Source: a virus (lineage: Duplodnaviria; Caudoviricetes). Taken from it: a stretch of DNA of 32,209 bases. The notes beneath the pieces are model-generated. The model had not been told where the DNA came from. It made no database searches and saw only the letters and a program-made list of their open reading frames with translations. The position numbers and the translations under genes are program-made. Each line of letters begins with the position of its first letter. Within the stretch, counting starts at the first letter, position 1. The stretch lies in the IMG/VR virus record IMGVR_UViG_3300017705_000119, positions 1 through 32,209 of that record. One strand, 5' to 3'. Below are positions 1-32,209 of this stretch, piece by piece.

Positions 1-134
1 CCGTTGTCCTTTAGGAGACGGATGGCTGCAACAATGTCAGCAGTCGAGGCTTCGTCAGTGGAAATCCTATTCATTAATTCTTCAGCCACCATGGTATGGA
101 GGTGAGATAGGAGATTTTGTATTTTATCAGACAT
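1..134 (-). CDS. Terminase small subunit (T7 gp18-like DNA maturase A), truncated at window edge
   Basis: Not in the ORF track. Manual translation from ATG at 134 gives MSDKIQNLLSHLHTMVAEELMNRISTDEASTADIVAAIRLLKDNG, matching the LH..VA.EL..RI..GEA..AD...A...LKDNG pattern of T7-like small terminases; expected position after the tail/lysis genes. Confidence 0.8.
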   Translation of the reverse strand, partial: MSDKIQNLLSHLHTMVAEELMNRISTDEASTADIVAAIRLLKDN

Positions 135-444
135 GGTAGATTCTTATTTGAAACAGTGTGAAAAAAGGCTTCGCTTTGGATGCCCGTTAAATTACCCAGT
201 TCGAGTTACCCGTCCGAAGACGGCTGCAGAACATGGTAGTTGTGAATTGAAAGGCTCCGAGGGGAGGGAGTATTTTTTAATTCGCATAAACGCCTGTCTT
301 GATGAAGTAGGGGCGGTTGATACTTTGATACATGAATGGGCTCATGCGTTGTGTGAAGGCTTTGGATTCACAGTTGTTGACCATGGTCCAGAGTGGGGAG
401 TATGTTTTGCTCGGTGCTATTGTGTAGTACATGATGAGAGGTAA
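133..444 (+). CDS. Small SprT-like zinc metallopeptidase (HExxH)
   Basis: DTLIHEWAH (HEWAH at 331-345) followed by DHGPEW, the HExxH...HGxxW/F arrangement of SprT-like zincins; fills a gap with no long minus-strand ORF. Confidence 0.7.
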   Translation: MVDSYLKQCEKRLRFGCPLNYPVRVTRPKTAAEHGSCELKGSEGREYFLIRINACLDEVGAVDTLIHEWAHALCEGFGFTVVDHGPEWGVCFARCYCVVHDER

Positions 445-447
445 GAG

Positions 448-756
448 TTACTCTTTGTCCTTCTTGAACTTCTCATTGTAGAGCATAATAACGTGGTCAA
501 GAGGTAACCTAAGAACACAGAATAGAGCAGACAAGAACCCAGTGATTGGAGCTCTCATACTTGGGAATACGAAGACCAATAGGACACTGAGCCAGGCCCA
601 TTGCCATACAGTATCCGTAGTCTCTTTCATTACCGCACCAACTGCAGTAGTGGGAGCAGATGAGCCGACTGATGTAGACATGTTCGGGAGGTCTGGGACA
701 AGTGAACTACATCCAATGAGCAGAAGCCCAGCTATAATTAGAACTAGATACTTCAT
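448..756 (-). CDS. Lipoprotein with C-terminal hydrophobic helices (possible unimolecular spanin-like protein)
   Basis: MKYLVLIIAGLLLIG-C lipoprotein signal, Ser/Thr/Pro-rich linker, hydrophobic WQWAWLSVLLVFVF and a basic tail; overlaps the upstream stop (ATGA). Confidence 0.55.
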   Translation of the reverse strand: MKYLVLIIAGLLLIGCSSLVPDLPNMSTSVGSSAPTTAVGAVMKETTDTVWQWAWLSVLLVFVFPSMRAPITGFLSALFCVLRLPLDHVIMLYNEKFKKDKE

Positions 757-986
757 TTGACTCCCACCGAAGATACAAACAGTGAGATGACAGCAGCAGC
801 AAACGAGCAGACGCCTACCAACATTGCCTTACTTCCTTCCAATGCTCGAATACGCTGGTCGTGAAGGTTTAGACTTTCGTTTAAGACTTTCGAGGTAGCT
901 ATTAATGCGTCTACTTTCCCCTCTAGCCTTCCTAAAGCTATCAATATTTCGCGGTCTTCCACTTGACTAGATGAAGATGGGGACAT
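753..986 (-). CDS. Coiled-coil protein with C-terminal TM helix (XhlA/holin-like)
   Basis: IALGRLEGKVDAL...HDQRIRALEGSKAMLVGVCSFAAAVISLF; start moved to ATG at 986 because the upstream region is occupied by ORF 967-1122. Confidence 0.6.
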   Translation of the reverse strand: MSPSSSSQVEDREILIALGRLEGKVDALIATSKVLNESLNLHDQRIRALEGSKAMLVGVCSFAAAVISLFVSSVGVK

Positions 987-1122
987 CAATAACAACAGAC
1001 CCAGGACAGCTATCTGCAATGGGCAACATTAGAGGAACAGGGACAGCGCAGGACATACATAGAAGTACAAACACGGCGAGGATGGCTATAATAGCCGCTA
1101 GTTTTTCTTTCTTCTTACTCAT
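967..1122 (-). CDS. 51-aa putative lipoprotein (o-spanin-like)
   Basis: Below the ORF-track cutoff: MSKKKEKLAAIIAILAVFVLLCMSCAVPVPLMLPIADSCPGSVVIDVPIFI; basic N-region, hydrophobic core, Cys, Pro-rich mature part; start overlaps the upstream gene end (ATGAGTAA). Confidence 0.6.
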   Translation of the reverse strand: MSKKKEKLAAIIAILAVFVLLCMSCAVPVPLMLPIADSCPGSVVIDVPIFI

Positions 1123-1600
1123 CTTTGTCAATTTGTTTGTGAACAATGTCCGACATTAGTTCAACAGGGTCTTTAGGTTCTGACACGTCGGTGATGCCTT
1201 TAAGAATTGCACTAATCTGTGTAACGACTAGCGTGATAAGTGTAGCCACGATGGCTAAGTTTTCTCCATCTGTAAATTGGACAGAGCCCAGGAATGCAAG
1301 CACGAGTAGGCATAAGTAGAACGCACCAAACACAGCAAGGTGCTTACCTGCCTTTTCCTTAGCCGACTCAGTAGCCTTGATAGTATCTATCTGACCCTTG
1401 AGGTTGGCTTTACGTAGCAGTAGCTCACCCTTAATCTCTGCCATGCGAAGCTGAATAGCCTCCTTGGTAGAACCGAGTAGCTGTGCTTCCTTAGCGTCCT
1501 TGCTTGCAGAGGTTTCTGGCTTCACCTTGTGAGGTGTACCATTCTCTATGATTTCGATAGCTTCTTCTGGCTCGATGTAATCTTTCTTGGACTTAGCCAT
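1115..1600 (-). CDS. Membrane protein with two TM helices (holin candidate)
   Basis: Charged coiled-coil N-terminus, then two hydrophobic segments (LAVFGAFYLCLLVLAFLGSV; LAIVATLITLVVTQISAIL); located between tail fibre genes and terminase. Confidence 0.55.
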   Translation of the reverse strand: MAKSKKDYIEPEEAIEIIENGTPHKVKPETSASKDAKEAQLLGSTKEAIQLRMAEIKGELLLRKANLKGQIDTIKATESAKEKAGKHLAVFGAFYLCLLVLAFLGSVQFTDGENLAIVATLITLVVTQISAILKGITDVSEPKDPVELMSDIVHKQIDKDE

Positions 1601-1607
1601 AGGTTAA

Positions 1608-1889
1608 TTATTTAGGATACTTATCCTTTACGGCTTGGATTTCTGCAGCCATCTCCGCAGGGAATACCCCAGCATGAAAGAGTGCGTCGAGTTGTTCACC
1701 GATTGGTGGGTACTCAGCAGCTCTCTTGTTTTTATAAGCCACCGCGTCTGCGGCCGCCTGAAGTTCTGCAGCCTTTGCGGAGATAGCAGCTTCATCAAAT
1801 GAAACAGCCTCGTGGTTGCTATCATAAGCCCCAAGGTGGTCAATGGTGACAACAGAAGGATATAAAGCTCTAATTGCTTGATGTCTCAT
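1608..1889 (-). CDS. Tail fibre assembly/chaperone-like protein
   Basis: RAAEYPPIGEQLDAL...VKDKYPK motif common in small proteins following aquatic phage fibre genes; ATGA coupling to the upstream gene. Confidence 0.65.
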   Translation of the reverse strand: MRHQAIRALYPSVVTIDHLGAYDSNHEAVSFDEAAISAKAAELQAAADAVAYKNKRAAEYPPIGEQLDALFHAGVFPAEMAAEIQAVKDKYPK

Positions 1890-2467
1890 GCTCCAATCTC
1901 CATAACGGTTAGAGTAGAAATTGTCCGACCAAACGAAGTGTTATCAGTATCAGTCGCGGTACGGTTTAAGTAAAAAGTCGAACCATCTAAATTGACTTGC
2001 AACTTATATGTTTGCTCGCTCGTAGATGAGGGGCTATCCAGAAACGTCATACTACGAGTAGTCGTGGATTGGTTGCTATAACTAGAACCCCAAGCCGCGC
2101 ACTGGATGCGATTACTTGCTGCAGTACCTACAGACAAGTCTGTTGCACCACGCAAAGCTTTTATTGCTGCGAAAGATGTCGTGCTGCCCATATCGTAATT
2201 TAGGTTAACCATTAGTAATATTTTACTTGTGGTTGCCGAAGGGGTTATTGCGACTGACATTCCAGTTATGTCTGTGTAGCTGGTAGATGCTGTTGAGAAA
2301 GTAGCGTCGGCTAAAGATGTGTGAACAACTTGTAGAACTTTCCCACCACTGACAGAGGTAGGGATAACAGCACTAGGTAACTTCGCCGTACCATCCAACA
2401 CAGGAATATTTCCTGCTGCTGACCCCAACGTAATGTCGGAGATTAATGCGGTAGAGGATTCAGTCAT
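1886..2467 (-). CDS. Short tail fibre / receptor-binding head-domain protein
   Basis: LDGTAKLP linker then GGKVLQVV...STSYTDITGMSVAITPSATTSKIL...QTYKLQ...TLTVMEIG, a beta-rich domain common in aquatic phage tail modules. Confidence 0.6.
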   Translation of the reverse strand: MTESSTALISDITLGSAAGNIPVLDGTAKLPSAVIPTSVSGGKVLQVVHTSLADATFSTASTSYTDITGMSVAITPSATTSKILLMVNLNYDMGSTTSFAAIKALRGATDLSVGTAASNRIQCAAWGSSYSNQSTTTRSMTFLDSPSSTSEQTYKLQVNLDGSTFYLNRTATDTDNTSFGRTISTLTVMEIGA

Positions 2468-2862
2468 TAGCTACAACCAAATCTTATATAGACATAAGCA
2501 GTTTTCGATGCGGCTAACGTGAAGTAACACGACAGAGGCATTGCGAAAGATGGGATGATGAGGGGCTGAGTGGCATCACCTGACACACATGGGTAGTATT
2601 GACCAGAAGCTACATTTGAGCCGGTCACTTCCATGAAAGCTTGGTCAGCTGCAGGAACAGAATACTTACCCGTATCAGCAACAACAGACGAACCATCGTC
2701 TACTGCTGGGAGGTATGCTTTAATTGTTCCGGTGCATGAGCCGAAGACTGAGGTAGCACCACGTAAATCAATAAGTGTGCTCCTTAAGTTTTCAGCATCT
2801 GAAACCAGCTTGTAGATGATTTCGTTTGAAGTTCGTTTTACTATTTCTTGGGAAAAAGCCAT
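2467..2862 (-). CDS. Hypothetical protein in tail module
   Basis: 131-aa ORF, TAATG coupling to the next gene, beta-strand-like pattern; no recognisable motif. Confidence 0.7.
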   Translation of the reverse strand: MAFSQEIVKRTSNEIIYKLVSDAENLRSTLIDLRGATSVFGSCTGTIKAYLPAVDDGSSVVADTGKYSVPAADQAFMEVTGSNVASGQYYPCVSGDATQPLIIPSFAMPLSCYFTLAASKTAYVYIRFGCS

Positions 2863-2915
2863 GAGATTAAATTATTATATTTGTAGTTAGAGAGAGGGTT
2901 TGGTGTGTTTGTGGT

Positions 2916-4610
2916 TTAGACAACGGTAAGCATACCTTTGTAATAATAGGAACTATTGCTGCCCATATTAGAAGCGCCATGCTCGAAATCGACATACGTG
3001 GTGTTGGGCTGTGTGTAGTGATTATAATAATTACCAGTGTCTCCTCTGTTAAAGTGCTGACTAGAGCCTGAGTGGCTGTAGCCGGAAGTATATATCCACT
3101 CGGTTCGATGGTAGTGGTGACTACGTGTAGTATCAAAAGTGATGCGACACCAATCATCGTCGATTTTTGTCACACTAGCCACATTAAACTTTTCACTGCT
3201 ATAAACCGTGATGGTACCATCTCTTGTTACCTTGAAGTAGACTCGAGCCCATATACTGCCACCACCAGGCTCTATAGTGTAACCAGACAACGTACCGTTA
3301 ACAGTTAAGTCACCTGTTACAGTGGCATCACCGCCAATCGTAGCGTTATCCGAGGTGGTCAATGTTCCTAACGAGGTTGCACCGTCCGACGTAATCTGAC
3401 CCGATACTACTTTATTTGTTAGAACATCGGCACACCGTACTTGACCATCGTGCTGCGGTGAGTAATCCGTAGTTGCAAAATTCCTTCCCTTTATAGTACC
3501 TACCGCAGTTATGGACGTTGTAGCTGTTATCCCTGCGGTTGAGACTAATCCGGCGGCTGTCGTTGTACCAGCAGCGGTCATCGCTCCAGTAGTTGTGACA
3601 GTAGTTCCGGACAAACCTGTAGCAGATATATCTCCTGTAGCCGCAACATCCGTACACACAATGTCACCATCGTCATCTATAGATGCTTTAGTTACGCCGT
3701 CAGAGTTCTTAACTTCTAAAAGTTTTGCAGTTTGACCTACAGCACCTTTCAGGGTGACCGGTGTTTCGGTGGCCCCATTCGCACTTAAGGTTAACGGTGA
3801 GTCAAAGACGTTACGTGTTGTACCAAAGTTTTGAACGTAAATCTCTGTAGCATCTGGTGGGCAGTTAGTATTACCAGTGTTTGAAGGGAAGGCCCCAGTC
3901 TCAAACACAAGTACGTATGCTCCACTACTCTCGACTACCTTGTAGTCTCTTACAGTCACACCATCGTTAGACGAGGGAGCCTGAATAAGACCAGCAACAT
4001 ATACTACGAAGACTTCATTACGAAGTGAGGATGGCGAAGGGGAGGCCAATGTAAAGCTACTTGTCGTAGCATCAGTGGTTGTAAACTTCCAAACTTGTGG
4101 GTTAGTTGTACCCCCACCGTATAAAGCTAGACCATCTACGTAACCTTTAGTCACAGCATCTGAATCACTTACCGCTGTACCTAATGTTTCAATACGTAAG
4201 CTGTCAGCATTCCAAGCGCTATTATCAGCAGACTTTGCTATGCCTCCAACACCAACATCTTGAGCTTCTTGAGCTATGTATAAGTTCTGTATTGCAGCGT
4301 TATCTAAGTCAGCTTCCGTAAGGATTGAACCATCCTGAAAGTCAACTAAACGTCCACCAGCAGTCTTCGGGGTGACACGTTGTATTTTGATAACGGTTCC
4401 ACTTGAAGGTGCAGGGCTAAATACAACTTTAGGAGTAGCTCCTGACTCATCAATAGTGTAGCCAGATGTTTGCTTTCCTGAACCCAGGTAAATGTCGAGG
4501 TGACCACTGGATAGATAAGGTTTACTACCGATGCCGGGCTCATCACTGAAGACGATATTGAAGTCAGTGTCAGTCCCGTTGCCGGTATATTGAACGAAGG
4601 AGTAGGCCAT
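2916..4610 (-). CDS. Tail fibre protein (T7 gp17-like)
   Basis: N-terminal T7-type anchor (YTGNG..TDF..F...; I.I.R.TP; VDFQDGSILTEADLDNAAIQNLYIAQE), DAVTKGYVD motif, Gly/Thr-rich shaft repeats. Confidence 0.92.
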   Translation of the reverse strand: MAYSFVQYTGNGTDTDFNIVFSDEPGIGSKPYLSSGHLDIYLGSGKQTSGYTIDESGATPKVVFSPAPSSGTVIKIQRVTPKTAGGRLVDFQDGSILTEADLDNAAIQNLYIAQEAQDVGVGGIAKSADNSAWNADSLRIETLGTAVSDSDAVTKGYVDGLALYGGGTTNPQVWKFTTTDATTSSFTLASPSPSSLRNEVFVVYVAGLIQAPSSNDGVTVRDYKVVESSGAYVLVFETGAFPSNTGNTNCPPDATEIYVQNFGTTRNVFDSPLTLSANGATETPVTLKGAVGQTAKLLEVKNSDGVTKASIDDDGDIVCTDVAATGDISATGLSGTTVTTTGAMTAAGTTTAAGLVSTAGITATTSITAVGTIKGRNFATTDYSPQHDGQVRCADVLTNKVVSGQITSDGATSLGTLTTSDNATIGGDATVTGDLTVNGTLSGYTIEPGGGSIWARVYFKVTRDGTITVYSSEKFNVASVTKIDDDWCRITFDTTRSHHYHRTEWIYTSGYSHSGSSQHFNRGDTGNYYNHYTQPNTTYVDFEHGASNMGSNSSYYYKGMLTVV

Positions 4611-4613
4611 TAA

Positions 4614-7600
4614 TTAATAATTTAAGATGTCTTGGATATTACGTCCGTATCGCGCTGCGGCTTGACGGCGTTTAGTTTGGATTCGAGATTCAAGTAGTTG
4701 AGGGAACTCTTTCTCTACTTCCCTGTATGCGCGAGACCGATACTTAGAGAGTATCTTTCTCAGTTCGCCTACCTTCGGGTCGTAGTCTGGAGTTTCCACC
4801 ATACGTTGGTAACGTGGAGATTCTATGAGATGCTCTAAGGCTTCTCGTAGAGTCCTGCCATTTAGCTTAACGGTGCTATGTAGTTCTTGCCAGCGGTCAT
4901 AGCTAGTTTGTCCCGACTTGGAAACAACCTCGCGTAAGTCCACTCCGTTCTTATTAGCTTGAGGAGGAGAGAACCCATGTTCACGTGAAGCTAGTTCTTT
5001 CTTTACCACATCACTACTTACTTGTGAATAGGCAAAAGGAGACATGAACTCAAGTCCACCTGGAGCCCAGTAACCTGGCTTCTCAATAGGTTCACCTAGT
5101 AGGTCCCTTCGAGGCATCAGTTTATCAGACATGCCAGGAGTTCGGCTTAACCATTGGTCAGCAGCAGAACGTATCTCGCGGTAGTATGGGTCAGAGTTCA
5201 TGTCCTTAATAAGAGTAGGCATTCCGGCACTGGTAAAGCTACGTGCCCATCTTGCCCCATGAACTTCAGGGTTTGTGAGAGCTTGAACAGCTTGAGTTAT
5301 ACCTTGTAGGTAAGTCTTCTCACGTAGGTTGCGACTAAAGGCCATTGTTGAAGCCATAAAGATGTCCATCAATGGTGCATCATCTTCATTTTCAGCTTGG
5401 TGGGCCATACCTTCTACAAGGTCAGCAGTTACACCGAGGAAACTAGCCCAAGGGTCCAAGCGTTTGTAGCTAATCCAGCCGTCAGCCGTTTTAATTGAGT
5501 ATGGTTGGTTACCTGCGCTCAACCATATTTGTCTTTGTTGTGAATCTTTCGGTCCACCACCAGTTAACTTACCGGCTGTAATAGCAGTGAGTGCAGTAAC
5601 AGTCATCATACTTCCAGTAACCAGACGTCCAACGGCATCAGCCTTTAGATTAGGGTCACCACCGTAGATAGCTTGGTGATACTCAGGCTTAAGCTTAGAC
5701 TTAACTAATGGCCACACGTCAAACATTGGGCTAAGTTGACGGTCAACAAACCATGTAGCTAGGTTTGTCGGGGTATTAACGAAAGGAATAATCAAACGTC
5801 CTACTGGATGCTTGGCAAGTCCTCTTTGAAGGGCTGCACCGGCTCCTTGTATTACACGAGACGCTGGGTTGGCACCTAAGTTCGGGTTGTTAGCTGATGT
5901 GAATGTAGCTTCACGTGCAAGACGTAGACCTTCTTTGGCAATATTGCCGAGGTCGTTGTCCCACATATCATTAAAGAGTTCAGTAGCTTTCTCACGGATG
6001 AGATACTTAGCATCATCACCTGCTTCACCTACTTGTTCACGTGCCATACGTTCAGCTTTGTTCCACATAGTACGGGCGCTATACATCTTCCCGTCCTCAG
6101 TCATAAGGTCGAACTTCTTCTGCACCCATTTCTGCTGTGCGACTCCATCAGAAGGATGAACGTCTTTAGCTTTCTGAGTTAAATCAGCGAGTACGTGAGC
6201 ACGATAGTTTGTCTGTTTAGCAAACTCATCGACAGCTCCCAATGCTCGGAGAGGGAAGGTTCCAACACCATGTAACCAATTCATAACAGTACCAGCAGCA
6301 GTGTTATCTAACCCAGCTACTTCAGCTACATTAGTTCTACCCCGGTGCATACCTGTTGCATCAGTTAGTGAAGACCTGCCGCCTGGGTCAAGCTGACTTG
6401 AACCTTCACGTAGGACTACGGGTATCATCCCTAGACTTTCCATTGCTTGTCTTGGGAGGTTTGCAAGCATAGCTAATTGTTGCTTTGCGTTAGCATCAGT
6501 AACAAGAGCACGACCAATCATCTTCTCAATAGGCATGATGACTGTATTCATCCATGAGCCCATCGCGTTAACCGTCTGTGTCTTAACACCAGATAGTAGT
6601 GATGAGTAGTAAGCTTCCATTAACACGTGACCCCAGCCCATCTTGTAGCGACTGTTGGATACACGCATTGCGTTGACATCACCCTTCTCTATAGCAAGGA
6701 CGGTTTGTTCATACCACTTCTCGCCGTCAACTTTACCGTTTTCGATAGCGTCAACTAGCTTAGTGAACTCTTCGGTTTCTACACCATCGACATACTTGCC
6801 CTCGAGTTCAGTGGTAGTAATTGCAGAACCCTTACCTTTACGCCTACGTGATGCAAACGCACGAGCTAAGGATTCCATGTTTGTAATAACAGAATCAGAC
6901 GCAGCACCTAGTTGTTTCTCAACAACCATTGCTTGAGCAATCATCTGTGGGGAAGGTTCTTTACCTTCTTTCTTCAGGTCACGTATGGCGATGATGTTCC
7001 GCTTATGCTGACGTAACAGCGCAGCTTCAACATCTTGCATCGCATAGATATGAGTAAGTGAATCTTCAAACACTCGTTGACCACTTGTAGCAATCTCAGC
7101 GAGAGCTTCTGTGCCCTCAACATTAGATGTCTCATAAATTGTATGAGCACGTTGTTCAGCAGCAATAAGCTTTTCTTCATACGACATAGCTTTGAAGCGT
7201 TCATTATTACGACGTAGGTCACGTGCTTTGATAAACAAGTCACGCGCTGTGTCATCACTAGATACAAGGTCTGGTCGGCCCTCGAGGTCACTAGGTATGC
7301 TATAGACTTCACCAATGTCAGACGCGGTTGAATCTAGGTAGACAACACTACCATCCTCATTCACGACGTTGCCGTCATACTCGGGAGCACGTTGAGCAGC
7401 TTTCTCTGCTTTAGCTTTACGTGCAGCACCTGTGTTGTCGGGCTCTTGGAATAACTTAGCCGGTTGACCCCCAGGCTCGGCCATCTTCCCACCACGTTCA
7501 AACAAATCGTCAAACACTTGCTTAACTTTAGGGTCAATCTTAACGTCCACTGCTGACCCAGCAACGCGACGATAGATGTCAAGCATAGCTGTAGCTAACG

Positions 7601-10600
7601 TCTGGAAGACACCACGTAGACCTTGAGGTGCGCCTTCAGGAAGTGCCCCTTCTCTTACATATAGTTCAAACCCACGTGCGAACTTCTCTTCAGCGTTTAC
7701 GTCCCAGCGTCCATCAGTAGCGCCTACCCATTCATCTAGTATCGTACGTTCGGCTGCAGTGAAACCACCGTCAGCTTCCGGCATACTATAGTAACGTCGG
7801 CGAACAACGTGTCCCATCTCATGAACAGCAGTTGAGACATCAGGATTGTTTAGCCCACGAACGTAAGCCTTACCATCTTCACCAAACTCAGTAACACCTT
7901 TAGCGGTGTCATAAGGATTAACTACCTTACCTTCGTCTTGGAAAAGGAAGTCACTCTTCTTGCCATACTTAGGCTTCTTAGCGAGGACTAAAGGTCCAAC
8001 TTGGATTACACGCTCGGCACCAATGATAGGCTCTTGTGTGGTCCTATCGTAGAAGTATGAGTGACGCTCTGGGTCAAACCCAACTTGTACATACTCTGGG
8101 TCATTAAGTGCAGCCTTGGCTTCTGCCATAGTTGCTTTCTTTGTTCCATTCTCAAACGCTCCATCAATGGTAGCGAATGGAGACTTAGCTCCACCTTTGG
8201 CTACCCGGAGAGATTGTGTTTCTTTAGCACCAAACGTGGCGTCAGTAACAACAGCGACAGCTCGGTGTGAGATTGGTTTACCATCAGCACCATGAATCGT
8301 TGGGACCCATGTGCCATGATTTGAATACGCTGGGATGTCTAAACGTAGCCCAACTTGTTGTCCATCTTTGATGGGTGCATTTACTTTATCAACCTGACCT
8401 TTCTTCAGAGCAGACTTCATTTGAGGAGCAGTAGCAGCCGGAGGTATAAACTTATACGGGGCCACTGGCTTCAACTCATTGACTAGAGTCTGGTACTCAC
8501 TTGCTGTTACTCCACCTTTCTCGCCAATAGTGGCTGCGGCATCTTGCAGTGCAGCTGAACGGCCCTGCTGAACGCCAGTGTCTTGGAATAACGAGGTAGG
8601 ACGCAATGTTGCCGCACGACTGCCCATGTGTGGGGACTTCGTGTCGAACATGAAGGTGTTATCTACAGAAGTGCGCGCGAGCTTGACGGCATACGCTTCA
8701 GCCACGAATCGTGCGGTGAAGGTGCCTACGAACTTATCCTCCGTTCCGCTTGGACCACGGTCCCTTAAAATCCATGTGCCTTCATCGGCACCCTCGAAAA
8801 CATCGAACCTATCCGTTGATGGAGGGGCAGCTTCACCCACACCATTCTTCTTAGCAAACTTCCTAGCAAGCTTAGGAATCTGGCGGCCGTATATAACATG
8901 AGCTGGGTCTTGGTCAGTACCTCTTACAGCTTCGTCATCAGCAACCTTGCGCGCCCCTAAGCCGGTAACTTCTCTAGCTGATTCTACATCAGCAAAGCGG
9001 ATACCATCGTAGCCTTCTTCAGCAGCAAGTTTGAACATACGCTCAACACCACTGTTTAACCACGTCTTAATGAAGGGGTGGGCTGGGGTTGGCTCGGCAG
9101 TTATCTTCTTCTGAATAGTAAGTAGCTTATCCCTCTCTGCTGCAGCGGCGCGAATCTCTTTCTCCTTCTTAGCAATAGAGTCTTTTAGTCTGACTATAAA
9201 CTTTTTTATTTGCCACTTATTCATAATGGCCTTCCCATCCTCGCGTGGCTTAAGCTCCTTCTTTCTCGAAACCAAAGAGTCTCTTAGGTCCATAATCTCG
9301 CTGGATAACTTTTCAACTTTTTTCTTTGCTCTCTTAAGGTTGCCACTAAGCTCTCTTGCCTCCTCTACAGAAACTCTAGGCTCACCTTCCCAACGACCTG
9401 TCTGACCTTGACGAGTCCAATCACTTTGCATCTCAAAGACATAAAGTATTTTCTTATCGCCTTCTATTTTGTCACCAAAGCGAACATGGAACATGGTGTT
9501 ATCACCAAAGCTATGTACTCGCTCAGATGGCATCTTTGGCTTGTCTGGGGTAGGCACGCCTTCGGGTGTCCAAGGTATCTCCGATGGTTCTGTTGAGCCC
9601 TCACCCTTCCAACGAACAGATAGCTCGCGGTAATTCTCTATACCATCAGGGACGTACTCATCATACTTTGTAGCTAACTTTCCTTTCCCTAATGTATCAT
9701 CTATCAACCAGTCCCTCATCTCTTCGATACCATCAAAATTGGCAGTCTCTGCACCCTTCTCCTGAATCAAATCCTCAATTTCAGCGTCTGAGTAACTGTT
9801 AACTTCTTTGACCAAGGCATCCGCTTCAGCGTCAGAAAAAGATTCACCGGCATTATCCTTAGAGAATATCTGTTCCTCTACCTCGACTGGCTTAAAGTGC
9901 GCCTTAGCGTCACCCACGGTTGCATTAGGGTTAGACTCAAGTAACTCATTAAGCCCAGTAAATTCCCACTCATCATTCTTACCACCGATAGACTTCTTGA
10001 CGTTAGCAAGTGAGTCATTATCGTTGAACTTCAGTAGACCGTCGTAGGTCGTATGGAAGAACTTGGTTGTATCTACTTGGAACAAACGTGCACCATCAGC
10101 GGCTTGACCAACAATCATGTGTTCAGGTCCAAGCCCAAAGTGGGCAGCGTGTGCAGCAAGAGCCGTGGCTGCCTGGCGGTCAACACCAAAGGATTCCATC
10201 CAAGGACGAATCTCCTCTTCTGTGTATACCTTAGCGGCTTCTTCGTTGGCTTTGTTTACATCACCAGTTTCTTCATACTTCTTACGACTAGCTTTCAGAG
10301 CACGTAGAGGTATCAATAGACTGTCTACAGCGAGACCAATGCCTAAACCTTCGATGGCGTTCTTAAGGCGCCCAGTTAGCTCGCTGTCTTCCTCATCAGA
10401 AGCAAGGAACTCGGAGATAGGGTTAGCAAGTGAAGGTGAAGACTGAATGAGGTCCGATAGTCGGCCCTCGTTTCCTTTGAAGAACATAAGGTCTGTAGCT
10501 GCACCTTGTAGGCCAGCGGTAACCAGTTCATTACGGATAGTCCCACCCTTTAGGAAAGCACGAGGTGTGCCACCCATTAAACCTTTGCCAGCCTTTGTGG

Positions 10601-10943
10601 CTTTAAGTGCACCAGCGGCCTTAGCGCCCCAAGCAGCACCACCGACTCCGGGAACAGCAAAGCCAGCAGCAAAGTTGACGATGCCATCAACAACCCCACC
10701 AGCCATGGTCTTAGATTCACCTAAGCCAAAGTTGTCCGGGATGTCATAGTCAAGGCCAAAGATAGTTGGTAACTCAAGGACGCCCTCAACGGCGCCAGCG
10801 ACGCCTCTAGGTACACCCATGGCTATATCGCCAACGGTTCCCCAGAAACCTAATTCTTCTTCATTGAAGTCGTTCTTAAGGGCGGCGTCAGGGTCTCCAG
10901 CAAGAGGGTTATTCTGGAGGTATTCGTATTCGTTAGATGTCAT
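4614..10943 (-). CDS. Internal virion (ejection) protein D, gp16-like large polyvalent protein with HExxH metallopeptidase module
   Basis: Position before the tail fibre; Gly/Ala-rich hydrophobic N-terminus with GRLKNAIEGLGIG; HEMGH...EEKFARGFE zincin; C-terminal IIPFVNTPTN and QPYSIK...SYKRLDPW motifs typical of aquatic T7-like gp16 (LPD38-like). Confidence 0.85.
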   Translation of the reverse strand: MTSNEYEYLQNNPLAGDPDAALKNDFNEEELGFWGTVGDIAMGVPRGVAGAVEGVLELPTIFGLDYDIPDNFGLGESKTMAGGVVDGIVNFAAGFAVPGVGGAAWGAKAAGALKATKAGKGLMGGTPRAFLKGGTIRNELVTAGLQGAATDLMFFKGNEGRLSDLIQSSPSLANPISEFLASDEEDSELTGRLKNAIEGLGIGLAVDSLLIPLRALKASRKKYEETGDVNKANEEAAKVYTEEEIRPWMESFGVDRQAATALAAHAAHFGLGPEHMIVGQAADGARLFQVDTTKFFHTTYDGLLKFNDNDSLANVKKSIGGKNDEWEFTGLNELLESNPNATVGDAKAHFKPVEVEEQIFSKDNAGESFSDAEADALVKEVNSYSDAEIEDLIQEKGAETANFDGIEEMRDWLIDDTLGKGKLATKYDEYVPDGIENYRELSVRWKGEGSTEPSEIPWTPEGVPTPDKPKMPSERVHSFGDNTMFHVRFGDKIEGDKKILYVFEMQSDWTRQGQTGRWEGEPRVSVEEARELSGNLKRAKKKVEKLSSEIMDLRDSLVSRKKELKPREDGKAIMNKWQIKKFIVRLKDSIAKKEKEIRAAAAERDKLLTIQKKITAEPTPAHPFIKTWLNSGVERMFKLAAEEGYDGIRFADVESAREVTGLGARKVADDEAVRGTDQDPAHVIYGRQIPKLARKFAKKNGVGEAAPPSTDRFDVFEGADEGTWILRDRGPSGTEDKFVGTFTARFVAEAYAVKLARTSVDNTFMFDTKSPHMGSRAATLRPTSLFQDTGVQQGRSAALQDAAATIGEKGGVTASEYQTLVNELKPVAPYKFIPPAATAPQMKSALKKGQVDKVNAPIKDGQQVGLRLDIPAYSNHGTWVPTIHGADGKPISHRAVAVVTDATFGAKETQSLRVAKGGAKSPFATIDGAFENGTKKATMAEAKAALNDPEYVQVGFDPERHSYFYDRTTQEPIIGAERVIQVGPLVLAKKPKYGKKSDFLFQDEGKVVNPYDTAKGVTEFGEDGKAYVRGLNNPDVSTAVHEMGHVVRRRYYSMPEADGGFTAAERTILDEWVGATDGRWDVNAEEKFARGFELYVREGALPEGAPQGLRGVFQTLATAMLDIYRRVAGSAVDVKIDPKVKQVFDDLFERGGKMAEPGGQPAKLFQEPDNTGAARKAKAEKAAQRAPEYDGNVVNEDGSVVYLDSTASDIGEVYSIPSDLEGRPDLVSSDDTARDLFIKARDLRRNNERFKAMSYEEKLIAAEQRAHTIYETSNVEGTEALAEIATSGQRVFEDSLTHIYAMQDVEAALLRQHKRNIIAIRDLKKEGKEPSPQMIAQAMVVEKQLGAASDSVITNMESLARAFASRRRKGKGSAITTTELEGKYVDGVETEEFTKLVDAIENGKVDGEKWYEQTVLAIEKGDVNAMRVSNSRYKMGWGHVLMEAYYSSLLSGVKTQTVNAMGSWMNTVIMPIEKMIGRALVTDANAKQQLAMLANLPRQAMESLGMIPVVLREGSSQLDPGGRSSLTDATGMHRGRTNVAEVAGLDNTAAGTVMNWLHGVGTFPLRALGAVDEFAKQTNYRAHVLADLTQKAKDVHPSDGVAQQKWVQKKFDLMTEDGKMYSARTMWNKAERMAREQVGEAGDDAKYLIREKATELFNDMWDNDLGNIAKEGLRLAREATFTSANNPNLGANPASRVIQGAGAALQRGLAKHPVGRLIIPFVNTPTNLATWFVDRQLSPMFDVWPLVKSKLKPEYHQAIYGGDPNLKADAVGRLVTGSMMTVTALTAITAGKLTGGGPKDSQQRQIWLSAGNQPYSIKTADGWISYKRLDPWASFLGVTADLVEGMAHQAENEDDAPLMDIFMASTMAFSRNLREKTYLQGITQAVQALTNPEVHGARWARSFTSAGMPTLIKDMNSDPYYREIRSAADQWLSRTPGMSDKLMPRRDLLGEPIEKPGYWAPGGLEFMSPFAYSQVSSDVVKKELASREHGFSPPQANKNGVDLREVVSKSGQTSYDRWQELHSTVKLNGRTLREALEHLIESPRYQRMVETPDYDPKVGELRKILSKYRSRAYREVEKEFPQLLESRIQTKRRQAAARYGRNIQDILNY

Positions 10944-10945
10944 AT

Positions 10946-13420
10946 TTAGTTTTCGTTAGAAGGTAAATCTCGCATGAATAGTTCTTGCTCTAATAGCCGT
11001 GCTTGAAGGTCACGGATTATAGCTTCGGGAGTTTCCTTCGCTATTTCAGCAGCGTTGCGTAAGTTTTGTTGCACCTTTTGGTCAAGAGCATTGAATATTT
11101 CAGTTAGCTGTTCATCAGTTGCGTTAATAGCTTCATCATAAGAATCAAATACAGGGTTAAACCTTGGGTGAATGTATTGATTATTAGCCATTGGTATGGT
11201 TTCACCATCAATAATAAACTCACGATTCTTAATTTCATCTAATGTAACACCACGTCTTACAAACTTCCCATCCTCGATTTGCCCACCATACTTCCTAAAG
11301 GCTTTTCCAGCTCTTTGAGCCTGAAGGCTCTGTAGTTGGGAGCTGTTTTCACGGTCACGATTATGAAAATGTGAACCAGAAGCTTCTAAATCCTTGAGGT
11401 ATCTATCTCGGTCTTCGATGTAGTCCTCTGTTGCATTCTTATAAGCGTCACTGTTAATATTTTCGGGGTCCACATTAAAAGCCTCTGTAGCTTTTCTGAT
11501 TATTTCTGTCCGTTGACTAAAGTCCGTTTCGCCCCAGTCAGGCTTGGTTGCATATCTATCCATAGGCGATTGTGAATAAATACTGCGTCCCACCATTTGA
11601 ATTTCTTTAGCTCCCTCATCAGTCTCACGTATGAAATCTTCATTACGTTCCACTTCAGCCTTTTGAGCAAGAGTGGCTTCACCACTGCGTACAGCATCTA
11701 TTGATGTTTGCATAGAGTCTGTTTTAGCAACCGGTTGAGACGCTCGTTCAGCCTCGAATCGTGCGGTTAGACGTGCGTCAACTAAACCTGCAATCGCGGC
11801 AAAATCTCCAATCATTGGTACACCACCTTCAGAAATAGCAGACCAATCCCTTACGACTTCTAATGTTATTTGGTTAACATCAGACAGAAATTTTGTTCTA
11901 CGCATTACCGCTGCAGTGTATCGGCTATCATTCATGCCAAAATCGGCGTCGGCGATAACTATCTGTGAATCTAGTTGAGCAAGGTATGCACCAGCAACTG
12001 TTTCTCCTAGAATACGTTTACCGGAATCTCTGTAGAAATCCTTCGCTATCTTTTCGGTGTTCAAATACAAACCTGATTGGTTGATTAACTCTGATATATG
12101 CTCGGGAGTTAAACCCTCGATTCCACTTATGAGTGTGTTGATTTCTGCTTGACTGGCACCATTAGCAATTCGATTTCTAATTTCAGTAAGGTAACGAGCT
12201 GATATTTCATTTGAGGCTTTAACATCTCTCTCAGACCTTGAGTAAGCAGCATTATCGCTTTCGTTCATTTTTGTTTGTAAGTCATGGAAAGTTCTATACT
12301 TTATTTGCTCAACAATCTCCGGTGGGTAACCCTGCAGCTCTTGCTCAAGATAAGCTATAAACTCATCTCTATTGGCTTCAGTAATAGGTGCACCATTCTC
12401 TCCACCAGAATGTAAGTATGTAAACACTGCATCACCAGCGGCTTTCAGTACTTCTGAGCGATTGACTGTACTACGAGTATCCTGAACTTTCTCAGCCTGT
12501 ATTAGTTGTTGTTCTAAGTTCTGTATGAGCTCTTCCTTTCTAGCTTTTCCTAGCCCATTTAACTTGAAGGAATCAGATTGAACCGCTGTCAGTAACTCTT
12601 GAACATCATCAACGTCACCCATGTTTGCATTATTCTTTGCAAACTCAGTAATAGCGGCCACCTGGATGTCACCCATCTGGTCAGGCTGTAACTGTATAGC
12701 TTCAGAGTCAGACTCATAGAAAGCTCCAGAGTGAGCGTTAAGTGCGGCCACAAGGTCACCTTCGCCACCACCCTCAGACCACTCTAGGAGAGCATCTTGT
12801 TGGTCCTCAGTCCACGCTTCGACATTCTCATTGAACATCTTCTTCGTGTGGGCTTTGGATACCTCACCTTCCCATGTAGCATTAATCTTTCCTACAGCAT
12901 CACCTTGAATCGAACGGAACCACATGTTTTCCGTGGTGGAACTTGGGTAAGCCCCAACTACGGTGTTATAAGCTTGCTCCTGTATAGCAGCGAGGTCGGT
13001 ATCAGGATTGTTTCCAGCCGCAATTAGTTGACGGTCAAGCTCAAGCTGGTACGCTCTACTGAATTGAACAGCTTGTTGGCGAGCGTGGAACTTATAGAAC
13101 TCTACGTCACGACCCGAGAGGTCTCCGGTTTCATTATACTTAGCTAAATCAGCGTTGACTTTATCTTTGTATGGTTGCTCTTGCTTACTGAACTCTAATG
13201 CAGCAGCTTGTGCTTCCACATCGCGGTCTTCTTGACCAGCTTCGTGCATCATCTTTAGACCTTTAGATAGGTCTTTAAGTCCTTCACCTAGTTTATAGAA
13301 AGGGTCATCCTCAACTCGCAACTCACGAGCTTTATATGCTTGGACAAAGTTGTCCGAGATACGTACTTTTTGCTCATCAAACTGTTGAGCTTCTTCGTTA
13401 TAAGATATGCGTTTAGCCAT
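10946..13420 (-). CDS. Internal virion protein C (gp15-like)
   Basis: 824-aa acidic, helical-looking protein between gp14- and gp16-like genes; call rests on synteny and size. Confidence 0.7.
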   Translation of the reverse strand: MAKRISYNEEAQQFDEQKVRISDNFVQAYKARELRVEDDPFYKLGEGLKDLSKGLKMMHEAGQEDRDVEAQAAALEFSKQEQPYKDKVNADLAKYNETGDLSGRDVEFYKFHARQQAVQFSRAYQLELDRQLIAAGNNPDTDLAAIQEQAYNTVVGAYPSSTTENMWFRSIQGDAVGKINATWEGEVSKAHTKKMFNENVEAWTEDQQDALLEWSEGGGEGDLVAALNAHSGAFYESDSEAIQLQPDQMGDIQVAAITEFAKNNANMGDVDDVQELLTAVQSDSFKLNGLGKARKEELIQNLEQQLIQAEKVQDTRSTVNRSEVLKAAGDAVFTYLHSGGENGAPITEANRDEFIAYLEQELQGYPPEIVEQIKYRTFHDLQTKMNESDNAAYSRSERDVKASNEISARYLTEIRNRIANGASQAEINTLISGIEGLTPEHISELINQSGLYLNTEKIAKDFYRDSGKRILGETVAGAYLAQLDSQIVIADADFGMNDSRYTAAVMRRTKFLSDVNQITLEVVRDWSAISEGGVPMIGDFAAIAGLVDARLTARFEAERASQPVAKTDSMQTSIDAVRSGEATLAQKAEVERNEDFIRETDEGAKEIQMVGRSIYSQSPMDRYATKPDWGETDFSQRTEIIRKATEAFNVDPENINSDAYKNATEDYIEDRDRYLKDLEASGSHFHNRDRENSSQLQSLQAQRAGKAFRKYGGQIEDGKFVRRGVTLDEIKNREFIIDGETIPMANNQYIHPRFNPVFDSYDEAINATDEQLTEIFNALDQKVQQNLRNAAEIAKETPEAIIRDLQARLLEQELFMRDLPSNEN

Positions 13421-13429
13421 GATTATTTA

Positions 13430-13921
13430 TTAGTCGCTCATAAGCATGCCACCGATGCTCAACATTTCACCTAGACCAAAACCGCCAGGCTTGGCGCCAA
13501 CTTGTGACCACCCTTGGTTTATTCTGGATTCCATAGTGGCGTGAGACTGGATAGCCATTGAGTTAACATTACGACGAGACATTAAAGCTGCCCGTCTAGC
13601 GTTAACCTCTGTCTTCAGTGCAGCCCGGATGTTATCCATCTTCGAGGCAACAACATTACTCTCACCAGCAGAGACGCCTTCTATGGATGCTCTCTTATGG
13701 AGCTTGGACGCTATACCTTCAGCGTTGTTTGCAATCATGCCAGCCTCCTGTAGACCTCTTGCGGTCAAATCCTTTAGGGTGTTATAGTAAGCCTTCTTTG
13801 CGTTGCGCTCGTTAATCTCTGCGTATTGCTTTCTGCTTGACCAGTTAGCTCTATTTGTATTTGCCTTACCCATCCCACTTATCATGGCACCCCCAGCACT
13901 CATTAATCCTGCATCACACAT
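13430..13921 (-). CDS. Internal virion protein B (gp14-like)
   Basis: Met-Cys start, Gly/Ala/Met-rich termini, central helical region, synteny. Confidence 0.75.
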   Translation of the reverse strand: MCDAGLMSAGGAMISGMGKANTNRANWSSRKQYAEINERNAKKAYYNTLKDLTARGLQEAGMIANNAEGIASKLHKRASIEGVSAGESNVVASKMDNIRAALKTEVNARRAALMSRRNVNSMAIQSHATMESRINQGWSQVGAKPGGFGLGEMLSIGGMLMSD

Positions 13922-14371
13922 TTAATTATCCTCCGGAGAGAAGCTCACGAAAACAAAATCTGAGTCGGGTTGAGCTTCCCCGATGTCAAACCCCATCCAA
14001 CGTAGCCACTTAAGGTGCAGCTCGTTGTCTTTATGGGCAAAATTAAAGATGAAATTGTAATCCTCAGTTATACGCTCAAACCACCACCTGCAATTACGCA
14101 GGAAATACATAGAAGCTTTTTCAATATCTTCAGTACCTAACAACCAGATTCTACAAGCTCCTTCTAGGTCTGCAGGAACAACCCCAAACATAGCCGCTGG
14201 ACTGCCATCAACATGGAAAGTCATAGGCTGTTCACTGGCGTAGAATCCATCGACCAATGCTTCAACAAACTTAGGGCCACCACGTGAAGCTTCAATCTCC
14301 ACACTATCAGCATAGCGTAGGTTTTGAGCAATGTAGACGGCATCCTCTAAGACAGAAGCTAGAACTCTCAT
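13922..14371 (-). CDS. Internal virion protein A (gp13-like, GNAT acetyltransferase fold)
   Basis: NLR.AD..E, AMFGV, IWLLGT, N...K.N..H.KWL.WMGF motifs; directly after tail tube B. Confidence 0.85.
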   Translation of the reverse strand: MRVLASVLEDAVYIAQNLRYADSVEIEASRGGPKFVEALVDGFYASEQPMTFHVDGSPAAMFGVVPADLEGACRIWLLGTEDIEKASMYFLRNCRWWFERITEDYNFIFNFAHKDNELHLKWLRWMGFDIGEAQPDSDFVFVSFSPEDN

Positions 14372-16785
14372 TATACTCGTTGCGACCTCGCTGAGTAGGA
14401 ACCCTCGAAGTAGGCGGTGGATATTGTGCTAGGCAATGGAGAGTCGTTAATGATTTTAATACTTATATCTTTAGCTCGACTTCGGATTGCATAAGAGAAA
14501 TCACCTGAACTAATTGGGTTGGAACCTATGAGTAAACCAGAGGCACCCAATGTTCTACCGGTGAATGGATATGAATAAGACGTGCGTTGAGATGGAGTGA
14601 CTTCAACACGGAAGTAACCAGAGTCTGAGTATTCTACAGTGCCTCTACGTAGTTGTAAGCGTCCTTCATGGATAACTTGGTTTTGTGCATCTCTGAGAGC
14701 AGGGGGAGAGAACTCATACGTCATCGTATATTTCTCACCAATCCAAACAGATGTAGAGCTATAGTTACCCTCAACGTATAGGTCAACTTGGTCAGCGACC
14801 TGGCTTGTAACATTAAGTATGCTTCCCCCGGTCACCGAGCTAGTGCCCCGAGTGACTACTTCCATACTGACGCCATCACTAATCTTATATGGTAATACAA
14901 ACTTAGTTCTGTCTGTTGCCGCGTCATAAGTAACAGTAGTATCTGTGTCCTTAATGCGACGGTCTATATGAGTTAAGTAAGTGGAGTCAGTGTCTATTTG
15001 TTTGGCTTGAAAACTTATCTTCTCAAGATACCAAGCGTCAGACCGACGGTTAACCATATACAGTGCGTTGTTAGCAAACATCATCCCCCTGATGTTAGAA
15101 CTATCAAAGGTAAACTTAGACCAACTTGATTGGACTTCCTGACCACCACTGGCAAAATACTTATATATGTATAATGAGCTGGCATCGTCAGACGATAAGC
15201 CACACATTAGGTTTTCGGTGTCGAACGTGGATAGCTTTCGGAGGTCTCCAGGGATATATCGAGGTATGTGAAGTGTAATCTCGGTATCAATATATTGGCC
15301 CTCAACATTAGTTGAAGGTGTTAGTTGATACACGCCACTATACTCACCTCGCTCAAACCCAAAGAAGATACGATTCGAGGAGATGACTGGACTTGCTGTA
15401 TTTGTAGAACGGTAACTTGAAAGCAGTGTAGCCTGAACACTATCGTTAGAAAGTATTGGTGTGCCAGTTACTTTAAACTGGTCATTATCACCAAAGACGA
15501 TTAAGTCATCTTGGAAGGACACAGCACTATGTAAGTTGACAGCGTTGGAGTGGTTAATAACCAGGTTCATACAGTCAGAGGCTAATGAGTCCACTACCGA
15601 AACTGTGAAGAAGTTGAATAACTCTCCAGCTTCGGACATTGAGATGACGTCATTACTAATAAAACCGACTCGGTTCTTGTGGAAGAATATATCCCTTATC
15701 TTGCCTCCAATAAAGCCGGGGTTTTTATTAGTCGCAGCATCACCGGCAGTCCGATTGCCCCAACTTAATGTTTCGACATCTGTCCCGTCAGCTTGGCCAA
15801 AAGTATAGGTACCATCACCATCACTACTTAAAACATGCGGCATAGTGGAGGCATCTAATTTATACTTAATGTTTGGGCCTACAGTCTCAACCCAGTTACC
15901 CTCATCCATCACACCATCTGTAGTTGTTTCTTTACCAACAAACTTTACATAATAATCATCAAAGGTGGACTCAGGAGCTCCAGAGATTTGCAAGATATAC
16001 CCATGAGGGCCATAGACCGGCAGGGTGTTAAACTCTTGTACACTGTCATGTATACTTGTGATGTAATCATCACCATTGGTATGACTAACTGAGACCTCCA
16101 CTTCAGTCGCTGTGTTTGTTCTATATATGAAAATAACTGGGCCCTTTGACGTAGCTGTTATGTTTGTATATCCGTCAATAGCCGCAGCAATAGTAGTGGC
16201 GTCTGTCTCTATTTCACCAGTGTCAGTGGTTTCGTCGCTTGTCCCAGCTACGGTCCATTTATATGAACCATCACCAGCACTCCCCTTTAGGAAGATAAGG
16301 GTATGGCCACCAGATGTACCACTAACCAAATCAGCATTCTCTGCGGAAAGGTCGGCTGCCATTGCAGTGGTCTTATCAGGGTTAACAATGTAAGTAACAT
16401 CAGCTAACGTGAGAAACTTATACTCAGCGGTTGTACTTGTAGTTGCTAAATAAGACTCACCGTCAGGCTTAGTAACTGTCTTTGCTACCCCATCAAGACC
16501 ATACACAGCCAACTCACCGTCTTCGATAAGTATAGTGTGTTGCTCAGATGAGCCACGGTCAACGAAATGAACACCATCTATTGTGGTGCTTGTAGAAGGT
16601 GCGACGTAATCTTTTAGTTTGGCGATAGCTTCGGTGGGTGGACGCTTCTTTAACCCATCAACAATGGATGAATATCCATTCTCCTGGGATTCAGCAAAAC
16701 CCTCACGACGGATGGTCGTAGGTTGTTGACTAACCCCGTTGAAGATACCTCGAGTGGGAAAGGAAATTAGTGCGTCTCTTGCCAT
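14371..16785 (-). CDS. Tail tubular protein B / nozzle (gp12-like)
   Basis: GVSQQP, GLKKRPPT, WVETVGP, TMPHVL, W..RTAGD..TN..P.F.G, FFHKNRVGF, GRLQLR motifs. Confidence 0.95.
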   Translation of the reverse strand: MARDALISFPTRGIFNGVSQQPTTIRREGFAESQENGYSSIVDGLKKRPPTEAIAKLKDYVAPSTSTTIDGVHFVDRGSSEQHTILIEDGELAVYGLDGVAKTVTKPDGESYLATTSTTAEYKFLTLADVTYIVNPDKTTAMAADLSAENADLVSGTSGGHTLIFLKGSAGDGSYKWTVAGTSDETTDTGEIETDATTIAAAIDGYTNITATSKGPVIFIYRTNTATEVEVSVSHTNGDDYITSIHDSVQEFNTLPVYGPHGYILQISGAPESTFDDYYVKFVGKETTTDGVMDEGNWVETVGPNIKYKLDASTMPHVLSSDGDGTYTFGQADGTDVETLSWGNRTAGDAATNKNPGFIGGKIRDIFFHKNRVGFISNDVISMSEAGELFNFFTVSVVDSLASDCMNLVINHSNAVNLHSAVSFQDDLIVFGDNDQFKVTGTPILSNDSVQATLLSSYRSTNTASPVISSNRIFFGFERGEYSGVYQLTPSTNVEGQYIDTEITLHIPRYIPGDLRKLSTFDTENLMCGLSSDDASSLYIYKYFASGGQEVQSSWSKFTFDSSNIRGMMFANNALYMVNRRSDAWYLEKISFQAKQIDTDSTYLTHIDRRIKDTDTTVTYDAATDRTKFVLPYKISDGVSMEVVTRGTSSVTGGSILNVTSQVADQVDLYVEGNYSSTSVWIGEKYTMTYEFSPPALRDAQNQVIHEGRLQLRRGTVEYSDSGYFRVEVTPSQRTSYSYPFTGRTLGASGLLIGSNPISSGDFSYAIRSRAKDISIKIINDSPLPSTISTAYFEGSYSARSQRV

Positions 16786-17387
16786 TAACTTACGCGGTCA
16801 ATAGGTGAACCTCGACGGATAACATTGTATGTATCCATGTTGTCAAAGATAGAGTGGTTAGCAGTCCACCCTTCATATTCAATAAGAGAGTTCCATGCGT
16901 ACCTCTCGTCCATTGAAGTGAACTGGTGGTGAGTCACTGAGCCAACCATGCGGTCAGACAGAATACGTGCAGCACGAATGGTGACATATTGTTTCGCTAC
17001 GTGAGGTAGGTCTTCAAAAGCTAACCCATACACAACTGTAGCTTTAATCTTATCAGTAAATTCATACGTATGTTCCTTGCGGTCATACAAGCTGGTGCCA
17101 CGCATGACAATATCTATGTCCCCTGCGTTATGAGACTCAAGGTCTAACCTTAAGATAGAACCACTGACGGTTATCTTATTGTCAGCAGCATCGGGAGTGA
17201 ACTCAACGTCGAACTCTGTATTGAAGTGCCAACCCTTAGCTTGGGTATCTCGGCTTACTTCAGTCAGTAAGTTCAACGCTATCGTTGTGTCTGCTGGTAG
17301 TGAACCAGTGAGGGAACTAACCGGTGACTCGCCAATAGTGGCAAGCATCGTGTTGATGGCTTCGAGTTTTGTCAGAGAGGATAACAT
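16785..17387 (-). CDS. Tail tubular protein A / adaptor (gp11-like)
   Basis: TKLEAINTMLATIGESPV, Q.KGWHFNTE, FEDLP..AKQYVTIRAAR; start set at ATG 17387 because the longer track ORF runs through the terminator. Confidence 0.93.
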   Translation of the reverse strand: MLSSLTKLEAINTMLATIGESPVSSLTGSLPADTTIALNLLTEVSRDTQAKGWHFNTEFDVEFTPDAADNKITVSGSILRLDLESHNAGDIDIVMRGTSLYDRKEHTYEFTDKIKATVVYGLAFEDLPHVAKQYVTIRAARILSDRMVGSVTHHQFTSMDERYAWNSLIEYEGWTANHSIFDNMDTYNVIRRGSPIDRVS

Positions 17388-17403
17388 AATTATATAGGGA
17401 GGT

Positions 17404-17436
17404 AAAAAGGAGGAAGCAGCGTGAGCCACTTCCCCC
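17404..17436 (-). terminator. Intrinsic terminator after major capsid gene (T-phi equivalent)
   Basis: GGGGGAAGTGGC-TCAC-GCTGCTTCCTCC-TTTTT: 12-bp stem (3 G-U pairs) plus U tract, at the canonical capsid/tail-tube A junction. Confidence 0.85.
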
Positions 17437-17482
17437 AAAACACACACACAATCAAAGGAGAGAACCCCTTATGAGTGTTTTA

Positions 17483-18511
17483 TTATGCGTCAATTAGCGC
17501 GAAGTGGCCAGCAGCATCTTGACGAAGTGGTGCAGTACCGCACGCCATCTTTGCTACGTATAGTGAGCCCTGACGCTCGACCAAGTACTGAGACTCGATA
17601 GAGATGTCCTTAAGCTTAACAGTTGCCACAGCTTCTTCGTGACCGAAGACACCAGCGAACGCTATCGCAGCATCTGTGAAGTCAGTATCAACTTGGTTGT
17701 TGTTGCCACCAGGTGCAGCGTAGTCTGCATAAACATCGTCAATGTGATTTGACTTGTAGACCTTGATACCAGCAATTTCCATTACAGTACCTTCAGCAAG
17801 TGAGCCCTTACCTGAGTAATCCAGGTTGATGCCATCACCGACAACTCCAGCCTTCTGGATTAAGCGGTAGTAAAGCTCAGGGCTTAGAACAGAAAAGCGA
17901 CCATCTTCAGGTAGGTCGTTAGCATCCATCTTTTCAGCAGCTTCGTAGAAAGCGCCTATCATACCCGCAACAGTTATACCAGCCTTAGTGGTAGCACCGA
18001 GATTAACAGCGCCCATACCAGCTACGATTGGGTCATCAACAGTACCTACAGAAGATTGGTACATAGAACGAATGATGTTCTTGTCCAACTCTACAGCTAG
18101 AGACTTACCTAACTCAGAAGTAAATGGCCCACGGTAATCATAGTGTGCCTTAGCTTCATCAAGTGAATCAATGAAACAAGAGCTTACGAGTAGGTCATCA
18201 ATCTTGACGAGCTTCTCGTTCACTTTCATAGTGGAGAGGTAATCTGTACTGCCAGCATCTGTGTCAGTAATCAACGACTCACCAGGAGTGTGATACTTAG
18301 CAGAGGCTTTGCCAGTCAGAGGAAATTGAGCCGAACGGCCCGAGGAGATGGTTCTTGTACGGGTAAGAGGGAGCATCAGGTTCTTTTCAGAGAACGCTGT
18401 AGCAACTTCACCAGCAAAAACCTTGAGGAACATAGCGTTATCATCAGCCCACGTTCCGGTATGTACACCGGAGCCGCCAGCCTGACCGCCTAGAGAGACT
18501 TTCATAGACAT
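17483..18511 (-). CDS. Major capsid protein (gp10A-like)
   Basis: FLKVFAGEVATAF, RTISSGRSAQFP.TG, YHTPG, IDDLLVS..FI..LDEAKAHYDYR, AGIKVYKSN, AVATVKL motifs. Confidence 0.97.
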   Translation of the reverse strand: MSMKVSLGGQAGGSGVHTGTWADDNAMFLKVFAGEVATAFSEKNLMLPLTRTRTISSGRSAQFPLTGKASAKYHTPGESLITDTDAGSTDYLSTMKVNEKLVKIDDLLVSSCFIDSLDEAKAHYDYRGPFTSELGKSLAVELDKNIIRSMYQSSVGTVDDPIVAGMGAVNLGATTKAGITVAGMIGAFYEAAEKMDANDLPEDGRFSVLSPELYYRLIQKAGVVGDGINLDYSGKGSLAEGTVMEIAGIKVYKSNHIDDVYADYAAPGGNNNQVDTDFTDAAIAFAGVFGHEEAVATVKLKDISIESQYLVERQGSLYVAKMACGTAPLRQDAAGHFALIDA

Positions 18512-18621
18512 GAAATTATCCTTGGTTTAGGAGATTAAAAAAAATTAGTTAGAAGTTTGCTTTTGCTTTCTTGGAAGTTGTCCACCGTAGTGGGCTACCG
18601 GTAATTACGTAAGCGGATTGC

Positions 18622-19347
18622 CTAGATGTTGGACTGACTGAGTTTCTGAGCTACGGATTCACGATAACCGGAATCAGTTTTGTAGCGTGGGTCACCCATT
18701 GCAGCCTTCACTTCGGCAAGTGATTGGAAAGAGCCAGAGCCGCTAACGGCCTGGTTGCCTTGAACTAAATTAGGAGCCTTACCGACAGCTTTTGTGTACT
18801 GAGCGTGTAAGCCCTGTATCGCCATCCGTGCAGTCTCGGTGTTTGCTTCAAGAGCTTTATCAAAGGCGTCAATTTCGGCCGATGATAAAGATTGCTGTGC
18901 CCATTGTGCCATCTCTTTGTAAGCATCTTCGCCACCCACTGTTGCCATGAGGGTATTGGCTTGTGCTTGAATGACGGCCTTTTGACCTTCAGCATAGTTG
19001 TCTACAAAGGAGCGAGGTAAACCCATCTTCTCCATCTCACCATATTGTTCATCGGTGAATGAGAAGTCTTGGTCACGCCACGCCTCTGAGAATTGATTTA
19101 GTTTGTCTTCGCTTAAAGATTGAACTTCAGCTTCTCCAGAAGATTCATCCCCAGAAGAAGCAGACTCTGAACCTTGCTTACGCTCCAGTTCACTATACGC
19201 TTCAGCGAGGTCTTCAGGATTGCTAAACTTTTCCGGCAACCACTCTGGACGTTCGCCCATAGATTGGTCACCTGTATCAGTAGCTTGACTTTCAGGTTGT
19301 TCAGTAGATTTCTCATCAATTTCGATTTCGGCTTGTTCAAATTCCAT
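18622..19347 (-). CDS. Capsid assembly scaffold (gp9-like)
   Basis: ERPEWLPEKF...AYSELE, VGG..AY.EM.QWA, AMGDPRY..D..YR..V..KL. Confidence 0.95.
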   Translation of the reverse strand: MEFEQAEIEIDEKSTEQPESQATDTGDQSMGERPEWLPEKFSNPEDLAEAYSELERKQGSESASSGDESSGEAEVQSLSEDKLNQFSEAWRDQDFSFTDEQYGEMEKMGLPRSFVDNYAEGQKAVIQAQANTLMATVGGEDAYKEMAQWAQQSLSSAEIDAFDKALEANTETARMAIQGLHAQYTKAVGKAPNLVQGNQAVSGSGSFQSLAEVKAAMGDPRYKTDSGYRESVAQKLSQSNI

Positions 19348-19352
19348 TGTGT

Positions 19353-20900
19353 TTATTCAGTTTGTGTTTGTTGCGAAGCAGCTATCATGCCTTTAGCTCC
19401 CTCTTGGATTACGCCCGGTGCTGCTTGTTGCACCATCTGAGCCATCTGAGCTTGCTGCTGTTCGGCAGCCATATCTTCCTCGGTGCGAACCAAACCATCA
19501 GGGTCAATACCTAACGATGCAGCGCGACGAGTGAGATACTCAGAGATGTCGATGTAGCTACTAATAGCTTCCGGACCAAAGATTTGACCAACACCTGAGA
19601 TGAAAGCATCCAGGCGATTAAGGTCTTGACCTCTACCTAAAGCATCCACACCCGTGATTATCATCGGGGCAATGTATTCCTTTGGTAGTTTTGGCAGCTT
19701 ACCTGATTTAGTTAGCTGCTCCAGCAGACGAGTGACCAGTGGTAACTGGAGTGTCGCTGCTAGTTGAGAGTAGACTGAGCTATGCTGTCTCTCGATGGAC
19801 TGTTGGACTAACCTCACTTCCTCTGCTGTTACACGTTCGGCATTACGTATGGTGTCCGTGGTCAATAGGAACGCATAGTTAAGACGCTCTTGTATTTTGT
19901 TGACAGTCTCAAAAGCAATACGGAAGTCAGCAAACTTGCCAAGCTGCAACACTGACACATCTGTAGCGTTACCTTCACGTATAGCTCCATTAGGTGCTTC
20001 GGCAATCGTCCGGGCACGTGTTGAGCCGTTTGGTGAGACTAAGAATAAACAGCGAGCTGCTGCTGCTGACCCCTCAACGAGAGCTTTCTGTAAAGCCTCG
20101 ATTGACATTAGGTCGCCAAAGTATTCTTCAACTAGAGAGCGCCCGTAATCTAGGCCATCAACTACGTGCATACGTAGAGCCATGTATGGGTTCTTATCTA
20201 GTGGGAACTCACCCTCGGAGCCGGGTATTAACTGCCCGTAAATCTCCTGGTGGATGTAATACTTATCCCCATCTCTGTAGCAGCAAGTATATAAATCACA
20301 CTCCTGCTCATTGTCCTTACCATGCACCTCGATGATTTCACGAGTTTCCTCTGGTAGCGCCGTATGGGCTATAGTTTCCTTGGTGATAACCTTGAGTATG
20401 TTTCCACTAGCATCTCGCTTGATGCAGTAGTTATTTAAGTTAAACATACGGAGAGTGTTATCTGGACGAAGATAGAGTAGACAATTCCCAGCTACTATTA
20501 AATGCTTTAATGCTTCTGATAAGGATGGCCTGAAATTGGCTATCTCTATCTCCTTCATTACTGCACGTTCCATACGTGATAACGAAGAGTCTATCTCAGA
20601 CTTTATTTCATCCAACCCATCCAACTCATTTAGAGCTTTGTTGTCTAATGTAAGACGGAAGAACGGTTGGTCCTGTGGTGGCAGGAGTGCAAGCAATAGA
20701 GCTGCACTGAGGTTGTTAACTCCACGTGCTCCAATACTATTGTAAGGAGTCTCAAGACGTGACGAAGAGTTAAAACCCTCGTCTACAAATAGAGAGGGTA
20801 TAGTTAACTTAGCACAGTCCCTGGCACGTTGTAGTACCGGGAGGCGCTCTGTCGATAGCTTCTCATATTGAGAAGAAAGGGAGCCGGGTGAATAGTTCAA
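19353..20900 (-). CDS. Portal / head-tail connector (gp8-like)
   Basis: CAKLTIPSLF, SIGARGVNNLS..LLLALLP..PFFRL, YGRSLVEEY.GDL, AERVTAEEVR, ITGVDALGRGQD; TTG start. Confidence 0.97.
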   Translation of the reverse strand: MNYSPGSLSSQYEKLSTERLPVLQRARDCAKLTIPSLFVDEGFNSSSRLETPYNSIGARGVNNLSAALLLALLPPQDQPFFRLTLDNKALNELDGLDEIKSEIDSSLSRMERAVMKEIEIANFRPSLSEALKHLIVAGNCLLYLRPDNTLRMFNLNNYCIKRDASGNILKVITKETIAHTALPEETREIIEVHGKDNEQECDLYTCCYRDGDKYYIHQEIYGQLIPGSEGEFPLDKNPYMALRMHVVDGLDYGRSLVEEYFGDLMSIEALQKALVEGSAAAARCLFLVSPNGSTRARTIAEAPNGAIREGNATDVSVLQLGKFADFRIAFETVNKIQERLNYAFLLTTDTIRNAERVTAEEVRLVQQSIERQHSSVYSQLAATLQLPLVTRLLEQLTKSGKLPKLPKEYIAPMIITGVDALGRGQDLNRLDAFISGVGQIFGPEAISSYIDISEYLTRRAASLGIDPDGLVRTEEDMAAEQQQAQMAQMVQQAAPGVIQEGAKGMIAASQQTQTE

Positions 20901-20902
20901 AA

Positions 20903-21106
20903 CTAATAGTTGGTGTTCATGCCACCATAATTAGATAAGCGTAGTCCAACAATACCTTGCCCAGCTACAGTGTCCTTTCCACCTACAGTCTTAACACCTG
21001 CCTTCTTTTTATTGCCAACACGTAAGGCTGTCTTAGAAAATATTTCCTTTGGTGGAAGTGGGTCTATGATAGGAGGAGGGGGAGCTTTAGGGGAGGATAG
21101 GCACAT
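20903..21106 (-). CDS. Small virion protein (gp6.7/gp7.3-like)
   Basis: MCLSSPKAPPPP start, basic/Gly-rich C-terminus, immediately upstream of portal. Confidence 0.7.
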   Translation of the reverse strand: MCLSSPKAPPPPIIDPLPPKEIFSKTALRVGNKKKAGVKTVGGKDTVAGQGIVGLRLSNYGGMNTNY

Positions 21107-21290
21107 CGTCAGTATCTAATATGGTTTTTTCTTGTTCCTTCTTAACCATTATTAAGAAGTCAATAACACTACGTTGTCCTGCCTTGAACCATACTTCACG
21201 TTCGGGGCAAGACAGGTCGGGGTGGCGGTTTGGATATAGTTTATCCAGAGCGTCTAAGAGATTGCTAGGGATTATCGGTAAGTTTTCCAT
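21087..21290 (-). CDS. Conserved hypothetical protein of aquatic T7-like phages
   Basis: LD.LYP...PD......VWFKAGQRSVIDFL motif; usual position two genes before portal. Confidence 0.75.
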   Translation of the reverse strand: MENLPIIPSNLLDALDKLYPNRHPDLSCPEREVWFKAGQRSVIDFLIMVKKEQEKTILDTDDVPILP

Positions 21291-21597
21291 GAGACTTTAG
21301 GAAGGCATACAGTAACACTGAGTAGTTGATTACGTCAAGGATGGTATCCTCAATCTTTTCGTCCTCTACTTTGGCCTTATTCCCATTCATTAACGTGGAT
21401 AGCCTAGACATTTTATCTGTCAGACGGACCATAAAGCCTAATTCTGTGGTGGTAATGCCCATACTTTCCACACGAGTGAAGTTAGCAAAAGGCGTATCAC
21501 CGCTTGAACCAGCGTAATCGTGGTTCTTCTTTCCCATCAACGCATGCGCAGATGTACATAATTCACTATGCAGTTGTAGCAGTTCTGTCGTATTCAT
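21265..21597 (-). CDS. DUF1599 / nucleotide-modification-associated helical domain protein
   Basis: KKNHDYAG..PFANF, VRLTDKMSRL, DE.IEDTILD.INYSVL; start moved to MNTTE (ATG 21597) to reduce overlap with the exonuclease. Confidence 0.7.
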   Translation of the reverse strand: MNTTELLQLHSELCTSAHALMGKKNHDYAGSSGDTPFANFTRVESMGITTTELGFMVRLTDKMSRLSTLMNGNKAKVEDEKIEDTILDVINYSVLLYAFLKSHGKLTDNP

Positions 21598-22342
21598 TGT
21601 ATCTCTCCGGTGTCCATAAGTTGATATTGCCGGTGACGAAATCATAGTCACCACCACGTAGAATGTAAGAAAGACGAGCTTGAGTAAGCGCGTCCTCTGG
21701 GGTTAAACCAGCGTCCTCAAATAGAGAGACCACTGTACTCCACATCTCGCTCGGTGGAGCTACGAGCATCTTTCGTTTAGCGGTCATCACGCCGACACCA
21801 GGACAGCCCTTAAAGTTATCAGCGGTGTCACCACATAGAGTCTGGATGAAGTGAGTGTATATAGCCTCATGTGGTGTCACTTGTACTACCCCACGCTCTG
21901 ACTGTGAAGGGTTGTAGTGTAGGCCTGGGACTGTCATTAAGTCTTTGTCTGAAGAACACATGATGTCTGCCTCAGTTGCCACAATGCCTAGTAAGTCATC
22001 AGCCTCAAGATGCTGAATAGTTAAACATGAGTACGCCGAAGCTACGGCATCACGTAGTGGTTTAAGTAAGACCGGTTTACGTTTACCTGAACGATTAGCT
22101 TTGTACTCTGGGAAGAAATCCTTACGGAATACATCCCTTCCCGAGAAGCACATTAGAACATCATCAACCCCAGTAGTCTCTTGTACTTTTTGGACCTGTT
22201 CATTGAATGAACTCTTAGCTGCATTAAGGTCACCATACAGTGTCCAGAAGTCTTCGGAGGAATCCCAGCAAACCTCGGACTCTGCGCCGAAGGATGCCCG
22301 GTAAAGAAAGATGTCACCATCTATAATTAAGCGTGTTTTCAT
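21566..22342 (-). CDS. 5'-3' exonuclease (gp6-like)
   Basis: IDGD, FR....PEYKANR, LEADDLLGI, SDKDLMTVPG, QTL.GDTADNFKGCPGVG. Confidence 0.95.
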   Translation of the reverse strand: MKTRLIIDGDIFLYRASFGAESEVCWDSSEDFWTLYGDLNAAKSSFNEQVQKVQETTGVDDVLMCFSGRDVFRKDFFPEYKANRSGKRKPVLLKPLRDAVASAYSCLTIQHLEADDLLGIVATEADIMCSSDKDLMTVPGLHYNPSQSERGVVQVTPHEAIYTHFIQTLCGDTADNFKGCPGVGVMTAKRKMLVAPPSEMWSTVVSLFEDAGLTPEDALTQARLSYILRGGDYDFVTGNINLWTPERYNEYDRTATTA

Positions 22343-22344
22343 TA

Positions 22345-24168
22345 TTAGTGGGTCTCAGCCCAGTTGTTTCCTATCTTAAAATCACCATCAAGAGGACAGC
22401 GAAGGTTAAAGAATTGCCCAGCTTCTCTGAACGATTCCACAATTATTTCTCCCACTTGTTCAGCAAGAGGTTCACGAACTTGCACCTGAAGCTCGTCATG
22501 TATGTGTGCTACTTGAGCAACATCACTCTTAGTAAACCCGGCAGCATGAAACTTCTCATGTGCTAAGACTGTTGCCTTCTTCATGCACACCGCAGCGCCA
22601 CTCTGCAGGAGAGTATTCAGTGCGGAGTGTTCGGAACGACAGCTCAACGGTCTGCCGTCAAGACCTACTAAAGTTCCACGCTCTGAGAATGCTTGTTTAA
22701 CCTGGGTCAGTAGCTGCTTCAATGCTGGCATCCCATTAAGGAAGCGGGTCTGAAGCTTCTTACCCATCGCCGGTGAAACACCAATGGTCTCACCTATCTT
22801 GGCTGGACCGCCACCATAAAGTGTGCAGTAAATTAGAGTCTTTGCTTTGTTACGGCCGTTAGGGTCACTACCCAAACCTGCAGCGTTTTGGTTGACGGAG
22901 TGGATGTCTCCCTCGAGTATCGCTTCGATGTAGTCATTGGACCAACGCCCGGTGTAGTGAGCGAGGATACGTAACTCAACTTGAGCGAGGTCTGCACCAA
23001 CTAACTTGTACCCCATTGGTACAGTGAATAGCTCACGACTCTCTTTTCCATAAGCCGAACCTACAGAGGTAGCTTGTGCAACATTAGGTCGGCTATGAGT
23101 ACACCGTCCTGAGACAGCACCATTGTGATTTATGCGGCCATGTATACGCCCATCTTTCTCGAGCTTTAACCAAGCAGCATCACCATCGCCAATCATACCA
23201 AGCCGCTTAGTAATCATTAGGAACTCATTAAGAAGTTTAGCCTCTGGGAACTTCAGTCTTGCTAAAGTTTTCTCATCTACCTTTGCTCTACCATCCGGCG
23301 TGAACTCGGTTGGCTTCCACCCATAATGATTAATTAAAGCATTAGCTATTTGGACTCGACTGTTAGGATTAAACTCAACGCGCTTCACCTTGAACGGACC
23401 AGGTGTAAGTGTCTTACGTTCCTTCGCAGGGCAATCACCTTTACGTATAAACTTCTCACCACTTGCAGGACTCAGCCAATACTGCCGCGTCTTCATTGTG
23501 GTTTCGGTAGCTGGGAAGACAGCAATCAGCTCGGACTCTATCTCTGCACGACGCTTCACTAAGTCTGCGTAGAGGATGTGAGCACGCTCAACGTCAAATG
23601 CAAAACCTGTTTGCTGCTGCTCATCTAGGATTTTTGCAAAGGGCTGTTCCAACTCAATACAAGAAAGAGGTAGAGAGGAAACATCTTCCCAAAGTTTAAG
23701 AGTTACCTCGAGGTCTTGAAGACAATACTCCCCCATTTCTGGCGAATACTTCTCCCACGGGTTTTCCATAGACTCACCGTACTCACCCTTGTAACAGCCT
23801 AGACGTAGGCCCCATGCTTTCAACGAGTGGCTGCCTATAAGCTTGGGTGGGTAATCAGTACGCCCATAGTCAGCCTTCTTTATGTCTGCATGTTTAACTC
23901 GTGCCAGGATTACGGTGTCACGTATGCTTCCACCAAACGTCCACTCTGGGTAGAGCTTCTGAATAACAGGGATGTCATAGCCTTGTATGTTTTGTCCAAT
24001 CAAAGTCTTGGCTTGGGATAAAACTTCAAGGCCCTCTTTAATTTCATGTGGTTCAAACAACCGCTTATCCCCAGTATCTAAGTCGAGTACACCAATGCAG
24101 TGAATGGTGGATACGGTAGGGAGTAACCCGTTTGTCTCTAGGTCAAAGATTAGTGTGTGGTCCTTCAT
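22345..24168 (-). CDS. DNA polymerase family A (T7 gp5-like)
   Basis: Exonuclease motifs FDLETNG, N...YDIP, HSLKAWG, YC.QD; polymerase motifs GADLAQVELR, RNKAKTLIY..LYG, HIHDELQ. Confidence 0.97.
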   Translation of the reverse strand: MKDHTLIFDLETNGLLPTVSTIHCIGVLDLDTGDKRLFEPHEIKEGLEVLSQAKTLIGQNIQGYDIPVIQKLYPEWTFGGSIRDTVILARVKHADIKKADYGRTDYPPKLIGSHSLKAWGLRLGCYKGEYGESMENPWEKYSPEMGEYCLQDLEVTLKLWEDVSSLPLSCIELEQPFAKILDEQQQTGFAFDVERAHILYADLVKRRAEIESELIAVFPATETTMKTRQYWLSPASGEKFIRKGDCPAKERKTLTPGPFKVKRVEFNPNSRVQIANALINHYGWKPTEFTPDGRAKVDEKTLARLKFPEAKLLNEFLMITKRLGMIGDGDAAWLKLEKDGRIHGRINHNGAVSGRCTHSRPNVAQATSVGSAYGKESRELFTVPMGYKLVGADLAQVELRILAHYTGRWSNDYIEAILEGDIHSVNQNAAGLGSDPNGRNKAKTLIYCTLYGGGPAKIGETIGVSPAMGKKLQTRFLNGMPALKQLLTQVKQAFSERGTLVGLDGRPLSCRSEHSALNTLLQSGAAVCMKKATVLAHEKFHAAGFTKSDVAQVAHIHDELQVQVREPLAEQVGEIIVESFREAGQFFNLRCPLDGDFKIGNNWAETH

Positions 24169-25784
24169 TAAAATTCAAAGTCGGCTTGAGTTGCTGGGGG
24201 AGCTGGTATGAATTGCATACGCTCCTTGTCAAAATTGAGTGTCTGCATCACGCCAGTATCCCCAGAGAATCTGTTCTTGAGGCATCGTGCTAATACATGG
24301 TTAGGATTCTCTTCATCCTGTTGGTCACGCTCGAGACCAATACAGATGTCAGCAAGCCCAGCAATTTGAGTGGAACCTCGAAGGTGACTAAGGGATGTAC
24401 GCCCACCTTCTTCCATAGGCTTACCCTCAACACGTTTAAGGTGACTCACTACGATGAGACCTATGTTTAGATTCTCTACCGCTTGACGTAGCTTAGTCAT
24501 TACAGCGTCAATACGCCGACGTTCATCGCCTTGGTCGGCAGCCCCAGATAACATCAGAGTGATGTGGTCTAAGAAGATATACTTGTAACCAGCATGAGCT
24601 AAGAACTTAATCTTACTCATCATGTTGTCTGGGTCTATTGAACCAAAGTGGTCGTAAAGAACAATGTTGTCCTCACCAAACACATCATCAAAAGCCTTGT
24701 CCAACTCATCTTGGTCGAGGTCATAGTTCAAGTGCAAAGCTTTGTGAGTATGTATACCTAAGAATTGTAAGGCCGACTGTCTTACATTCTCCTCGAGGGC
24801 AATGTAGGCGATGGGTGTTTGCTTACTTAAGTGATACGCAATCTCGCGGCACAATGTGCTCTTACCTATGCCGGTGCCAGCGGTAACTACAACCAGCTCT
24901 CCACGACGTAGGCCGTAAGTGGTCTTATTAAACCCTTCCCATGGGTACTCGTGACTCTCAGCTTCAGAGAAGTCAGTGACTGCTGCATAAATTTCTTCCT
25001 TGAAAACTAAGCCGTCAGGTCGGTGAGGTTTTGCTGACCACATAACACTGACAAGTTCAGACTCACGACCAGCGACAAGCATGTCATTTACATCCTTCAT
25101 GCCTTGAGGTAGTTGAGTGATGTGCGCTTTGCCTGGACTCAGTAACGCTGCACATTCAACGGCAGCATCACGCCCCGGCTTATCCTCATCGAACATAAAG
25201 ATAACTTTGTCGAATGACTCAACGAACTCAATGTTGTTACAGATAGCACGTGATGCTGACTGCGCACCGTTAGGAATTCCAACCACCGGCCACTTCAGAT
25301 TCTGCACTTGGGCCATTGAGCATGTATCAATTTCTCCCTCGCAGATAACAAGTTGTTTGCCACCTGACCAAAGGTGTTGACCAAACAGCGTCATCTTTTT
25401 GGCTTCCCCTATGATGGAGAAGTTCTTGTTAGAGTCGCGTAACTTCTGAGCGACTACACGCCCATCACCATCTCGGTAACTAGCTACTTGATACTTATCA
25501 GTAATACCATAACCATACTTGCGACATGTGTCCTCTCGAAGTTTTCTTTTGGGTATGTCTCCATACTCCACAGATAAAAAGTTTTGTGTGTTTGTGGGTG
25601 TCATTGGTTCTGGTGTTGTTTTGTTTTGTGTCTGTTTATGTATCGAACAACTGAAGCAGTATTCGTGGTCTGTGTAGACAGCCCTTGCATCACTGCTCCC
25701 ACAGTCTTCACAAGGGCCATGCTTTAAGAACCTACTATCTTCAGTTTCATTTCGACGCTCGGCTGTGTGTGTTTCTCCGCCCAT
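24168..25784 (-). CDS. Primase/helicase (gp4-like)
   Basis: Zn ribbon CEDC...CFSC, TOPRIM CEGEID and FDEDKPG, Walker A AGTGIGKST, LDHIT, VSHLKR, LRGS..I, KNRFSGDTG. Confidence 0.97.
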   Translation of the reverse strand: MGGETHTAERRNETEDSRFLKHGPCEDCGSSDARAVYTDHEYCFSCSIHKQTQNKTTPEPMTPTNTQNFLSVEYGDIPKRKLREDTCRKYGYGITDKYQVASYRDGDGRVVAQKLRDSNKNFSIIGEAKKMTLFGQHLWSGGKQLVICEGEIDTCSMAQVQNLKWPVVGIPNGAQSASRAICNNIEFVESFDKVIFMFDEDKPGRDAAVECAALLSPGKAHITQLPQGMKDVNDMLVAGRESELVSVMWSAKPHRPDGLVFKEEIYAAVTDFSEAESHEYPWEGFNKTTYGLRRGELVVVTAGTGIGKSTLCREIAYHLSKQTPIAYIALEENVRQSALQFLGIHTHKALHLNYDLDQDELDKAFDDVFGEDNIVLYDHFGSIDPDNMMSKIKFLAHAGYKYIFLDHITLMLSGAADQGDERRRIDAVMTKLRQAVENLNIGLIVVSHLKRVEGKPMEEGGRTSLSHLRGSTQIAGLADICIGLERDQQDEENPNHVLARCLKNRFSGDTGVMQTLNFDKERMQFIPAPPATQADFEF

Positions 25785-26134
25785 TCTTTCCTGCCTTTAA
25801 CGGCTATGATTTGATTGTCATCAACGATGATTAAACCTTGGATGCTATCTTGAATCCCTTTAAGTAAGTTATCTACGTCACACCGTGGGTAATCTAACTT
25901 CGTTGACTTTGGTTGTTGTAGTCGGAATGTAAATTCACACTCGACTGTTTGTGTTAGGGGTAAATCTTTTCGACTTACCCCAGATTTTATTATGGCCTCT
26001 TCGATAGCTGCTGGTGCTGCCTTGCGGAATGCTGTGTAACGCTTCCCGTAATAGGTGCCCCATTTACTTATCCTTGGCCGACTGGCTGGTACTGGTGATA
26101 TTGGTATACTGAACTTAAGTGACTTACGTCTCAC
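25724..26134 (-). CDS. rusA: RusA-family Holliday junction resolvase
   Basis: PVPASRPR start and DVDNLLKGIQD...IVDDNQI catalytic signature. Confidence 0.88.
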   Translation of the reverse strand: MRRKSLKFSIPISPVPASRPRISKWGTYYGKRYTAFRKAAPAAIEEAIIKSGVSRKDLPLTQTVECEFTFRLQQPKSTKLDYPRCDVDNLLKGIQDSIQGLIIVDDNQIIAVKGRKEWAEKHTQPSVEMKLKIVGS

Positions 26135-26763
26135 TAAAAGTCAGCGCCACTAAAGACGTCGGCTGCTGGTGCTTCCTCCACACCTGCGTATCCGTCTTCA
26201 GCGTCAAACAATTTTTCACCCATGTCACCGCCTGGTGTGTAGGTCTTAAGGTCGATGAGCTGCACAATCTTCATACGAAGTGTCATCCCAACTTTACCTG
26301 CGATGTTCCAGCAGTATGGCTCAAAGGCGATACGTAATACTGAACCACCACCCACCTTATCGACGGGCTTTTGGATTGGTTGGTTTTGTGCTGACTTCCA
26401 GACAAGGGAGTTTATCCATGTATCACCGGTCTTACTATTCTTACCATCTGCCTTAAGCTTAAACTTAAAAGCAGTCTCACCAGTAGGTTCCTGGGTGTCC
26501 TTATCCAATACCTCTGAGTAAGGTATAGCATCATGCTTCTTAAGCTTGCGGCCTTCCTGCTCGGAGAAACGCTTTAGTTCAGCGTTGTGAAAAGCTTCAA
26601 GACTTGCTTGGAACTTAGCACTGTCCTCGACAGATGGAATAAGTTGAACCTTGTACTCAGGAGCGTTGCCGTATTTAGCGGCGTACTCATGGTCCGGTTC
26701 GTTAAGGTAAGGGAAACGTGCAACGCCTCGAGGGCTTGCTTGAAGATTATGTTTTGCGCTCAT
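26134..26763 (-). CDS. Single-stranded DNA-binding protein (gp2.5-like)
   Basis: P.G.A.FPYL.EPD, FKFK.KA, GGGS, G..LR...VQ.IDL, acidic tail ending in Phe; AGGAG RBS. Confidence 0.92.
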   Translation of the reverse strand: MSAKHNLQASPRGVARFPYLNEPDHEYAAKYGNAPEYKVQLIPSVEDSAKFQASLEAFHNAELKRFSEQEGRKLKKHDAIPYSEVLDKDTQEPTGETAFKFKLKADGKNSKTGDTWINSLVWKSAQNQPIQKPVDKVGGGSVLRIAFEPYCWNIAGKVGMTLRMKIVQLIDLKTYTPGGDMGEKLFDAEDGYAGVEEAPAADVFSGADF

Positions 26764-26772
26764 GTGTAACTC

Positions 26773-29133
26773 CTAGTTAAAGAAATAGAGAGAATTAAAA
26801 ACCGAAGATGGGAGCATATTTCCAAGCTTCGGGGGTTGCGGAAGGTCAACTCCCGTCAACTGTTCACACAATTCGGCGCGGAACTCAGCGAGTACATCCC
26901 TATCAAAAAGAGACGAGGCTGATTCTCGGACGGCTTGAGCTAGTTGAGGTAAATCTGCGGCGTGACACCCGTAACTATCGTGCACCATTGAGAAGTGCGT
27001 TACGTCTGTTGCATTACAAATTGTCTCTACCATTAAAGCTGCGTCGAAAGAGTGTGTGAAGTTTGCAGTTATAGTTTGTCGTTGTCTACGACTGCTTATG
27101 ACCGGAGTAGGTTCCTGGACATAAGATACATGATAGCGTTGCCCAAGATTAGTTCTGACCTTTCTTGCGTTTTTCTTAAAATAAAGGTTAGTGACTTCAA
27201 GCCCCGTTGGAACGGTCCATGTGATGGGTTTGGCCTGTTGAGTAGCGAGTGTTGCGCATAGTTGGAGGTAGTCCTTACCCTCTAAGACTGCTGGTATGTG
27301 GTCAGGCAGCACCTTCCAAAGAAGTTGAGCAAGATAGTTGGCGCCAACAAAGTCGTTCTTCCAGTTAGGAACAAGGCCATCTTCACGCTGCTTCTGAAGC
27401 CAGTCAAAGATAGTTCGAGAGACACCTTGTAGCGTAGCCGAGTAAGGCACAATCATTACGGCACCCTTGACGGTGCTTCGGTCAATGCCTATGCGCCGCC
27501 ACTCTTGTGAGTAGAAACCATCATCTAGTTTACTGATAACATCATCAGCTACAGCTCGGTATAAGTCCTGTGGGGTCTCAGAGTACGTGCAGTTAGTTGC
27601 TACACCTGTGTATTCATCTCTCCGAATCAATGCCCAAATCTGACAGCCATTATTTGTACCATCAACATGGCATGGTAGGTAACTCGGAGTCTTTGGTTCG
27701 CAAAGGATAGAGTGGTATTCGATAAGCCAAGCTAAGAACTGGAAGGGTTCTTTAGCATCAACCCAAAAGCTCATGTAGTTTAATGGGTCATGCCCGGCGT
27801 TGAAGATAAGCTTTGTGTTTTCCTCAACCCATGCAACACGCTCATCAAGAGTTAAACTAGAGTGACCATAGTGGTTGGCACCCTTCACCTTGTAAGCCTT
27901 GAAGTGTTCTTCTTCAGTAAGTGGTTTACCTTTAGAGAACTGAAGGAGACCTCGAGATAAATCATCTCCTTGGTTGTTTAGTCCAACCGGTACGGAATAC
28001 ATCCGACCTCTGAAGTCTAACTGTTGAGGTAAGAAGAACTCTGATACTGAACTGAACTCCTCTGCTTGTTGAATGAGTCGAGCAACAGTTAGCTTCCTGG
28101 TCTTCATCTTATTGTTTGTTGCAATAACACGTGCCTTCTCCGCACCATATTGTTTACGTGCTTCCACGTTAGTGCTGATGTCTGTTGGTACTGTTGGGAA
28201 AGGGATAGGTTCACGCATAGGTAAACCAGTGACGGGGATGTTGTTCTTGTATAAGTGTTGAACCACTTCAAGCATACGTCCATTGACTGACCAGCCGGTG
28301 TCCTGCACTCGGTTGATAGCGTCATAAACTTTAGGCATTGCCTCCGGTGTAAACTTAGAGAGGTCACGTTGTGACTTAACAAGTGTAAGTGGTGTGTCAA
28401 TGTAGCCACCAACATCCGGTGCACCCCACGACAACGGTTGAACAACCATTGGTGTGTACAGTGGGCGCAACTCCTCACGAAAACCATGAGCCTTCTCTAG
28501 CCAATCAACCATCGCATCAGTAGGAACAACCACGCTGCGGTTACGGTTACGCCTTGCGTCATAGCTGGTCTGCACTTCGACAACACCAGTTGACTTAATG
28601 AACAACTCAAGGCCGACAACACCGGCCCTTATCTTTTCATCAATAGTCCATGCGTTACTTTCAATGTTGATTGCCTTACGTAGAGCACCAAGTAAGAACT
28701 CACCTTGGCGTCTGCTGCCTCGGTCAGTCCATGTTGACTTCTGAATGAGTCTAAATGTTTTAGGGTCTTGAATGCGGAAGGCTTCAAGTCGTGCCTCTTG
28801 TGACAGTGCGGTGCCTATTGAAAGATGCAGAGCAGTGATTGATTTAGCAGTGGTGATTGAGTTAAGTACCGCACGACTGATAAGTAGAGCAGTAGTCTGA
28901 GAAGGTAAGGCAGACATTAGTGGTAAAGCGGCGTGACCTCTGCCAGCTCTACGTCCGGCGTGTTCTTTCCATTCGTCTAACTCTTGTTCTACAAAGGGAG
29001 TCAACCGAGACAACGAAAGACGGCCAACAGCAGTCTCTGTTTCTTCTTCATTCTCCTTATAGTGGCTAACTGTGGTGCGGTACCTATGCTTTGCCTTATC
29101 CTTAGCAGCTTGTTCTAGTTCTATTTCGTCCAT
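26773..29133 (-). CDS. Single-subunit DNA-dependent RNA polymerase (gp1-like)
   Basis: PMVV.P..W, DFRGRMY, QGDDLSRGLLQF, PFQFLA, VDGTNNG.Q (motif A), R..VK..VM..PY (motif B), NFTHSFDA, VHDSYG (motif C); start set at MDEIELEQ (ATG 29133). Confidence 0.97.
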   Translation of the reverse strand: MDEIELEQAAKDKAKHRYRTTVSHYKENEEETETAVGRLSLSRLTPFVEQELDEWKEHAGRRAGRGHAALPLMSALPSQTTALLISRAVLNSITTAKSITALHLSIGTALSQEARLEAFRIQDPKTFRLIQKSTWTDRGSRRQGEFLLGALRKAINIESNAWTIDEKIRAGVVGLELFIKSTGVVEVQTSYDARRNRNRSVVVPTDAMVDWLEKAHGFREELRPLYTPMVVQPLSWGAPDVGGYIDTPLTLVKSQRDLSKFTPEAMPKVYDAINRVQDTGWSVNGRMLEVVQHLYKNNIPVTGLPMREPIPFPTVPTDISTNVEARKQYGAEKARVIATNNKMKTRKLTVARLIQQAEEFSSVSEFFLPQQLDFRGRMYSVPVGLNNQGDDLSRGLLQFSKGKPLTEEEHFKAYKVKGANHYGHSSLTLDERVAWVEENTKLIFNAGHDPLNYMSFWVDAKEPFQFLAWLIEYHSILCEPKTPSYLPCHVDGTNNGCQIWALIRRDEYTGVATNCTYSETPQDLYRAVADDVISKLDDGFYSQEWRRIGIDRSTVKGAVMIVPYSATLQGVSRTIFDWLQKQREDGLVPNWKNDFVGANYLAQLLWKVLPDHIPAVLEGKDYLQLCATLATQQAKPITWTVPTGLEVTNLYFKKNARKVRTNLGQRYHVSYVQEPTPVISSRRQRQTITANFTHSFDAALMVETICNATDVTHFSMVHDSYGCHAADLPQLAQAVRESASSLFDRDVLAEFRAELCEQLTGVDLPQPPKLGNMLPSSVFNSLYFFN

Positions 29134-29220
29134 GATGTTTAGCCACATACTCTGCCACAAAAGTGGCCACACTTGCCGCAAAATGGTAGCGGCTGTGGAT
29201 TAAGTGTCTGGTGTAGTTGT

Positions 29221-29383
29221 GAGAAAAAAGTGTGGCGTGTGGCTGATACAGGTACCTGAAACCTGCGCGTATACCAATTCCGCCACCTGGGCCCATAGAA
29301 ACCACCACTTTCTGAGTGTTCCATGGTGTGATGACCACTGGTATAGGCCACATCAGCCACACAATTACCACACTTTTTATCTC
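29221..29383. repeat. Bipartite inverted repeat flanking the tRNA fragment
   Basis: AAAAAGTGTGG (29225-29235) and GTGTGGCTGAT (29237-29247) are exact reverse complements of CCACACTTTTT (29368-29378) and ATCAGCCACAC (29352-29362). Confidence 0.9.
29248..29292 (-). other. 5' half of tRNA-Leu(CAG); att core, not a full tRNA
   Basis: GCCCAGG-TG-GCGGAATTGGTATACGC-G-CAGGT-TTCAGGT-ACCTG-T: acceptor 5' strand, D arm, anticodon arm with CAG; no variable arm, T arm or 3' acceptor strand follows. Confidence 0.88.
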
Positions 29384-29400
29384 TGAGTAACATTAGTTAT

Positions 29401-30444
29401 TTATGCCAGTGCATCTAGTTTTTGAATGGCCATAACTGAGTTCAGTGGGCTTAGGTGACTGTAACGTAGAGTTGTTTTTATATCTACGTGACCAGCCAAG
29501 TTAGCAACCACTGGTAGACTCTCACCATGCTGCACTAAGAGGCTACAGAACGTATGTCGGCACGTGTGCCAGATGAAGTCTTTATCTTCATGCTTACCTA
29601 GGATTTTCCTAAGACGCTCCCAGGCGGAACGGCAGGTGCTCTTAGAGAGACGAGTAAACGGCCCGTCTTGTTGGTACTGAACGTCCACCCCACGTGGATA
29701 GACTGCATTGAATGCTCGTCGTGTCAGTGGGATGGTACGGTCTGGGCTACTGGTATGTTTACCACCATGTATGAATACAGCATGGTCATCTCCCCATGGG
29801 CGTATGTCCTTAAACTCAATGGTCAATGCTTCCATCAACCGAAGGCCAGTGTCGCACATGAATTGAAAGAGCCGGGCATAGTCCCCGTCACCAAGTGTGT
29901 TAAAGGCAGTGACGATTTTCTCTTGCTCCGGCATACTGTAATAACTGATACGAGTTAAGCGTTCCGGCCTACGTTCTATCGCAGGACGCCGACGAACCCA
30001 ACCACGTTTATAAGCATGTCGAAATAAAACAGACAGGCAGCTTAACTTTCTGTTTATCGTGCCATCAGCTTTGCCCTTCTCTCGGAGATGTAAGACAAAG
30101 TTATCAATACTAACTTCATCTATTTCATCCATCTTCTTAAGTGGGCCAAAGTAATCCACCAGAGCGTGAGTGTTAAGTACAGCAGTACGTTCCCCACGTT
30201 GACCGGACCAACGGTGTGTTACCACATCGTCGATACAGTCTTGTAATGTTTTACCTTGGCTACGTGCCTTGTAGACTCGCATGTCTACGGTCTTACCATT
30301 CATAACATCAGCTTCAGTCTTGGCTGCCCAAGCTTCAGCATCATGCTCAGTCTTGAATGATTTTCTTAAGCGGCCGTTAGGTAAGCTCGAGTGTCTTACT
30401 TGAGCTTCCCAACTGTTGCCGCGTGGTGTTACTGATTTAGTCAA
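29401..30444 (-). CDS. int: Tyrosine recombinase / integrase
   Basis: N-terminal arm-binding-like segment (RGNSWEAQVR...KSFKT...AEAW), TINRKLS, TGLR..E, HTCRHTF, LAGH..I.TT.RY; AGGAGG RBS before TTG start. Confidence 0.95.
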   Translation of the reverse strand: MTKSVTPRGNSWEAQVRHSSLPNGRLRKSFKTEHDAEAWAAKTEADVMNGKTVDMRVYKARSQGKTLQDCIDDVVTHRWSGQRGERTAVLNTHALVDYFGPLKKMDEIDEVSIDNFVLHLREKGKADGTINRKLSCLSVLFRHAYKRGWVRRRPAIERRPERLTRISYYSMPEQEKIVTAFNTLGDGDYARLFQFMCDTGLRLMEALTIEFKDIRPWGDDHAVFIHGGKHTSSPDRTIPLTRRAFNAVYPRGVDVQYQQDGPFTRLSKSTCRSAWERLRKILGKHEDKDFIWHTCRHTFCSLLVQHGESLPVVANLAGHVDIKTTLRYSHLSPLNSVMAIQKLDALA

Positions 30445-30470
30445 CTTGTCCTCCTGTGTTGTGATGTGTG

Positions 30471-30499
30471 TTTTTAATGTTGTGGGGGTGGGATTTCAA
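30471..30499 (-). promoter_or_regulatory. Possible sigma70 promoter for int
   Basis: TTGAAA-17 nt-TAAAAA in the intergenic region; the -10 box is imperfect. Confidence 0.25.
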
Positions 30500-30508
30500 T
30501 ACCCTTAT

Positions 30509-30955
30509 TTATTTTAATGGTATTCCATCTAGAAGTACCTTCACACGTTGAACGTAGGGTTCAGTTGCCTTCTTCTGAGGGCCACGAGGGCCACCGTTGA
30601 AGGTAGCTGCAAGGTGCTCTACGTTATCCATTGGGTTCAACCACTGACCATAAGCCCAGCGTTGAAAGTAGGCATCAGCTATACGACGGGCATACTTAAC
30701 GTCTTTAACGTCTTGGAATACCCCAGCTATCCTATCATCATATTCTACAGCGTCATACCAGAAGGCGTATGTTATCTGCAGTGGGCCATACTCATTGAAT
30801 GAGCCACGTGCATTAGCTGGGTTACGGTGTCCTCCAGTCTCTACTTCCTGAATAACTTGCAGGAACGTGAGTTGGTCTTGAGTTAGGAATGAGTGAGCCT
30901 CCGGTTTAGAACATGATGAGGCTATGAGAATTAAAATTATGAAGATGTGTTTCAT
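30509..30955 (-). CDS. Lysozyme-like (i-type/destabilase or SLT-like) muralytic protein with lipoprotein-like signal
   Basis: MKHIFIILILIASS-C signal; VETGG (candidate catalytic Glu), GPLQI..FW.DA, A..FNGGPRG, Y..RV. Confidence 0.75.
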   Translation of the reverse strand: MKHIFIILILIASSCSKPEAHSFLTQDQLTFLQVIQEVETGGHRNPANARGSFNEYGPLQITYAFWYDAVEYDDRIAGVFQDVKDVKYARRIADAYFQRWAYGQWLNPMDNVEHLAATFNGGPRGPQKKATEPYVQRVKVLLDGIPLK

Positions 30956-31320
30956 TGTGTTTTGTTTTTAGTTAGGTAGTGAGTTGCACTGTTGTGTGAA
31001 TTTGCCTTAAGGGTGGCGCATCCAGTTGAACAAGTGCGGTAATGTGTTGGCCCATTGAAGGACCGGTGGCAGACGTCACATCTTTTTGGATAGATAGCGA
31101 TGTCTTCCACTTCTACGAGGGCACAGTTTGGGCAAGGTGAAGATGCAGCAAGCTGCTTACAATCAGAGCACTTAACAACAGGTACTTCTACCCAACTGCC
31201 ATCGAACTCATCATCCGGATTTTCAACAGGCACTAAGCATGTATTCTCTCCGGCCTTCCACATAGCACCAGCTAAGACGATGCTACGTGGTCCTCGCCCT
31301 ATTGGGCTATTCTTCTTCAT
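30952..31320 (-). CDS. Early Cys-rich putative zinc-finger protein
   Basis: CSDC, CPNC, CDVC, CSTGC pairs; ATGA coupling to the next gene. Confidence 0.65.
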   Translation of the reverse strand: MKKNSPIGRGPRSIVLAGAMWKAGENTCLVPVENPDDEFDGSWVEVPVVKCSDCKQLAASSPCPNCALVEVEDIAIYPKRCDVCHRSFNGPTHYRTCSTGCATLKANSHNSATHYLTKNKTQ

Positions 31321-31510
31321 CAGCCTCGACAGTTGTTAGAGCTGTTGTTAAGTCACTCAGTCTAATTTGCTGGCTCGGGTAGATGTCCTCGAGTGGGAGC
31401 TTGTTAGCTTTTAGTAGCTGATATTCAGCATCCTTTAAGGAGCAGATTGTAGCCTCGTCATGCCACGTGGTGCCCCTATCATCGACGGTTACGACTATGA
31501 GCTGTACCAT
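31307..31510 (-). CDS. Early hypothetical protein
   Basis: 67 aa, TAATG coupling with the upstream gene. Confidence 0.6.
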   Translation of the reverse strand: MVQLIVVTVDDRGTTWHDEATICSLKDAEYQLLKANKLPLEDIYPSQQIRLSDLTTALTTVEADEEE

Positions 31511-31740
31511 TAGTCCATGTATTGGTTAATCTTAACGGCAGCAAACAGTCCGGTTATAAAGATAGCCATCTGTTTCTTGGTTAAGCCGGGAGTTAAGTGC
31601 ACCTTACCACGACGAAGACGCACGAGGCCGTCTCCCCAGTCAGTGATAAAGCTAGAGTTAGAGATGTAGGCAAGTTGAGTAAGTGCCTCCTCGATGTTGG
31701 CCTTTGATGGCCTATCAATTAAGTGAAAGTGTGATGTCAT
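31510..31740 (-). CDS. Early hypothetical protein
   Basis: 76 aa, tightly packed in the early gene string, A-rich leader. Confidence 0.6.
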   Translation of the reverse strand: MTSHFHLIDRPSKANIEEALTQLAYISNSSFITDWGDGLVRLRRGKVHLTPGLTKKQMAIFITGLFAAVKINQYMD

Positions 31741-31741
31741 T

Positions 31742-31831
31742 TTATTTTATTATTAGGGAAGCTAAGGTAGCTATGATGATGAGCCCCAGTATTACCTGGA
31801 GCTCCTCCTTATCCGGTGTGTAGTCAGTCAC
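31742..31831 (-). CDS. 29-aa single-pass membrane peptide
   Basis: GTG start overlapping the upstream TAG; MTDYTPDKEELQVILGLIIIATLASLIIK; fills the gap exactly. Confidence 0.5.
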   Translation of the reverse strand: MTDYTPDKEELQVILGLIIIATLASLIIK

Positions 31832-32064
31832 TATGCTAGTGAGTCACCCCGGGGATTTTGCGTTGAGTAGTGCGCCTCGTCCGAGCCGTAGCGCTTGCCA
31901 CCGTCCGGCTTTAGTAGGCGTCTACGTGCTCGCTTGTAGAGCTCGAGGCAGCAGTGTGTCTCGAATGCGTTAGGGCCAAAGGTACGGTATGCTGATGCAA
32001 AGGCATCACCGAGTGCTAATGATGTCTCATGTAGCTGGATTTCTTTTATTGTGGTGTCTGTCAA
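31831..32064 (-). CDS. Early hypothetical protein
   Basis: 77 aa, TTG start a few bases after the upstream stop. Confidence 0.5.
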   Translation of the reverse strand: MTDTTIKEIQLHETSLALGDAFASAYRTFGPNAFETHCCLELYKRARRRLLKPDGGKRYGSDEAHYSTQNPRGDSLA

Positions 32065-32068
32065 AGTA

Positions 32069-32209
32069 TTATTTTGTGTTAGGTTTAGATGGTATCGCTA
32101 CCGTTATTAGTTGCTCTTGAATCGAGCCGCTGGTCTTAGAGATTTTAAGCCAGTGTGCTGGGCATAAGTGATATATGCCTAGTTTTCTATCTGCTACCGA
32201 GATGTAGTC
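32069..32209 (-). CDS. 3' end of an early hypothetical gene (truncated by window)
   Basis: Open frame from the window edge to TAA at 32071-32069 (…DYISVADRKLGIYHLCPAHWLK…PNTK). Confidence 0.45.
   Translation of the reverse strand, partial: DYISVADRKLGIYHLCPAHWLKISKTSGSIQEQLITVAIPSKPNTK

Follow-up and report, generated by a model that had tools for sequence, protein, structure and literature searches.

Described systems

HTVC019P-type pelagiphages (10.1101/410191) and the cyanophages P-SSP7 and S-TIP37 (PMC8776855) have the same arrangement as the phage studied here: a tyrosine integrase gene (int) upstream of the gene for RNA polymerase, with attP in the non-coding gap between them. In these two reports, integration replaces the 5′ half of a host tRNA-Leu gene, sometimes with a base change, and attP is dispensable for lytic growth, as demonstrated by engineered deletion; attP is missing from two of 13 int-bearing cyanophages (PMC8776855). 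A term search of the pelagiphage text found no mention of a stem, hairpin or repeat (10.1101/410191). Why marine T7-like phages keep an integrase is described as open (PMC8776855), and how T7-like phages with integrases keep the RNA polymerase quiet and time the integrase is described as largely hypothetical in the LUZ100 report (PMC10134795). In that account, phage LUZ100 likewise controls transcripts between int and the polymerase gene, by way of a local terminator, a phage promoter and a MarR-like regulator (PMC10134795), whereas no such terminator or regulator was recognised here. Our phage differs from the pelagiphages and cyanophages in that no MarR-type repressor was recognised upstream of int, and in that strains of a single species differ in whether they carry attP.

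The sib element of phage λ is a compact hairpin lying wholly beyond att, at which RNase III acts on the int mRNA; the early RNase III sites of T7 are short-loop hairpins unrelated to integration. Retroregulation of int by sib is cited in PMC6379469. What is predicted for the present locus shares with sib an RNA structure downstream of int whose link to the int mRNA depends on the integration state. It differs in that the strands lie to either side of the crossover with a tRNA half between them, in that likely arm sites make up these strands, and in that integration would destroy the structure rather than move it. The locus is a known kind of site with two additions which we did not find in print, a covarying helix across the core and the natural presence or absence of a whole attP. 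A search limited to the open literature returned no description of a stem spanning the att core in T7-like phages and none of natural attP loss within a species.

Genome context

The window, that is, the whole stretch of 32,209 bases that was analysed, is 83% complete and carries T7-like genes on the minus strand. The genes and the segment discussed below are the following.

26773..29133, minus strand: T7-type RNA polymerase, 786 aa (Pfam PF00940)
29401..30444, minus strand: tyrosine integrase, 347 aa, P2/HP1-like (Pfam PF00589, E 4.7e-17)
29138..29407, no strand assigned: optional attP segment, 270 bp, delimited by strain contigs

The nearest named phage is LUZ100, with 35% identity by integrase and 31.5% by polymerase. 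The start of the polymerase was placed at 29133 because its homolog P0022 is 786 aa long, and 267 non-coding bases separate the integrase from it. All the catalytic residues of the integrase (R, H-x-x-R, H and Y) are present, and its best PDB sequence match, 5c6k, is an integrase. Residues 1-60 resemble Arm-DNA-bind_4 (atlas score 0.96; Pfam E 0.015, under the cut-off), and the N terminus may be an arm-binding domain.

A repressor gene was not recognised anywhere in the contig, which is 83% complete. ARAGORN called no tRNA in the window, and Rfam gave no match in the region at E values up to 1 and none at the gathering score in four comparison loci. The gene next to int on its upstream side (30509-30955, minus strand), at the place of a MarR regulator in relatives, specifies a protein of 148 aa whose N terminus is hydrophobic and which gives a weak match to destabilase (lysozyme-like; E 0.007); three imperfect 19-nt repeats fall within this gene at 30545-30677.

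Presence and absence of the 270-bp segment

Strains were compared by means of assembled contigs from four marine metagenome runs (X1-X4), out of 19 runs recorded as containing the sequence, among which no RNA run was listed. The contigs of X1, possibly the source run, and of X2 carry the 270-bp segment whole, and those of X3 and X4, which come from different studies, have 29137 joined to 29408 with two other letters. The empty junction has a depth of 11.4 in X3 and 16.3 in X4, with at least 255 nt on each side, and the flanks of segment-bearing and empty strains are 98-99% identical. Inspection of the junction showed that simple excision between direct repeats fails to reproduce it. The last codon and the stop of the integrase fall within the segment, and the empty form encodes a 351-aa integrase that overlaps the RNA polymerase start; the six full-length members of the integrase cluster comprise three of 347 aa and three of 351 aa, one of the latter on a 36.8-kb contig. 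Since strains without the segment exist, it is dispensable for phage growth. These strains also mean that an intact integrase need not imply an attachment site, and the natural attP+ and attP- forms offer a ready comparison for the change from temperate to lytic life.

The only relative found with the same segment is a 99%-identical allele, and matches in named phages are limited to the tRNA part. In an integrase tree made by a quick method, the species belongs to a 21-row clade (support 90) in which int abuts the RNA polymerase gene at every other locus of known context, a set without the nearest integrases, P0002 and P0004. Parsimony favours a gain of the segment within this clade. Much of the comparison below relies on a second, distant set of phages, which we call the L077 group: 20 distinct att regions of the same layout, with four different tRNA-Leu targets, whose integrase is about 30% identical to that of our phage and which serves as an analogue, being unalignable to it by sequence. 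Twice within the L077 group, forms that lack att are nested among forms that bear it, a pattern in favour of loss as the usual direction; the att-less L402, L405 and L406 are 96-97% identical to the att-bearing L399-L401.

The 127 distinct int 3′ junctions tabulated divide into 31 adjacent to the RNA polymerase gene, 36 with a tRNA 5′ half and 60 unclassified. Pairs of att-less integrases keep the catalytic residues and have dN/dS values of 0-0.24. Simple scans of the complete att-less relatives G001, G003 and G004 found no convincing tRNA half or motif cluster elsewhere in these genomes, where a target other than a tRNA is possible. In whole clades (L004-L014, L019-L026, L034-L037 and L425-L447) the integrase is intact and under purifying selection although no attP follows it; in L010-L014, R replaces G before the second catalytic His.

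tRNA half and core

Three features of the gap relate to the host tRNA.

29248..29292, minus strand: 5′ half of tRNA-Leu(CAG), 45 nt, the att homology, from GTDB matches
29254..29260, minus strand: anticodon loop, the likely strand-exchange region
29293..29346, minus strand: spacer, predicted to pair weakly (z about -2) with the tRNA half in attP RNA

Host tRNAs were compared in a partial GTDB scan (5 of 64 parts), in which tRNA-Leu(CAG) was called 119 times in the 120 loci and Alphaproteobacteria form the majority among the 80 matches listed. No genome in GTDB matched the 45-mer exactly in a separate search, and 78 of the 122 matches of the scan differ from it at one base only (44/45 identical). 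The last 23 nt of the tRNA half are identical to those of the hosts; because the anticodon loop lies within them, and because the tRNA homology of relatives stops where the loop ends, strand exchange probably takes place in this loop. Position 29271 is T in the phage and G in 122 of 122 matches. This T perfects a 7-bp complement to the upstream spacer at 29339-29345, which may be due to chance or be host-specific.

After reconstruction with 68 stand-in host tRNAs, the rebuilt acceptor stem has a probability above 0.5 in 59% of cases. GTDB scans revealed no prophage of this phage, and neither they nor the four runs contained attL or attR junctions. With neither a repressor recognised upstream of int nor a prophage found, integration may be transient, as it is in S-TIP37.

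Arm-type motifs

The gap is rich in a short motif, TGTGGC, which occurs in direct clusters on both sides of the core and is accompanied by a second motif.

29347..29372, minus strand: three direct TGTGG(C/T) copies with periods of 11 and 9 bp, at -114, -103 and -94 from the core; likely arm-type integrase sites
29142..29171, minus strand: three direct TGTGGC copies with a 12-bp period, just before the RNA polymerase start, at +87, +99 and +111 from the core; likely arm-type sites
29195..29216, minus strand: two copies of a second motif (ATCCAC/TACAC type), as in the post-core arm of relatives

There are nine copies of the TGTGG core in the 230 bp from 29142 to 29372. Seven of the 14 GCCACA copies of the window sit in this region, and none of 200 shuffles reached seven in 267 nt. 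Direct pairs of a related motif at about -116 to -94 and +112 to +146 are found in most of the 35 att regions tabulated, and across relatives the post-core pairs range over about +87 to +146. Because this layout recurs, and because the integrase N terminus resembles an arm-binding domain, we read the outer direct clusters, which sit about 90-115 bp from the core on each side, as likely integrase arm sites; the copies of the second motif are possibly accessory-protein sites. The layout lies within the size range of about 220-450 bp given for the attP of heterobivalent tyrosine integrases in table 1 of PMC4111918, and we regard the 270-bp segment as very probably an attP with arm sites. Two further motif copies, inverted and situated at +15 and +22, just past the core, are absent from the usual att layout and are extra here; in conventional relatives, an element that contains CAC is situated at +17 to +19, close to where this inner pair lies.

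Between core and arms there is no IHF-type site within two mismatches of the IHF consensus, and matches to that consensus occur in L077 and L411; a bending protein other than IHF is possible. A scan of viral contigs (13 of 64 parts) for the triple motif gave 121 loci, mostly other repeats and none integrase- or polymerase-like. A search of the open literature for a P2 arm motif gave only unrelated papers.

The inverted repeat

Two stretches of the gap are complementary across the core.

29352..29383, minus strand: 5′ strand of the predicted cross-core stem, by inverted-block match
29221..29247, minus strand: 3′ strand of the predicted stem, by inverted-block match, with two inverted motif copies and then U6

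The sequence-only reading of this DNA had reported inverted repeats straddling the att core, and the geometry that it described was confirmed throughout. Two perfect 11-bp inverted pairs (29225-29235/29368-29378 and 29237-29247/29352-29362) enclose the 104 bp of 29248-29351. An outer GAGA (29221-24) matches TCTC (29380-83) beyond a 1-nt bulge. The inner left block adjoins the last base of the tRNA fragment, as the match to the host tRNA-Leu(CAG) is exactly 29248-29292, and the minus strand reads as six U at 29224-29229. Within an arm, the two blocks lie 1 nt apart on one side of the core and 5 nt apart on the opposite side.

The TGTGGC motif underlies the blocks, each of which has a GTGTGG copy, such that 6 bp of each 11-bp block consist of repeated motif. 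When the 267-nt intergenic sequence was shuffled 5000 times by dinucleotides, two such blocks arose twice. Simulations that allow for the repeated motif give P values of 0.0025-0.0036 for two 11-bp matches, so the motif alone does not explain them. Elsewhere in the window, other 11-12 bp inverted pairs within 200 nt occur at 5041-5204 and 31170-31353; these are single blocks in or across coding regions and are probably due to chance.

The proposal that the repeat folds as an RNA stem existing only in attP was supported by its geometry and by the covariation of an equivalent helix in the distant group described below, but not by covariation in the phage itself, in which the sole other allele has two changes, neither of them in the arms. 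The fold z-score was discarded as evidence: the value of -6.6 obtained here is accompanied by values of -5 or lower in six of 16 other int-downstream regions, and the two strands fold alike (-6.29 and -6.22). When ungapped 14-mers were compared, the int-side arm matched the far direct cluster and the inner arm equally, at 11 of 14 positions each. The idea that the 3′ strand ends in U6 is correct for this phage, but the U-run is unconserved in the comparison group.

Pairing across the core in the L077 group

Each of the 20 L077-group regions shows pairing between the sequence that follows the int stop and the one that follows the anticodon loop. The pairing has z values of -3.4 to -7.5 against shuffled arms, with L015 and L067 at about 0; under a shorter window three of the group's values are -2.0 to -2.4. 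RNAalifold, unaided, predicts a 14-bp cross-core helix in these regions, in which 92.9% of cells are paired and 13 of the 14 pairs show two-sided changes, the cells not being independent events. The whole structure of 23 pairs, which was specified after the sequences were seen, pairs in 77.6% of cells, a figure reached by none of 500 shuffles and to be compared with 27-47% for slid controls. The inner helix thereby added is 53.6% paired and was not predicted by RNAalifold; L489 and L502 are out of register in the alignment.

In the integrase tree, each of about eight clades possesses a complementary pair of its own. The pairing reaches bases outside the motif, namely an A-run and U-run in L416-L421 and the spacer in L489. 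In L411, L413, L414 and L415 the inner 3′ motif copy has been lost and pairing is kept by means of tandem G-U pairs. Internal non-Watson-Crick pairs on the mRNA strand fall into seven G-U as against two A-C column classes, an excess that is suggestive of RNA (one-sided binomial about 0.09, with counts that follow relatedness). At all 15 loci of the group that were tested, the int-side arm is a closer match to the inner arm than to the far direct cluster (11-14 versus 8-11 of 14), with any ties confined to lower values.

Strong cross-core duplexes among 50 att regions with a recognisable core are confined to this phage, the L077 group, L501/L504 and L509, the helix of L509 sitting at the core itself; most att regions outside these groups are without one. 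An ordinary terminator after the core is present in nine of 28 other att regions, L501 included, as against none of the 22 rows formed by this phage and the L077 group. From these comparisons we consider that the helix probably works as RNA, and by analogy we infer that the repeat of our phage would likewise form an RNA stem.

Proposed mechanism and alternatives

The integrase would bind the direct clusters that flank the core at a distance of about 100 bp and recombine in the anticodon loop of the host tRNA-Leu(CAG). The crossover would place the int-side arm and the rebuilt tRNA in attR, and the inner arm and the RNA polymerase gene behind the host tRNA promoter in attL. Since the two strands lie on opposite sides of the core and would come to reside in attR and attL, the stem could exist only in the free phage genome. 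There the early transcript would fold into a stem some 26 bp long that contains a 5x1 internal loop; a cut in it by host RNase III would remove the tRNA half and split the integrase mRNA from the polymerase mRNA. The cut would expose the 3′ end of the integrase mRNA to decay and keep integrase low in lytic growth, while in the integrated state the integrase mRNA would run uncut into the rebuilt tRNA and integrase would be available for excision. By analogy with sib, our working model is an attP of a T7-like phage in which the arm sites on the int side also serve as the 5′ strand of a stem that is confined to attP and cut by RNase III, a combination that we put at slightly under an even chance. 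A stem made or broken by recombination would be a testable form of control needing no repressor. A switch acting on translation of the RNA polymerase was unsupported by folding and has been dropped: the energies for opening the start region in attP and in attL-like transcripts are about 1-2 kcal/mol apart, with a sign that changes with transcript length.

The int-side strand consists of likely arm sites, so the ideas of an RNA stem and of integrase sites, which the sequence-only reading had set out as alternatives, are not exclusive; the latter idea is largely right, and for the inner pair it persists as a rival. According to this rival, all motif copies, the inverted inner pair included, would be protein sites for integrase arms or a directionality factor; complementarity would be kept by a shared protein preference or by template switching between inverted copies, and the RNA fold would be a by-product. 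The motif content of the blocks (6 of each 11 bp) agrees with this, as does the CAC element near the inner pair in conventional relatives, and in other attP regions, too, motifs in mixed orientation produce inverted repeats of 9-11 bp as well as strong folds. There are also precedents: λ has an inverted arm site that is used in excision (PMC4111918), and P2 Cox boxes face both ways in attP (PMC3936717). However, in the L077 group the pairing covers non-motif bases and survives motif loss through G-U pairs, and the preference of the int-side arm for the inner arm held at 15 of 15 loci; moreover, the spacing of the copies is unequal between the arms (11 versus 7 bp), which an RNA internal loop fits better. 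We think it rather unlikely that the repeat acts as DNA only.

A second rival would retain a role for RNA and replace cleavage by termination. In attL the inner arm would fold on the host tRNA half and, with U6, block read-through from the tRNA promoter into the RNA polymerase gene, and in attP the upstream spacer and arm would capture those strands and alter termination. In attL RNA of 68 stand-in tRNA loci of alphaproteobacterial type, a mean of 5.4 of the 8 nt before U6 are paired, and the attP spacer is predicted to pair with the same tRNA bases. The phage is without an ordinary local terminator, and LUZ100 has a measured terminator after int with partial read-through (PMC10134795). Yet scans, a consensus scan among them, found no short GC-rich hairpin right before a U-run in this region; in the comparison group, 6 of 20 members, all in the L416-L421 subgroup, have a U-run behind the 3′ arm; the hairpin in attL has bulges and several parts; and the attP loop would be 104 nt. 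We consider such a switch improbable. Still less can be said for an invertible segment, in which 29248-29351 would flip between the inverted repeats and reverse the core. The inverted arrangement is all that speaks for it; no strand-changing joint appeared in any of the four runs (in contigs, which drop rare variants), 36 of the 127 int 3′ junctions have the tRNA half in the int sense and the 60 unclassified ones contain none in reverse, spacing within the arms is unequal, and no second recombinase was recognised. We consider inversion extremely improbable.

Returning to the stem cut by RNase III, a wider reading would be that several marine T7-like lineages independently made arm sites one strand of an RNA helix spanning the crossover, which would serve as a repressor-free sensor of the integration state controlling the int and RNA polymerase mRNAs. 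The attP and its sensor would then be a swappable 270-bp lifestyle allele within a species, and purifying selection on attP-less integrases would imply a second role for the enzyme. This wider reading is tentative, and we would not expect all of its parts to hold.

Other observations on related loci

Many relatives (L474, L484, L485, L486, L492-L495, L501, L506, L507 and L510) have a complete tRNA-Leu and a separate short anticodon-loop core between int and the RNA polymerase gene; a perfect inverted repeat of 12 bp extends over tRNA and core in L501 and L504. L403 (2310-3470) and L404 contain two and three tandem att cassettes with tRNA-Leu halves at the same junction, with short ORFs between them, and possibly represent phage-into-phage integration or stacked cassettes. 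The junction is also a cargo slot in L069, L075, L076, L413, L429, L437, L443 and L412, with or without attP, the ORFs being PAPS-reductase-like and DNA-methylase-like as judged by eye. The early region of L016 (130-3060) has A/C-rich leaders without Shine-Dalgarno sequences, and a repeated GTTTACAC element lies just before several of the starts.

Follow-up and report, generated by a model that had tools for sequence, protein, structure and literature searches.

In pelagiphages, 12 of 12 attachment sites (attP) lie between the integrase gene (int) and the gene of the phage RNA polymerase (RNAP) (10.1101/410191), and a survey in which 625 of 1143 marine populations encode an integrase treats this location as a common rule (PMC12361551). 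Phages of the HTVC019P type target genes for tRNA-Leu (HTVC105P and HTVC109P), tRNA-Cys (HTVC021P and HTVC022P), and tRNA-Arg (HTVC120P); several pelagiphages are described as restoring the tRNA with a phage-derived 5' part that carries base changes, and an attL sequence from the environment reads as a host gene, then the tRNA-Leu 5' end, and then the RNAP N-terminus (10.1101/410191). Four 39-bp att motifs of T7-like cyanophages match the first half of tRNA-Leu, and the cyanophage integrase and attP were tested by deletion (PMC8776855). For phage LUZ100, a terminator (T4) and the control of RNAP are discussed, and the question of how the polymerase is insulated or switched on has already been posed (PMC10134795). 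In the tRNA-dependent lysogeny of mycobacteriophages, a core of about 10 bp is used and a separate phage tRNA compensates (PMC10865867).

The window analyzed here, a stretch of 32,209 nt, is the linear record of a virus, rated 83% complete by CheckV, with 46% GC, and is present in marine metagenome runs. PHROG matches give it the T7 gene order on one (minus) strand, with small ORFs of unknown function followed by tyrosine integrase, RNAP, SSB, endonuclease/resolvase, primase-helicase, DNA polymerase, exonuclease, portal, scaffold, capsid, and tail genes. The integrase (347 aa; 29401-30444, minus strand; phrog_1, E 4.5e-49) carries R202, H293, R296, H319, and Y328, which we take to be its catalytic residues (R-H-R-H-Y), and has a weak match to an N-terminal arm-binding domain at residues 27-50 (E 0.015, below the cut-off). 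The T7-type single-subunit RNAP (26773-29133, minus strand; phrog_414, E 4.2e-193) begins with an ATG at 29133, located 267 nt from the int stop, and its open frame reaches a TTG at 29181. We observed no clear Shine-Dalgarno sequence before this ATG, and a further in-frame ATG (29148) lies between it and the TTG. The cultured relatives, which include LUZ100 and phages of Ralstonia, Rhizobium, Roseobacter, and Pelagibacter, are distant, with about 31% identity for RNAP and at most 35-37% for the integrase. Within the window, which lacks the left end of the genome, neither PHROG nor Pfam found a MarR/HTH regulator in the five ORFs upstream of int (30509-32064), and no phage-encoded tRNA of the same isotype was found in the 83% that is present. 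Just upstream of int, an early ORF of 148 aa (30509-30955, minus strand) has an N-terminal hydrophobic stretch and a weak Pfam match to Destabilase, a lysozyme-like family (E 0.007, below the cut-off).

The half-tRNA and its counterparts in other genomes

A sequence-only reading of the window had described positions 29248-29292 as the 5' half of tRNA-Leu(CAG), on the same strand as int and RNAP, and as an att core. The first statement is confirmed by a match to cellular genes at 44 of 45 positions and by the strands of the ORFs, all minus, with the half between int and RNAP; the second is very likely, given the adjoining integrase, the 44/45 match, and the same layout in other T7-like elements. 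On the minus strand, the 45-mer starts at tRNA position 1 and comprises, in order, the acceptor 5' strand (7 nt), the D arm, the 5' strand of the anticodon stem (29261-29265), a 7-nt loop (29254-29260) with the CAG anticodon at 29256-29258, the 3' strand of the stem (29249-29253), and one further base; the T arm and the acceptor 3' strand are missing. ARAGORN called zero tRNAs in the whole window, and Rfam returned nothing for 28900-29600 at E up to 1, a result that is not evidence against a half-tRNA because a half is too small for Rfam's reach.

Cellular counterparts were sought in genome contigs with a 36-nt pattern that left one position free, which yielded an estimated 1500 or so stretches, and 120 loci were read. 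The matches listed, 123 in 120 genome loci, deviate from the 45-mer at a single position in 82 cases, at two positions in 34, and at three to five in 7; at fragment position 22 (29271), where the window reads T, every one of the 123 reads G. Complete tRNA-Leu(CAG) genes were called in 11 of 12 scanned loci, the twelfth being truncated by a contig end. Chance is no plausible source of a 44/45 match whose first base is tRNA position 1. An exact match was the part of the expectation that failed: the cellular tRNA-Leu(CAG) was recovered at 44 of 45 positions, the exact 45-mer gave 0 matches in genome contigs, and exact scans with the 45-mer and 44-mer in viral and metagenome contigs returned solely the phage itself and one sister contig.

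The titles of the 120 listed loci name Alphaproteobacteria in 104 cases, unspecified Proteobacteria in 10, and other labels, possibly mis-binned, in 6. In an even sample of Alphaproteobacteria, 75 of 401 genomes contain a match with two mismatches or fewer and none an exact one; the fragment therefore resolves the host to class only, and the earlier assertion that it identifies the host went too far. For this uncultured marine T7-like phage, it does hint at a host among the Alphaproteobacteria, and the true host may lie outside the genomes sampled. The 45-mer is identical in an independent population (X2; 14 differences in 901 nt, none of those listed lying in the core) and in the sister G002, and its single mismatch precedes the anticodon loop and falls in the segment that the phage would contribute to a restored gene. 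We also considered T at 29271 as a general mark of phage-borne halves and rejected it: halves with RNAP downstream mostly show the G pattern (10 from that pattern, with 120 loci read of about 2600, and 3 from the T pattern, with 120 read of about 250), and G001, a T7-like phage, keeps G.

Short repeats flank the core on both sides. The motif GCCACA has 7 copies in the 267-nt spacer versus 7 in the remaining 32 kb (Poisson P 4e-13, indicative only since the motif was picked after inspection). Three copies at 12-nt spacing (29142, 29154, and 29166; 29142-29171, plus strand) form putative arm-type sites on the RNAP side, two inverted copies (29231-29243, minus strand) adjoin the core, and two copies with an ACCACA variant (29347, 29356, and 29367; 29347-29372, plus strand) form putative arm-type sites on the int side. 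Arm-type sites of tyrosine integrases are tandem short repeats on both flanks of the core, and the GCCACA repeats likely play this part here. Four relatives that lack the spacer have no GCCACA cluster, with a maximum of 2 copies per 270 nt.

We hold it to be very probable that the 45-mer is an attP core that copies the 5' half of an alphaproteobacterial-type tRNA-Leu(CAG) and is used for insertion by the adjacent tyrosine integrase. The integrase would bind the arm-like repeats on both sides of the core and insert the phage into the host tRNA-Leu(CAG) gene, with a crossover predicted in the anticodon loop, a position that fits the 5-bp inverted repeat around 7 nt in the anticodon arm (29249-29265); a class of sites centered on the anticodon is listed in the Islander paper (PMC4383910). 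At attL, the host promoter and host 5' half would be followed by the phage spacer and the RNAP gene, and at attR, int would be followed by the phage 5' half and the host 3' half, a restored tRNA with one phage-derived substitution (29271). The split gene would be rebuilt since the window carries the whole 5' half, and integration may be transient, as in T7-like cyanophages. Among the pieces listed for eight runs, in which contigs drop rare forms, there were no attL or attR contigs for this phage.

The junction geometry put forward in the sequence-only reading (host promoter, 5' half, and RNAP on one side; int and restored tRNA on the other) follows from the sequence and is seen in the chromosomes G736, G656, and G970. 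Members of the T7-type RNAP family were sought in two alphaproteobacterial orders: 4 of 401 genomes of the one have matches, two of them weak and uninformative, as do 7 of 401 of the other, Rhizobiales. In G736 and G656, a host metallopeptidase-like gene, promoter-like hexamers, a tRNA-Leu(CAA) 5' half broken at the anticodon loop or stem, and an RNAP N-terminal remnant follow one another, and the matching host 3' half, left unrestored, comes about 4.6 kb further along in G736 and about 11 kb in G656, directly preceded by a different, element-borne tRNA-Leu(CAA). These are small elements that split the host tRNA-Leu(CAA) (L186, G736:C20, about 84.3-89.0 kb; L187, G656:C8, about 33.0-44.1 kb), and they look like tRNA-dependent lysogeny in alphaproteobacteria. 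In G970, about 200 nt separate a tRNA-Leu(TAA) 5' half from the full-length T7-type RNAP gene that follows it. The complete tRNA located 10 kb further along departs from the host's in its 5' half, the D-loop G-to-T change of the window being among the differences; with its 10 kb, this element (L191/L201, G970:C1, 32.7-42.8 kb) falls far below the size of a T7-like prophage. This geometry does not occur throughout: among the seven Rhizobiales genomes with RNAP matches, the 5'-half layout is present in one, the 750 nt read contain no tRNA motif in four, G954 shows a tRNA-Tyr 3' half on the opposite strand, and in G1041 an intact tRNA precedes an RNAP remnant. Outside this group, in ProddE, a 3' half follows int on the opposite strand.

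Among 240 viral loci sampled with the D-arm motif, 13, near-duplicates included, are 5' halves with a same-strand RNAP match 172-327 nt downstream, and 1 half has RNAP on the opposite side; G001 and L153 are further cases of the order int, half, RNAP. The half had been presented as unusual, a view that does not survive this recurrence and the published layout of pelagiphages and T7-like cyanophages. The accompanying premise, that most elements targeting tRNA genes carry the 3' portion, is right, since 5' fragments make up 159 of 3919 tRNA-targeting islands (PMC4383910, Table 1), and against this base rate the published layout makes the T7-like family a known exception. G001 (L134/L177, 873-917) and L398 are T7-like phages with the 5' half of an alphaproteobacterial-type tRNA-Leu(CAG) before RNAP; G001 departs from the window in having promoter-like hexamers immediately 5' of the half and, beyond it, a strong terminator. 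Many viral contigs among L203-L442 (L256, L267, L310, L325, L330, L350, L358, L359, L368, L372, L374, L395, L409, L421, L428, and L442) show a tRNA-Leu-like acceptor start and D arm that run into unrelated sequence; they lack an anticodon arm, have neither int nor RNAP in the vicinity, and were not called by ARAGORN, and they are possibly intron-bearing tRNAs or a tRNA-like repeat. In a blastn search of cultured phages with a whole tRNA-Leu as query, the best 60 of 292 rows were mainly whole tRNAs.

Sister phages without the spacer

Searches for loci with the integrase and RNAP as single proteins recovered only the one sister. Among public metagenome runs, the whole spacer is present in X1 (a possible source of the window) and in the independent X2, and it is likewise present in G002; X12 covers neither form. 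In X3, X4, X5, X9, and X10, positions 29137 and 29408 are joined with two other letters between them, and the 270 nt of 29138-29407, comprising the whole spacer and the int stop, are absent. The ends of this joint share no bases, and 215-255 nt lie on its shorter side. Spacer-less sisters occur in five of the eight public runs examined (four samples, four studies), with flanks about 98.5% identical to the window (24 differences in 1638 nt for X4). Their int is intact, four residues longer, and overlaps the RNAP start, and the cluster of integrase proteins holds three members of 347 aa, three of 351 aa that end in SSWTK (the spacer-less type: P0001, P0083, and P0084), and one of 300 aa. The 351-aa end is the product expected from read-through into the RNAP start; in this form, translation of RNAP could be coupled to int. 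A second variable slot lies upstream of int, where 30479-30528 is swapped for 681 other letters in X4, X5, and X10 and where G002 has an extra 93-aa ORF at 30529; this slot could hold an alternative att site or a regulator.

Related int loci are mostly of the compact kind. In a non-random sample of 25 (27 returned minus two unrelated, by patterns that favored one integrase motif), 20 have at most 67 nt from the int stop to the first RNAP match, 3 have about 520 nt and no tRNA motif, and 2 have a 5' half. The 520 nt or so of L155, L156, and L165, at the usual place of attP, look coding. A tree, midpoint-rooted and built without the 351-aa form, places the window and its sister in a clade of nine rows (100/100), the other seven of which form two lineages with int overlapping RNAP (L142-L147 and L154; 55-59% identity); six of these seven share the 13-nt overlap and the WTK end with the spacer-less sister. 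By parsimony, the tree topology favors gain of the cassette in the window's lineage, with repeated loss possible. The D-arm pattern detected no tRNA fragment elsewhere in the spacer-less relatives G003-G007, nor did a regex or relaxed ARAGORN, for tRNA targets only, in G003, G005, G006, and G007; three relaxed ARAGORN calls in spacer-less relatives looked like coding sequence.

Because sisters about 98% identical and the closest of the more distant relatives do without the spacer, the attachment site is likely a gain/loss cassette, and it is dispensable given that the sister phages thrive without it. These findings bear on the chief alternative, that attP is vestigial or used only transiently, with the phage lytic in practice, the spacer lost or drifting, and int kept for another job. 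We regard this as a possible account, tentatively entertained and less than even in probability; it is compatible with a true attP. It gains from the spacer-less sisters with intact integrases and from the compact majority of related int loci, from the one mismatch to all cellular genes found, from the lack of any canonical terminator or repressor gene among our findings, and from the report that T7-like cyanophages integrate without stable lysogens (PMC8776855). It is weakened by the unchanged 45-mer in X2 and G002, by the intact GCCACA array, and by the location of the mismatch, which lies where phage-derived halves are known to differ (pelagiphages and G970).

Two nearly identical forms of the phage, one carrying the whole attP and one lacking it, each with an intact int, constitute a natural deletion pair and thus concrete material for asking what the integrase does without attP. 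In most close relatives, the integrase is kept and the usual place is too short to accommodate a site, and the spacer-less phages that bear integrases caution that an int gene alone is not proof of tRNA integration. At the level of titles and listings, our literature search found no description of an attP presence/absence pair within a population, and we consider this pair to matter somewhat more than the half-tRNA itself.

Transcription across the predicted junctions

A consensus promoter scan of the minus strand from 25000 to 32209 found no promoter. Directly before the half, in 29293-29400, the best site (TGGTCA-17-CAGAAA) is outscored by 94% of background windows, a rough test in that the matrices were trained on mostly high-GC regions upstream of host tRNA-Leu genes. 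A candidate host-polymerase promoter, TTGAAA-17 nt-TAAAAA (30471-30499, minus strand), lies in the 64-nt gap before int and ranks 18 of 96,537 combinations of position and spacer on the coding strand, which makes it only suggestive, as 17 sites score higher; both of its boxes are kept in G002, and its -35 box falls within the segment that is swapped in X4, X5, and X10. Transcripts of the restored tRNA would come from read-through that starts at this candidate, since no promoter was found directly before the half and no terminator from int to the half. A genome-wide repeat search revealed no obvious family of phage-RNAP promoters, and no RNA datasets with the int-RNAP region were listed.

On the RNAP side, the minus strand has no canonical terminator within the spacer, including 29134-29247. 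Hairpin-plus-T terminators occur between half or int and RNAP in G001 (-16.4 kcal/mol), G736 (-16.8), RHEph01 (-15.8), and LUZ100 (-12.1); none was found there in L153 or in the scanned part of L180. In the window, just ahead of six consecutive T (29224-29229), a hairpin may form with bases 5-12 of the half as its 5' strand and one inverted GCCACA copy as its 3' strand (-22.1 kcal/mol, z -2.3); it would enclose a structured loop of 43 nt, and 4 of 200 shuffles do equally well. This pairing may be a by-product of the repeat. Read-through from attL into RNAP would be damped, if at all, by this non-canonical hairpin or by bound integrase. At the level of titles and listings, no description of attL terminators in T7-like prophages was found.

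Two further readings build on these signals. One takes attP as a swappable 270-nt lifestyle cassette, re-acquired by a clade in which int normally overlaps RNAP, and has integration of this terminator-less cassette bring the phage RNAP under the host tRNA promoter, with the growth state of the host triggering the lytic restart. Its presence and absence at about 98% identity are observed; the direction of change and the switch are proposals, the latter because the cassette is without the terminator that relatives carry, and as a whole this reading seems unlikely to us. The other makes integration itself the switch, with the host tRNA promoter driving the phage RNAP at attL and the lytic restart following host growth, and we judge it rather improbable. 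Only 115 nt of phage spacer would separate the host promoter from the RNAP start, with no canonical terminator, no good phage-side promoter there, and no regulator gene found upstream of int, and lytic infection starting from the integrated phage has been raised for cyanophages (PMC8776855); against this stand the strong terminators at this spot in relatives of the same layout (G001, G736, RHEph01, and LUZ100), which point to insulation of RNAP, and the pairing of the window's half just before six T. That the fragment descends from a phage tRNA gene by decay, or was left as a scar by imprecise excision, as the one mismatch and the whole tRNA-Leu genes near int in the T7-like relatives LUZ100, RHEph01, G736, and G656 might suggest, is very improbable in view of its end one base past the anticodon stem (other T7-like halves stop at or just after the anticodon loop), the repeat array on both flanks, and the absence of decay across three populations.

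Comparison with known systems

Taken as the attP core of an integrating phage, the half-tRNA is one more member of a published class, that of the pelagiphage and T7-like cyanophage layout. LUZ100, with int upstream of RNAP, is the best cultured match of the integrase (35%) and among the best for RNAP (31%). It is described as having MarR, a whole tRNA-Leu upstream of int, the T4 terminator, and a phage promoter before RNAP (PMC10134795), none of which was found in the window; MarR directly upstream of int and an intrinsic terminator before RNAP, two features of the MarR-controlled temperate T7-like phages of the LUZ100/Pasto type, are among these. With the mycobacteriophage case (PMC10865867), the window has in common that integration would split a host tRNA and that the phage must make good the loss, and it differs in having a complete 5' half of 45 nt rather than a short core of about 10 bp.

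The cores of the cyanophages P-SSP7 and S-TIP37 are 39-bp perfect matches to cyanobacterial genes (PMC8776855), whereas the core of the window has 45 nt, is of alphaproteobacterial type, and has one mismatch; integration has been tested in the cyanophages. A close likeness is to the HTVC019P-type pelagiphages (10.1101/410191), in which attP likewise lies between int and RNAP, the 5' part of the tRNA is supplied by the phage, attL consists of host gene, tRNA-Leu 5' end, and RNAP, and attR is on the int side, an arrangement that is predicted here. Unlike these pelagiphages, the window has the CAG isoacceptor, a host signal that is not specific to SAR11, proteins that are about 31-37% identical, and no MarR gene that we could find, and, whereas the pelagiphage attL has been seen in the environment, the junctions of the window are predicted from its sequence.
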